DNA of 55,132 bases from a virus. Lineage: Duplodnaviria; Caudoviricetes. The notes below the pieces were generated by a model. The model saw only the letters and a list, made by a program, of their open reading frames with translations, searched no databases and had not been told where the DNA came from. The DNA is taken from IMG/VR virus record IMGVR_UViG_3300043427_002441, positions 1 to 55,132 of that record; one strand, given 5' to 3'. This document shows, piece after piece, positions 1 to 55,132 of the stretch; position 1 is the stretch's first letter, and every line of letters starts with the position of its first letter. Position numbers and translations under genes: made by a program.

Positions 1-97
1 TAATGTGCTCCTCTGGAATCATTTCTTCATCATAGATGCCACCTGTGCGGTCCCAAGTGGAATCAAACTTCAGAGTGATTTTTGCTTCGTAGGTCAT
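1..97 (-). CDS. hypothetical early protein (runs off the window edge)
   Basis: ATG at 97, open frame MTYEAKITLKFDSTWDRTGG..., directly downstream of a sigma70-type promoter. Confidence 0.6.
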   Translation of the reverse strand, partial: MTYEAKITLKFDSTWDRTGGIYDEEMIPEEHI

Positions 98-119
98 TTT
101 CAGGTCTTTTGATACACAT

Positions 120-176
120 ACTATAAACCCTCTTAACCCGAAAGTCAAGAGGGAGTGGACGGTTTTGAAACTGGAC
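120..176 (-). promoter_or_regulatory. early sigma70-type promoter with upstream conserved motif
   Basis: TTGACT(148-143)-17 nt-TATAGT(125-120); upstream motif GTCCAGTTTCAAAACCGTCCAC at 176-155. Confidence 0.75.
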
Positions 177-367
177 TACGCTGAAAGTATTTTCCTACAC
201 ACTCTCTTACACTCTTGCTGACTATCAGTACATTCAATCATACACTGATAGTAATCATTAATAATGTCACCTTGCTCCACAAATTCATCTATTGTTTTTT
301 CTAATTGTCTCCAAGAAGCTAGTTGATTATAGGAAATAAGATTGTGCATAATGTCCTCCACACACAA
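176..367 (-). CDS. small cysteine-containing hypothetical protein
   Basis: 63-aa ORF (probable start MHNLISYNQ) with C-terminal CxxxC...CxxxC; typical small cyanophage protein. Confidence 0.6.
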   Translation of the reverse strand: MCVEDIMHNLISYNQLASWRQLEKTIDEFVEQGDIINDYYQCMIECTDSQQECKRVCRKILSA

Positions 368-459
368 AGAATATTATAATAAAGAAATTTTATGCTGTAG
401 TACTCTCACAGTATTAATTTAGCATACAATGTTCGTTTTGTGTGAGTTTCTTAATAGAA

Positions 460-564
460 CTACATACCACCCTCTATCTTACCAACAATATAACCAATCA
501 CTACTCCACACATAAATGCTACAAACAAATAAAGTTCATGTGAAGCAAATTGTATGAATTCCAT
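460..564 (-). CDS. small membrane peptide, 34 aa (not in ORF track)
   Basis: MEFIQFASHELYLFVAFMCGVVIGYIVGKIEGGM*; start overlaps the upstream stop; one hydrophobic helix. Confidence 0.55.
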   Translation of the reverse strand: MEFIQFASHELYLFVAFMCGVVIGYIVGKIEGGM

Positions 565-761
565 CAGGAAAGTCCTTTCAAAACCGCTTGAAGTTTATTT
601 GCACGGTTGGAATAACTTTGCTCCCATTCTTGTAAAATGTCTACAATATCTCCCAGTACAACTTCGGTAGAAGCATCATCCTCAAAATATTTCTGTATTG
701 CTTCTGCCAGATAGCGTTTCCTGCTCCACTCTGGAGAATAAGGTTTGTAGTCCATAATCAA
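564..761 (-). CDS. hypothetical protein
   Basis: 65-aa ORF in a tightly packed minus-strand run. Confidence 0.6.
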   Translation of the reverse strand: MIMDYKPYSPEWSRKRYLAEAIQKYFEDDASTEVVLGDIVDILQEWEQSYSNRANKLQAVLKGLS

Positions 762-788
762 AACATATATGCAAAAATTATAAGGTAT

Positions 789-935
789 CTATACGTTTTC
801 GTCAAGTGATATGAGATAATTCACCCACCATTCAGGATCCTTGGGCACATACCAAAGTGGTTCCGGTTTTCCCGCTTCAAAATACCAGTCACTGATTGCT
901 TTACGAACAGTTTCACCAATAGTTATCGTCTTCAT
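789..935 (-). CDS. hypothetical Trp-rich small protein
   Basis: probable start MKTITIGE at 935; packs against neighbours. Confidence 0.45.
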   Translation of the reverse strand: MKTITIGETVRKAISDWYFEAGKPEPLWYVPKDPEWWVNYLISLDENV

Positions 936-1113
936 TCTCTGGGTCAAAATCGTTATAGACGTTGGGGAGAAATGGTCCGTGGGGTCGTTTTGCATCTTCT
1001 TTTACATACTTGACTTCAGAAACACTAGATGACAACCATAGAGATACTTTCATTATTATGTAGATTACTGCAAGTGGTAGGAAACATAGGGATACAATGA
1101 ATGCGTGTTTCAT
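913..1113 (-). CDS. hypothetical membrane protein
   Basis: N-terminal hydrophobic helix, acidic tail. Confidence 0.6.
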   Translation of the reverse strand: MKHAFIVSLCFLPLAVIYIIMKVSLWLSSSVSEVKYVKEDAKRPHGPFLPNVYNDFDPENEDDNYW

Positions 1114-1116
1114 ATC

Positions 1117-1353
1117 TCATATAAGTTCTTTTTCTTTGAGAAACTGAAGTGTCTCTTTCAATCCCCCAATATGCTTATAATCAATCGCAATTTGCGGGAA
1201 ATCTGCTTCTTCACCGAACTCACCCACAAATGCCCTTCTATCAAAATCTTTTCCATACTTATACTCCAAATAATTTATATTAACACTATTAAATAACATT
1301 CGTGCTCTTTCACACTCTTGGCATTTATCTTTAGAATACAATACTGCTTGCAT
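1117..1353 (-). CDS. glutaredoxin-like protein
   Basis: MQAVLYSKDKCQEC (CxxC), FPQI and HIGG glutaredoxin motifs. Confidence 0.85.
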   Translation of the reverse strand: MQAVLYSKDKCQECERARMLFNSVNINYLEYKYGKDFDRRAFVGEFGEEADFPQIAIDYKHIGGLKETLQFLKEKELI

Positions 1354-1685
1354 CAGTCTCTTTGCCTCCAATCATCAGGTTTATCTTCACTGAACCAATC
1401 TGCTATATCATCTGCACCATTAAATCCACCTCTACCAAATCTTTCATGACCTAAACCACCAATATCAAGTTGGTTCAAAAAATCATCCAAACTTCCTTCC
1501 ACCATGTCAGGATTTTCTGCCTTTCTTCTTGCCTGTCTGAGTAGAGTAGCAGCAGAACGATTTGCCTTTGCGAGTTTTTCTGCCCAGATCATTTCCTCTA
1601 AACTAACCTCTTCACGAAGAGCAATCTTTTGGCAGATACCTTCCAAACGCAAGCGATATTGTGTAGAAAGCATGTGATTCTCCAA
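1353..1685 (-). CDS. conserved cyanophage hypothetical protein
   Basis: MLSTQYRLRLE...DWRQRD; late-promoter-like CTAAATA at 1701-1695 upstream. Confidence 0.7.
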   Translation of the reverse strand: MENHMLSTQYRLRLEGICQKIALREEVSLEEMIWAEKLAKANRSAATLLRQARRKAENPDMVEGSLDDFLNQLDIGGLGHERFGRGGFNGADDIADWFSEDKPDDWRQRD

Positions 1686-1704
1686 TTATAAGGATATTTA
1701 GACT

Positions 1705-1968
1705 TTACAAATTATTCTTTGATTTTTCTAAAAACTCTTTTTCAAGGTCTTTTGCCATCTTATCGTATTTCCACTTCATCATCAAGTTGGTGATAGGATT
1801 GCGTGGGTGAAATCTTATCATCCATAACATTCTTTCAGTATTGACTCTGAGTATCTTGAATATCAGAGTCAAATAGATTACCACATTTTCGTCTACCCAC
1901 ATAAGATATGCAAGTATTGCGAAAATAACAAGGCAACCTGATTGAAATGGAGTCATTAGTCCCACCAT
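1705..1968 (-). CDS. hypothetical membrane protein
   Basis: hydrophobic N-terminal half; operon packing. Confidence 0.6.
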   Translation of the reverse strand: MVGLMTPFQSGCLVIFAILAYLMWVDENVVIYLTLIFKILRVNTERMLWMIRFHPRNPITNLMMKWKYDKMAKDLEKEFLEKSKNNL

Positions 1969-2504
1969 AGTTCTAGTGATTTGAGAGCACGATAGAATTG
2001 CCCTGCATAGTATGTATCAGGATTATACATCTGCTGCAATTCTTTGATGTATGCAATAATACCTTCTGTGGCAGGATTTATCTCAAAAAACTCATAGAAC
2101 CGGAAGACATCAAACTTCTCATTATACTGGAACATCGTGCCCCAGTTTTCCTGATATCCTTTCGTGTAAACATCTTCTCTTTCAAGACCATTATCATTCA
2201 AGAATTCAATTTGAATCAATCCATCTTCATCTTCACCTTGAATTTTATCCAATAAATCTTTTCCAGTTTTTTTATTAATTACACGGAGACCATCGGAATA
2301 TTTCCGATGAAGGTCCAAATCCTGAACAATTTCGGACTTTTTCCACTCATTACATTCGTCCAGAAACTTCTGCTTTGTGCTGTAGTATTCATCATCAGTA
2401 TCAGACGCACGAAAAACAAGGTTGATTTTGTAGCAACCTTGTTCGTGATATGAGTTCCACTTTCTGTGAGAAAAGTGAAGTATTTCAAATGAGGATTGGT
2501 TCAT
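1956..2504 (-). CDS. hypothetical protein
   Basis: 182-aa ORF overlapping neighbours by a few codons. Confidence 0.65.
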   Translation of the reverse strand: MNQSSFEILHFSHRKWNSYHEQGCYKINLVFRASDTDDEYYSTKQKFLDECNEWKKSEIVQDLDLHRKYSDGLRVINKKTGKDLLDKIQGEDEDGLIQIEFLNDNGLEREDVYTKGYQENWGTMFQYNEKFDVFRFYEFFEINPATEGIIAYIKELQQMYNPDTYYAGQFYRALKSLELWWD

Positions 2505-2667
2505 TGTCCTTTGCCTTCAGTTCATAGAGATATTCTAACAGAGCAACCTTGATTTCCTCAAGTTCTTTTTCACACTGAAGGGTTTTGGCAACACTACGAA
2601 TTTCGTGGTGACTGGTATGCAAATCTTCAATTACAAGGTCAATTGCCTGCTTTTGTTTTGGAGTCAT
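2485..2667 (-). CDS. hypothetical protein
   Basis: 60-aa helical ORF in operon. Confidence 0.55.
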   Translation of the reverse strand: MTPKQKQAIDLVIEDLHTSHHEIRSVAKTLQCEKELEEIKVALLEYLYELKAKDNEPILI

Positions 2668-2827
2668 TTGATTTGATGATTACTGGACAAGAGGGAACAA
2701 CTCTCTTAAGTTCCACAAGAATTTCCGTTTTTTGTTGCGGAGATAAGAGAGCAATGTTCTGTAACCGATTCAGAACTCCAATCACTTGATTACAACTAAG
2801 GATTGTAGTCAGGAACAAGGAACCCAT
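2639..2827 (-). CDS. hypothetical protein
   Basis: GGAG RBS upstream; CTAAATA at 2858-2852. Confidence 0.6.
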   Translation of the reverse strand: MGSLFLTTILSCNQVIGVLNRLQNIALLSPQQKTEILVELKRVVPSCPVIIKSNDSKTKAGN

Positions 2828-2854
2828 AACGGTCTCCTATTAGGTTGAATTTAT

Positions 2855-3073
2855 TTAGACCCCGAATCCTTTGCTCTTAACTTTTCCTTTACGCTTGGGT
2901 TTGTCAAGTACGTTTATAACATCCAAATAATCGGGAATTTGACTGTGAACGAACCAATACCCCTGAGCGTCGGTCCAATCATCAAAAAATACGGTTTTGC
3001 CGTTTTTGAGGACAAGTTCGTAGTTGTGGCGGTCGTATGGGGCGTCAGAAGTCTGCGAAAATACCTCCATCAC
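2855..3073 (-). CDS. hypothetical protein
   Basis: 72 aa, C-terminal KGFG motif common in small cyanophage proteins. Confidence 0.65.
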   Translation of the reverse strand: MMEVFSQTSDAPYDRHNYELVLKNGKTVFFDDWTDAQGYWFVHSQIPDYLDVINVLDKPKRKGKVKSKGFGV

Positions 3074-3270
3074 TGCATCCCATCAAACTGACGGACAAAC
3101 CGCACACAATCCTGAAACTGCTCCCATTCCTGATCTGAAAAATTATCAGATGCATAAGGAATCTGAACAATTGCTGCACAGAGTCGATTGACATTCAAGT
3201 AAACCATCATCTCATTTGCCGATGCCGGTTGAATGAACAAGAATGGTAAAATCAAAGCAAGTTTTTTCAT
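3070..3270 (-). CDS. hypothetical exported protein
   Basis: signal-peptide-like MKKLALILPFLFIQPASA. Confidence 0.6.
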   Translation of the reverse strand: MKKLALILPFLFIQPASANEMMVYLNVNRLCAAIVQIPYASDNFSDQEWEQFQDCVRFVRQFDGMQ

Positions 3271-3491
3271 AGAAATTCAGTCAGAGTTGAAACAGATTTA
3301 CCTTTAACTGCCTTTTTGATGTAAGAAACAGCAGTCTTATAGTTGTTTGCAGTGTGAACTTGTCTTCCATTATGAATGATGATGTACTTAGTTCCAGACC
3401 AGGGAACCGCTGCCCATTCACCATTTTTTGTTACATATCCATTTGGGTATCCTGGAACAGCGTCCAAGATACCTTCGTTTTGAGTATTCAT
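3267..3491 (-). CDS. hypothetical protein
   Basis: 74-aa ORF with ATGA overlaps on both sides. Confidence 0.65.
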   Translation of the reverse strand: MNTQNEGILDAVPGYPNGYVTKNGEWAAVPWSGTKYIIIHNGRQVHTANNYKTAVSYIKKAVKGKSVSTLTEFL

Positions 3492-3631
3492 CCAAACACA
3501 GCATTAACGCTTACAACTTTAGCAGTTGGATTTCGTGCCAGAGCAGTACGCTTGGCATCATCATAATTTCTTGCTTCCACAATCTCATCAAAGACTTTGC
3601 CAGCAACATAGAGTTGAACTTTGCAGCGCAT
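3488..3631 (-). CDS. small early protein, 47 aa (not in ORF track)
   Basis: MRCKVQLYVAGKVFDEIVEARNYDDAKRTALARNPTAKVVSVNAVFG*; strong AAGGAG RBS; first gene after an early promoter. Confidence 0.75.
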   Translation of the reverse strand: MRCKVQLYVAGKVFDEIVEARNYDDAKRTALARNPTAKVVSVNAVFG

Positions 3632-3657
3632 TGGATTTCTCCTTGAATTACAGAAGT

Positions 3658-3715
3658 ATTATAGGGTATCTCAAGTCTGTTGACAAGTTCAGTGTGCCAC
3701 TTCAGAATCTGTCAC
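3658..3715 (-). promoter_or_regulatory. early sigma70-type promoter with upstream conserved motif
   Basis: TTGTCA(3686-3681)-17 nt-TATAAT(3663-3658); motif GTGACAGATTCTGAAGTGGCAC at 3715-3694. Confidence 0.75.
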
Positions 3716-4300
3716 ATCATCATATTTGAAATATTTTAGAGCAATTGTAAATCTATGATAATTTCTAAAACTTGTTGCCCTATGTTGTATATCTCCATCA
3801 AAAATAATCATCCGATTTGGAACTGGTGGAACACCGTATATGGTATTGTCTGCATAAAACTGAGTTTCCCCACCCTCATTTAGATCCCATTTTTGATTAG
3901 CATAATATAAGCACGTATAAGCTTGGGATACTTCTTCCGGTCTATCAACATGAAAATATGGGTTTTCTCCAGGTGTAAAACAATTAATATACATCCTTTC
4001 CAATTTAAACTGATTTAATATTCTAAATTGAGAAAGACATTCTCTGTGAATTAAATCTAATATTTTCTTTCTTAAATTTACATTAGGATTATTTTCCTCA
4101 TGAAAATGAATGGGAAATATTTGATGAATCATCCCAATCACATATTCATCGGTGTATCTACCAACGCTTTCATCATTGTCGTCAACTTCACCATACAAAT
4201 ATGTTGCTTTTCTACAATAATCAGAAATGTAGTTAAAGACATCATCTGAGAAAAAATTATCTATTGCTCTTATATCAATTGCCATTTTATTCACATCCAT
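3689..4300 (-). CDS. 2OG-Fe(II) oxygenase (prolyl-hydroxylase-like)
   Basis: HxD (FHVD), W...GGET, PNRMIIFDG..HRA, R.TIA motifs. Confidence 0.85.
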   Translation of the reverse strand: MDVNKMAIDIRAIDNFFSDDVFNYISDYCRKATYLYGEVDDNDESVGRYTDEYVIGMIHQIFPIHFHEENNPNVNLRKKILDLIHRECLSQFRILNQFKLERMYINCFTPGENPYFHVDRPEEVSQAYTCLYYANQKWDLNEGGETQFYADNTIYGVPPVPNRMIIFDGDIQHRATSFRNYHRFTIALKYFKYDDVTDSEVAH

Positions 4301-4961
4301 AATTGAGAACTGTGATATTCATTGCTATCGTAATTCTAGGATAATCTAAAGTTTTAGGTGATGGGCACACAGAATGAACTAAATGCGAAGGGAACATAAT
4401 AAAATCTCCTTCCTCAATATCTGGATGATGATATTCATGAACTTCACCATATTGTAGACTTTCTATGTCTATTGAGGTTGACCTTATTTGTTCTATGGGG
4501 TCATGAAATCTTACTGGTTTATGTCTAGTCTTATCAAAAGATAGAAAATGAATGCAGGAAAAATGTGGACCTGCTTGGTCAGGACTTCTTCTAGATAAAT
4601 GATCATGTTGTTCTTGATACTCACCATCCGTGTAGCAATTATACCAAATTTCATCAATTACAACACGATAAGGTATTTGCCCATTACCAAAAAAATTATC
4701 AATGCACTTTGCATACTTTGGTTCAAGAACTGAATGATATGTTTTGTCCTCACCAAAAAATATTTCTTTTCCTGGTTTTTCTCCAGCAAATGAAGTCATA
4801 AGTTTGTTTGTAAACCAACCCTCAGGAATTTTTAATTCCTGAACATCATTCATAATTTTATCTACAAGAAGAGTTTTTATCTCATCATTATTTTCAACAC
4901 TATCTTGAAAGTATTTTACTGGAAATATAGGTATTACTCGTGAAGTGTTATTAAAATTCAT
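4287..4961 (-). CDS. 2OG-Fe(II) oxygenase (TIGR02466-like cyanophage family)
   Basis: WYN..., HDH, EGD..MFPS.L.HSV.P, RITIAMN motifs. Confidence 0.85.
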   Translation of the reverse strand: MNFNNTSRVIPIFPVKYFQDSVENNDEIKTLLVDKIMNDVQELKIPEGWFTNKLMTSFAGEKPGKEIFFGEDKTYHSVLEPKYAKCIDNFFGNGQIPYRVVIDEIWYNCYTDGEYQEQHDHLSRRSPDQAGPHFSCIHFLSFDKTRHKPVRFHDPIEQIRSTSIDIESLQYGEVHEYHHPDIEEGDFIMFPSHLVHSVCPSPKTLDYPRITIAMNITVLNYGCE

Positions 4962-4999
4962 ACATTAAGTATATTCTTGTTTTAATTATAACAGATAAT

Positions 5000-6238
5000 C
5001 TACTTTTTCACAACACTGATGGCAGGTTGCCCCTGATTGAACACAGTGTCCACCACCGCCTGCACCTTCCTAGCGGTGCTCACGCCCACGGAGGAGTACA
5101 CAGGGATGCAGACCAACCCAAAGGACTTGGTGTAGTCTTGAAGGGCACCAGGGGCGATTCTGCCGCTGCTGAGACCCGCTGCATCGTCCTTGTGCAGGCG
5201 GATGACCCGCCCGATGGTCTGAGAGATGCCGATGTAATCCATGGAGCGCATGAACAGCACCGCTTCCAGACCGGAAACATTGATACCCTCACTCAGAATA
5301 CTGTGATGCAGAACCACAAACTTCTTGGAATCATCCTTACCCCAGGCGCTCAGAGTGTCGAAGAACACCTCACGGTTGACCTTCTGACCATCAATCACGG
5401 CACCAGTCTTGGAAGTGATGTACATCCAAGAGAAACCACGATCCTGAAGTTGTTGGCAGAAATCAGTTTGAGAAACCAAAGAAACAATCTGTTTGGTCGC
5501 CTTGGAGCAAATCAGAACCTTGCCCACATCTTGAGCATCGATAGTCTGAATCAGATTCTCACAGTCAACATCAGCAACGATTTGACCCTTACCCAGCATC
5601 TCAAACTGCTGCACCACAACCTTAGGAGGAACGATGAAACCACCTTGCACCAGTTCAGGAGCAGGAACGTTGCAGATAACCTGACCATAAACGGAAGAGT
5701 CATTCATGCCAGGTTTGGAAATAGTAGCAGAATGCTTAGGAGTAGCAGTGAAGAAATAGCAGCGGTCAGCAGCAGAAGCGAAGTGCTCCGTAGCAGGGAA
5801 AAAGTGACGCTGAACGGAATTGTGTGCTTCATCGAAGTAAATGGTATCAACGTGAAGGTCTGCCTGCTGCAGGCGCTGCAGAGAGTTGTAGGTGGTGAAA
5901 ATCAGTTGATGCTTGTAGGCACGGCGGGACCAGTTATAAATCTCGGAAGGTTTGGTGGTGCTTTGGTGATGAGTCTCACCACTATGAACGTGCAGAACAG
6001 CAGCAGTCGTGATAAACTCAAGAAACTCACTGGACAGTTGCTCTGCCAGAAGAATCCGAGGAGCAACCACTACGATGGTTTTAGGAGCATCAGTTTGAAA
6101 CTCACGCAGAGCATCAAAGATAGCGATATTGGTCTTGCCACCCCCGGTCGGAATAATCACCTGACCTTTGGAATGCTTGGCAAGGGAATCCAGAGCACGT
6201 TGCTGGTGGGGGCGAAGCGTGAAGGTCACAGGTCTCAT
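5000..6238 (-). CDS. superfamily 2 (DEAH, ResIII-like) helicase
   Basis: LRPHQ Q-motif, PTGGGKT Walker A, DEAH, TATP, LSEGI, QTIGRVIR; probable start MRPVTF at 6238. Confidence 0.9.
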   Translation of the reverse strand: MRPVTFTLRPHQQRALDSLAKHSKGQVIIPTGGGKTNIAIFDALREFQTDAPKTIVVVAPRILLAEQLSSEFLEFITTAAVLHVHSGETHHQSTTKPSEIYNWSRRAYKHQLIFTTYNSLQRLQQADLHVDTIYFDEAHNSVQRHFFPATEHFASAADRCYFFTATPKHSATISKPGMNDSSVYGQVICNVPAPELVQGGFIVPPKVVVQQFEMLGKGQIVADVDCENLIQTIDAQDVGKVLICSKATKQIVSLVSQTDFCQQLQDRGFSWMYITSKTGAVIDGQKVNREVFFDTLSAWGKDDSKKFVVLHHSILSEGINVSGLEAVLFMRSMDYIGISQTIGRVIRLHKDDAAGLSSGRIAPGALQDYTKSFGLVCIPVYSSVGVSTARKVQAVVDTVFNQGQPAISVVKK

Positions 6239-6251
6239 TGAATATAGGATT

Positions 6252-6309
6252 ATTATAGCACTAAAAAAGGGGGGTCGAAACCCCCCAGTGGACAGTTTGG
6301 AAAGTGGAT
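6252..6309 (-). promoter_or_regulatory. helicase promoter (extended -10) with upstream conserved motif
   Basis: TGCTATAAT; motif ATCCACTTTCCAAACTGTCCAC at 6309-6288. Confidence 0.65.
6263..6286 (-). terminator. intrinsic terminator ending the tail-fibre transcript
   Basis: GGGGGG-TTTCGA-CCCCCC followed by T6. Confidence 0.8.
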
Positions 6310-6316
6310 TCAAAAA

Positions 6317-8620
6317 TTATACAATTCCAACTCCATGAAGAATGAAAGTGTTTGATGCTACACATAATAAGAATCCCATACCATAATCTGGCAGTTGATG
6401 TGGGGCAGTAGAGGTGCTTCCAGCAAGTCTTACAGTAGCACCAACAGCATCATCTACATCACAAGTTCCAGTTGTAGAATTGACAAGGATAATAAAATCT
6501 CCAACTGAAAAAACACCAGAAGGAACAATAATTCCATTTGTAGTGTTGGTAATATAAACGTGTTTTCCAACATCAGAAGCCTGGAGAGTGTATGCTGTTG
6601 CTGATGTGCTTTGTGAGTTTTGTGGATAATCTCTAACGTTTCCAATTGAATCGTTAATGGTAGTTGCGGTCAGAATTCCACTGTTTCCACCATTAATCTG
6701 AACCCCACTACCTAAAAGTAGATAACCTCCTGCTGCTCCAGCTTCAGTAATGCCACGATACCCTACAGAAGTAATAATTCCAGTTGAACGAGTATTACCA
6801 TCGATTATAAGAGATGCGGCATTACTTAATGATCCATCAACTGGATCAGGAGGTGGTTTTCCAACATATAAGCTAGCAGAATCTCTTTCTGCAAGTGTTC
6901 CAGTATTACGGTCAGCTGCGCTTGTTGTTCCAATTCCGATTGAACCAAATAATGCACTAGCACCCAAAGCTTCTACAGTAATGTCTTCTCTGGGGAAACT
7001 TGCTGTTGAAATACCAATTCTTCCATTACTAATTATAACTGAAGATTGATCAGTTCCTACTTGAAATTCTGCAACGGGAGCAGCAGTTCCTACTCCAATA
7101 GAACTTGCAACATATGCAGTTGTTGCAACTGATATTATATTAAAAGTAGAAATTCCAGAGGTAATATTGATTTTAGTGTTTGCACCAAGAGATAGGTTGG
7201 CTTCACCATTAACTGTCAAATTATTAGCAATTGTAGCACTATTATTAACAGTTAAACTATTTGATACCGTTGCATCATTTGTGAAAAGGGTTTGTCCAAC
7301 ATATAAATCTTGAGTTACTGAAGCAATACCAGAAACTTTAAGTTTTTCTATACCCGCAAATTCTGTTGTTCCAAGTCCAAGTCTTCCTTGATAAGTTAAC
7401 GTCATTAATGGACTTGATGACAAATTCTTTCCATAAATCCAATTAAATGATCCAGTGTTAATTCCACTTGCAGTTGCAGTTAAACTTCCAGCATGTAAGT
7501 AAGAATTTACGCTACCTAAATCATAATTAATAATATCTAAAGATGCTCGATTACTATATTGATATGCGGCATTTGCATTACCGAATAATACTCCCGCAAC
7601 ATTTTGATTTTTACTAACACTTCTTCCTAAGAAAATTTGAGATTCAAGAGGACTAGTAATCTGCAATTCAGAGTTATCACTATCCTTAGAAATGTGTATA
7701 TCAGATGCTGGATTAGAGGTATTGATTCCAAGTGTTCCTGTTATAGATGCTATTCCAGTAATTTGAGTATCTCTCAATGAAGAAATTCCAGCCACCAATC
7801 TACCAGAAATTGTCGCAATTCCCGATATACTTACATTTCCAGATACATCTAATGCATTGGAAACTGTAGAAATACCAAATATTGAAGTATTTGCACTAAT
7901 GCTTGAAATAGAAACTCTAGCATTGGAAGTTAAATCTCTTGCAGTACTTGCAATTCCAACAAGTGAACCTTCAACATTTCCAATAAGTTTATTATTTACA
8001 ATAATATTATTAACCTGAAGAGGATCAGGAATTTGAGGATTTGTAAGTTGAGGAACTACGCTTACTGGAAGAACTCCTTCAGTCACATTTGTAGCATCAA
8101 TTGAAGTAAGTCCTATACCACTTCCATAAAATATGAAAGCACTTACAATACCAAGACTGTAAACATTTCCGTTTGAATTAATACCAATACCTGGCAATCC
8201 TAGTCTAGGATCTGCACCAACTTGGAAAGACCAAAGAGGAGAATTTGTAGCAACACCAACATTACCAGCAGCATATATGCTAGTGAATCCTAAGCCAACA
8301 TCAACATCAACCCATTGTGATGTTGGTAAATTGGAAAGTGTGCCACCGTCACCATAAAATGCGGTTGCTGTTACAACACCAGAGGAACCTTGAATCTGAA
8401 CATTATTTCCAGATCTAATTTCATTAAAGGTTCCAATTCCACTAAGTTGTTGATTATTTGCAATTAAAAGATTATTAAATTTTACATTCCCATCTGTGAC
8501 TTCAAATCTTTCGGAAGGTAAGGAAGTTCCAATACCAACTAAACTTCCACGTACAATAAATTTATCTACATCTACCTGAACACCATTCCTAAAGTTAAAT
8601 GATTTATTGAAATTAGTCAT
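6317..8620 (-). CDS. tail-fibre-like virion structural protein
   Basis: repeated VGIGT/LGIxT beta-strand motifs; late promoter CTAAATA at 8647-8641. Confidence 0.75.
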   Translation of the reverse strand: MTNFNKSFNFRNGVQVDVDKFIVRGSLVGIGTSLPSERFEVTDGNVKFNNLLIANNQQLSGIGTFNEIRSGNNVQIQGSSGVVTATAFYGDGGTLSNLPTSQWVDVDVGLGFTSIYAAGNVGVATNSPLWSFQVGADPRLGLPGIGINSNGNVYSLGIVSAFIFYGSGIGLTSIDATNVTEGVLPVSVVPQLTNPQIPDPLQVNNIIVNNKLIGNVEGSLVGIASTARDLTSNARVSISSISANTSIFGISTVSNALDVSGNVSISGIATISGRLVAGISSLRDTQITGIASITGTLGINTSNPASDIHISKDSDNSELQITSPLESQIFLGRSVSKNQNVAGVLFGNANAAYQYSNRASLDIINYDLGSVNSYLHAGSLTATASGINTGSFNWIYGKNLSSSPLMTLTYQGRLGLGTTEFAGIEKLKVSGIASVTQDLYVGQTLFTNDATVSNSLTVNNSATIANNLTVNGEANLSLGANTKINITSGISTFNIISVATTAYVASSIGVGTAAPVAEFQVGTDQSSVIISNGRIGISTASFPREDITVEALGASALFGSIGIGTTSAADRNTGTLAERDSASLYVGKPPPDPVDGSLSNAASLIIDGNTRSTGIITSVGYRGITEAGAAGGYLLLGSGVQINGGNSGILTATTINDSIGNVRDYPQNSQSTSATAYTLQASDVGKHVYITNTTNGIIVPSGVFSVGDFIILVNSTTGTCDVDDAVGATVRLAGSTSTAPHQLPDYGMGFLLCVASNTFILHGVGIV

Positions 8621-8643
8621 CGGTGAATTATTTTTTTAATTAT

Positions 8644-9678
8644 TTAGGACGGAGAGGTACTATAAGCGACTCCACCAATAATTCCATTTCCAGTTATAGA
8701 AACACCGCTTCCATTATTTGTAACAATGATACCAAATCCAGACGCACCTGCCGCACCACCAGCGCCGACCAGACCACCAGATCCAGCACCACCATTTGCC
8801 TGTCCGCCACCACCATTTCCACCAACGGCAAAACCATCTCTAAGAATTGCTCCCACTCCACCACCACCATTCCCAGTGGAACTTCCTGAACCACCACCTG
8901 CGGCATAACGATTAATACCAGCTCTTAATTGATAATATCCACCTCCAGCGCCACCACCGGCACCTGCCGGAATACCATATCCGCCTCCGCCTCCGCCACC
9001 AGGAGCTCCTGCTCTTATATCTCTTCTTCTACTTCTTCTGTTTTCAGAATATGCAGCACCTCCTCCACCGCCGCCACCACCAGAACCTTGTATTCTTCCA
9101 CGATTTGTAACGGTGACTGGTTGATAATCTAAACATAATCCACTTGTACCAAATCCACCTCCTCCACCAGCATTTGCGATAAAATACCCAGAATCTCCTC
9201 CTCTACCACCATTTCCACCAGCACCAGATATAAAACCACTAGGTCCAATGTCAACTCTCAAATCAGTTCCACCTTCCCAACCTCCAGTAAACATTGAACA
9301 ATAATTTCTATTTGGAGCAGAGCCTGATCCAATATTAGAAGAAACAGTACCATAAACATGAACCCAAACCTTTGTATTTGCCGATGATGCAGGTCTAGTT
9401 TTAAATCCACCAATACAAAAAGTATCTGTGTTGTTATTATATCTTGTTCGTGCTGCAATTCTAGCGGCATTCCCAATAGCAACAACAGTATTAAGTTTCT
9501 TACTATAAAAACTACTAAATGATATTGCTCCTGACGTTGGAATACCAGTATCCAATGGTAAAGTTAGTTGGGCAATCGTCTGAGAAACTCTGTAAGCACC
9601 TAAGTTTATTCCTGGAGGAGAACCAAACTCATTGATGATATTGGAAAAGGAAATGGGTCCAGATGCCTGTAAAGTCAT
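8644..9678 (-). CDS. glycine-rich tail-fibre adhesin (gp38-like)
   Basis: SGPISFS N-terminus, multiple GxGGxGG polyglycine motifs separated by variable loops; immediately downstream of an S74-containing fibre. Confidence 0.7.
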   Translation of the reverse strand: MTLQASGPISFSNIINEFGSPPGINLGAYRVSQTIAQLTLPLDTGIPTSGAISFSSFYSKKLNTVVAIGNAARIAARTRYNNNTDTFCIGGFKTRPASSANTKVWVHVYGTVSSNIGSGSAPNRNYCSMFTGGWEGGTDLRVDIGPSGFISGAGGNGGRGGDSGYFIANAGGGGGFGTSGLCLDYQPVTVTNRGRIQGSGGGGGGGGAAYSENRRSRRRDIRAGAPGGGGGGGYGIPAGAGGGAGGGYYQLRAGINRYAAGGGSGSSTGNGGGGVGAILRDGFAVGGNGGGGQANGGAGSGGLVGAGGAAGASGFGIIVTNNGSGVSITGNGIIGGVAYSTSPS

Positions 9679-9680
9679 AG

Positions 9681-12600
9681 TTACTTAACTCCTTTTAATT
9701 CATTTATTTCTGCTTTAAGTTCTTTAATTGCTTCAATCAGAAGTGGGACTAATTTTTCATATTGAACAGTCATATAATTTTCATCAACAGGGCAAGATTT
9801 AACTGCTTCAGGAAGAACTGCTTGAACTTGCTGAGCAGATACGCCAACATAAGTAATTTCAGTATCAAATCCAAGTTTTTGTCCAATTTCATTGAAATTA
9901 TAAGTAAATCCACTCAATTGCATCACTTTATCTAATGCATTTTCAAGAGATTTTATATTTGTCTTAAGTCTTTCATCAGACGCAAAAGCAGTAATATCTT
10001 GAGTGACAGACAGATTTCCATTAACAGTTGTAGTATCCGAAGTTGCATTACCTAAAGTTGTGTTACCATTAACTGTTAGATTATTAGTTACACCAAGACT
10101 ACCATTAACGGTTGTAGTGTCTGTAATCGCATCACCTAACGTTGTGGTTCCACTAACTGCCAGATTACCAGTTGCAGTTAAATTAGCGACAACAGTTGCA
10201 TTTGAGTTAAATGTTACCGTTCCATTAACTATCAAAGTTCCATCAATTGTTGCTGAAGAATTTGAAAGTGTCAAAATATCATTATAAGTTCCACCTGAGT
10301 TTTTATTCTGGAATATGGTAGTTCCACTATTTGAAGTGTTGAAAATAGTGAAAATCGAATCTGATCCACCAGTTGTGTATATGTCACCATCAGTAGCTGC
10401 TGAAGTTCCAGTGAAATAGAGCGACCCAGAAGTAAGTGTGGTGTTTCCAGAAATAGTTGTCGTATCTGTAGTTTGATTTCCTAATGCAGTGTTGCCATTA
10501 ACGGTCAGGTTACTGGTTACAGTTAAGTTAGAAGAACAATTAAAGCTACCACCAACATTTAAATTCTTTTCAATACCAACACCACCTTCAATTACAATTG
10601 CTCCACTATCTTTACTGGTGGAATCCACAGTGCTATTAAACGTTGTGTTTCCATTAATCTTAACTTCTCCAGTAATTGTGGCAGAATTATCAATCTTTAC
10701 TTCTTTGGTGAAAGTTACTGGACCATCAAATTGAGATAGAATAGTTCCAGAATTTCCACCTTCTACCAACAATCTCTCTTTAATTGTAACTTCATCATAA
10801 ACAACACTAAGTCTGTTTGGATCTAAACCAGTGATTGTTGGTGTTGGAATTGAGAATGTTGATTGTTGTCCACTAGCAGCAGAATACTTAGTGTTTCCAA
10901 TATAAAAGTCACCATCATTATTCATTCCAGTGTATATTACACTACCAGCAGATCTTTGTTGAGATTGAACAAGATAAGCTTCTTTTTCGGAAAGACTCTT
11001 AACCTGAACTTGTGGAAGACCAGTTGAGTAGTTACCAGGACCATAACCTAGATATTCAAAGGTATGTCCAGATGCTCTTAGAATAGATGGTCTGCGGAAT
11101 TCAATTGGCAGTGGTTTGATTTTCTTGATTAAAGAGTTATTATCGTGTGCAGAGATAATAGTTCCCAGTTGACCACGAAGAACAGTGATTTTGTTGTTTG
11201 ATGGTCCTGTTAGAGAATTTGTTGCAATTCTCATAATTTCAGAATCAATCTGAATGTAAGAACCTATCTCAAATCGTTTTGTAGTTCCAATTCCAGAGGA
11301 AGAAGTGACAATAAATGAGGTATTAGAAGAGCTATTGGTAAGAGCCTCTCCTAAAGTTAATGTTTCATTACCAAACAGAACAACATCTCTAACTCCAAGA
11401 TTTTCATTTCCAGAATCAGATTGACCTGAATTTGCACTGAATCCAAGTTTTAAAACTTGTGTGGGAGTTGGGCTTATTTGCCTATTTGTCTGAGAATTGA
11501 ATGAAGTAACACTTATTCTATCTTTGACTACAAATTCACCCAGATTATTGTTACTAGCATCAAGTAATCTAAACTTATTTCCACTTAATAATCCATGAGC
11601 AGTTGATGTTGTAAAGGTTGCCACACCAACAGTTGAATTATATACAACCGCACCAGTTATATTTGTTCTTCTACTAACTACTATACCATATTGATTGGGG
11701 AAAATTGTTGGATCACCAGTTGTAGACCCAAATGTGATTCTATCTCTGTCTGGAACAGATGCAATTACTGCATAATGATCTTGACCTGTACCAATACCAG
11801 TAAACTGAACTACATTTCCAATTGAAGTTGAAATTCCTGCTACAGTAATTCCAATTGTTGCGTTTGCAGCTCCACCTATTTTAGAAGTATCAAAGTACAG
11901 TGTTTCTCCATTAGCGTATCCAGATCCGGGAGATGTAATATCTGCGGTAACAACAGCGCCACCAGAAACTGTAACTGTCGCAGTTGCTCCTTTCCAACCA
12001 ATTAATGAAGAACTATTATATAATTTAACATTATAATAGGTTCCATTAACTTTTCCACTACCACCAGTTAATGAATTATATGTAATAATTCCAGCAAATC
12101 CATGGTCTTTTTTGAATACAACAGTTGTAATTCCAACAGTATTGTTTCTCTGAGTAAATGAAACTGCAACTCCAACTCCAAAATCTTGCATTAAAAGGTC
12201 AACAGTTTCTCGTGTAACACTCTTCTTAAGATCATTAGTTACAACTTCACCTAATGGACTTCTCTTTGCATATGTCTTAGCAGATTGAGGATTCTCATCT
12301 CTATTATCTAAATCTAATTGTGGATATAAATCAACTACGTTTTGACTATATTTTAAACTAGTAAATGTATCCTCTACAGTATTACCTGCATTTAAAACAT
12401 ATAGATGATATACACCATCTTGATTATCTTTAATGTATTGGCTAATAACTTCACTTCTATAAATGTAATAGTTTGTCTGAAGATCTCTTCTTTGATATCT
12501 TGGTGAATTAACAGTCTTTACGGATTTATCTGGACTTGTAAAAGTTCCGGGAGAACGTGTAACACCAAAAACATCTCTACTAGAATAAGTGAATACCTGA

Positions 12601-15332
12601 GAAAAAGGTGTTCCGGTAATTAAAAATTCACCATTATACCCTTTATTATCTTGGGCAAAGGGATTATCTGAACTTTGAACATTTAAAATTGTTACCTTTT
12701 CTCCAACTTTTAGATTATGTGGAAGTTCTGTAGTTACAGTAATCGTAGAGGATGGAGAACTAAATGTACAAGAACTAATAAATCTTGGATTTCTATTATA
12801 TGAATAGTCTGCAGGTGATAATGTTGTAATAGCTGGGTCAAAATCACTTCTTATACCAGTTTGACTTGATTCTTGAATGACAAAAGCAGTTGTAGGGTCT
12901 TTTGTATTTTGAGCTTCTTTTGGAATAAAGACTCTTAACTTATAGATTTTTTCATCAATACTTCTATTATCAGGTACTCTTTTAAAGTTAGAAACCGATG
13001 ATCTTGCTCCAATACCAGCAACTCCATAATTTCTAAAGGTAGTATAAACTTCACTATTTGGGTTTGTATGAAGATACCAATTGGAACGACTAGTATCAAA
13101 TTGGATTGGATGCCCAACATCTCCAGGTTCTTTATCGGTTACTCTACTGACAACTTTTAATCTAGTTCCACCATATATTTTAATAGCGTTTCCTAAAAGA
13201 GCATTTGTTGGGGATGATGCTACCTTGATAGAAGTGCTACTATCAACAATTGCATAATACTTCACCTCAGGATCAAGATTTTCTGGCAAATCTCCAGTAT
13301 CACTAAAAATCCTTATCGATTCTCCAGTCTGCAATCCATGAGCATTAATACCAAGATTTAAAGAATTATTTGTTGGTCCAGCTCCAACTATATAAACTTT
13401 TTCACCAGTAGAAGTACCAAAAGTAACAGTTCTTCCAATAGCAGTTACACCATATTGATCGACAGAATCTGCCATGAATATATTGGCAGAAACTGTTCCA
13501 ACAACTTCTGTTGGAACATATATTCTATCATCAGATTTTGCACCAACCTTATATCCTTGAATATTAATTGGTGGAATATCATCTCTAGAATTTAATCCAA
13601 AAAGATAAAGATGACTCGTGATGCCAACAGCAGTTGTTAATCCAACATCAAAAGACAACCAATCAATATCATTTTCTGAATTTGTGATAGTTCTTGGTGC
13701 AATAATTGATGTAATGACTGCGGTATTATCTTTTTCAAATGCTTCATTTTTAAATCCCTCTGCATTTAGTGCAATTTGTCCAAAGTTAGAGTTGGAGTTG
13801 GTAATTGATCCATCACCACCACTTTGAGCATCAAAATGTCTATTAAATCCAATAGCAAAAACTGAAACGATTTGAATGAAAGCATCATTCGATAATTTGA
13901 TATGACTTGTATCCCATCCTGGTCTATAAATTGCATCAGAATCTAAGTGATATGCCTGAGTGGGATCTGTAGAGGTTGCACCACCAGATAAATCTGATCC
14001 AGTAACTCTAGTGATTGGTGATATTCCACTATAAACCCTAGAAGTTTTGTCATACTTTACAAATGCTCTATCATCTTTTTGAAGTGATACGCCAGTGAAC
14101 TGTGCAACAACCATAGAGCGGAATCCACTTGCTCTATCGCCATCAGCGTGCATTCCGTTCATTCCCCAAACAGAACGTAATGAACAGTTAAAGATGTATG
14201 GAGAAGCACCACCAACAGTATCAGTTTCAATTGTTACTGTTCCACCAGCTGGATTTGGATTTGCACTAAGAATTGGATCAACTACAGGAAGAATATAAGT
14301 AAATTCTGTCTCAGATATAACAGACTGTACTTTTGTTGAAATATTATAATCCCTTGCAGAAATACCATTAATCTTAATTGGTGTCCCTGCTGTAAATTTA
14401 TGATCGGAAATCGTAGTTACGGTAATAACATTTCCTGGTGTAAATCCATCACCAGAAACAATCTTAGTAATTTGAATTGGATCAGAAGCAAATGCACCAA
14501 CAATTTCCCATTCTGGTCTTTGCTTAGTAAATCCTAGTGTTGCGGTAGGATACTTTTGATCAATATCTCGTCCAGAAGCTTCGTTATATGCATTTGAAAC
14601 CTTGCTATAATACATATCAAGGTCTGTTAAATCATATCCTACAACTGTATTAACACCATCAGCATACTCAAAGCAAGTTAATTTGTGGTGAGAGAATGTA
14701 GGATTTGCTGAATTTGCAATAGAAAAATCTTTATTATCAGTATAAACTAAAGTATTTTCTAGTCCATCAAAGAGTGATAATTGCCAGAAATAACATGCAC
14801 CAGTAATTCTAAAGATTGAAGATGCAGGAACTCCATCATCAGTAGGATTAGGAACATAAAGAGGTCTGACCTTTGTTTTTCTTAAATCTAGACCAACAAT
14901 TGAAGTTCCTCTTGGTACAATTGCACCACCATAAACACTATTAAACTTATAAAGAATATTATTTCTTTGTAATAGGTCAAAGTTTGATGTTAATGTAAGG
15001 GATAATTCTGTCTGAGCATTAAGAACTGTTCCTGATGGAGTTACTGCCTTTACGCCACCATCATCTTTTAGAGCAAATCCTGGACGGTTATCAACAAGAT
15101 GCTCACCAGGAAGCAAAAGAATTGTTGTTTTTTCTGTAATATCGTTATCGTTACCTCTTAAATATGAAAATCTCGCTGATTCTAAAAGTGCTCTTTGAAT
15201 TGTCTTAAATGGTTGAGAAAGAGCGTTTCCCTGATTTGTAATGCTATCCGTTGCATTTAAATCACTAGGACTCACATACAAAATTCTACCATCAGTATTC
15301 TTGATAAAATTATCTAATCTATTAAGAGGCAT
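9681..15332 (-). CDS. large tail fibre/virion protein with C-terminal intramolecular chaperone (peptidase S74)
   Basis: N-terminal YVSP...PFKTIQRA beta-helix-type motif; C-terminal SDERLK...GVSAQQV...VQYEKLVPLLIEAIKEL; CATAAATA at 15372-15365. Confidence 0.8.
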   Translation of the reverse strand: MPLNRLDNFIKNTDGRILYVSPSDLNATDSITNQGNALSQPFKTIQRALLESARFSYLRGNDNDITEKTTILLLPGEHLVDNRPGFALKDDGGVKAVTPSGTVLNAQTELSLTLTSNFDLLQRNNILYKFNSVYGGAIVPRGTSIVGLDLRKTKVRPLYVPNPTDDGVPASSIFRITGACYFWQLSLFDGLENTLVYTDNKDFSIANSANPTFSHHKLTCFEYADGVNTVVGYDLTDLDMYYSKVSNAYNEASGRDIDQKYPTATLGFTKQRPEWEIVGAFASDPIQITKIVSGDGFTPGNVITVTTISDHKFTAGTPIKINGISARDYNISTKVQSVISETEFTYILPVVDPILSANPNPAGGTVTIETDTVGGASPYIFNCSLRSVWGMNGMHADGDRASGFRSMVVAQFTGVSLQKDDRAFVKYDKTSRVYSGISPITRVTGSDLSGGATSTDPTQAYHLDSDAIYRPGWDTSHIKLSNDAFIQIVSVFAIGFNRHFDAQSGGDGSITNSNSNFGQIALNAEGFKNEAFEKDNTAVITSIIAPRTITNSENDIDWLSFDVGLTTAVGITSHLYLFGLNSRDDIPPINIQGYKVGAKSDDRIYVPTEVVGTVSANIFMADSVDQYGVTAIGRTVTFGTSTGEKVYIVGAGPTNNSLNLGINAHGLQTGESIRIFSDTGDLPENLDPEVKYYAIVDSSTSIKVASSPTNALLGNAIKIYGGTRLKVVSRVTDKEPGDVGHPIQFDTSRSNWYLHTNPNSEVYTTFRNYGVAGIGARSSVSNFKRVPDNRSIDEKIYKLRVFIPKEAQNTKDPTTAFVIQESSQTGIRSDFDPAITTLSPADYSYNRNPRFISSCTFSSPSSTITVTTELPHNLKVGEKVTILNVQSSDNPFAQDNKGYNGEFLITGTPFSQVFTYSSRDVFGVTRSPGTFTSPDKSVKTVNSPRYQRRDLQTNYYIYRSEVISQYIKDNQDGVYHLYVLNAGNTVEDTFTSLKYSQNVVDLYPQLDLDNRDENPQSAKTYAKRSPLGEVVTNDLKKSVTRETVDLLMQDFGVGVAVSFTQRNNTVGITTVVFKKDHGFAGIITYNSLTGGSGKVNGTYYNVKLYNSSSLIGWKGATATVTVSGGAVVTADITSPGSGYANGETLYFDTSKIGGAANATIGITVAGISTSIGNVVQFTGIGTGQDHYAVIASVPDRDRITFGSTTGDPTIFPNQYGIVVSRRTNITGAVVYNSTVGVATFTTSTAHGLLSGNKFRLLDASNNNLGEFVVKDRISVTSFNSQTNRQISPTPTQVLKLGFSANSGQSDSGNENLGVRDVVLFGNETLTLGEALTNSSSNTSFIVTSSSGIGTTKRFEIGSYIQIDSEIMRIATNSLTGPSNNKITVLRGQLGTIISAHDNNSLIKKIKPLPIEFRRPSILRASGHTFEYLGYGPGNYSTGLPQVQVKSLSEKEAYLVQSQQRSAGSVIYTGMNNDGDFYIGNTKYSAASGQQSTFSIPTPTITGLDPNRLSVVYDEVTIKERLLVEGGNSGTILSQFDGPVTFTKEVKIDNSATITGEVKINGNTTFNSTVDSTSKDSGAIVIEGGVGIEKNLNVGGSFNCSSNLTVTSNLTVNGNTALGNQTTDTTTISGNTTLTSGSLYFTGTSAATDGDIYTTGGSDSIFTIFNTSNSGTTIFQNKNSGGTYNDILTLSNSSATIDGTLIVNGTVTFNSNATVVANLTATGNLAVSGTTTLGDAITDTTTVNGSLGVTNNLTVNGNTTLGNATSDTTTVNGNLSVTQDITAFASDERLKTNIKSLENALDKVMQLSGFTYNFNEIGQKLGFDTEITYVGVSAQQVQAVLPEAVKSCPVDENYMTVQYEKLVPLLIEAIKELKAEINELKGVK

Positions 15333-15367
15333 GGGATTATATTGACCAAAATAATTCTATGTTTTAT

Positions 15368-15679
15368 TTATGAGGTCAAATCTTCACCATTATAATCAAA
15401 TTCTAATTCATCAGGTAAATCTTCAGGATTTTCTAACTCAACTGGAAAGAAACAAGGATGTACTTCCTCATCTATGAGATAGAAAGAGTTTTTATATAAG
15501 TCTTCTGGTTCAAATGTACGATACTTGTCTGCAGTTTTGCACAAGTCCTGATCATATAAATGACCTTCTGGTAATTCATCAAAGGTAAAAGGAATCTCGT
15601 TGATGAAGTACATTTTCACTATCATACTGCCATTATTATACCAACAGTATGCGTGAGTGATTTTATACTTTAAAGACAT
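15368..15679 (-). CDS. conserved acidic hypothetical protein
   Basis: start corrected to MSLKYKITHAY (longer ORF overlaps tRNA-Leu); AATAAATA at 15707-15700. Confidence 0.7.
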   Translation of the reverse strand: MSLKYKITHAYCWYNNGSMIVKMYFINEIPFTFDELPEGHLYDQDLCKTADKYRTFEPEDLYKNSFYLIDEEVHPCFFPVELENPEDLPDELEFDYNGEDLTS

Positions 15680-15712
15680 AGGAGTGTTCCCATATCTTAT
15701 ATTTATTTTAAG

Positions 15713-15795
15713 TGCGAGTAGGGAGACTTGAACTCCCACGGGCAATGCCCAACAGATTTTAAGTCTGGTGTGTCTACCGATTCCACCATACTCGC
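15713..15795 (-). tRNA. trnL: tRNA-Leu(UAA)
   Basis: GCGAGTA/TACTCGC acceptor stem, anticodon loop CTTAAAA, long variable arm, GTTCAAG T-loop. Confidence 0.95.
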
Positions 15796-15806
15796 TTGTT
15801 AGGACC

Positions 15807-15835
15807 ATTATAACTCATAGAGTCTTAATGGTCAA
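15807..15835 (-). promoter_or_regulatory. sigma70-type promoter for tRNA-Leu, embedded in an inverted repeat
   Basis: TTGACC-17 nt-TATAAT; GACCATTA...TAATGGTC arms. Confidence 0.7.
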
Positions 15836-15836
15836 G

Positions 15837-15910
15837 TGCAGGTTGTGGGGATCGAACCCACCTTAGCCGAATTATGAGTTCGGTGCTTTCAACCAGAGAG
15901 CTAAACCTGC
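15837..15910 (-). tRNA. tRNA with CAU anticodon (elongator Met or Ile2)
   Basis: GCAGGTT/AACCTGC acceptor, CCGAA-CTCATAA-TTCGG anticodon arm, GTTCGAT T-loop; G1-C72 pair argues against initiator. Confidence 0.9.
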
Positions 15911-16332
15911 TCGTTTAGGAACTCTTCCCAACTACTTCCATAGTGTAGCATATGGTGGCAGTTATGGCAAAGAAGATCGCATTTGTCAACCTCTTCTTTG
16001 ATAAGTTCCCATTTTCTATTTGCAAAACTTCTCCCATCAAGATTAAACTCTTTTTGAGATGGATCTCTATGATGAAAGCATAGAGTTGCTGGTCTTTTTT
16101 CACCACAAGTTTGACACTTACCACCTTTATATTGAAGGGCTTCCCATTTATTGGAATAACCTCTTGCTTTTTGTTCTGTGTAAGTATCCCTGTTAATCAC
16201 AACAGGATCATTTTTATAACGCCATTTTTGCCTACACGCATTACTACACCATTTTTTTAATCGCCCTTTTGTTATCCTTTCATTAAGGATATCACAACCG
16301 CAACCTTGACAAGTAGTAATAGTAGTAAGCAT
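15901..16332 (-). mobile_element. free-standing HNH homing endonuclease
   Basis: N-terminal CxxC...CSxxCR zinc finger; CQTC...FHH.DP...C.LLCHNCH HNH core; inserted in the tRNA cluster. Confidence 0.85.
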
Positions 16333-16360
16333 TATGGTGTTATGAACGTATACATACACC

Positions 16361-16368
16361 TATTTATA
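16361..16368 (-). promoter_or_regulatory. T4-type late promoter for the HNH gene
   Basis: exact TATAAATA. Confidence 0.75.
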
Positions 16369-16380
16369 ATAAATGTATGT

Positions 16381-16532
16381 TGGAGGAGAGATCCATACGA
16401 TGAAACAGAGTCGCAATACAAGTCATAGGTCTGTTTCGCACCGACTTGCAGCTGGGGTTTTTCACTCTCCCTTTTTCAAGTAGGTTTTCTGTTGCTTACC
16501 CTCTAAAACCCACTACAAAATGGATAAGCAAA
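16381..16532 (-). ncRNA. putative structured ncRNA (two pseudoknots, acceptor-like stem plus CCA)
   Basis: ORF-free spacer with several complementary segments identified by eye; see findings. Confidence 0.6.
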
Positions 16533-16604
16533 TAGGGATACTGGGAGTTGAACCCAGACTAACCCGTTATAAGCAGGCCGCTCTAACCATTAAGCTATAC
16601 CCCC
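16533..16604 (-). tRNA. trnI: tRNA-Ile(UAU)
   Basis: GGGGGTA/TATCCCT acceptor, GCCTG-CTTATAA-CGGGT anticodon arm, GTTCAAC T-loop. Confidence 0.9.
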
Positions 16605-16619
16605 ATAAAACCCTGAGAA

Positions 16620-16793
16620 TTAGGGTGCTTCGTTGTTTAGTTCGGTGTGTATTCGTATAAGGTCATCATCTGTAGGTATCATAACTGCTGCCCTACCATT
16701 ATCATCCACTATTCCTATATGCTCTCCCATTTCCACTCTCCCAATTAGTTCGTCAAAACGTTCTTGAAATTCAGTCACCGTGAAAACTTCCAT
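16620..16793 (-). CDS. Phd/YefM-like small protein, 57 aa (not in ORF track)
   Basis: MEVFTVTEFQERFDELIGRVEMGEHIGIVDDNGRAAVMIP... fits the Phd/YefM N-terminal pattern. Confidence 0.6.
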   Translation of the reverse strand: MEVFTVTEFQERFDELIGRVEMGEHIGIVDDNGRAAVMIPTDDDLIRIHTELNNEAP

Positions 16794-16812
16794 TTTTTTC
16801 GTTATTTATGCA

Positions 16813-16998
16813 TCAAAAAGGATTACTATAAACCAGAGTATCCTCATCAAGTTTATCCCGAACGACTTCCAGCACATTCATAAACTGGTCTACGGTCTCA
16901 CATTGCACAACTCGTTCTCCACCTTCACTAGAGTACAGGTAAAACTTACGAGCAAGAGTATCGACAACACAGCGGGTCAGAAGTTCTTCGGCAGGCAT
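16813..16998 (-). CDS. conserved cyanophage hypothetical protein
   Basis: 61-aa ORF, first gene after a consensus promoter. Confidence 0.7.
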   Translation of the reverse strand: MPAEELLTRCVVDTLARKFYLYSSEGGERVVQCETVDQFMNVLEVVRDKLDEDTLVYSNPF

Positions 16999-17024
16999 CG
17001 GGCGTTTCGTTTGATTACCTAGGT

Positions 17025-17053
17025 ATTATAGGGCATCTGGGGCGGGGTGTCAA
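17025..17053 (-). promoter_or_regulatory. consensus sigma70 promoter for the tRNA island
   Basis: TTGACA-17 nt-TATAAT, perfect consensus. Confidence 0.85.
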
Positions 17054-17062
17054 GGGGGTAAA

Positions 17063-19342
17063 TCAAATTCCAAATATTCCTCTTGATGCGTTGAAGTTTT
17101 GTTGAATTTCTTGTGAAGATAAAGTTCTATTATAGATTAAAACGCCATTTAAATGAACGTATGTCATACCAGCATTCCAAGCACCTCTACTATTAATAAG
17201 AAAATAATTTGTGGTGTCTATTGGCATAGAAAAAGAAGTGGATGTTGCTCCATCACTATTTCTATATAAAAGTTGTTCGGTCCCATTTTTATAAACTCTT
17301 ACATTTCTAGAAGAATCCATCGTGCATGTAACATTTACCCATGTATTTAAATCTATCCATTTAGTACTAGGATTATTAATAGAAAAATCATATGCAGAAT
17401 CAAATCCCCAATATCCAAGGTCTTGGGTCGGACCTACTCCAAACATCATCCCAAACATTGATCCTGGAGTAGTGCCTTGATTTAAAAATCCTATTTCCCA
17501 ATTATCATCTTGAGATAATGGTCTATCAGTTTTTATCCAAAAAGATAAAGTTTTTTCTCTTGCTATTATAATATTAGTTGCAAAGGAAATACTGTCCGAA
17601 CTAGAATTAAATATAGAATATCCATTAACAATTTCCACTGAATTAAGAGTTGCAGTATTAACATTACCACTCAAGTCAATCCAGTTTGTACCAGTACCAG
17701 AATAAGAATATGGATTAGATGCATCAAGACGTAACACAAGTCCATTAGTTATTATGGGCGCAGAATTATATTGAATTTGTTGATACCTACTTTGCATTAC
17801 ATTATAATTCTGTTGAACCTCTTGTGCCGACAAAACTCGATTATATGCCATCATATTGGATATTCTTCCATTCCAGTTTCTTCCACCAGCAAACCATCCG
17901 GCAAGTCTTAGAGATTGAGAACTGTAAAGAACATTTCTACCACCGGCAGCAATCCCTTGGTTAAAAAACTGACCGTTTATGTAACATTTAAGTCTATCGG
18001 ATGGAGTAAAAGTAAAAGTTATATTCGTCCAATAATTTGGTGGAAGAGTTAGGTAAACAATACTTATATTTCCACTAGCATCATTAACACCAAAGCTATA
18101 TTGATTCGTGCTTAAATTGTCTTGCTGCAATACAAAACTTCTATTTCCAGTGTGATTATTATCAAATATATCTGCGTATTGGACTTGAGTGCTTCCGGGA
18201 TATACCCAAATGGAAATTGTAAAAGATGCGTATGTAAAAAACGTTCCAAAGTCTGCATAATCATTACTACCATCAAAACTTATATAACCACCATCAGAAC
18301 TACTATAAGCAGGTCCATTTAAAAGAGTTCCATTACTTTTTGCAATTCCTAAATCATACCATACTGTCCCAGTTCCTGGATATGAGTCAGTTTGAGTTGT
18401 ATCAATATAAAAAACTAATCCTTCAGTTGATATTGAATATTGTTTTTCAAATCTAGACTTGAGCAATCCATAGTTCAATCTAATTTCCGATTCTGTAAGT
18501 GCTCTATTATATATTTTTAAGCTACCTATTCTTCCTGTTGCATAATTTATTCCATTTCCCCTTCTCATTAAATTTAAAGCACTATCATTTGTTATTGTTC
18601 CAGTCAAATTTAATGTGGTTGATGATGTAATATTACCTCCATTTCCATAAAGTGTAAGTAAAGACTTTGACCAATTAAATACTCCACAAATATGCCACCA
18701 ATTACTATGAGATATTTGAATAGATGCAATATTACTGGAAGTTCCATTATATACTGCAACTTCCATAGTTTGAGTTGACCTAACATATCTAAAAGTAAAA
18801 GGATATGAACCGGAATTGCTCCATTTCTCTACAACATCATTATCACCATTTTGAGTATTATTTTGTGTTTGATTTAAATATACCCAAAAATCAACTGTAT
18901 AATTATCAGTGTTTGAAAAATCAGTAACTCCTGTTATATCAGGGATAGTTACATAGTCATCTATCCCATCAAAAAATATACTACCTTCATTTGTATCACT
19001 ATCTCCTATCTCACTCAAAATATTTCCATACTGATAACTTGTACCATTTGCAAGAGTTCCGTTATTACTTCTTCCAGTTAAATCAAACCAAGTATTTCCC
19101 GTACCTGGATAAGACCTTGTAATTCCAGAATCTAAATTAAGAACTAATCCGGTTCTTAAAGTTGCTATTGTTCCAGTTTCAGTATCAATCCAGTCAATTC
19201 CATTATAGTACTCAGTACATTGAAAATCAGTATTATATCTTACCATCCCAATAGATGGAGATTGTGGTCTCTGCTCCACAGTCCCCGAAGCTATTTTTAG
19301 ATATCCAGTATCATTGATAGAAAGAGTTTTTAAATTTGACAT
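17063..19342 (-). CDS. LamG/concanavalin-A-like lectin repeat virion protein (three repeats)
   Basis: three GLVLxLD...SYxGTGxxWxDL...YNRxL..EI repeats; shared N-terminal module. Confidence 0.8.
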   Translation of the reverse strand: MSNLKTLSINDTGYLKIASGTVEQRPQSPSIGMVRYNTDFQCTEYYNGIDWIDTETGTIATLRTGLVLNLDSGITRSYPGTGNTWFDLTGRSNNGTLANGTSYQYGNILSEIGDSDTNEGSIFFDGIDDYVTIPDITGVTDFSNTDNYTVDFWVYLNQTQNNTQNGDNDVVEKWSNSGSYPFTFRYVRSTQTMEVAVYNGTSSNIASIQISHSNWWHICGVFNWSKSLLTLYGNGGNITSSTTLNLTGTITNDSALNLMRRGNGINYATGRIGSLKIYNRALTESEIRLNYGLLKSRFEKQYSISTEGLVFYIDTTQTDSYPGTGTVWYDLGIAKSNGTLLNGPAYSSSDGGYISFDGSNDYADFGTFFTYASFTISIWVYPGSTQVQYADIFDNNHTGNRSFVLQQDNLSTNQYSFGVNDASGNISIVYLTLPPNYWTNITFTFTPSDRLKCYINGQFFNQGIAAGGRNVLYSSQSLRLAGWFAGGRNWNGRISNMMAYNRVLSAQEVQQNYNVMQSRYQQIQYNSAPIITNGLVLRLDASNPYSYSGTGTNWIDLSGNVNTATLNSVEIVNGYSIFNSSSDSISFATNIIIAREKTLSFWIKTDRPLSQDDNWEIGFLNQGTTPGSMFGMMFGVGPTQDLGYWGFDSAYDFSINNPSTKWIDLNTWVNVTCTMDSSRNVRVYKNGTEQLLYRNSDGATSTSFSMPIDTTNYFLINSRGAWNAGMTYVHLNGVLIYNRTLSSQEIQQNFNASRGIFGI

Positions 19343-19343
19343 A

Positions 19344-19598
19344 TTATGTTTTTTCTATTTCTTCTATCGTTATGTTTAAAATATCTATGTCAAAGCAACA
19401 AATTTTTTTATGCTCTATCAAATCATCAATACTATAATTCTCAATAGGATTGAAATTAAAATCTAAATCTATTTTTCTCTTTTCACTTGCCAGTAAAATC
19501 TCTCCATCATACCATTCAAAAATATAATCAACTAAACCATCAGAATCAATATTTTTTTTATCTTTTAAAATTTTTAAACAATTACATGATTGTTTCAT
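19344..19598 (-). CDS. hypothetical protein
   Basis: 84-aa ORF coupled between structural genes. Confidence 0.55.
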   Translation of the reverse strand: MKQSCNCLKILKDKKNIDSDGLVDYIFEWYDGEILLASEKRKIDLDFNFNPIENYSIDDLIEHKKICCFDIDILNITIEEIEKT

Positions 19599-20467
19599 TT
19601 TATGTATATTGCTCCATAGTTGTAATAGTCTGTACTAGAACCTGTCCAGTAAGCAGCATTTTGATATGTAGCTCCTCCATTAGCTCCCCATATACTACCA
19701 TCCCAACAATTACCATACCACCAAGGAGAATTATTAAATTGTACAGAACAGTTTCCAGCGAGAGTATCTTGGTCTCGGTCAAAAGAAGTAAAGTTATATG
19801 CACCCACAATATGATAAGCCCAAAGACCAGGAGTTACTCCACCAAGTTCATTCACTAAAGTATTAGCATTATTCCAAGAAAATAAAACATTCCATCCATC
19901 CCATTTCCATCGACTTCTTCTAGAATGTAAAGATACATCTCCTAATGAGCATTGAGATGCTGAAGTAAAATAAACCACATTTCTTCCTGCATTATTTGCT
20001 CTGGCAATCAAATTCCATCCAACTAATCCGACCCATACTGAATATGTAAGTGGATTTCCAGATCCATAAGTAGATGATGAATATCCATCGTAAGATTCTG
20101 CAGATTGAGCATATGTTAAGGCTGGTAATGCCACATTAATTGGGTGACTTGCGACTAAGACCCATCCACCCCCATCATACTTATTATCAACCCAATATCT
20201 TCTTGGAACTCCGTTTACACGAATCCAATACCATCCAGTAGAAGCAGTTGGATCTAAACTTAGAATATCTGTTGACTTGTCAAAGACTATTTCATTTAAA
20301 CTAGTTGTTAAAATCCATCTTGTTCCATTAAAGTACTCTATATTTTTCAAATCAGTATTATAACGATATGTTCCAATAGAAGGATTTGAAGGTCTCTGAG
20401 AGGTTGTGCCTCTTGCCAATTGCAAATATCCAGTATCATTAATGTTTGTATTTTTTAGTGTTGTCAT
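19595..20467 (-). CDS. virion protein with fibrinogen C-terminal-like domain
   Basis: GWYWI...DGGGWVLV...FTSFDRDQD..GNC...WWYGNC; shared N-terminal module. Confidence 0.7.
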   Translation of the reverse strand: MTTLKNTNINDTGYLQLARGTTSQRPSNPSIGTYRYNTDLKNIEYFNGTRWILTTSLNEIVFDKSTDILSLDPTASTGWYWIRVNGVPRRYWVDNKYDGGGWVLVASHPINVALPALTYAQSAESYDGYSSSTYGSGNPLTYSVWVGLVGWNLIARANNAGRNVVYFTSASQCSLGDVSLHSRRSRWKWDGWNVLFSWNNANTLVNELGGVTPGLWAYHIVGAYNFTSFDRDQDTLAGNCSVQFNNSPWWYGNCWDGSIWGANGGATYQNAAYWTGSSTDYYNYGAIYIK

Positions 20468-20471
20468 ATTA

Positions 20472-23225
20472 CTACCTTATATACACTTCTACTCTTGCAG
20501 AACGATTTATACCAGTAGTATCCTGACAGCAGTTTATTCTATCTCCTGCAGAATATGAACCAAATTGTGTATCCATTCCAATACCACCACCAACATCATT
20601 ACTTCCAGTAACAGCTCCAACATTAACCGAAGGGAACAATCCCTCAGCATTTTCATTCCATCCAAATCCCCATCTCACTTTTGCCACACTTCCACCAAAA
20701 TAATTCGGATAGTTATCATAATTAAATCCGTAAAAACGAATATCTGTTTGACTTGAAAACACTCCAGATGCCCATCCACTAAAAGTTTTTGCATCTTGTA
20801 TAAAATATCCAGCACCACCAAAACTTGGAGCAGTATATGTTCTGTTCGATGGTGATGTGAAAAAACTAATTAAAGTTTGTCTTGTTCCATTATTAAAATT
20901 ATTTTCTAACCAAGTCCAATTTGATAGATTATCAATGCTTCCACTATTTGTACCAATATTTGAAATATCTGGCCAAACTGCCATTATATCTCTTGCTGGG
21001 AAATAATTCATACTATCAAATTTTGCATCTCCATTATTTTTATTAGTTTCTGATGGATTCAAAGTATTTGCAGTAGTCCAATAATTTGCACTATAATTAA
21101 ACGTAGTACCGGTAGTCGCCTTCATTGCCATCATCCAACCACCACCATCATAAGCTGGATTTAAGATACAATAAACTGGAGTTGGTCCAACTGTAGGTAA
21201 ATCAATATAGTAAACACCATCAGTAACAATACCCAGAGAGAGTAAATAAGATGCACTTGGAGCTGCTCTTTCTGGTGTAGATCCATCTTTTGAACTATCC
21301 AATAAAAATCTGTTTTTAGTTACATTGTAATTCTGTTGAATTTCTGATACTGTAAGATATCTATTGTATACCAAAACTTGTGCTATATTTCCTCTTATTG
21401 GTTCAATAATGGCACCATCAGTTCTCCGTTGAGCTCCAATTGTGGGAATAATCCCACTGTTCCAGGGAACTACAGTTGCATTCTTAGTAGCAATTTCAAC
21501 TCCATTCAAAAACACTTTCATATATCCTTGAGAACTATTATTTACAGCAACTAAATTGTTCCAAGTATTGTTTGGAGTAGTAAAAGGTAATATCTGTCTA
21601 TTTGTGACACTATCATTAGCACCATTTACTGTAAATTGGGTAGTAGAAAACCATAGGGATTCCCAAGTACTATTATGAAAATGATTTCCCAATAAAATTC
21701 CATCAACAGTTTTATAAAACCAAACAGAGACAGTAAAATTTGGTAATGAATTTGTAAAATCATTTGAAGTTAGAGATGCATAATCATTACTACCATCAAA
21801 AATTAAATTGCCGCTATTAGAACTTGTATAACTAACACCATTGACAAGAGTTGCATTTTGATTTCTACCACTCAAATCAGTCCAGGTAGTTCCAGATCCC
21901 GAGTAACTTTGTGTTTGTGCCGCATCCAAATAAAGAATTAATCCATCACTTATTAATGCTTGTGGCGTTTCAAATCTATATTTCGTTGCATCATAATTCT
22001 GCTGTATTTCTCGTGGTGTAAGTGCTTTATTATAAATTTTAACTTGAGAAACATTTCCTTGTAAAGGAACAACACCAGTCCCCGAACCACCTGCCCAATG
22101 CCTACCAATTTGATAATTGTTAGTCGTTGCAAAATTTCCACTATTCCAAGTTAAAGTTCCAAAAGTTTGTAGTAACTGCCCATCTTTATAACAATAGATA
22201 CTCAATGTAGTTCCGGATTTAGTAATTACAATATACAACCATCTGTTAGTATGTACTCCAAGATTTAAAAATACTCCATTTGCAAGTACCCCAACTTGAT
22301 TTAAACCTACAGAATTAAGAGGAGCTTCGGCAGATCCATTACCAAAAGTCATAAGATAGGTGTTGTTTGTTGCTGGAGATGAATTTGTAAAGACACCCTG
22401 CCAAGCTTGAGTTGCATTTAATTTATAAATCCAAGCTGTTTGAGTAAAATTTCCTGTAAATAATGAACCATTTATAGTTCCATTTATTACATCATCATAT
22501 CCATCAAAAACGATGTTCCCACCACTAGAACTATTATAAGTTGCTCCATGTGCAAGACTTCCATTATATCCATTACCACTCAAATCTCTCCAAGTTGTAA
22601 GTGGGAACACTGAAACTTTATCGACAAATATAGATGTTAAGTTTGTATCAACCGCAAATGCCACAGTTGTTGTAGAACTAAATGCAGTAAATGTTCCGGT
22701 TAAAATTAAAGTTTGTCCGGCAGTTCCACTTACAAGTAATAATTGCAAACCACCCCATCCAGAACCATCATTTACATATAAATCTCCTCTACTTCCAGAA
22801 GAATTTACTTCTGCAGATACACTATATCTAACTCCTGGAGTAGTATTAATTACTTGATATGATGCTAATCCCGTTCCACCTGACCTTGAAATTTGCATCC
22901 TACCTGAAGACCAAGTATTAGATGAGTTAAAGGTAGTCCAACCATTTACATTTTCATCAAAATCTCCATTTGTAATTAAATTAGTTAAAAGAGAAACGTC
23001 AGGTGCTGAATTTGGTTCAGCAGCATCCAAATATAAAACTAATCCATCTCTTACAACATCAGGAACATATTTCCAAGTTTGATTATCGTAAGTTTCTAAA
23101 GTATTGAGTGTTCTATTATATCTTAAATATCCAGACGTTGGATTTTGTGGTCTTTCCGCAGTGGTTCCTACAGGTAATTGAATTGCTGCAGTATCTTCAA
23201 TTATAGTATTCTTAAGTTCTGCCAT
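20472..23225 (-). CDS. multi-domain lectin-like virion protein (CBM-like insert, two LamG, fibrinogen-like C-terminus)
   Basis: NLITNGDF..W CBM-type motif; LamG repeats; DGVYYI...VYC...DGGGWMM. Confidence 0.75.
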   Translation of the reverse strand: MAELKNTIIEDTAAIQLPVGTTAERPQNPTSGYLRYNRTLNTLETYDNQTWKYVPDVVRDGLVLYLDAAEPNSAPDVSLLTNLITNGDFDENVNGWTTFNSSNTWSSGRMQISRSGGTGLASYQVINTTPGVRYSVSAEVNSSGSRGDLYVNDGSGWGGLQLLLVSGTAGQTLILTGTFTAFSSTTTVAFAVDTNLTSIFVDKVSVFPLTTWRDLSGNGYNGSLAHGATYNSSSGGNIVFDGYDDVINGTINGSLFTGNFTQTAWIYKLNATQAWQGVFTNSSPATNNTYLMTFGNGSAEAPLNSVGLNQVGVLANGVFLNLGVHTNRWLYIVITKSGTTLSIYCYKDGQLLQTFGTLTWNSGNFATTNNYQIGRHWAGGSGTGVVPLQGNVSQVKIYNKALTPREIQQNYDATKYRFETPQALISDGLILYLDAAQTQSYSGSGTTWTDLSGRNQNATLVNGVSYTSSNSGNLIFDGSNDYASLTSNDFTNSLPNFTVSVWFYKTVDGILLGNHFHNSTWESLWFSTTQFTVNGANDSVTNRQILPFTTPNNTWNNLVAVNNSSQGYMKVFLNGVEIATKNATVVPWNSGIIPTIGAQRRTDGAIIEPIRGNIAQVLVYNRYLTVSEIQQNYNVTKNRFLLDSSKDGSTPERAAPSASYLLSLGIVTDGVYYIDLPTVGPTPVYCILNPAYDGGGWMMAMKATTGTTFNYSANYWTTANTLNPSETNKNNGDAKFDSMNYFPARDIMAVWPDISNIGTNSGSIDNLSNWTWLENNFNNGTRQTLISFFTSPSNRTYTAPSFGGAGYFIQDAKTFSGWASGVFSSQTDIRFYGFNYDNYPNYFGGSVAKVRWGFGWNENAEGLFPSVNVGAVTGSNDVGGGIGMDTQFGSYSAGDRINCCQDTTGINRSARVEVYIR

Positions 23226-23619
23226 TTTTTAACTGCTCTACTTCTTTTGCCAAAGTTTTAATGGCATCAATCAAGTACACTGAAAGTCTTGTATAATTAA
23301 TTCCTTGCAACTTTCCTTCCGAATCTTTACTCACAATATTCGGAATAACTTTATTAACTTCTTCGGCAATTAATCCAACTTCATTCTTATTCAGTCCATT
23401 TTTACGATCATAAGTGACTGGATTTAATTGAAGTATCTTATCAAGAGTGTTTATAAGAGGATTGATGTTTTCTTTTAATGTAATACTAGAACTTTCGGTA
23501 ATACTAGCCGCTATAAAATTACCAGTAATATTCATATTACCACCAACCTCGACATCTTTGTAGAGAGTTACGTTTTCATTAAAGATAGCGGGAGATCCGA
23601 AGGATTGAAAGTCTGCCAT
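23212..23619 (-). CDS. short protein consisting mostly of a peptidase S74 chaperone domain
   Basis: SSITLKENI...LNPVTY...GLIAEEV...INYTRLSVYLIDAIK. Confidence 0.75.
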   Translation of the reverse strand: MADFQSFGSPAIFNENVTLYKDVEVGGNMNITGNFIAASITESSSITLKENINPLINTLDKILQLNPVTYDRKNGLNKNEVGLIAEEVNKVIPNIVSKDSEGKLQGINYTRLSVYLIDAIKTLAKEVEQLKNGRT

Positions 23620-23620
23620 A

Positions 23621-24295
23621 TTACTCTGCTAATGCTCCACCACTTGCTGCTCCACCTGAAGCAAAAGAACCCGCAGTTTCATTTCCAGTAAGTCTTGTAT
23701 TTTCTTCACTCAATAAATCATCCTCTTCAGGTTGAGTTGATGCCACACCACCACCAAATGCAGACCTAGTTTCTTCACCACCAACATAAGTTCCAGCAAA
23801 ACACTGCTCACCAAATGTTGAACCTTCTGGTGCAAGATTTCCAGTCAGAGCATCACAATCTGCTTTATTTGACTTCAATAAAATTTTTCCTGATTTAGAA
23901 TCTAGTAAAATATTTCTACCTGCCTTGATATCAACATCTTCATCTGCTTCAATCATTATGTTTTGAGCACGTATTCTAACTCTTCCATTCTTTTCCGCTG
24001 TTATACAAATATCCCCGTTCTTTCCGGTAATGACAATATCAACTCCAGTCGATTGACTTTTTTGACCGGCAATAATTTCAATTGATTGGTCATTATATAT
24101 TTTATAGATACCGCCTTCGGTTAATCCTTTAACACATACGTCTTTATTGTCTGTCGTTGCATATTGTGTATGAACATCAGGTCCATTGAGTCCCATTTGG
24201 GGATTAGCAACATCACTTCTGACTTTTGGACCATCACTCTTCAGCTTTCGCTGTTGCCAGTTCTGTCTACTTTTTGGTCTTTCTCCTTTTCCCAT
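23621..24295 (-). CDS. baseplate hub/spike C-terminal-like protein
   Basis: beta-helix-like short repeats; coupled to the gp5 N-terminal gene. Confidence 0.55.
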   Translation of the reverse strand: MGKGERPKSRQNWQQRKLKSDGPKVRSDVANPQMGLNGPDVHTQYATTDNKDVCVKGLTEGGIYKIYNDQSIEIIAGQKSQSTGVDIVITGKNGDICITAEKNGRVRIRAQNIMIEADEDVDIKAGRNILLDSKSGKILLKSNKADCDALTGNLAPEGSTFGEQCFAGTYVGGEETRSAFGGGVASTQPEEDDLLSEENTRLTGNETAGSFASGGAASGGALAE

Positions 24296-26349
24296 TAGCT
24301 AACACAATCAATAGATTTAATTGGTTCTCCAAATATTCCAGCCTCTGTTCTCAATATTGGTCGTAGAACAGCACCAAATCCAGTATCTGATTCTATAGTA
24401 AGTTCAGGAATATCTGTAACTGGTTTATTTATTGCCGTTGTCGTTGCCGCTGGAGTAACTTTGACTATTCCACCATTAACTACATTAGCAGTATACTTGT
24501 TACCAAAATTATCAGTTATGACATCACCATCATTATAATTTTCTCCAGACTCTTGAACTAGAATATCCTCTAAGTAATAATCAACTTCTTCATCAATTGG
24601 ATAATTCTCACCTTCTGATACTACGTAAATATATTTAATTCTCCCACTATCATCTTCTTCTAATACAGCTCTAGCAATAGCACCATATCCTTGTCCACAG
24701 TTATCTTCAAATTCTACAAATGGTGGGAAGAAATATCCAGATCCCGGATCCACTAATTTAACTCCAATAATACTACCAGTTTTACTTGACCCAGATCCAA
24801 CAATTCCACCAAATAATGGAATTGCAGATGCTCCAAAACCTCCTCCACCAAAAATTTTAACTTTAGGAGGTCCACAGAATTTAGGAGGTCCACTGTAACA
24901 TCCTCCAATGGACGAAGAACCTATTTTACTTGAAGATGCAAAAGACCCGAAAGTATTAACTAAAGATGATGCGGAATTAACCAAACCAGTTGCTTGATTA
25001 AGAACATCGCTGATTCCACCAGCGGCGGCAGAAAGAGTTGAGGCAATGTTATTTGCTCTCTCCACAACATCATCGAAATTTGTATTTTCACTTCCCTTTG
25101 GACCAGATCCAATCGTCCATTGATCAGTCATTCCTTTAGACTTATTAGCTGATTGACTACAATCAAGTGGAGATGCTGCTCCAGCAATTCCAGATCCAGA
25201 ACCTCTCAACAACCCAGAAACACTAAAACCACCTGCAAACTTTAAGATTGGTCCAAGTCCTTTAATTGCAGAAGACAAACCTCCAGAAATGTTATCAATT
25301 ATGTTATTAACAAGAGATCCAACAAACTGATTTGCTACGCAACTGACAAAATTTTGAACATTTTCTAGAGTTGATTTAAGCATACCTTTAATTATGCTTC
25401 CAAGACCACCAATTATTTTTCCACCAAGACAAACTATTTCAGACTGTAATTTCTTAACTGGATTAACCATTGCCTTTTGTGCGGCAACTCCAGCTTCATG
25501 TGCTATAGAATCAATTTTGGTTGCTGCGAATACAACTGCATAAACAGCTTTATATAATGCTTTCAATCCAGAATTAATAATAGGTATCATTTGCTTATAG
25601 ACTGAATTAATTGCATTCCCAACTAATTCATTAGTTGCCGATTGAATTTTTTCAGAAACTCTATCAATCTCACTATTTAAATTATTAAGAAAATTATTGG
25701 CATTTTGTATTTTTTTAGTTAAATTTGAAATTTCTGTAGAAATTTTATCTACAGTTGTATTTTTTGTCGTATTTCCAAATTGAACTGTTTCTCCTATTCC
25801 AGAAAAATAGGATATCTCATCTCCAGGAGATAAAGAAATACTTTTCGCCAATGCTGGAGGTACGTGTCTTGGAGATTTTTGAGACTCTGCATTTGACTCA
25901 TTTGACTGGTCAGGTTTTAGTGTTCCATTTGGTTTTTTAACTTTTCCAGTGTACCCAGTAAATGGTTGAAATGGATTTTTATAATCACCAGTTGCAACTT
26001 GAGAAGTTCTTCCGAAACATCCCATGATAACTGGTATTTGTGCATTGTCACCGTCTAAGAAAAATCCTAATACAATATCACCCGGAGAAATTTTTACAGA
26101 TGTGGAGTTATTTCCAGCGCCAGTTCCATCCGTTGTAGATAATAAACATTGAGCCCATGGCAAATCTTGATCGGGTAGTTCAGTTGTATCACTTGGATGA
26201 TATCCCATGATACGAACTTTAAATCTATTTCCCCATCCAGTTCCATTTATTTGCCCACCATGAGTAGACTCTGGTGGGATTTGCCCAATCCACCAACGGA
26301 ATCCATCTCTACCAATAAAATTACTTTTAATGAGTGATTGGTCTATCAT
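24295..26349 (-). CDS. gp5: baseplate hub subunit gp5 (OB-fold N-terminus)
   Basis: FIGRDGFRWWIG, RFKVRIMGYH, DLPWA, VLGFFLDG..AQIPVIMG. Confidence 0.85.
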   Translation of the reverse strand: MIDQSLIKSNFIGRDGFRWWIGQIPPESTHGGQINGTGWGNRFKVRIMGYHPSDTTELPDQDLPWAQCLLSTTDGTGAGNNSTSVKISPGDIVLGFFLDGDNAQIPVIMGCFGRTSQVATGDYKNPFQPFTGYTGKVKKPNGTLKPDQSNESNAESQKSPRHVPPALAKSISLSPGDEISYFSGIGETVQFGNTTKNTTVDKISTEISNLTKKIQNANNFLNNLNSEIDRVSEKIQSATNELVGNAINSVYKQMIPIINSGLKALYKAVYAVVFAATKIDSIAHEAGVAAQKAMVNPVKKLQSEIVCLGGKIIGGLGSIIKGMLKSTLENVQNFVSCVANQFVGSLVNNIIDNISGGLSSAIKGLGPILKFAGGFSVSGLLRGSGSGIAGAASPLDCSQSANKSKGMTDQWTIGSGPKGSENTNFDDVVERANNIASTLSAAAGGISDVLNQATGLVNSASSLVNTFGSFASSSKIGSSSIGGCYSGPPKFCGPPKVKIFGGGGFGASAIPLFGGIVGSGSSKTGSIIGVKLVDPGSGYFFPPFVEFEDNCGQGYGAIARAVLEEDDSGRIKYIYVVSEGENYPIDEEVDYYLEDILVQESGENYNDGDVITDNFGNKYTANVVNGGIVKVTPAATTTAINKPVTDIPELTIESDTGFGAVLRPILRTEAGIFGEPIKSIDCVS

Positions 26350-27704
26350 TTGTTATTTGTTCCGTAACGTCCAAATGTATCTCTGATTAATTTCATCGAT
26401 GTATAAGATGCCGTACTATCAAAATGATGGCATATCTCTTTAATCATATATAGACCACTTTGATCCTTATCATACTCTTCTTTATTAGATCTTGATATAG
26501 TTGGAAATTTGCAAGTAATTATATCACCGGCTTTTAGATTAGTGTTTAGTGGTACGGTCATACTCAATGCTTGAGTAAACATTAAGTTATATCTCATAAT
26601 TGCCTGAGACTGATATTTTTCTGGTTCAGCATTTACATCAGTTGAAATATCCTTATCCATTGTACCAACATCTAAAATTGCTGTTAAAAATCTAGTCGGC
26701 GTAGTTCCCAAATCTTCATTAGAATCCCCACCTATTTTAGGTAATGTAACCGTTTTACCAAGATTTTTAGTTTTTCCAGCATAGTTATCTGATGTAAAAA
26801 GTCCTTTCTGAGGATTTGTAAATTCAAACGTTAATGGATTATAGAAAATTCTATAACTTGAATATGTTCCCATTCTCAATTTTTCAATTAAATTTTGATT
26901 TTGCTCAGTCACATAACTCAAAATTTTAAAATCATTTGAAGGAAGATCTGCAGTTCCTTCAAATTCTGTGGAAGATTGATTAACTTCTGTGAAACTGTAT
27001 TCAGCTTTAGAATCTTGAGAGATTAAATTATCTAGCGATCTAAATTGAAATCCATCTTGTGTTTGATAGAATAAAAATCCCGCTGTGGCATCTCCAGAAG
27101 AATTAGGTGCAGCCTTAGATGCCAACCAAACCAACACAGTAAATGGTTTTCTCATGTTTCCAATAAAACCATACTTATTTGAAGACTTCTCTATTGTTCC
27201 GATATTATTTGTTTTTAAATAATTTTTAAGAATATCATTAACTGCTTCATCAATAGTCGCTGTAACTGGATATTTTTTTCCAACTCTTGAAGTTTCATTG
27301 GTAAATGCTTCTCTAGAAACTAGATGAAGAGTAAATGATTCTCTCTGTGTATCAGAAATAACATCACTAATACTAGAAACATACAAGTATTTTGATGGGT
27401 CTGTAGAAAAATCTAGTCCTTTATTTGTATTAGAATTTCCTTTTATCTTTATTGATACTCTTTCAGCACCTCTTAAAGGAAGTCCATTGTAAATTGACTG
27501 CTTATCACCATCAGCGTTTCCATCAGAGTCTGAAGGAGAAACAGTATCACCACCATTTACAACTCTTAGTTTTGCCGTTATAACTGGAGAAAAAATATCC
27601 TCATAATAATCAATAGAAACAGTACCGACTTTCATATCAACCGTTTTTTTCTGGTCGTTAGATTCAATTATAATTTCTTCGTAGATAGATTGTTTTGTTG
27701 ACAT
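26346..27704 (-). CDS. baseplate hub protein (gp27-like)
   Basis: IDYYEDIFSP, FLFYQTQDGFQF.S, SGLYMIKEICHHF; position beside gp5. Confidence 0.65.
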   Translation of the reverse strand: MSTKQSIYEEIIIESNDQKKTVDMKVGTVSIDYYEDIFSPVITAKLRVVNGGDTVSPSDSDGNADGDKQSIYNGLPLRGAERVSIKIKGNSNTNKGLDFSTDPSKYLYVSSISDVISDTQRESFTLHLVSREAFTNETSRVGKKYPVTATIDEAVNDILKNYLKTNNIGTIEKSSNKYGFIGNMRKPFTVLVWLASKAAPNSSGDATAGFLFYQTQDGFQFRSLDNLISQDSKAEYSFTEVNQSSTEFEGTADLPSNDFKILSYVTEQNQNLIEKLRMGTYSSYRIFYNPLTFEFTNPQKGLFTSDNYAGKTKNLGKTVTLPKIGGDSNEDLGTTPTRFLTAILDVGTMDKDISTDVNAEPEKYQSQAIMRYNLMFTQALSMTVPLNTNLKAGDIITCKFPTISRSNKEEYDKDQSGLYMIKEICHHFDSTASYTSMKLIRDTFGRYGTNNK

Positions 27705-29680
27705 TAGGTGTAAGACAAATCTAAGAGTAAATGATTTTTTATAAGATTATTTAACACTTTTTGTTTATCAAGTGTCATAGGTTGCATCATTTGACCTGGG
27801 GCAGACTGTGCCTGAGGAACTTGCATTTGTTTCTGAGGAATATCATTAACTATGGCAACTTGTGGAGCTTTTGCTGGTGCTGCAGAAACTTGCTGTGCTG
27901 GTTTTCCTTGTGTAGGAGATACCTGAGCTAATGAAGGTTGTTGAGAAACAGATGGAGCAACAAAACCTTGAGGTGGTTTTGAAGTATACATTAACACGTC
28001 AACATAAGGATCTGGACTTGTATCACCACCATAAGAAGTTCCAGACATATTTTTTGTTGCTTCCAAGTGCAAGTGTGGTGCAGTTGTCATCGTTCCACTA
28101 TTACCACTTCTTGCAAAAGGTTGCCCAGGTTTAACTTCACCACCGGTAATTAACTGAGCACTTAAGTGAGCAAGTCTAAGTCTAATATTTAATGATGGAA
28201 TGATAATATCCATATATTTTCCATAGCCACCTTCTGTTCTAGATTCAACAACTTTACAAGGTAGTTTACATGAAATATAAGTTCCAGAATTCATTCCAAT
28301 ATCAATTCCACCGTGTTGTGCATATTTACCAGTAATTGGATGTATTCGTCCTCCAAATAAACTAGTAACTGTACCAATTCCTCCCTGTATTGATTGCCCT
28401 TTACTATATCTCTTATTTGAATTTAATTGAAATGAACCTGATGTTGGTGCTGAAGTTGTTTGTGCTGGAGATGGAGTAGGAGTAGACAAAGATTGTTTAT
28501 AAGTTTTCTGTAAAGAAGATAAAGATTTTACTGGTTGTCCATAATAACTTTTACCACTAGCAACGGGAACTGATGCCCATTCTGGTGCAAGTAAAGAAGA
28601 AACTCTTTGTGAAAATCCTTCAGACTGAAGCATTTGGGCAGTAACTCCTCTTCTTTTTGCTAAAGCAAGAGCTGCTCTGTCCTGTACTTCTGGAGTAAAT
28701 GGTTCATTTGGTTTTAAATCACCAGACTTAATAAGACTTTCAAGAGTAAATGGCATGAACTGATAAGCACCGGTTGCTTTTGAACCTGACCCATATCCAG
28801 GAATTTTACCTCCACCTAATCTTTGTGGCAGTCTTCCAGTATCTGCCATATTAATTGTCTCTTGAACTGTTAATTTACCTTCGGATAATTCTTTAACTAC
28901 ATTTCCGCCGAAAATTGTACCATAACTTTTTGTTGTTCCTTCAGCAAATCTTAAGGTTTTTAATAGTGCTTGCTCTTGTGGAGTTCCATATCCACTTACT
29001 GAAGATGAAGGTCCTCCAGGTTCAGTAGTATAAGAAGTCCCCATTGGACTAGGTTGTTCACCTGGCATTTCTCCCAATGGAGTTGTAACTAATTTAATAC
29101 CATCATCTATTGAAGAATTTAAATCAGAAAAAGAATTGTAAAGATCATTTATAGAATTTTGAAATCTATTGCTAGTATCAAAAAAATCTAGTCTAACGAT
29201 GTTTGTCAAAACCGCTCCGATTACTCTTCCACTATTTGTAAATATCTTGGTAACTCCCGTAACAAAATTAGATAAGACTGTTCCTGCTTTTTTTAATCTA
29301 CCAATCAAATCAGTAGCCATTTGAATAATATTAGGTAAATTATACACCAACCATCCAACAACAAACCCACCAATAGCATCCATAATACGACCAAGAAATC
29401 CTTTGGTGCTTTCAGCAATAATGTTTCTAGCGCCCATTACGGCACCACCACCAACGTTTTTAGACTCTAAAAGTTCTTCAGCATCCTTTCTTTTTATATT
29501 CTCTTGTCTTTTTTTAAATAATCTATTATCACTAATTATCGCCTCTCTTTTAACTTTAGTTTTCTTAAATAAAACTGTTTTTATACTCGTAGCATCCTTT
29601 GAAGCGGACTGAAACCCACTACGAATATTTTTAAATTGATTTTGAAGCCCTATGGATGGTTTTAAAGTTGTGGTTGCCAT
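27704..29680 (-). CDS. virion-associated peptidoglycan hydrolase: lambda-type lysozyme/transglycosylase plus M23 peptidase
   Basis: AEGT..YG...ATGAYQF...QDRAA...EWASVP; HGGIDI...HLS...GNSG..T.PHLHLE. Confidence 0.8.
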   Translation of the reverse strand: MATTTLKPSIGLQNQFKNIRSGFQSASKDATSIKTVLFKKTKVKREAIISDNRLFKKRQENIKRKDAEELLESKNVGGGAVMGARNIIAESTKGFLGRIMDAIGGFVVGWLVYNLPNIIQMATDLIGRLKKAGTVLSNFVTGVTKIFTNSGRVIGAVLTNIVRLDFFDTSNRFQNSINDLYNSFSDLNSSIDDGIKLVTTPLGEMPGEQPSPMGTSYTTEPGGPSSSVSGYGTPQEQALLKTLRFAEGTTKSYGTIFGGNVVKELSEGKLTVQETINMADTGRLPQRLGGGKIPGYGSGSKATGAYQFMPFTLESLIKSGDLKPNEPFTPEVQDRAALALAKRRGVTAQMLQSEGFSQRVSSLLAPEWASVPVASGKSYYGQPVKSLSSLQKTYKQSLSTPTPSPAQTTSAPTSGSFQLNSNKRYSKGQSIQGGIGTVTSLFGGRIHPITGKYAQHGGIDIGMNSGTYISCKLPCKVVESRTEGGYGKYMDIIIPSLNIRLRLAHLSAQLITGGEVKPGQPFARSGNSGTMTTAPHLHLEATKNMSGTSYGGDTSPDPYVDVLMYTSKPPQGFVAPSVSQQPSLAQVSPTQGKPAQQVSAAPAKAPQVAIVNDIPQKQMQVPQAQSAPGQMMQPMTLDKQKVLNNLIKNHLLLDLSYT

Positions 29681-29681
29681 A

Positions 29682-31430
29682 TCAGACTAATACATTATAG
29701 TTAATTTGGGAGTATAATGCATAAAAATTATCTGGATTTGACGAACTTATCTGAGGAACATCACTTGCAGCACCAGGTTGTGAAGACAATACAGTATCTC
29801 CAGGTCCTTGTGCCCCAGGAACAGAAGACATCATAACAACATTTGGTTTTGGTTCCGGAACCTCTCCAACCTTAGCAGGTGGTGTTGGAATACTCTGCGT
29901 TTGTGCTGGAGTTATTGATACAGACGGAGATTGAGTTGCATTTTGAGACTCTCCAGATTCAACAGGGACACTCACATTACCATATTGAGCTGGTTGGCTA
30001 AAATCCATCTCTCCAGACATTTTACTAGTATCAAGATTAAAAGATAAATCAGCAGAGGCAGGTGCCATTTTAGCAGATGGTGTTACCTCTGGTGTTTGTG
30101 CAGGAGTTGGTGGTGCTGCTGCTTCTACTGGTTGTATGGCTGCTGGTGTTTGAGGAACTGCCATAACCGCATTTGCAACATATTTCTCAAGGTCCTGACC
30201 AGTCATTCCAGATGCTTTACCATCCGCTCTTGCTTTTTGTGCCGCAGCAAACTGCTCTTTATTAAGTGCTTTATCTGGTCTCTGCCCTGGTGCTAATGCT
30301 CCAGGTGGATTGGGAGATGTTGGCGATTGAGGTTTATTTCCCCCACGAGGAGTGTTTCCTAAAATTCCTGCTCCTCCACGAAAACCAGCCATTTCTGCCA
30401 TATCATCAGCAAATGATACAATCCTACCACCAGCTCCAAGAAGTCCAGGAGCAGCACCTAAAGCACTAACGGCAGCATCAGTATATTCTCCACTCTGAAA
30501 ATTCATTACTGCACCAATACCAGCTTGTGCGGTATTAATTAATCCAGGACCCCTAGGAGCAGGTTTTGCTCCAGGTTTTCCACTTTTTCCAGGTGCTTCA
30601 GGAGCAATTGGAGTTCCACGAATTCCAACTGCCCTCCCCGCAATAGTAGCCAATCCACCAAATAATTTTCCTATTCCCGTACCAATAAATTTGGTAACCA
30701 ATCCAACAGTACCACTCACAACTCTAATAATTGAACTCAAAGTGTCTTTTACAACACCCATTGACCTGAAAACTATGTTTACAGAGCTAATAATATTATT
30801 GAATATTTCCTGAACTCTATTTTGATTATTATTTGATTGCTGTTGGAATAAAGTAAGAACGCTATTAGTTAACCACCCAGCAAAAAATGTGAATAATGCT
30901 TTCTGAAGTTTTTCAAAAATTGACTGTGTTTTGTTTGTTAATAAACGAATTGGAGCAAGAATAGCAGACTGTATTCTAGATTCTAATTCTCTCTCTTTAC
31001 CTTCTCTAATACCCTGTTCAGCAAGTCTAGATTCTTGTAATTGTTCTTGAAGAGTTTGCTGTTTTTCTAATTGAGCGTCAGTAGATAAGAGTTGATTTGA
31101 CTGCTTAATAGATGCGCCAAGGTCACGAACATTTACAGAAATAACTTGCATGTTATTCTGTATATTACCTATTTCTTTTTGAAATACGCCTAATGTTTCA
31201 GATTGTGATTTTTTTATTGCGTTAATTTCATTCTGCAATTGAACAATTGTAATATTTTGTCTCTTGACAATTGCAGAAGTCTGTGGATCTGTACCTCCTC
31301 CTCCACCAAAACCAGCTGCCGCAGATTGAATACTTCTATTTCTAAAAATGGCCAGTCTACTCTCTCTAGACAAATATGACCCTGTGGTAGGATCTACTCC
31401 AGTATTAGCAACGGTAGATGGGTCAGCCAT
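29682..31430 (-). CDS. tape-measure/baseplate-associated coiled-coil protein
   Basis: coiled-coil N-terminus, Gly/Ala-rich middle, Pro-rich tail; location in baseplate operon. Confidence 0.55.
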   Translation of the reverse strand: MADPSTVANTGVDPTTGSYLSRESRLAIFRNRSIQSAAAGFGGGGGTDPQTSAIVKRQNITIVQLQNEINAIKKSQSETLGVFQKEIGNIQNNMQVISVNVRDLGASIKQSNQLLSTDAQLEKQQTLQEQLQESRLAEQGIREGKERELESRIQSAILAPIRLLTNKTQSIFEKLQKALFTFFAGWLTNSVLTLFQQQSNNNQNRVQEIFNNIISSVNIVFRSMGVVKDTLSSIIRVVSGTVGLVTKFIGTGIGKLFGGLATIAGRAVGIRGTPIAPEAPGKSGKPGAKPAPRGPGLINTAQAGIGAVMNFQSGEYTDAAVSALGAAPGLLGAGGRIVSFADDMAEMAGFRGGAGILGNTPRGGNKPQSPTSPNPPGALAPGQRPDKALNKEQFAAAQKARADGKASGMTGQDLEKYVANAVMAVPQTPAAIQPVEAAAPPTPAQTPEVTPSAKMAPASADLSFNLDTSKMSGEMDFSQPAQYGNVSVPVESGESQNATQSPSVSITPAQTQSIPTPPAKVGEVPEPKPNVVMMSSVPGAQGPGDTVLSSQPGAASDVPQISSSNPDNFYALYSQINYNVLV

Positions 31431-31596
31431 TAGATTGGTTCTTTAAGTTTTCTTCTTCAATGTACTGCTGAAGTAGAGAGATATATACATCTCTCTCCCA
31501 AGGGATCATATTTTCTAGCTCTGTCAAACTATATTTATGGTGCTGAAGGAGAGCAAAATTAGTTTTATAGTATGACTCAAGATTTTCATGAGCCAT
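31423..31596 (-). CDS. gp51: baseplate hub assembly catalyst gp51 (not in ORF track)
   Basis: YYKTNFALLQHHKYSLTELENMIPWERDVY motif, 57 aa. Confidence 0.85.
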   Translation of the reverse strand: MAHENLESYYKTNFALLQHHKYSLTELENMIPWERDVYISLLQQYIEEENLKNQSNG

Positions 31597-31598
31597 AC

Positions 31599-32315
31599 CT
31601 ACCCGAAAAAAGCAGAAAGGCCCTCAAGAACAACTTCACTTTCAACTCCAGTATTTGGATTTTTAATTTTAATAATGTGAGAAAGTTTGGGCATTGTTTC
31701 AAAGAACTTTTCAATTTCTTTGAATTGCTTTGAACTTAGTCCTTCTAAGAATTCTAAAACTTCTTTCTTAGTAAAATCACTAGGATTCCAAGATTCTTCC
31801 TCATTATAAATTTGGTCAATGCACGATGCTATCAAATCAAATGTATCATTTACACTAATATCAGACATTGTAAAATTAGTTTTAACAAATTCATCCATTG
31901 ATGGATACTTCATTCTTAGTGTTAGATTTTCATCTAATGTAATATCTCTCTTATGCTTATCAGAAACTTTTACTTTAATATCATCAAGGTTAATTGAAGT
32001 GGGAACTTGAGTTGTACCATCATCTGGACATGTAACTAGAACATCCACCATTTCACCCACAGATTTTCCACGAATATTTAAAAACAAATATTCAATGTCA
32101 AAAGTAGACAGTTCGTTTACCTTTACACCTTTGGTTAAAATACAATTCGTGATTACATTTTTTACTGCAATAGCAATTTGCTTTGGATCATCAGTCTCCA
32201 TCGCAATAATTAGAATCTTTTCTTCTTTAACTAAAAATGGTCTGTATCTTATTTTCTTCTTTATAGATGGCAATTCCAATTCATATGTTGGAGTAGAAAT
32301 TGTTGGTAAAGGCAT
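31599..32315 (-). CDS. gp26: baseplate hub subunit gp26
   Basis: YRPFLVKEEKIL, FDIEYLFLNIRGKSVGE; CTAAATA at 32351-32345. Confidence 0.9.
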   Translation of the reverse strand: MPLPTISTPTYELELPSIKKKIRYRPFLVKEEKILIIAMETDDPKQIAIAVKNVITNCILTKGVKVNELSTFDIEYLFLNIRGKSVGEMVDVLVTCPDDGTTQVPTSINLDDIKVKVSDKHKRDITLDENLTLRMKYPSMDEFVKTNFTMSDISVNDTFDLIASCIDQIYNEEESWNPSDFTKKEVLEFLEGLSSKQFKEIEKFFETMPKLSHIIKIKNPNTGVESEVVLEGLSAFFG

Positions 32316-32347
32316 AATTTTTGATTATGAATGTTCAGATATTTTAT

Positions 32348-33181
32348 TTAGATGCCAATATTAAAGAATCCACTGTCAAGACTAGAATTTGGAATTGGTG
32401 TTGAATTTGAAGTTAGATAATTCTGTAACGATGCATTTGAATTTTGATTAGAATCTTTATTGTTCTCAAAAGGAACTTTCTGCCCCAGAGCTTGAAGACT
32501 CTCAAGACTAAATACGTCCTTATTAAGTATGTTCACATTATAAAGAAGGTTATTAGAATCTTGACGTTTAACATTTAAACTATATGATCTTCCACAAACA
32601 TATCTTTCATAGTTAAATGTTGCACTCATAGTAAGTGTTTGTGCCGCATCATAAGAAACTCCAATTGAAGATATTGCAATTGGGAAAAGACCGAAAAAAT
32701 TATATTCTAACTCATTTTTAGAACGATAATCTCTGTTAAATTTAATTATTTTTGTATAATCTATCTTATATTCATCAGGATATCTCATTTTATAAAAATA
32801 ATCACTTGTTGTTGGTGAAATTCCAGACCCACTGGAAATATACTCCATCCAGTGCTCTAAAAATTTAACTACCTTATATTCTTTATCAACATAAAAAGAC
32901 AATTCAATAGGAGTAAATATTCTAGTATGAGCGACTTTCTCCATCAATCCGGTATAGTTACCAGCAACATCAGCGGTCGCAAAAGAAGATCCAGGAAGGG
33001 ACGCTGAATTACAAAGAAGACCTGCAGACTCTCCAGTAAATCTAGGATCAACTCCTCTATCCTTCAAATATTCTTTCAAACCCTTTCTAAACCCACCAAA
33101 CCTAAATTCATATTGAGATGTTTGAGCTAGATTAGTAAAAAGTGGTTTAATATCAGATATTTTACGTGGTTTTACAGGCAC
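32348..33181 (-). CDS. baseplate-tail tube initiator gp54-like (gp19 fold)
   Basis: LC..ASLPG, L.FYVD, F.E.W, YP..Y, FPI.I motifs; divergent from gp4. Confidence 0.65.
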   Translation of the reverse strand: MPVKPRKISDIKPLFTNLAQTSQYEFRFGGFRKGLKEYLKDRGVDPRFTGESAGLLCNSASLPGSSFATADVAGNYTGLMEKVAHTRIFTPIELSFYVDKEYKVVKFLEHWMEYISSGSGISPTTSDYFYKMRYPDEYKIDYTKIIKFNRDYRSKNELEYNFFGLFPIAISSIGVSYDAAQTLTMSATFNYERYVCGRSYSLNVKRQDSNNLLYNVNILNKDVFSLESLQALGQKVPFENNKDSNQNSNASLQNYLTSNSTPIPNSSLDSGFFNIGI

Positions 33182-33182
33182 T

Positions 33183-33218
33183 CTAAATACCTATTATGAG
33201 AAGATTGTAATTATTTAG
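33183..33218. promoter_or_regulatory. crossed divergent late promoters
   Basis: CTAAATA on + at 33183-33189 and on - at 33218-33212. Confidence 0.65.
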
Positions 33219-33656
33219 ATGTCATACAAGGGAAAATACTCACCTTCATTTCCAAAAAAATATAAGGGAGATCCTACGAATATAATTTATCGTTCTTTAT
33301 GGGAACGTAAATTTATGAAATATTGTGACTTAAATGAAAATATCTTAGAATGGGGAAGTGAAGAAATTGCACTACCTTATATTTCCCCAGTTGATAATAG
33401 AGTTCATAGATATTTTCCAGATTTTTATATCAAAGTCAAAGAAAGCACCGGTCAAATTAAAAAATATATTATTGAAATCAAACCCAAAAAACAAACAATT
33501 GAACCAAAAGTTCAAAAGAAAAAAACAAGAGGATATATTTTTGAAGTTGTAGAGTATGCAAAAAATCAAGCAAAATGGAAAGCTGCAAAAGAATTTTGCA
33601 AAGATAGAATGTGGGAATTTAAAGTTCTAACAGAAGAAGACTTAGGTATCAAATAA
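33219..33656 (+). CDS. gp4: head completion protein gp4
   Basis: KYKGDPTNIIYRSLWERKFM, WGSEE..PY, HRYFPDF, IEIKP. Confidence 0.9.
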   Translation: MSYKGKYSPSFPKKYKGDPTNIIYRSLWERKFMKYCDLNENILEWGSEEIALPYISPVDNRVHRYFPDFYIKVKESTGQIKKYIIEIKPKKQTIEPKVQKKKTRGYIFEVVEYAKNQAKWKAAKEFCKDRMWEFKVLTEEDLGIK

Positions 33657-34060
33657 TGCCAAGAAAAACTCTAAGACAAAGATCACAAAAAATAACAAGT
33701 GAAACAAATGAGTTTAATAGAGTTCGTGAGATTTTAAAAAATTTAATTGGAACTGAAGACCCAGATGATTTAATGCTAGAACTATTGAATGTATTGGAGG
33801 AAGGAAGTAAATCAGTAATACCCGGCAACTATTATACCTTTATCTACAATCCAAAGACTCCTCTTATTCAATATGATCAAAATCCTTTAGTAGCAGTGAC
33901 AAATTTATACAATTGGGGATTTAGAGGAATTAATCTACATTGGGGCAGTGTAAGGCAATACACTTGGGAAGAAATACCTGGCGGAGTATATAAAATAAGA
34001 CCAGAAGAATTAGATGATGTTAGAAGTATTCCATATGCAAAAATTCGACTAAATACTTAA
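33656..34060 (+). CDS. DNA end protector gp2-like protein
   Basis: YTFIYNPKT...YDQNPLV...GFRGINLHW; follows gp4. Confidence 0.6.
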   Translation: MPRKTLRQRSQKITSETNEFNRVREILKNLIGTEDPDDLMLELLNVLEEGSKSVIPGNYYTFIYNPKTPLIQYDQNPLVAVTNLYNWGFRGINLHWGSVRQYTWEEIPGGVYKIRPEELDDVRSIPYAKIRLNT

Positions 34061-34074
34061 AAAGTTCCTAGAAG

Positions 34075-35124
34075 ATGGTCAACTCTTTAACTGGATTTAA
34101 ATTAGCACAATCTGGGGTTGATTTATCTTCAACTTCTGGGGGAGCACTTTCTCAAGCTACAGCAGCTGCATCCACTCCAACAGCATTTAATCCAAATTCA
34201 TCCTCGCAACAACCACAATCACCACAAAATAGAGCAGTAGGTTTAAAAACTCTCAGATATCCAAATAAAGCAATTAAAGAATCTGATGATTACTTAGAAA
34301 TAAAAATTGTAAGATATATTCCACCGGCACCAAATGCTTCAGGGAGCAATGTTACTTTTACAAGCAGCACACAACTTTTAAATCAAAGTGATAACTTAAA
34401 AAAACCTGAAGCGATTATTATCTTACCAATGCCACAAGATTTGCAAGATTCAAACTCTGTCGATTGGGGTGACAGTAGTTTAAATGCTATGGAAATGGCT
34501 GGAGTTAAGTCTGTTGGAGAAGGAATGCAAGAAGGAAATGTAGTTACTGGAGGTATTAAAACAATATCAGGACTAATGGATGCAGCAAAAGGACTTGGTT
34601 CATCTGGAAATGTACAAGACCTAGCACAAAGTTTCTTTTCTGCACAATTAGTGAATATGTTCGGTGGCAATGTTGACGCTTCATCTCTCTTGTCAAGATC
34701 AACTGGTCAAGTTCTAAATCCAAATATGGAACTCTTATTCAAAGGAGTTGGATTAAGAGAATTTTCATTTAATTTTGATTTTGTTCCTAAAGATCCTAAT
34801 GAGGCAGGTGTTGTAAAAGATATTATTAGAACGTTTAAAACTTCAATGGCACCAAGAAGTTCTGCCGGGGGTGGAAATGGACTATTCATTAGTGCTCCAA
34901 ACGTTTTTGTTTTGGAATATAAGTCTGGAGGAAGATCTCATCCATTTTTAAATAGATTTAAACCAATGGCAATGAAAGGTATGAGTGTCAACTATACAGG
35001 ATCTGGAACTTATGCAGTTTATAATGATTCCACTCCTATTCACATGAAACTTTCACTTAACTTTCAAGAACTTAATCCAATTTACTTTGAAGATTACCAA
35101 GGTGTAGGAGGAGTAGGATACTAA
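34075..35124 (+). CDS. gp48: baseplate tail-tube cap gp48
   Basis: LRYP, ILPMP, NPNMELLFKGVGLREFSFNF, L.FQEL; CTAAATA at 34049-34055. Confidence 0.85.
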   Translation: MVNSLTGFKLAQSGVDLSSTSGGALSQATAAASTPTAFNPNSSSQQPQSPQNRAVGLKTLRYPNKAIKESDDYLEIKIVRYIPPAPNASGSNVTFTSSTQLLNQSDNLKKPEAIIILPMPQDLQDSNSVDWGDSSLNAMEMAGVKSVGEGMQEGNVVTGGIKTISGLMDAAKGLGSSGNVQDLAQSFFSAQLVNMFGGNVDASSLLSRSTGQVLNPNMELLFKGVGLREFSFNFDFVPKDPNEAGVVKDIIRTFKTSMAPRSSAGGGNGLFISAPNVFVLEYKSGGRSHPFLNRFKPMAMKGMSVNYTGSGTYAVYNDSTPIHMKLSLNFQELNPIYFEDYQGVGGVGY

Positions 35125-35786
35125 TGGGATACTTTAGAGAACTTCCAAATATTGAATATCAATCAACTTTACCAGATAGGAATGGTTCAGACTCTTACAT
35201 AAGAGTTAAAAACTTATTCAGAAGAGTTAAGTTACGTGAAGATTTACAAAACATCACGACTGTTTTTAACAAATACGCAATTCCAGACAATTACAGACCA
35301 GACTTAGTTGCAGAAGATCTTTACGGAAGAGCTGATTTAGATTGGGTTGTTTTATTATCGGCAAATATTATTAGCGTCAGAGACCAATGGCCACTCTCAA
35401 ACAGAGAATTATATAATTTTGTTGTTAATAAGTATGGTGTTGAAAATCTATCAGCAATAAAATTTTATGAGACTACCGAAGTTAAAGATTCCCAGGGAAG
35501 ATTAATTATTCCAGCTGGAAAAGTAGTAGATTCTCAATTTACAATTCCAAAACCAGATACAATGTATCAAGAACAAATTGAAATTTTAAATCCAGTCGTT
35601 GGAATTACTAATTATGAATATGAAACTAGAAAAAATGAAGAAAAAAGATTAATATATGTTCTTAAAAAGTCTTATTTACAACAATTCTTGAATGATATGA
35701 GAAAGATTATGAATTATGATCGTTCTTCTCAGTATGTAAATCCAACTCTAGTTCGTACAGAAAATACAAGAAACACATTACCATAA
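35124..35786 (+). CDS. gp53: baseplate wedge subunit gp53
   Basis: YFRELPNIEY, RPDLVAEDLYG...DWVVLL.N, QWPL, TNYEYE...NEEKR. Confidence 0.9.
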   Translation: MGYFRELPNIEYQSTLPDRNGSDSYIRVKNLFRRVKLREDLQNITTVFNKYAIPDNYRPDLVAEDLYGRADLDWVVLLSANIISVRDQWPLSNRELYNFVVNKYGVENLSAIKFYETTEVKDSQGRLIIPAGKVVDSQFTIPKPDTMYQEQIEILNPVVGITNYEYETRKNEEKRLIYVLKKSYLQQFLNDMRKIMNYDRSSQYVNPTLVRTENTRNTLP

Positions 35787-35787
35787 T

Positions 35788-35815
35788 AAAAAGAGGGGAG
35801 TAATCCCCTCTTTAT
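35788..35815. terminator. bidirectional terminator between gp53 and gp32
   Basis: AAAGAGGGGA-GTAA-TCCCCTCTTT between convergent genes. Confidence 0.8.
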
Positions 35816-35823
35816 GAACTAAA

Positions 35824-36747
35824 TCAGTCTTCTGCCAACTTTGCAAAGTAGGAGAGAGCATCGTCGTCCTCATCCTCTTCAACCGCAGCACGACGGGTGG
35901 GTTTCAGATTGTTGAGTTCGGAACGAAGGTCATCATCAAGTTCCTTATAAGAACCACGAGTATTGTCTTCCTCGTCAAGTTCTTCAGGGTCTTGATACTT
36001 AGGAGTTCCTTTCAGACCCAGAGTATAATCAAGACGCTTCTTGAGGTCTTCGTAAGACTTATATTCAGAAGGACTCAGATACTCAGCAAGAGAATACTGC
36101 TTTTTCCAGAGTGCTTCCAGAGCATCATCATCATCAAGAAGCGCACTAGCAGAAGCGAACTCGGAAGAATCATAGTTGCGATAACCGGCAACATTCTTTG
36201 CCTTCAGTTTGAAGTTGGCACCTTGCCAGAAATCAAACGGATCGATAGGAGTCTCATCTTCAAATTCAGGTTGCATCGCTTCGGAAATCTTATCAAAGAT
36301 TTTCTTGCCATACTTGAAGAGGAACACTTTTCCTTCATTCTCAGGATTGGCAGGGTCCTTTACCACATAGATGTTGGAAACATAAGTCAGTTTACGCTTT
36401 TGCTTGCGAGCAACTTCCTTATTAGCATCAACACCAGAATTCCAGAGACCAGAGTTGTGTTCACAAATCGGACACTTCTGATTCAGAGAGGTCAGGCAGT
36501 TGTCAATCAACCAACCACCAGGACCTTGGAAAGCATGGGAATAAACTTTCACAAACGGAAGGTCTTCACCTTCGGGTGCGGGCAGGAAACGGATTACGGC
36601 ATACCCATTGCCGCTTTTATCTACATCAAGTTTCCAGAGACGGTCATCAGCACTACCACTGGAACTATTCATTTTTTCAACTTCTTTCACCAGTTTTTCG
36701 GTGAGAGAGCCAAGTTTAGATTGTTTTTTAAGATCTGCAAAAGACAT
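35824..36747 (-). CDS. gp32: single-stranded DNA-binding protein gp32
   Basis: GNGYAVIRFLP, HAFQGPGGW, CPICE, FKYGKKIFDK, NYD.SEF, acidic tail. Confidence 0.95.
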   Translation of the reverse strand: MSFADLKKQSKLGSLTEKLVKEVEKMNSSSGSADDRLWKLDVDKSGNGYAVIRFLPAPEGEDLPFVKVYSHAFQGPGGWLIDNCLTSLNQKCPICEHNSGLWNSGVDANKEVARKQKRKLTYVSNIYVVKDPANPENEGKVFLFKYGKKIFDKISEAMQPEFEDETPIDPFDFWQGANFKLKAKNVAGYRNYDSSEFASASALLDDDDALEALWKKQYSLAEYLSPSEYKSYEDLKKRLDYTLGLKGTPKYQDPEELDEEDNTRGSYKELDDDLRSELNNLKPTRRAAVEEDEDDDALSYFAKLAED

Positions 36748-36788
36748 TAGATACCTCGGATACGTTGGATACGGGGGATTACTTGGAT

Positions 36789-36817
36789 ATTATAGCAGGG
36801 ATGAACCTATTGGTCAA
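36789..36817 (-). promoter_or_regulatory. sigma70-type promoter for gp32
   Basis: TTGACC-17 nt-TATAAT with TG extension. Confidence 0.75.
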
Positions 36818-37139
36818 CAAACTGCTTTAAGGATTCGATTGTTTTGTTCATGCTACTAAACAAGATGCTCATATCAGTCTCTGGTGGGAATCCCATCAGA
36901 GCAACTGACTTACGAAGATTCTCTTTCATCTCAACCGCTTGCGGGTCATCAGAAAGAGAGAGTCGTGTATACATTATACGCTGCTTATCAAGAAGCACCT
37001 GTAGTTTTTCAATGTGCTCCAATTTTGTTTCACGGTCCATCATACCAAAACTGAGAATACTTCCGTATATCTCTTCTTGTAAGTTGTTAATTTCTCTCAA
37101 TTCTTCCTGAATAATATCAGAATCAAAAAAGTTACTCAT
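36807..37139 (-). CDS. DUF1825-like cyanophage/cyanobacterial protein
   Basis: FFDSDIIQEE...KQRIMYTRLSLSDDP. Confidence 0.7.
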   Translation of the reverse strand: MSNFFDSDIIQEELREINNLQEEIYGSILSFGMMDRETKLEHIEKLQVLLDKQRIMYTRLSLSDDPQAVEMKENLRKSVALMGFPPETDMSILFSSMNKTIESLKQFVDQ

Positions 37140-37722
37140 TTACAATTTCCCTTAAAATTTTTTTAAAATAGGAGACATCAATATTTAGAAATGGATTATA
37201 CTTCTTAATTTTTAAACTGACGGTTTCCCACACTGGGTCTAAAAGTTTCATATCGAACTTATTCCCGAACAGGAATATTTTATCATATATTACTAAGGTT
37301 TCAAGAGAAATCTTCCCGCCCAGGAAACTTTTTAGAACGGGTGGATGACCTTTGGAGCAATTCAAGGCATCCTCTAATTTTATCTGAGAGAACAATTCGT
37401 TGCTTTGCTCTTTGAATAAGTAAGTCAAACTCTGCTGCCTTCTCATCCACTCTGCGTATGTTCTTTCTCCAGAATTGATAATTTCTCCAATCCATAAGTT
37501 CTGTGGGTTATCTGCCTCTACAAAATTTGATACTAAAAAATTTACGACTTCTTTATCAGAATACTTGCGACTAGTTTTCTCAAACCAGTATTTGTCCTTT
37601 CGTTTATTGAAAGAAGTCATACTAGCACGAGTCTTCGCACCGTACTTAAAGAAATCGTATTTTGGATTTGTAAAATGAGACTTTAACGAAAGATAATGTT
37701 GATATGTTTCAAATGGTGACAT
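37132..37722 (-). CDS. gp59: helicase loader gp59-like
   Basis: YLSLKSHFT..KYDFFKY.AK...FNKRKDKY.F.K; ISLETL. Confidence 0.8.
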   Translation of the reverse strand: MSPFETYQHYLSLKSHFTNPKYDFFKYGAKTRASMTSFNKRKDKYWFEKTSRKYSDKEVVNFLVSNFVEADNPQNLWIGEIINSGERTYAEWMRRQQSLTYLFKEQSNELFSQIKLEDALNCSKGHPPVLKSFLGGKISLETLVIYDKIFLFGNKFDMKLLDPVWETVSLKIKKYNPFLNIDVSYFKKILREIVNE

Positions 37723-37738
37723 AATTAAAAATAAAGAG

Positions 37739-38431
37739 TTACTTTCCCCCGTATGCTTTATATCTGGTTCCTTCTGGATTAGACCATTTTCTTTGAGTAA
37801 ATTTACCTGTTGTTTTATTCAACTCACCTGATTTTCCTTTAAGTTTAGCAAGAACTCTCGTAGGTGAAGGAGTATCAAGAGATCCTTTTTTTGCAGCATA
37901 TGGTTTAGATGAATTCACTTGTGATGGAGATGATACTTTAGATCCTCCATAATCTCTGGCAATTCTAGAAACTGAACTTACATAAATGGGAGAAGTTGCA
38001 TACGCACCATGACTTACTTCTTTTGATCCAGGAATTCTTTGTCCTCCAGGTATCTGCAGTCTAGTTGCAGCATCTTCAACGTCTTTAGAACCTCTAGTTT
38101 TATAGCTCCACTTATTAATTCTATCAGCAATAGAAGAATCTAAACTATCATAATCCTTAAATTTTGCTGAAGTATTATATCTACCACTTGCACCATACTC
38201 AAAAGTACCTTTTGATGTTCCTTTTTCGTTTGAACTTGCTTTTTGTCCAAAATAATTCCAAGAACCACTTGGACTTTTACCCCAACCTGTTTCTAAGGCA
38301 CCTTGAGCAGCAATAAGATTAGATTCAACGTCAGTTGCTCCCTGTCTTTTTGCTCTTGTTTTTATGTCATTAAAAAACTGCTGCTCTCTGCTACTTTGAG
38401 CTTCTGAAACAAATTGACTATAAGGCTTCAT
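37739..38431 (-). CDS. GH73 (FlgJ-type glucosaminidase/muramidase) peptidoglycan hydrolase
   Basis: AQGALETGWG, NYFGQK, FKDYDS, YATSP.Y; CATAAATA late promoter at 38458-38451. Confidence 0.85.
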   Translation of the reverse strand: MKPYSQFVSEAQSSREQQFFNDIKTRAKRQGATDVESNLIAAQGALETGWGKSPSGSWNYFGQKASSNEKGTSKGTFEYGASGRYNTSAKFKDYDSLDSSIADRINKWSYKTRGSKDVEDAATRLQIPGGQRIPGSKEVSHGAYATSPIYVSSVSRIARDYGGSKVSSPSQVNSSKPYAAKKGSLDTPSPTRVLAKLKGKSGELNKTTGKFTQRKWSNPEGTRYKAYGGK

Positions 38432-38458
38432 TATTTCAATACTTTTTAGGTATTTATG

Positions 38459-38719
38459 TTACAGAGGAAGTTTTGCCCTAGAAGTTTTTTTCATAAAGTT
38501 AAGACGAGTTGCGTCCCACTTTAATCTTTCTTTCAAAGGTTTTGAAATTAGTTTCGTAACAGATTCTACTTCAAGACAGTTAATTTCACAATAGTGGCAA
38601 ATTGCATCAATATAATTCATTTTTTCAAGCGCCACAATACTCTCAATTTCCAAAGCGAATTTGGAAGGAGTTAAAAACTTGCTCTCTATTGCTTGTTCTA
38701 GTTCTTTATTTGGTTCCAT
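38459..38719 (-). CDS. gp33: late transcription coactivator gp33
   Basis: start corrected to MEPNKEL; F..EIE..V....NYIDAI..YCE...E.ESV.KLISKPLKE.LK..A..LNF. Confidence 0.85.
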   Translation of the reverse strand: MEPNKELEQAIESKFLTPSKFALEIESIVALEKMNYIDAICHYCEINCLEVESVTKLISKPLKERLKWDATRLNFMKKTSRAKLPL

Positions 38720-39386
38720 ACAGTTCCAGTCTATGTCTAACAAACTCTCTAATGTATTCGGTGAGTAGTTTGATGTACTTTGATTTGTCATATTCTTCAT
38801 AAACAACGGATTCTCCATTTTCACATGCCATAATGATTACAAGTTTTTTAACTGAAATACCAGTCAGTTCGTAGAGCATACAACCATATGCCATACACTG
38901 AACAAAATAATGTTCAATCCACTCTCGTGGTTTTGGTTTTTTAGATGTTTTAAAATCGATTATCGCTAGTTCGCCATCAAACTCGGCAATACAATCTACG
39001 GTTCCAGCTATTCCAAGAACTTTGCTGTATAAGGAACCTTCAAGAGCATGAATATTATTTATACGATTTAAATCCTTCTTCGCAATTTTAAATAAAAATT
39101 CTGACAGTGGTTGAACTTTCGGAAGATCCTCATTCTTCATATGATGCTCAACCAGAAGGTGCATATCAGTTCCACGACTGGTTGCCTGTCTGGTAATTTT
39201 GTCTGCCTGCTCTTCACCAACTCTTTTACGCCAGTCCGCAAAGAACTGGCGGTTTTTATGACTTGTAACAGAAGTAATTGATACAAGTTTCAGAAGTTGT
39301 TCTTCATCTGGAACTTTATAATATCGAATACCATCTATAGTTTCTCTCTCAAGAAGAGGGAGATTCAATTCAACATGTTTGAACAT
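38706..39386 (-). CDS. PD-(D/E)XK exonuclease
   Basis: SITSV, RGTDMH, AGTVDCIAE, IIDFKTS, Q..AY. Confidence 0.85.
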   Translation of the reverse strand: MFKHVELNLPLLERETIDGIRYYKVPDEEQLLKLVSITSVTSHKNRQFFADWRKRVGEEQADKITRQATSRGTDMHLLVEHHMKNEDLPKVQPLSEFLFKIAKKDLNRINNIHALEGSLYSKVLGIAGTVDCIAEFDGELAIIDFKTSKKPKPREWIEHYFVQCMAYGCMLYELTGISVKKLVIIMACENGESVVYEEYDKSKYIKLLTEYIREFVRHRLELYGTK

Positions 39387-40144
39387 TAAAATCCTGCGTC
39401 GATTTTTGCTAAAATATATTCTTTGACAAGTCCAGAACGAACAATATCATCGACTCCAAACTCAATTATATCAAAAGAAGGCATTTTACGCAAGATGGAC
39501 ATAAAATCTATGATTCCATTTCTTTCATTTGTTTTCTGCAAGTCGGATTGAGTTGCATCCCCACAGAAACAGATTTTTGTATTTTCACCAACACGAGTAA
39601 TAATCGAATCTAATTCGTGGAAATTGAGGTTTTGAAATTCATCAACAATAATGATTGAATTATCAAGTGTAGTTCCACGAAGGAAAGAAGTACTCCAAAA
39701 CTTAATTGTTTCCTGTGCCTTCAAATTACCATAAAGCATTTCAAATTCAGAGTCCGTAGGCATCTGAAACATATACTTCACCATATTCTTATAAGGAATC
39801 TGGTAAATATCTGCTTTATCGTCATGTGTTCCAGGAAGAAAACCAATTTCTCTTGTAGCAACTAAGGAACGGACAATATAAACTCTCTCATAAGGAGTTC
39901 TTTCCTCAAGAACATCACAAAGAGCATTATAGAGAGTGATAAATGTTTTTCCTGTTCCAGCGCAACCATAAGCAACGATATGCTTTCCCTTACTATATGA
40001 ATTATAGAGTTTTTGTTGATTTTCAGTAAGTGGTTCAATATCAACCAAAAAATCACTACTTAGCGGTTTTTTACGCTTCATTTGCTTTGCAGTTAGACCA
40101 ACACCAATTGGTTGATCGACAGTACCTCTTTTTCTTCTTGCCAT
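39386..40144 (-). CDS. phoH: PhoH-family ATPase
   Basis: GCAGTGKTF, IGFLPG, LRGTTL, DEFQN, GD..QSD. Confidence 0.95.
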   Translation of the reverse strand: MARRKRGTVDQPIGVGLTAKQMKRKKPLSSDFLVDIEPLTENQQKLYNSYSKGKHIVAYGCAGTGKTFITLYNALCDVLEERTPYERVYIVRSLVATREIGFLPGTHDDKADIYQIPYKNMVKYMFQMPTDSEFEMLYGNLKAQETIKFWSTSFLRGTTLDNSIIIVDEFQNLNFHELDSIITRVGENTKICFCGDATQSDLQKTNERNGIIDFMSILRKMPSFDIIEFGVDDIVRSGLVKEYILAKIDAGF

Positions 40145-40150
40145 AAGTGT

Positions 40151-40399
40151 TTAGATTTTTTTAACTTTTGAACCGGGCATTTTGGCGGCACGACCTAGGA
40201 CATCGTTCCAACCAGGATTTCTTGCAACCAGTTTATCTTTCCACTCACCAACTTCTCCTGGAGAAGGGCAAGTAGAAGGATCAGACCAATCACGAATCCA
40301 TTCGGGATTATCATTTTTCCACTGATCCCAGTCGTGGATGCTCATCTCCACTTCTTTCTGTTCACCAGTGACTTTATTCACTACGGGATAAGTTGCCAT
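40151..40399 (-). CDS. conserved cyanophage hypothetical protein
   Basis: MATYPVVNKVTGEQKE...GWNDVL; typical neighbour of phoH; CTAAATA at 40428-40422. Confidence 0.75.
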   Translation of the reverse strand: MATYPVVNKVTGEQKEVEMSIHDWDQWKNDNPEWIRDWSDPSTCPSPGEVGEWKDKLVARNPGWNDVLGRAAKMPGSKVKKI

Positions 40400-40424
40400 A
40401 AGTTACGAATTCAAGATAATTTAT

Positions 40425-41060
40425 TTAGACCCATTCCAGGGCTTCTGCCACTGATGGAAATTGTTCGGTAAATACTTTCTTACATTCCAGAGCAATATCC
40501 ATGTGTTCTTTTTGAGTTCCGTTTGCCGAACGAAGATTAATGTAGTGAATCCAACTACGACAGGAACCACTCATATAGATGCGTGTAGGCGTTGCCAGGG
40601 GCAGTACAAACCTTGCACACTCCTTTGCCACTCCCTTTTCTAGGAGACGATTGTAGAGGTTCATGGATGCCTTAAAATGTGCTGCGATTTCTCCTTGCAA
40701 TCCAAGTTTCACATAATCACCAAGGTCATCAATAGAATTTTGGCGGTTCTTTGTATCCTGCCTACGCAAATCTGGAATAGGAATATGATCCATTAGAAGA
40801 TTCGTATCTGCATAACGTTGCGAAAATTCCTGGTATGTGAAAGACCTATGACGCAAAATTTGAGCAGCAATTCCTCTTGTAGTTTCAATCTCAAGAGTCA
40901 TAAAAGATTGTTCAAACACAGACCAATGATTATGCTTAATGCAATAACGCAATAGCCCTGCATAGTTCTCATTATCCTGGTTACTAGGATTAGACACTCT
41001 AGCAACGTATGCCATTGTCTGCTCTGCATCTGGAGTAATTGAAATAAGTTTTACTGTCAT
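40425..41060 (-). CDS. thyX: FAD-dependent thymidylate synthase
   Basis: HWSVFEQ, QILRHRSFTYQEFSQRY, ECARFVLP, LR. Confidence 0.95.
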   Translation of the reverse strand: MTVKLISITPDAEQTMAYVARVSNPSNQDNENYAGLLRYCIKHNHWSVFEQSFMTLEIETTRGIAAQILRHRSFTYQEFSQRYADTNLLMDHIPIPDLRRQDTKNRQNSIDDLGDYVKLGLQGEIAAHFKASMNLYNRLLEKGVAKECARFVLPLATPTRIYMSGSCRSWIHYINLRSANGTQKEHMDIALECKKVFTEQFPSVAEALEWV

Positions 41061-41227
41061 TTTTTTCCAAATCCTTTTGATGTTTTTGCTTCAATATCTG
41101 CGAGTTCTTCTTTTACAACTCGTAATTGTGCTTTAATCTTCTTTAGTTCTTCATCACTGTATAAATGCTCTTGTTTGAGCAATCTGTTCAACAACCTAAT
41201 AAGTTTTTTTGCTCTATCAGTCTGCAT
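41057..41227 (-). CDS. hypothetical coiled-coil protein
   Basis: MQTDRAKK...KGFGKK. Confidence 0.65.
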   Translation of the reverse strand: MQTDRAKKLIRLLNRLLKQEHLYSDEELKKIKAQLRVVKEELADIEAKTSKGFGKK

Positions 41228-41378
41228 AACCGTCATCATCTTCAAAAATTTCGTCGTAATCTGTTATTCCTTGTTTGGGTGCCTTATAAGCATTAACATC
41301 AGAATAAATTTCTGCCTTTAAAGAATCTACAAGCAACTCTAGATTACGGACAATAAGTTTTAATTTGTCTTTGTCCAT
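41217..41378 (-). CDS. hypothetical protein, 53 aa (not in ORF track)
   Basis: MDKDKLKLIVRNLELLVDSLKAEIYSDV...DYDEIFEDDDGYAD*. Confidence 0.7.
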   Translation of the reverse strand: MDKDKLKLIVRNLELLVDSLKAEIYSDVNAYKAPKQGITDYDEIFEDDDGYAD

Positions 41379-41408
41379 ACTTTATAGTTCTCTTCAGTCA
41401 TTTTACAT

Positions 41409-41435
41409 AAAAAAAGGGGGGAAGTCAATCCCCCC
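41409..41435 (-). terminator. intrinsic terminator after the riboswitch operon
   Basis: GGGGGGA-TTGACT-TCCCCCC followed by a T run. Confidence 0.75.
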
Positions 41436-41442
41436 TGGTTTA

Positions 41443-41544
41443 TTAAGCAACTTGTGGTTGTTTTGCCATATTAATTTGTGCAATATGGAGAAGTTTTTCT
41501 TTCTTTGCTTTTTTCTTAAGATAACGAACGAAGTAAGTATTCAT
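41443..41544 (-). CDS. small basic peptide, 33 aa (not in ORF track)
   Basis: MNTYFVRYLKKKAKKEKLLHIAQINMAKQPQVA*; ATGA-coupled to DUF4278 gene. Confidence 0.55.
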   Translation of the reverse strand: MNTYFVRYLKKKAKKEKLLHIAQINMAKQPQVA

Positions 41545-41699
41545 TTTGCCACCTCGCTATTATTGCAAGGACGGTATGCTAATCCTCTATATGTATTTTG
41601 AGGATGAGCAGGGGCATGAGTCCTGTTATACCAAGAAACATACTCTTTCTTTGCATCTTCGGTGTCGTATGAGCACCCTCTATAAACAACTTTTGACAT
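41541..41699 (-). CDS. DUF4278-family small protein, 52 aa (not in ORF track)
   Basis: two YRG-x-x-Y motifs (VYRGCSY, TYRGLAY); strong AAGGAG RBS; downstream of glutamine riboswitch. Confidence 0.8.
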   Translation of the reverse strand: MSKVVYRGCSYDTEDAKKEYVSWYNRTHAPAHPQNTYRGLAYRPCNNSEVAK

Positions 41700-41730
41700 T
41701 AGGTTTTCTCCTTAGTTTTTTAGGTTAAAG

Positions 41731-41829
41731 AGCGTTCCTTCAGTCGGCTTTTGCGTTCGCTATTTGCGAATAGCGAATGAACGATCCGTTCCGAGTCGGC
41801 TTACTTCCGTCCCATATGGGATGAACGTT
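41731..41829 (-). ncRNA. tandem glutamine riboswitch (glnA RNA motif)
   Basis: two units: CGTTCA-hairpin-CGGAAGTAAGCCGACTCGGAACG and CGTTCA-hairpin-CGCAAAAGCCGACTGAAGGAACG, matching my recollection of the glnA motif. Confidence 0.85.
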
Positions 41830-41835
41830 AGGGGA

Positions 41836-41888
41836 ATTATACCCCTAGTCAAGGTATATAGTCAAATAATTTTGTAACATATGTTACA
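41836..41888 (-). promoter_or_regulatory. sigma70-type promoter with upstream NtcA-consensus palindrome
   Basis: TTGACT-18 nt-TATAAT; TGTA-ACATATGT-TACA at 41873-41888. Confidence 0.65.
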
Positions 41889-41910
41889 ATTTTAAAAAAT
41901 CTTAAAGGGC

Positions 41911-41940
41911 AAAAAAATACCCGAAAATTTTTCCGGGCAT
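41911..41940 (-). terminator. terminator insulating the riboswitch unit from upstream genes
   Basis: TGCCCGGA...TTCGGGTA stem followed by T7. Confidence 0.6.
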
Positions 41941-41948
41941 CTGGGTAA

Positions 41949-42296
41949 TTATTTTCTCTTTTTTGATTTGGGGGGTTCGCATCCCCAAATCTTTGGACTT
42001 ATTCTACCGTATCCCCAATCAATACTCTTAATCACATCACCTAAATTATCATAATACATATCAAAAATATTAACTCTCTTTGATGACCTAGTTAAATCAT
42101 AACAGACCTTACCGTTATGAACATAGGTTACAATATAAGCGTCATTAGGAACTTGCTTGTCCTTCGCTTCTTCTAATGTGCAATTGTGTTTTAAAATCTC
42201 GCATCCATAACGAGATCTAAAAGTTTCTCTTTCTTGAGGACTCCAAGTTTCTAAACTTTTTTCTCTACTGGATGCCGAATCTTCTGTTTGGGGCAT
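41949..42296 (-). CDS. conserved cyanophage hypothetical protein (start uncertain)
   Basis: VP.DAYIVTY...DLTR...IFD.YYD...WGYG..SPKIWG. Confidence 0.65.
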   Translation of the reverse strand: MPQTEDSASSREKSLETWSPQERETFRSRYGCEILKHNCTLEEAKDKQVPNDAYIVTYVHNGKVCYDLTRSSKRVNIFDMYYDNLGDVIKSIDWGYGRISPKIWGCEPPKSKKRK

Positions 42297-42345
42297 CTTT
42301 TCTTTTACTAATTTTTTCTCCAAAATTATAATCTCCAAAAATAAT

Positions 42346-42945
42346 TTAACTTCTGTTACCCCACTGAATATCTGGGTAAGCTTCACTTACAATTTCTTTT
42401 GTGACGTTATACTTCGTCTGTAGTTTTTTATCTTTAATCAAACAAAGAATCTCAGCTTCAAGAGGATGAAGACCCTCTAGAACATTAATGAACATTGATT
42501 CTCTACGAATTTTACTCAGGGAATCATTACCACCTTTCAGGAAATGATAAAAGTTCTTCCATTCTCTACGAATAGTTGTTCTACCATCACCATCACTACT
42601 TCCAAGAGAAAAAGATCCGTTCTCATGCATTTTACGAACTTCTTCGTCAATTTTAGTGGTCAAAGTTCCACTATACGATGTCTGTTCAGAATATCCAGAA
42701 TAAGGAACTTCACCATCAGGAAGCAATGAGATAATACTTTCATCAAAATTCCAAATAAGAACAGCCTTCAAAGAAGGCTCTTCATATTTTTTAAGAACTT
42801 CAACTTTTTTTACATTCGTCTTTTGTTTAGATACAAGATGTAGAACTTCAAAAATAAAAGGATTGTTCGGTAGATTTAAACTACCAACAGAAACAACCCT
42901 TTTTGTTGTCTTTGCACTAGTCTTCGGTTTCGTCGTCGTAGTCAT
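42346..42945 (-). CDS. conserved T4-like hypothetical protein
   Basis: LIWNFD....LP.GEVPY...RRESMFI..LEGLHP.EAE....KDK.L. Confidence 0.75.
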   Translation of the reverse strand: MTTTTKPKTSAKTTKRVVSVGSLNLPNNPFIFEVLHLVSKQKTNVKKVEVLKKYEEPSLKAVLIWNFDESIISLLPDGEVPYSGYSEQTSYSGTLTTKIDEEVRKMHENGSFSLGSSDGDGRTTIRREWKNFYHFLKGGNDSLSKIRRESMFINVLEGLHPLEAEILCLIKDKKLQTKYNVTKEIVSEAYPDIQWGNRS

Positions 42946-43138
42946 AATCGTTTTCAAATCGTACTGCTAAAATTTCATCGGGGATAATATTTCCGTTCTC
43001 ATCATACATTTCGGGATGAAATCTTGGAATTTCTTGGTGATTCATCATATACTCCCGAGCAACCCATCCAGTTAGAACTCCCACAATAAGAAATAAGACA
43101 GTTAAAAATGATCCAAAAACTAAACTTACTGCTACCAT
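42917..43138 (-). CDS. small membrane protein
   Basis: TM helix then HPEMYDENGN..PDE..A.RFE. Confidence 0.7.
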   Translation of the reverse strand: MVAVSLVFGSFLTVLFLIVGVLTGWVAREYMMNHQEIPRFHPEMYDENGNIIPDEILAVRFENDYDYDDETED

Positions 43139-43163
43139 TTTTCCTCTCCTTATGGGAAGTTTA

Positions 43164-43346
43164 CTACTTTTTTATGTCCAAAGAAAATTCAAAATATACT
43201 GTTAATTTTCTTTTAAATATACAAATTAACTTTTCAAATATTATATGGAAATCCTTAGGTTGCTTTTGTTTTTTACCTCCCCTTAAAATAAATTCAAACC
43301 CACGATTGATATCGTAGTTACTTTTATTTATCGGCAAATTAGACAA
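43164..43346 (-). CDS. hypothetical protein
   Basis: 60 aa; INRGFE motif; coupled to glutaredoxin. Confidence 0.55.
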   Translation of the reverse strand: MSNLPINKSNYDINRGFEFILRGGKKQKQPKDFHIIFEKLICIFKRKLTVYFEFSLDIKK

Positions 43347-43575
43347 TAGAATTCTCCTTCAGATATTTAATCGTATCTATACACCCACCAAGATTTTTAC
43401 CATCCATAATAACCTGTGGAAAAGTAGTTCCATGACCAAATTTTTCATAAAATTCTTCTCTGGTAAAATTTTCATCCAGAGAAAGAACTTTAAAATTTAA
43501 TTTAGATAATTCTAAAACTTGCTTCACATTCACACAATATGGGCAACCCTCTTTTGAATAAACTATAAATTCCAT
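43339..43575 (-). CDS. nrdC: glutaredoxin
   Basis: CPYC, TFPQV, GG..D; promoter TTGACT-17-TATAAT at 43628-43600. Confidence 0.9.
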   Translation of the reverse strand: MEFIVYSKEGCPYCVNVKQVLELSKLNFKVLSLDENFTREEFYEKFGHGTTFPQVIMDGKNLGGCIDTIKYLKENSIV

Positions 43576-43630
43576 AGTGTCTTAATTAAAATAATTTATA
43601 TTATAGCAATTTAAATCCCAAAAGTCAATC

Positions 43631-46600
43631 TTAAAATCCAAGATGCTTCTTACGAACAAAATCCAAATCATAAGTTGTATAAGTAACAGGTAGATTAGGA
43701 TTGTTGAAAGGATATTCCCAAGGTTGATAATCCCAATCATCACCCATAATTACCACCCAAGACTCACCCCATTTGTGTGCTATGTAATCAACTTCGTTTA
43801 AAACTCTGGAGTGATGTAATTTATCGTGAAGTTCGGGTTCTATTTTTGAAGTTTGTGAACCACCTTCTTTATATCCACCATCTCCATGTAGATAAGATGT
43901 ATTAATTGGTTCCCTCTTGACATTTGCTTTGTCTAAACGTATTAGATAATCACAATCCTCCACATATGCGGGATAGAAATTTTCATCAAAGAGTCCAACT
44001 TTTTGAACAACCCAATCTTTGAGTAAGAATAAATCAAAGTATCCGACCATTCCAATTTCTGGGTCTTCAGATTTTTCAACCATCTCTCTCAATAACCCTG
44101 GTGAGAAACAAACATCATGACTAGCAATAATCCAATAAGGTTCAAGCATATAAGATTTGATAATCAAATTCCATGCACCAGAGCATCCAATGTTTGAAGG
44201 AAGATGGCAAACCTTAATGTTCTTAATAAACTTATGATTTTCCTGGCAAATACTCTCCAATTCCTCAGTGATTTGTCCACGACCATTGTTATTAAAGATA
44301 ATAAGATCTTTGACAGGATAATCAACACTGTCGATTAATCTTCTCAACCAATGTACACCATTAACAATTGGAACACCTATAACTGGTATTTCTTTCACAC
44401 TTTTAGATGCCTCAATCTCAGCATTCAATTCATCCAAATTAACACCAATATGTTTAAGATTGTTATCAACCAAAATATTAAATTGTGAGTTCATCTGATG
44501 ATTTTTTTTCAGGTCTATAAAAATTTCCTTTGACTCATCAACTTTTCCCCACCACCAACCAGATAGAGCCTTTTCAAATAGAAGACCATACTTTCCAGGA
44601 TACTCAACATCAGTTCTTAGTGGCGGTTGATTAAAATCACAGTACAAAAGAGCAAGATGAGCATTTAAATAACAATCTTGCCACCATGATCTCTGCTCTG
44701 CATATCGACTTAGAAGAAAATATGCTTCTGGTCTGTCTGGTCTAAATGCCTGTGCTTGGAATAACATTCCTCTTGAACTTCCATCTCGTTCTCCTTGTTT
44801 TGAGTAGCAAAAAGATCCACGAATGATTGCTTCATAGGCAAGGTCTTTGTCTTCAGACCTTTCTGCACAACGCAAATAATATGAAAGAGCAGGAGCATTA
44901 TGTCCTTTAGATTCATACCATAGTCCAAGATTAAAATTGTTTTCTGCATTTTCAACATCTTCAGAAAACGCTTTCAAAAGATTTTCAAACTCAGATTGGT
45001 CATCTGAAGTATCGTCAAACGGTAATAGAAACTCTTTTACTCTTGGTAAATCAAAAATAATCTGAGGTAAATCCTGCACAGGATAAAACTTCATTATAAA
45101 GTCACTCATTCCCGATGGACAAACTTGACCTTCAGTTCTAGTGTAATTGAGCATGAAATTTTTCATCTCATTGCTTGCATAATTTTTATGAGATAATGAG
45201 TCAATAACCTGGTCAGCATGACAAAATGATTTTGCCTTTGTCAGTCTATTCTCGTTTGTACCCATCCAACTAAAGTGCCACCCCAAACCTTTCATCATCT
45301 GTCCATTTTCATATGGCCAAACGATTGGATAAGGATTATATGTATCTGCACGAACTTCGGTAAATCCTACATTAGATGCTTGTTCTTTTGTACAAAGGAA
45401 TAAAGAAAATCTCCAATCCCTAGGTTCACCAGTATCTTTATGGTACGCTCTCATGTCAGCACTACCCTCAAGATGAACAAGATCAATTTTAAAAATATTC
45501 TTAGGATGACTTATTACCAAGTCACGCAGCATCGGAATGTACGTTGGATTTAAAATTTCATCGCAGTCAGACACAATAAACATTGTGTCTTCATCAAAAT
45601 TATTTGTTTGTAAGCACTTTGCAAGAGCATTTCTTTGAACCTTTTCCCGTGATTCACGGGCAGGATTTTTATCCCAAACTTTTTCATAGGGGGTTGCTGG
45701 TCCTAATGCAGCATCAGAAAGGTCAACCTCAATAACTTCAATAATATCTTCAGGAAGACCAAGTTCTTTTATTGTCTTCTTAAGAGTATAATCTTTTGGA
45801 ATTCCACTATGAGTGTGATTCGCATCAGTAATTACAAACTTATCCACATGATCTTTTAAAAGATTAATTCTCAGTTCAAGAATTTCTTTTTCATTAAAGT
45901 ATGGAAAACAATCAACTACTTTTTTCTTTTTAGTAGGAATTTTTGCCTTAACTGTAAATGCTTTTGCCATAATTTCATCTATAGATTTAGTGTTTTTTTG
46001 CCACAATTCCAGAACACGATTGTGAGTGTAGTAATGATTTTTCTTTTGACCGTCCTTTACATCACCATCATTTCCTTCAAATGTAGATTGAAATTTCGTA
46101 TCTTCTACAAATAATGGAACAGTATAAACGTTACCAGTGAAAAGAATCGTCTCTATCAATGGTTGAACATCTGGGTTCTCACATTCAAGATGATATGAAT
46201 CTTTTCTGATATGCCTATCAATAAGTTTTTTGGCATGGGATCTTTTTATAATATAAGCCGTGACAGACCAATCATCCCAATACCTATTTCTTAAACAAAG
46301 ATTATCAAATTCTCCACGGATACACATTAATTGAACACATTCCCAATCATCAGGCAAGCGTTCTATAAAGTCACCCCAAGTAAAGTTCCAATATTCAACT
46401 GTCTCTAAACTCAAATCATCTTCACAGAAAAATCCATACTCTTCATTTGTACTATTATACCACTCCTTTATAGATTTTAAATGAGATACGGCACATCCTT
46501 TTGTACCATCGTTTAAAGTATGAACATAAGGACCAGTTACAACATCATTAGACTCACTGAATCTTTTTGAAATAACTGGATTTGGAATAATTCCATACTT

Positions 46601-47566
46601 AGAAAATTGTGCTCCTATATTTTTTTGTCTATCAATACTCTCATCTAATGTGACATAAAATACGGATGGCAAATCTTTTAATTTTGATTTAACTTTTTTT
46701 GCAAAGAACTTATTTACACCAACATTTTCAATTTTCCAATTTATTTTTTTCTCAATAAAAAATTCTTTTAATTCAAAATGCTCATGCTTATTTTTTTGTA
46801 TCAATTTTTCTGCAATTACATAATCTAAATTTCCCCGAACTTCATCAGGAGAATCATATTGTTCTTGTAAAATTGGTAGATAATATTCTTCTATCTCTAG
46901 GTAGTCTTTACAATTTTCAAATCTTTTTCTGTCTGGATGGGGTAAGTGGATTATGGACCCATCAAATTTAATTGTTCTATGCTCAAGTCCAAGAAGTTCT
47001 AGGCGAGATAAAATATTTGTATCTTCCCATCCATAAGTTTCAATTGATTCATCATATCCACCAACTTTATCAAAATTTTCTTTACTCACATAAAGAATAC
47101 CTTTCAAAAACTTAAACAAAGGATTATATGTAAAAACGTAATCACGGATTGCTCCGATATCCATTTTGTAAAAATCGATATCATAACAACCGGTCTGTTC
47201 ATTATAATATTCAACTGCTTCAACTTTAGAAAGTCCAGAAATAAATGAATTTTCATCAACTGGAAACTGTCCAAAAAAATTAAGATAAGGATTTAATATG
47301 TAATCACAATCAAACTTTGCAATGTAGTCTTGAGTTGCTAAACTTGCTGCAAGATTTAAAGGTTGAGCCAGATTAAAATATTCCTCACCATCAACTCTCA
47401 CCACTTTTATTCTATCATCTACTTCAGTAAGATGATCAATTGGTTCATCAGAGCTCCAATCAACAATGATAATCTCTTTAATCTGTTCAAAATGTAACCA
47501 TGATTGAAGAGAAAGTCTTAAAGAGTCATACCTGTTTTTGCAGGCACAAATAACAGAAATATTCAT
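43631..47566 (-). CDS. multi-domain glycosyltransferase (GT2/GT7-like, GT25-like, GT17-like, TPR-like, GT2-like)
   Basis: IIIVDWSS..DCD..GGYDE..YGWED; GC..SHL...EDD...AY; DCFPYFNE.EIL.LR...SDCDEI...GWHFSW; TPR helices; N.G.SGAWN...GLFDENFYPAYVEDCDY. Confidence 0.85.
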   Translation of the reverse strand: MNISVICACKNRYDSLRLSLQSWLHFEQIKEIIIVDWSSDEPIDHLTEVDDRIKVVRVDGEEYFNLAQPLNLAASLATQDYIAKFDCDYILNPYLNFFGQFPVDENSFISGLSKVEAVEYYNEQTGCYDIDFYKMDIGAIRDYVFTYNPLFKFLKGILYVSKENFDKVGGYDESIETYGWEDTNILSRLELLGLEHRTIKFDGSIIHLPHPDRKRFENCKDYLEIEEYYLPILQEQYDSPDEVRGNLDYVIAEKLIQKNKHEHFELKEFFIEKKINWKIENVGVNKFFAKKVKSKLKDLPSVFYVTLDESIDRQKNIGAQFSKYGIIPNPVISKRFSESNDVVTGPYVHTLNDGTKGCAVSHLKSIKEWYNSTNEEYGFFCEDDLSLETVEYWNFTWGDFIERLPDDWECVQLMCIRGEFDNLCLRNRYWDDWSVTAYIIKRSHAKKLIDRHIRKDSYHLECENPDVQPLIETILFTGNVYTVPLFVEDTKFQSTFEGNDGDVKDGQKKNHYYTHNRVLELWQKNTKSIDEIMAKAFTVKAKIPTKKKKVVDCFPYFNEKEILELRINLLKDHVDKFVITDANHTHSGIPKDYTLKKTIKELGLPEDIIEVIEVDLSDAALGPATPYEKVWDKNPARESREKVQRNALAKCLQTNNFDEDTMFIVSDCDEILNPTYIPMLRDLVISHPKNIFKIDLVHLEGSADMRAYHKDTGEPRDWRFSLFLCTKEQASNVGFTEVRADTYNPYPIVWPYENGQMMKGLGWHFSWMGTNENRLTKAKSFCHADQVIDSLSHKNYASNEMKNFMLNYTRTEGQVCPSGMSDFIMKFYPVQDLPQIIFDLPRVKEFLLPFDDTSDDQSEFENLLKAFSEDVENAENNFNLGLWYESKGHNAPALSYYLRCAERSEDKDLAYEAIIRGSFCYSKQGERDGSSRGMLFQAQAFRPDRPEAYFLLSRYAEQRSWWQDCYLNAHLALLYCDFNQPPLRTDVEYPGKYGLLFEKALSGWWWGKVDESKEIFIDLKKNHQMNSQFNILVDNNLKHIGVNLDELNAEIEASKSVKEIPVIGVPIVNGVHWLRRLIDSVDYPVKDLIIFNNNGRGQITEELESICQENHKFIKNIKVCHLPSNIGCSGAWNLIIKSYMLEPYWIIASHDVCFSPGLLREMVEKSEDPEIGMVGYFDLFLLKDWVVQKVGLFDENFYPAYVEDCDYLIRLDKANVKREPINTSYLHGDGGYKEGGSQTSKIEPELHDKLHHSRVLNEVDYIAHKWGESWVVIMGDDWDYQPWEYPFNNPNLPVTYTTYDLDFVRKKHLGF
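46375..46429 (+). repeat. 55-bp perfect direct repeat, copy 1
   Basis: identical to 52877-52931. Confidence 0.9.
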
Positions 47567-47567
47567 A

Positions 47568-48551
47568 TCAACTAAAAATAAAATCTTTTACTGTATCTTT
47601 ATTAACCTTAAGAAGATAAGCAGCATTATCTTGAAATCCAAAAGTAATCAAATAACTATTTTTATATTCGCACATACCAACTGCAAACTCAATCTCCCCA
47701 CCAAGAAAATCAAACTGTGGAGATACTTTGACAATGTTCCAATCTTTATCCCAAACAACGAAGCGATGTCTATATGTTCCGTCCTTTCTTCCTGCCGGAC
47801 TTTGGTATAGATAAGTTTCATGATTTAAACAAAAACGATATTCGCCAAAAGGAATTACTTGAGAACCTCCACGCAAATCGATACAACCCAAATCTTTCCA
47901 ATTTGTCAGAGCAACCTGAGTAGTTTCTCCAGTATTAATATCATATTTTACCATTTCAGTTCCGTTTGTCCACTTGACAAAATGGTATGGCATATCAACA
48001 ACTGGCATCCAATTTTTCTCACAATATGATCCTTCATCACCTTTATGTCCAGGGACGGGAATTCTATTTCTTGATATTTCCTTTACCCCATTATCTGTGA
48101 AAACTATTTCACACAACTCCATTCGACCTGTACCAATTGTGTCCAGGTCTCTTCTTACACCACAAACATATAACTTCCCATCCCAACGAACAATTCTACA
48201 ATCTTCAAGACCAACAAACTCCCAAAGTTCTTTTTCTGGAAAATCAGAAGTATCAATATGATGATAAGACTTGATTCTCATATCATCATCCATCTCACAC
48301 ATGATGTTCCAGGTTCTTAATTTCCAGTCATTTTCTGGATGAATATAAACCAGTGGACCCCAATGGTGTTCAAACTTTTTCTTTTCAGAATGATACAAAG
48401 TATAGTTAATGTTTCTCAGATTAACTAATATCTTATCACCGTCAAGATAAACTGATGGGTTTGTAATGGATGGTCCCTTTAATTCATTGGATGGAATAAT
48501 TAATGGATGAATACTTCCACCATTTTCAAGTGCATGTTTTACAAAATTCAT
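47568..48551 (-). CDS. five-bladed beta-propeller glycoside hydrolase/phosphorylase-like (GH130/GH43 clan)
   Basis: NPSV, GLEDCRIV, EKNWMP, LRGGSQ, IEFAVGM, FGFQD. Confidence 0.7.
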   Translation of the reverse strand: MNFVKHALENGGSIHPLIIPSNELKGPSITNPSVYLDGDKILVNLRNINYTLYHSEKKKFEHHWGPLVYIHPENDWKLRTWNIMCEMDDDMRIKSYHHIDTSDFPEKELWEFVGLEDCRIVRWDGKLYVCGVRRDLDTIGTGRMELCEIVFTDNGVKEISRNRIPVPGHKGDEGSYCEKNWMPVVDMPYHFVKWTNGTEMVKYDINTGETTQVALTNWKDLGCIDLRGGSQVIPFGEYRFCLNHETYLYQSPAGRKDGTYRHRFVVWDKDWNIVKVSPQFDFLGGEIEFAVGMCEYKNSYLITFGFQDNAAYLLKVNKDTVKDFIFS

Positions 48552-48611
48552 AAAGAATTTAATTTACCTTTAATTATGTATTATACTTTAGATGACTTCA
48601 AAAATCAAATT

Positions 48612-50423
48612 TTATACATCAGCAGTGTTTGTTGATGGATAAGAACGCCCAGAACCCCAGATAATTCTAACTGCACCGCCAGTACCATCCCCACCCTTTG
48701 AAAGTGCATCATCATCCCAAGAACCACCACCGCCTCCATAAAGACCACCAGTATTAACACCGACAATATTTGATCCAGAAGTTCCACTAGAACCCCCACC
48801 TCCACCTGCAACAACCACTCCACCACCAATTCCATTTGCCCCTTGGCCAAAAATACCCGTTCCACCGCCACCTCCTGTTCCTGCTGTTGCTGATCCACCA
48901 CCACCGCCACCGCCACCTAATCCATCTGTGCCTGGAGCAGTAGTATTGCCATATCCACCGGTTCCACCAACTCCAGTATAACCAGCAGCACCGCCGCCAG
49001 CACCACCGGCAGCATTGACTGAAGCAAGTCCACCAATTCCACCAGTTCCACCACCATCTCTTTCAGTTCCTGTAGAAGTACCACCAGTACCACCAGTTCC
49101 AACTTGAGAAGTTCCTCCGGCAGCGGAACCCGTCGATCCTCCAGTTCCACCACCACCTTCAATAAGAACAGTAGAATCTCTACGAATGTAACTTGAACCA
49201 CCATTCTCCCCGGAAGATATGCAAATGGTTGTTCCATTCGCACCTGCACCACCAGTTCCACCATAACCCACAAAGACAGTTAATGTCTCTCCGGGTGTTA
49301 CTGGGAAAGTACCATAAGAAAGTCCACCACCACCACCGCCTCCGCCTGCCCAGCCCGTAGAAGCACCAGTACAGTTTCCAGAACCTCCGGCACCACCACC
49401 ACCTCCAATTGCAACTGCAGAAATTTCTCCCACAGCTGTAGGAACAACAAAAGTATAAACTCCAGGAGTAGTATATGCTTGCTGACCTATTATATTTCCA
49501 TAATAAGTCAAATCTCCAGTAAAAATTGTCGGAGAATAATCTTGTGAGTTATTAGGATAAGACCTCACATCATTAACTGATGACCATATGACTCTTGCGG
49601 CACCTTGAGCACCATTACCACCGGTAGTGTTCTCTACACCAGCACCACCCCCACCATAATTTCCACCTGTTTTTCCACTTCCATCAGAACCACCAGATCC
49701 TCCACCGCCAACTCCGGCAGCACCGCCAGCAGTTCCATTTGTTCCTTCGGTTACTATACCGACTCCACCAGCTCCGGCACCTTGAGTTGTGGCATTTCGA
49801 CCACCACCACCTCCACCTCCACCGGTTCCTGCTTGTCCAGATACAGTTCCTACGTCACCAGCTCCACCTCCACCATTTCCAGAGTATCCACCGGCACCAC
49901 CACCGCCACAGTTGTTTGTTCCGTTACTAGTTCCTCCAGTTCCACCATCGCCACCACCAATGAAACCAAAAGTTGTAACTCCCACAACACTACCAGTTCC
50001 ACCAACTCCAGCAGCGGCACCAGCTGAACCATATAAAGCACCACCACCACCTTGAGCAAACATAAGAACTGGATTTGCCGATGTAAACAATCCTCTTTTA
50101 AAGTAACTATCTCCACCCTTAGCACCGTTACCGGCTGCACCAGAAACCTGAGCACCTCCAGTTCCTCCAGTACCAACATAAAATGTTAGTGTTTCGCCTG
50201 CTGTCACCGGGACATCTCTAATCCATCGAAGACCTCCACCACCACCGGCAGATTGTTCCTGGTTGTTGTTTCCAGAACCAGCACCTCCACCACCACCACC
50301 AACAAGAACTGCAGAAATACTTGTTACTCCAACAGGAACAATAAAAGTATTGATTCCTACGTTTGTAAATGGCTGTTGATTAATTTGATTAAAATAACCC
50401 AATAAAATAGATGGTATCGTCAT
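48612..50423 (-). CDS. glycine-rich protein with two tandem polyglycine domains (putative fibre-tip adhesin)
   Basis: two repeats of TF.VP..V..ISAV..GGGGG...PVT.GETLT..VG.GG...GA.R.IW. Confidence 0.7.
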   Translation of the reverse strand: MTIPSILLGYFNQINQQPFTNVGINTFIVPVGVTSISAVLVGGGGGGAGSGNNNQEQSAGGGGGLRWIRDVPVTAGETLTFYVGTGGTGGAQVSGAAGNGAKGGDSYFKRGLFTSANPVLMFAQGGGGALYGSAGAAAGVGGTGSVVGVTTFGFIGGGDGGTGGTSNGTNNCGGGGAGGYSGNGGGGAGDVGTVSGQAGTGGGGGGGGRNATTQGAGAGGVGIVTEGTNGTAGGAAGVGGGGSGGSDGSGKTGGNYGGGGAGVENTTGGNGAQGAARVIWSSVNDVRSYPNNSQDYSPTIFTGDLTYYGNIIGQQAYTTPGVYTFVVPTAVGEISAVAIGGGGGAGGSGNCTGASTGWAGGGGGGGGLSYGTFPVTPGETLTVFVGYGGTGGAGANGTTICISSGENGGSSYIRRDSTVLIEGGGGTGGSTGSAAGGTSQVGTGGTGGTSTGTERDGGGTGGIGGLASVNAAGGAGGGAAGYTGVGGTGGYGNTTAPGTDGLGGGGGGGGSATAGTGGGGGTGIFGQGANGIGGGVVVAGGGGGSSGTSGSNIVGVNTGGLYGGGGGSWDDDALSKGGDGTGGAVRIIWGSGRSYPSTNTADV

Positions 50424-50424
50424 A

Positions 50425-52356
50425 TTAAGTTAATCCTGCTCCGGAAATAACAAAGGTAGAAACTCCGGCAGAAGTTCCAAGACAAAGAATCGTTGCAAGT
50501 CCTCTTTGACTTAAAAATCTATCTCCGGTTGATGCGGTTCCTGCCAAATACATCAGTGTTCCTCCGGAAGAGTAGATTGTACTAATCCCAGTAGAGTTAT
50601 TAAATACAACGACATTCTCCCCAGATTGAAAAACATTTGCTGGAACGGTAACAGCATTAAATGGACTTATCGTTACGTGCTTACCATTATCACTAGAAGT
50701 TAAAATGTAGCTAGAAGTCTGAGCATTTTGTGGAATAGTTGCTGGTCCAAATACACCCTGAGTGCCTTGAGTTCCTTGAGTACCTTGCTGACCTTGAGTT
50801 CCTTGATTACTTAATCCCTGAGTTCCTTGACGACCTTGGGTTCCTTGACGACCTTGGGTTCCTTGAGTACCTTGGGTTCCTTGAAGACCCTGAGTACCTT
50901 GAGTACCTTGAGTACCTTGAGTGCCTTGAGTACCTTGAACACCTTGTTCACCTTGAGTACCCTGAGTGCCTTGCTGCCCTTGAGTACCCTGAGTGCCTTG
51001 AGTTCCCTGGAAATTACTTAATGCACCCTGAGTACCTTGAAGTCCTTGCAATCCCTGAGTTCCCTGTGTTCCTTGAGTACCTTGAGTACCTTGAGTGCCT
51101 TGAGAACCTTGGCGTCCCTGAGTACCCTGCAATCCTTGAAGACCTTGAGTTCCTTGAGTGCCTTGAGTTCCCTGTGTCCCTTGAGTTCCTTGTTGCCCTT
51201 GAGTTCCTTGTTGCCCTTGAAGTCCTTGAGTTCCCTGAGTTCCTTGAGTTCCTTGAGTACCCTGAGTGCCTTGCTGCCCTTGAGTACCCTGCTGTCCTTG
51301 AGTGCCTTGAGTACCTTGAGTACCTTGGCGTCCCTGCAATCCCTGAAGACCTTGAGTTCCTTGTGTTCCTTGTGTTCCTTGAGTTCCTTGAGTACCCTGA
51401 GTTCCCTGAGTACCTTGAAGACCTTGAGTTCCCTGAGTGCCTTGAGTTCCTTGAGTTCCCTGTGTCCCTTGAGTTCCTTGGGTGCCTTGGGTGCCTTGAG
51501 TACCTTGAAGACCTTGAAGACCTTGAGTTCCCTGAGTTCCTTGAGTACCTTGAGTGCCCTGAGTTCCTTGAGAACCTTGGGTGCCTTGTTGCCCTTGAAG
51601 TCCCTGAGTTCCTTGAGTTCCTTGAGTTCCTTGAGTGCCCTGAGAACCTTGGCGTCCTTGAGTACCTTGCAAACCTTGTGTTCCTTGAGTACCCTGAGTT
51701 CCTTGTGTTCCTTGTGTTGTACCGTCTCTACCCTGAACACCCTGCAAACCCTGAGTTCCCTGTGTTCCCTGAGTACCTTGAGTGCCTTGGCGTCCTTGAG
51801 TACCCTGAAGACCTTGAAGACCTTGAAGACCTTGGGTTCCCTGAGTACCTTGAGTACCTTGAGTGCCTTGAGTACCTTGGGTTCCTTGAGTACCTTGAGT
51901 ACCCTGCAAACCTTGAGTACCTTGAGTTCCCTGTGTCCCTTGAGTACCTTGTGTCCCCTGGCGTCCCTGAAGTCCCTGAAGTCCCTGAGTACCTTGAGTG
52001 CCTTGGCGTCCTTGAGTACCCTGAAGACCTTGAAGACCTTGGGTTCCTTGTGTTCCTTGTGTTCCCTGAGTTCCTTGTTGTCCCTGAAGACCTTGTGTTC
52101 CTTGTGTTCCTTGAGTTCCTTGAGTTCCCTGAGAACCTTGAACACCTTGATTACTTAAACCTTGAGTGCCCTGTGCTCCCTGACCAGCAAAAAGACCATC
52201 TAATCCCTGAACACCTTGAAGTCCCTGAAGACCTTGAACCCCCTGCAATCCCTGTAGCCCCTGAGTGCCCTGTACTCCTTGTGCGCCCTGAGCAGCTACA
52301 GAGGATACAATTTTTATGGCATTTTCTTGACCAACTCTAACTTTTATATTTGACAT
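50425..52356 (-). CDS. collagen-like fibre protein (Gly-X-Gln repeats) with C-terminal globular domain
   Basis: about 510 aa of G-T/L/R/Q/S/V-Q triplets; late promoter TATAAATA at 52400-52393. Confidence 0.85.
   Translation of the reverse strand: MSNIKVRVGQENAIKIVSSVAAQGAQGVQGTQGLQGLQGVQGLQGLQGVQGLDGLFAGQGAQGTQGLSNQGVQGSQGTQGTQGTQGTQGLQGQQGTQGTQGTQGTQGLQGLQGTQGRQGTQGTQGLQGLQGRQGTQGTQGTQGTQGTQGLQGTQGTQGTQGTQGTQGTQGTQGTQGLQGLQGLQGTQGRQGTQGTQGTQGTQGLQGVQGRDGTTQGTQGTQGTQGTQGLQGTQGRQGSQGTQGTQGTQGTQGLQGQQGTQGSQGTQGTQGTQGTQGTQGLQGLQGTQGTQGTQGTQGTQGTQGTQGTQGTQGLQGTQGTQGTQGTQGTQGTQGTQGLQGLQGRQGTQGTQGTQGQQGTQGQQGTQGTQGTQGTQGTQGLQGQQGTQGQQGTQGTQGTQGTQGTQGLQGLQGTQGRQGSQGTQGTQGTQGTQGTQGLQGLQGTQGALSNFQGTQGTQGTQGQQGTQGTQGEQGVQGTQGTQGTQGTQGTQGLQGTQGTQGTQGRQGTQGRQGTQGLSNQGTQGQQGTQGTQGTQGVFGPATIPQNAQTSSYILTSSDNGKHVTISPFNAVTVPANVFQSGENVVVFNNSTGISTIYSSGGTLMYLAGTASTGDRFLSQRGLATILCLGTSAGVSTFVISGAGLT
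50750..52290 (-). repeat. 9-bp-unit coding tandem repeat (CAAGGNACT-type)
   Basis: direct reading of cct tga gta/gtt/gtg repeats on the + strand. Confidence 0.9.
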
Positions 52357-52418
52357 TATGCCGATGAAATGCAGGGAAAAACCGGTTTTTTATATTTATA
52401 ATGATATCAAAGATATGA

Positions 52419-53795
52419 TTATTTCAGTTCTATTTGCCTTATGGTTAGATTTTTACCAATTGTTTTCCACCATTCCATTACGGTGTTATAAGAAGATGAA
52501 TTAAATATTCCTATTCCACCAAAGCTACTTTGACAATTAGTAACATCCTCTACAAATAGAGGGTATCCATAAACATTAGAATCTTCAGAATCAAACAAAG
52601 TAAAAACTATAGTTTCCGCAGTGGGAAATAGAGCCCATTTATCTCTAAGATTTACATCCCTACCAACATAATCTATAAAAAATTCACCATTCATATAATA
52701 ATTTGCAATTAATTTTTTAGCATGTGATCTAGTTATCAAGTATGCACATGCCGACCAATCACACCAACATCTAGATCTTAAACTTATTTGAGAATCCGAA
52801 AAACCAAAAATATTTTCTCTTACCCAAGAGAGTTGTACACAAGACCAATTACTTGGTAAAGTATTAAAAAATTCTTCCCAAGTAAAGTTCCAATATTCAA
52901 CTGTCTCTAAACTCAAATCATCTTCACAGAAGAATGCATATGATTCATCTGTATTAAAATACCATTCTTTAATTGCTTTGAGATGAGAAGTTAGTGGTCC
53001 ACCCCATCTCCAACTTGATTCTTCTTCAAGATTAATTATTTCTGGGCGATTAGATACAAATGTGTGTTCACTGTCTTCATATCTTTTGAAGATGTGAGGA
53101 GTGATATTTGTTATTCCATACTCTGAGAATTTTTTATTTAATAATTCTCTTCTATCTTCAGATTCTTCTATGCTGATAAAATGAACTGGTGGGAAGTTTT
53201 TTAGTTTTTCAGAAGAAGAAATTTCCTGAGCAACTCTATAAATCCAGCAGTTATCCTGAGTTTGAAAATTACTAAGTTCTTCATTTACTGCTCTTTTTAC
53301 ACCGGGAAACCAATCATAACAATCATCAGGATAATAATCATGTCCTGCTAAAATTCCACCTGGTTTTATTTTAGGCAACCAACTTTTTATATCATCCTTT
53401 ACATCTTCATATTCATGAGATGCATCTAAAAATACAAAACTTAAAGACTTATCTTCAAATTTTTTAGATGCCTCAAGAGAAGTCATTCTTAAGGGTGTGT
53501 AATACTCCTCAACCTTGTGCATGTTACTTGTAAAAATATCGTAGAGTTGATGCAAATCATCTCTGTCCTGATGCTCTACACTACCTTCCCAAGTATCTAC
53601 ACAATAAAAATTAATATTCTTGTTTGAATTTGCAATTTCTACAGCAAGAAAACAAGAGGACCTTCCTTTCCAAGATCCAACCTCCACAAACGTATCTTTA
53701 TCTTTAAACTCTTTTACAACGTTTTCGTAAAGATTTGGATAAGTAAACCAATTCTCACCAAATATTTCATCATTTTTCCAATAATGTTCTATCAT
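52419..53795 (-). CDS. class I SAM methyltransferase fused to a GT25-like domain
   Basis: VEVGSWKGRS, VDTW, FVFLDASH.YE.V..D, GGILAGHDY; C-terminal SHLKAIKEWY...FCEDD...AY. Confidence 0.8.
   Translation of the reverse strand: MIEHYWKNDEIFGENWFTYPNLYENVVKEFKDKDTFVEVGSWKGRSSCFLAVEIANSNKNINFYCVDTWEGSVEHQDRDDLHQLYDIFTSNMHKVEEYYTPLRMTSLEASKKFEDKSLSFVFLDASHEYEDVKDDIKSWLPKIKPGGILAGHDYYPDDCYDWFPGVKRAVNEELSNFQTQDNCWIYRVAQEISSSEKLKNFPPVHFISIEESEDRRELLNKKFSEYGITNITPHIFKRYEDSEHTFVSNRPEIINLEEESSWRWGGPLTSHLKAIKEWYFNTDESYAFFCEDDLSLETVEYWNFTWEEFFNTLPSNWSCVQLSWVRENIFGFSDSQISLRSRCWCDWSACAYLITRSHAKKLIANYYMNGEFFIDYVGRDVNLRDKWALFPTAETIVFTLFDSEDSNVYGYPLFVEDVTNCQSSFGGIGIFNSSSYNTVMEWWKTIGKNLTIRQIELK
52877..52931 (+). 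repeat. 55-bp perfect direct repeat, copy 2
   Basis: identical to 46375-46429. Confidence 0.9.
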
Positions 53796-53815
53796 AGATT
53801 TTATTTTAATATATT

Positions 53816-54088
53816 TTATATATTAACTGGTTTCTGTTGCCCTTCTGGAAGTTTAATTTTATATTGCTCTAATGTATTTACCCTACCAGCAGGAAGTCCT
53901 TGTTGCCCAGAAAGTTGTTTATCGGTGGTTGAGATTACATCAATCACTTGATCCATTAAAAATCTATGACGACTGTAGGACCTGCCATTAGGATTAAATG
54001 AAACCATCATAATTGCATCATTGATATCTCCACAATGTGCGATAATTCTTCCAGTCTTATTTTCCGTTACTATCCAGTATTCGTTCAT
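53816..54088 (-). CDS. hypothetical protein
   Basis: start corrected to MNEYWIVTENK. Confidence 0.65.
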   Translation of the reverse strand: MNEYWIVTENKTGRIIAHCGDINDAIMMVSFNPNGRSYSRHRFLMDQVIDVISTTDKQLSGQQGLPAGRVNTLEQYKIKLPEGQQKPVNI

Positions 54089-54197
54089 TTTGTTTTTCCT
54101 TTTGATTATTATAAAATACTTGTGGACTTCTGTAAAGTCCCGGCCAAGTATCTCTAATAATATCTGCAAGTTTATGGGGAGTTGTAGAAGATATCAT
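54057..54197 (-). CDS. small hypothetical protein, 46 aa
   Basis: MISSTTPHKLADIIRDTWPGLYR...; ATGA-coupled to upstream peptide. Confidence 0.6.
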   Translation of the reverse strand: MISSTTPHKLADIIRDTWPGLYRSPQVFYNNQKEKQNERILDSNGK

Positions 54198-54274
54198 AAG
54201 TCTTGTGTCACAGAGATGATGAAGAGGAATATGCCGAAGAGTTGGAAGAGGAGGAGTATTAAAAAAAATGCCAT
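54194..54274 (-). CDS. hydrophobic micro-peptide, 26 aa (not in ORF track)
   Basis: MAFFLILLLFQLFGIFLFIISVTQDL*; single TM helix. Confidence 0.45.
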   Translation of the reverse strand: MAFFLILLLFQLFGIFLFIISVTQDL

Positions 54275-54299
54275 AAAAAAGGAGTTCTCTAGGAACTCC
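54275..54299 (-). terminator. psbD terminator
   Basis: GGAGTTC...GAACTCC stem followed by T6. Confidence 0.7.
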
Positions 54300-54309
54300 C
54301 TTATTTATT

Positions 54310-55132
54310 TTAGAGTGCGTTACCCCTAGGTAGGACTTCCTCAGGGAACACAAAGTTCTCATGAGGTTGGTCTACCGGTGCCATCCACGCCCTAAGTCCT
54401 TCATTGAGTAGAATATTCTTCGTGTAAAAGGTTTCAAACTCAGGGTCTTCTGCGGCTCTAATCTCCTGAGATACAAAGTCGTAAGCACGGAGGTTAAGAG
54501 CAAGACCGATGATGCCGATAGAAGAAGTCCAGAGACCCATAACTGGTACGAAAAGCATAAAGAAATGCAACCAACGCTTATTACTAAAAGCAATACCAAA
54601 AATCTGAGACCAGAATCTGTTAGCCGTAACCATAGAATACGTCTCTTCCTCTTGAGTCGGTTCAAATGCCTTGAAAGTGTTTGCCTGTTCACTGTCTTCA
54701 AATAGTGTGTTTTCTACAGTTGCTCCGTGAATGGCACAGAGCAGTGCTCCACCTAGTATACCTGCCACCCCCATCATGTGAAACGGATTTAGCGTGTAGT
54801 TATGAAAACCCTGAAGAAACAGAAGGAACCTGAAGATTGCTGCCACCCCAAAGGATGGAGCAAAAAACCAACTAGATTGACCCAGTGGATACATCAGGAA
54901 TACAGAAACGAATACAGCAATAGGACCAGAGAATGCGATTGCATTGTAAGGACGAATGCCTACAAGACGGGCAATCTCAAACTGCCTGAGCATAAATCCA
55001 ATTAGAGCGAAAGCCCCGTGGAGTGCCACAAAAGTCCAGAGTCCCCCAAGTTGGAACCACCTGACGATATCCCCTTGAGACTCAGGACCCCAAAGTAGAA
55101 GAAGAGAATGACCCATAGCGTCAGCAGGCGTT
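54310..55132 (-). CDS. psbD: photosystem II D2 protein (5'-truncated by window edge)
   Basis: [39 protein letters not shown]. Confidence 0.98.

Follow-up and report, generated by a model that had tools for sequence, protein, structure and literature searches.

What lies in the gap of about 150 nt behind the tRNA-Ile gene of this viral tRNA array? The window, by which we mean the whole stretch of 55,132 nucleotides analyzed here, is a 55-kb piece of an uncultured virus, and its DNA relatives are Synechococcus T4-like phages. The original prediction, made from the letters alone, placed an unannotated structured RNA in this spacer, with two pseudoknots and a tRNA-like acceptor stem ending in CCA. 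Our comparison of homologues indicates that the spacer is a real, conserved, structured noncoding RNA riding in cyanophage tRNA arrays. It also shows a gene-like module in the slot of a tRNA gene, built of two separable domains whose predicted helices are kept by compensating changes. We refer to this module as the element, and its parts and neighbors are listed in Table 1.

Table 1. Positions of the predicted RNA element, its parts, and its neighbors, with the abiF motifs of related loci (double-changed, pairs that change on both sides among homologues)
Feature	Position	Strand	Description	Double-changed pairs
Sigma-70-type promoter match	17053-17025	minus	12/12; upstream of DUF7294 ORF, Phd-like ORF, tRNA-Ile, and element	
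DUF7294 ORF		minus	between promoter match (17053-17025) and Phd-like ORF	
Phd-like ORF	16793-16620	minus	22.9 bits against a cut-off of 29.8	
tRNA-Ile(TAT)	16605-16532	minus	ARAGORN; Rfam tRNA, 65.1 bits; 3' end adjoins element	
Structured RNA element	16384-16531	minus	148 nt, or 151 nt with CCA; domain 1, A-rich linker, domain 2	
Domain 1	16472-16531	minus	about 60 nt; H1, PK1, and linker	
H1	16531-16522 with 16501-16492	minus	10 bp; pair 4-37, C-G to T-A; pair 8-33, T-G, C-G, T-A	1/10
PK1	16513-16505 (loop strand) with 16488-16480	minus	9 bp; GTGGGTTTT/AAAACCTAC in main family, where 8 pairs are invariant and the ninth is mostly unpaired	0/9
Linker	16479-16472	minus	TTGAAAAA; 3' part of domain 1	
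Domain 2	16384-16471	minus	H2, H3, and PK2	
H2	16471-16465 with 16390-16384	minus	closing stem, 7 bp, then CCA at 16383-16381; first pair covaries	2/7
H3	16452-16440 with 16430-16413	minus	long hairpin, TGCAAGTC/GACTTGTA plus GGT/ACC; TAT bulge	4/10 + 3/3
PK2	16437-16431 (H3 loop) with 16408-16402	minus	GAAACAG with CTGTTTC; 7 pairs	4/7
CCA after closing stem	16381-16383	minus	at junction with HNH cassette	
HNH cassette	15901-16380	minus	inserted homing-endonuclease cassette; inverted repeat around TATAAATA (16380-16352) plus 143-codon HNH-type ORF (16332-15901)	
tRNA-Met(CAT)	15836-15910	minus	ARAGORN	
Second promoter match	15835-15807	minus	between tRNA-Met(CAT) and tRNA-Leu(TAA)	
tRNA-Leu(TAA)		minus	ARAGORN; after second promoter match	
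abiF motif, locus L143	6643-6679	minus	52 bits (cut-off, 37 bits)	
abiF motif, locus L148	9966-10002		42.2 bits (cut-off, 37 bits)	
abiF motif, locus L152	1954-1990		41.2 bits (cut-off, 37 bits)	

ARAGORN put the 3' end of tRNA-Ile(TAT) directly against the start of the spacer, as had been predicted. In a minus-strand scan from the upstream promoter match to the element, there was no terminator-like site and a single weak promoter-like match (9/12, positions 16705-16678). The spacer had also been described as free of open reading frames. This holds in part: ORFs of 33 to 40 codons do overlap it, but none is conserved across copies. Among the copies, which are 146 to 151 nt long, no coding frame stays open in every one, and the lengths of the indels are not multiples of three.

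A script check found all of the named helices at their predicted minus-strand coordinates, fully complementary when G-T wobbles are counted. In both domains, the loop of a hairpin pairs with the strand immediately 3' of the same hairpin. In domain 2, 11 nt of single strand separate PK2 from the terminal stem. Both knots have a long stem (10 and 13 bp) and a short connecting loop (3 to 4 and 4 to 8 nt), and they look sterically tight for the classical H type, an estimate made from these lengths. Two other candidate pairings were discarded. An ATC/GAT hairpin near the 3' end is contradicted by a C opposite an A in 9 of 23 aligned sequences, and a pairing of the CCCC tract was without support. 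An 8-mer, CTGCTTAT, is common to the 5' end of the element and the anticodon arm of tRNA-Ile in most homologues (the window has TTGCTTAT), which we judge to be compatible with chance.

The minimum free energy of the nested fold was no better than that of shuffled sequences (157 nt, z = -0.51; domain 2, z = -1.56). A single sequence therefore proves nothing here, and the argument has to come from relatives. When viral and metagenome contigs were scanned with exact patterns, 26 full-length loci were returned, including the window (23 distinct sequences, 146 to 151 nt). The scans also gave a copy truncated by the end of its contig, three loci in which domain 1 stands by itself, and four with another second domain. 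The patterns were derived from the element itself, so this harvest is skewed to close relatives. A covariance model, R1, scored the element of the window at 183.4 bits (E = 1e-32). In a blastn search of the element against 50,697 GenBank phage records, there were chance-level matches only, one of which (phage S-CREM1, E = 0.6) was later confirmed by R1. Genomes of 185,579 prokaryote species gave nothing in a first pattern scan and 10 places in a second, none of them confirmed by the model. On these scans, then, the element does not closely copy any host RNA.

Among the 23 distinct homologues, 95.3% of the cells pair, and 14 of the 46 pairs change on both sides (Table 1). When the partners were slid by 1 to 3 columns, 0 to 2 double-changed pairs remained, and none of 500 shuffles reached the observed value. 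Covariation, which the original prediction had proposed as a test of the RNA, is thus present against both controls. Variable columns number 10 of 60 in domain 1 but 50 of 92 in domain 2, a contrast that is partly a product of the pattern-based collection. RNAalifold recovered H1, H2, and H3 independently and proposed a nested helix (columns 68 to 72 with 131 to 135) instead of PK2. Two pairs of this rival helix are broken, in two sequences each, whereas PK2 is compensated in those four sequences. G-T pairs occur in four helices. These would be mismatches on the opposite strand, which argues for an RNA on the strand of the tRNAs.

Covariation supports PK2 as an H-type pseudoknot, and the support for PK1 comes from its rebuilding in a divergent subfamily of two members. 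One is in the cultured Synechococcus phage S-CREM1 (OP535465.1, 44181-44325, 145 nt), where R1 scored 48.6 bits (E = 2.8e-9). It lies between tRNA-Asp and tRNA-Glu and is the one significant R1 copy in the whole genome. A blastn search with this copy as the query gave the self-match only. The other member, L179, is from an uncultured phage and scored 46.4 bits. By script check, all six helices form in both members from different sequences, with H1 entirely different, PK1 as CCAGTTA/TAACTGG, and PK2 as GGAGTAG/CTACTTC. For PK1, this is wholly a structural match across subfamilies and not a formal alignment count, because MAFFT misaligned domain 1. On this comparison, the S-CREM1 subfamily settles the predicted PK1.

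The upstream neighbor of the 26 full-length copies is a tRNA-Ile-type 3' end in 17 loci (10 by ARAGORN, at 0 to 1 nt, and 7 read from the printed flank), a hairpin in 5, a promoter module in 3, and a shortened module in 1. Downstream are tRNA-Met at 3 to 4 nt (18 loci), tRNA-Gly at 4 nt (3 loci), the HNH cassette (4 loci), or a promoter module (1 locus). In all, 21 of the 26 copies stop 3 to 4 nt short of the next tRNA. Relatives without the HNH cassette have tRNA-Met 3 to 4 nt 3' of the element; other phages have a gap of 1 to 4 nt between tRNA-Ile and tRNA-Met and no spacer. Where a promoter module precedes the element, it takes up exactly 35 nt after the preceding tRNA (8/8 loci, including the cut copy and the four with another second domain). 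Modules of this length have the form TTGACAAT...TATAAT/TATGAT...TTGTCTT, with an inverted repeat running across the -35 box and the nucleotides that come after the -10 box. They stand between a tRNA and the next RNA unit in L132, L134, L151, L128, L153, L156, L159, and L160, and at 15835-15807 in the window.

The two domains separate. Domain 1 stands alone in L127, L129, and L131, where its TTGAAAA tail runs directly into tRNA-Leu. Therefore, domain 2 of the full element occupies the position of a tRNA. In L128, L153, L159, and L160, a different domain 2 comes after domain 1. That second domain is unrelated and about 55 nt long, with an inner hairpin as well as an AGAAAAG/CTTTTCT closing stem, and a gap of 4 nt separates it from tRNA-Gly.

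In the window, the HNH cassette is 79% identical in DNA to a region of S-SRM01 annotated as "HNH endonuclease," and Pfam gave no match to its 143-codon HNH-type ORF. Its inverted repeat surrounds TATAAATA, which we take to be the T4 late-promoter consensus. The end of the ORF overlaps tRNA-Met by 10 nt (15901-15910), as it does in S-SRM01. In most of 39 HNH-related loci the cassette comes directly after tRNA-Ile, and none of the 39 carries the element, including one with a 97% identical protein. This rules out the element as part of the HNH cassette, and the spacer therefore lies outside it. Among 80 loci linked to the Phd-like protein, the element was in one, between tRNA-Ile and tRNA-Met and without HNH. 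The element thus rides with or without the cassette, and it does so whichever of two tRNA-Ile forms precedes it. Besides the ordinary tRNA-Ile(TAT) of 72 to 75 nt, or in place of it, many related phages carry a form of 88 to 92 nt in which the variable arm is long and the D arm is odd (L001, 1410-1499; also L004, L006, L008, L124, L127, and others), which ARAGORN calls and Rfam scores at 28.8 bits against a cut-off of 29.

The one hint of expression is a 254-nt freshwater metatranscriptome contig, with 17 differences, that runs from the last part of the Phd-like ORF through tRNA-Ile and covers most of the element; it may be precursor RNA or carried-over DNA, and such contigs reveal neither ends nor strand. 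Four sequencing runs gave one other contig over the element, from a run of unrecorded type, and the RNA libraries with matches each shared a small part of its sequence words.

The arrays hold other unusual units. In L143, at about 6960-7320 (minus strand), an apparent tRNA-Leu(TAA), its exons read by eye, is split by an insert of about 300 nt that weakly matches the group I intron model (20.4 bits, E = 0.021, under the cut-off of 50). At about 7560-7640 on the same strand, between a promoter module and the element, is an 85-nt unit in which we see by eye a 7-bp terminal stem and an anticodon-like stem-loop, with no T arm; ARAGORN did not call it. Further inter-tRNA spacers of 64 to 235 nt occur in L150, L151, and L152 (tRNA-Asn to tRNA-His/Leu), L132 (three), L013, and L179. 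Several have T-arm-like hairpins, and in many a stem with ACCA or CCA closes the spacer, a few bases short of the tRNA that comes next.

The original prediction named a tRNA-like acceptor stem with a terminal CCA. The terminal stem is conserved and covaries, but in this comparison the CCA did not prove to be a defining feature of the family. Of the 26 full-length loci in the window's family, 4 have CCA, and these are the ones with the HNH cassette downstream (the window, L149, L150, and L152); their common junction is CCAACATACA. The other 22 loci have CTT, ACTT, ACT, ATT, ATC, CCT, CCC, AATT, ATTT, ATAA, or ATCCCC at this place. Both copies of the S-CREM1 subfamily have ACCA after the terminal stem, one base before the next tRNA (tRNA-Glu in S-CREM1). 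A distinct "type B" spacer RNA of about 87 nt, which is R1 negative, takes the same Ile-Met position, preceding the HNH gene in L038/L040 and L033 and lying between tRNA-Ile and tRNA-Met in L060. It has a hairpin and then a larger domain with a terminal stem, and it ends in C-CCA with or without HNH. Among 64 distinct inter-tRNA gaps of these arrays, 22 have CCA within the last 10 nt, whereas the share for internal 10-nt windows is 9.5%, in a post hoc comparison of nonindependent gaps, several of them from one family. The three real tRNAs of the window have no encoded CCA, as the original prediction said. A tRNA-like 3' end is possible for some array RNAs.

We also compared the element with known RNA families. 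Rfam 15, with 4,227 families that include manA, wcaG, the glutamine riboswitch, abiF, and ribozyme and riboswitch classes, gave no match overlapping 16381-16531 at E values up to 10 in the cmscan search that had been suggested with the prediction. At gathering thresholds, the whole window yielded three tRNAs and one glutamine riboswitch elsewhere, and nothing more. This aptamer (41729-41785, minus strand) scored 35.4 bits, barely at the Rfam threshold of 35. ARAGORN called nothing in the element, the Rfam tRNA matches are confined to the three flanking tRNAs, and cmscan gave no tmRNA family at E values up to 10, in agreement with the claim that the element is neither a tRNA nor a tmRNA. The central claim, an unannotated structured noncoding RNA with two pseudoknotted domains, is likewise borne out, backed by covariation and without an Rfam family. 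Tandem repeats like those of type III antitoxins (ToxI-like) were not found, with one significant R1 copy per locus; the neighbors are tRNAs, and the neighboring proteins were surveyed unsystematically. The element is not among the published cyanophage noncoding RNAs (CfrI, PhotoRC-II, wcaG, manA, the glutamine riboswitch, and abiF) as the available portions of those reports describe them, and literature searches for tRNA-array RNAs returned no description of it. A 2023 survey reports 8,495 unnamed candidate structured RNAs from IMG/VR 3 (PMC10690425). The element appears to be an uncatalogued RNA family, one that may stand unnamed among those candidates.

The reading that we favor, with about half of our confidence behind it, is a small stable RNA that is cut from tRNA precursors by host tRNA-processing enzymes, comparable to T4 rnaC and rnaD. 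We infer both the processing and the function. Because its boundaries are gene-like, the element would be cotranscribed with the tRNAs from early sigma-70-type promoters and released as the tRNAs on either side mature. Its 5' end would be freed when host enzymes trim the 3' end of the upstream tRNA, and its 3' end by the RNase P cut at the downstream tRNA. RNase P cannot set the 3' end in L143 and the four HNH-bearing loci, because there is no tRNA closely downstream. The product would accumulate as one stable RNA of about 150 nt or, if RNase P also cuts before domain 2, as two of about 60 and 90 nt. More tentatively, it might bind a protein of the host or the phage and so act in trans, plausibly in counter-defense. 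This idea arises because these arrays also place the abiF antitoxin RNA motif in a slot of this type. In T-even phages, tRNA loci that include a homing endonuclease are reported to act as anti-defense loci (PMC13096335). A counter-defense role is possible for the element, argued from its neighborhood (the abiF motif and the Phd-like gene) and from those T-even loci.

It is unlikely, in our estimate, that the element is instead a cis-acting spacer, whose fold would aid the adjacent tRNAs and then be degraded. Such a spacer could prevent misfolding of the pre-tRNA, present sites for RNase P, Z, or E, or shield the downstream precursor from a 5' exonuclease. The spacing would suit it, since 21 of 26 copies stop 3 to 4 nt short of a tRNA, 17 of 26 start where a tRNA ends, and domain 1 alone is the entire inter-tRNA spacer in three loci. 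However, other phages link tRNA-Ile and tRNA-Met by 1 to 4 nt and do without a spacer, few loci have the element (1 of 80 linked to Phd and 0 of 39 linked to HNH), and L143 and the four HNH-bearing loci have no tRNA closely downstream. The loops and linker are also conserved more tightly than an insulator needs. Mimicry of a tRNA acceptor end, the idea in the original prediction, strikes us as distinctly improbable. Domain 2 would then be a substrate or decoy for tRNA 3'-end enzymes, presenting a 7-bp terminal stem that starts with G, a discriminator base, and a CCA either encoded or added after trimming. It does sit in a tRNA slot, the first pair of its 7-bp stem covaries, and an A directly follows the stem in 8 of 12 junction types (read from the flanks). 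An encoded (N)CCA after the terminal stem is found in three lineages (the window type with HNH, the S-CREM1 type, and the type B spacer), and the nonindependent counts of CCA near gap ends point the same way. Against these stand the post hoc nature of that statistic, the 22 of 26 window-family loci without CCA, and the absence of a T arm, T loop, and anticodon arm by both ARAGORN and Rfam. The 11-nt single strand between PK2 and the terminal stem is also unlike the stacked acceptor and T stems of a tRNA.

With no match to any of the 4,227 Rfam families at E values up to 10, it is very unlikely that the element controls the tRNA transcript as a ligand-sensing riboswitch or cuts it as a self-cleaving ribozyme. 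Pseudoknotted folds with conserved unpaired nucleotides are in keeping with one, as is the position of some copies directly behind a promoter module, but downstream there is neither a terminator nor a start-codon platform, and the neighbors are tRNAs, a promoter, and an independently promoted gene. We find it scarcely credible that the fold is due to chance or that the signal is at the DNA level, such as a protein-binding site or a homing-endonuclease target. The folding energy is unremarkable and domain 1 is nearly invariant in the main family, as such a view would have it. However, it would have to accommodate 14 compensated pairs against 0 to 2 in the slid controls, wobble pairs that are strand specific, a divergent subfamily that rebuilds every helix, and an element that is independent of the HNH cassette.

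A wider speculation, and a long shot, is that the arrays launch a set of host-processed decoy RNAs, the element among them. Domain 2 and the stem-(N)CCA spacers would mimic acceptor ends and soak up defense enzymes, namely, host defenses that attack or modify tRNA 3' ends, and domain 1 would bind another partner. In a bolder variant, suggested because the geometry of both knots is tight, the loop-to-tail pairings may be intermolecular and form multimers like those of GOLLD and ROOL. The element has a practical advantage. One copy is in a cultured pair, phage S-CREM1 on Synechococcus sp. CB0101, and processing, partners, and role are therefore directly testable.

Phage tRNA clusters are increasingly viewed as anti-defense islands. 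To the RNAs of such clusters, the element adds a well-supported RNA family with two pseudoknots and a modular build. The original prediction had likened it to the RNAs of the T4 tRNA cluster, and this analogy holds for placement, head to tail with tRNAs, but not for homology, as the unfiltered R1 model reached at most 5.7 bits on the T4 tRNA region. The T4 order is tRNA-Ile, segB, tRNA-Arg, rnaD, and rnaC, with rnaD starting 1 nt past tRNA-Arg, and a homing endonuclease gene (segB) thus comes after tRNA-Ile as in the window. Like the element, rnaD (species 2, 119 nt) and rnaC (species 1, 139 nt) are non-tRNA units of 100 to 150 nt that lie head to tail with tRNAs. However, rnaD ends in ACCA and rnaC has a T-arm-like GGTTCGAATCC hairpin, neither of which is conserved in the element, and the two pseudoknots are a feature of the element. 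We know of no function for rnaC and rnaD, which have been unexplained for decades.

Three other systems invite comparison. The plant-virus tRNA-like structure Tymo_tRNA-like (RF00233) resembles the element in its pseudoknots and terminal stem, and in the CCA that follows the stem in a few copies. In the element, however, the CCA is unconserved and the pseudoknot does not build the terminal stem. The weak Rfam match to this family (15.6 bits, E = 6.1) is on the real tRNA-Ile and not on the element. GOLLD and ROOL are phage-encoded pseudoknotted RNAs that are described as of unknown function and "often near tRNA islands" (PMC12286853). They are like the element in being elaborate pseudoknotted phage RNAs by tRNA arrays, but they are described as several-fold larger and as RNA-only cages, and the element has no Rfam match.

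The abiF RNA motif (RF03085) occupies the same type of slot in the same arrays, a few nucleotides upstream of a tRNA. It scored at or above the Rfam threshold in 3 of 12 element-bearing loci (Table 1), each time 4 to 7 nt before a tRNA, and it has been reported in S-CREM1 (PMC9964418). At 37 nt, and with the AbiF toxin as its known partner, the motif differs from the element, which is not a match to it. The abiF RNA is reported to neutralize this toxin through direct binding (10.1101/2025.04.15.648962). Its presence in a like slot gives a concrete hypothesis for the element, that tRNA processing may deliver counter-defense RNAs.
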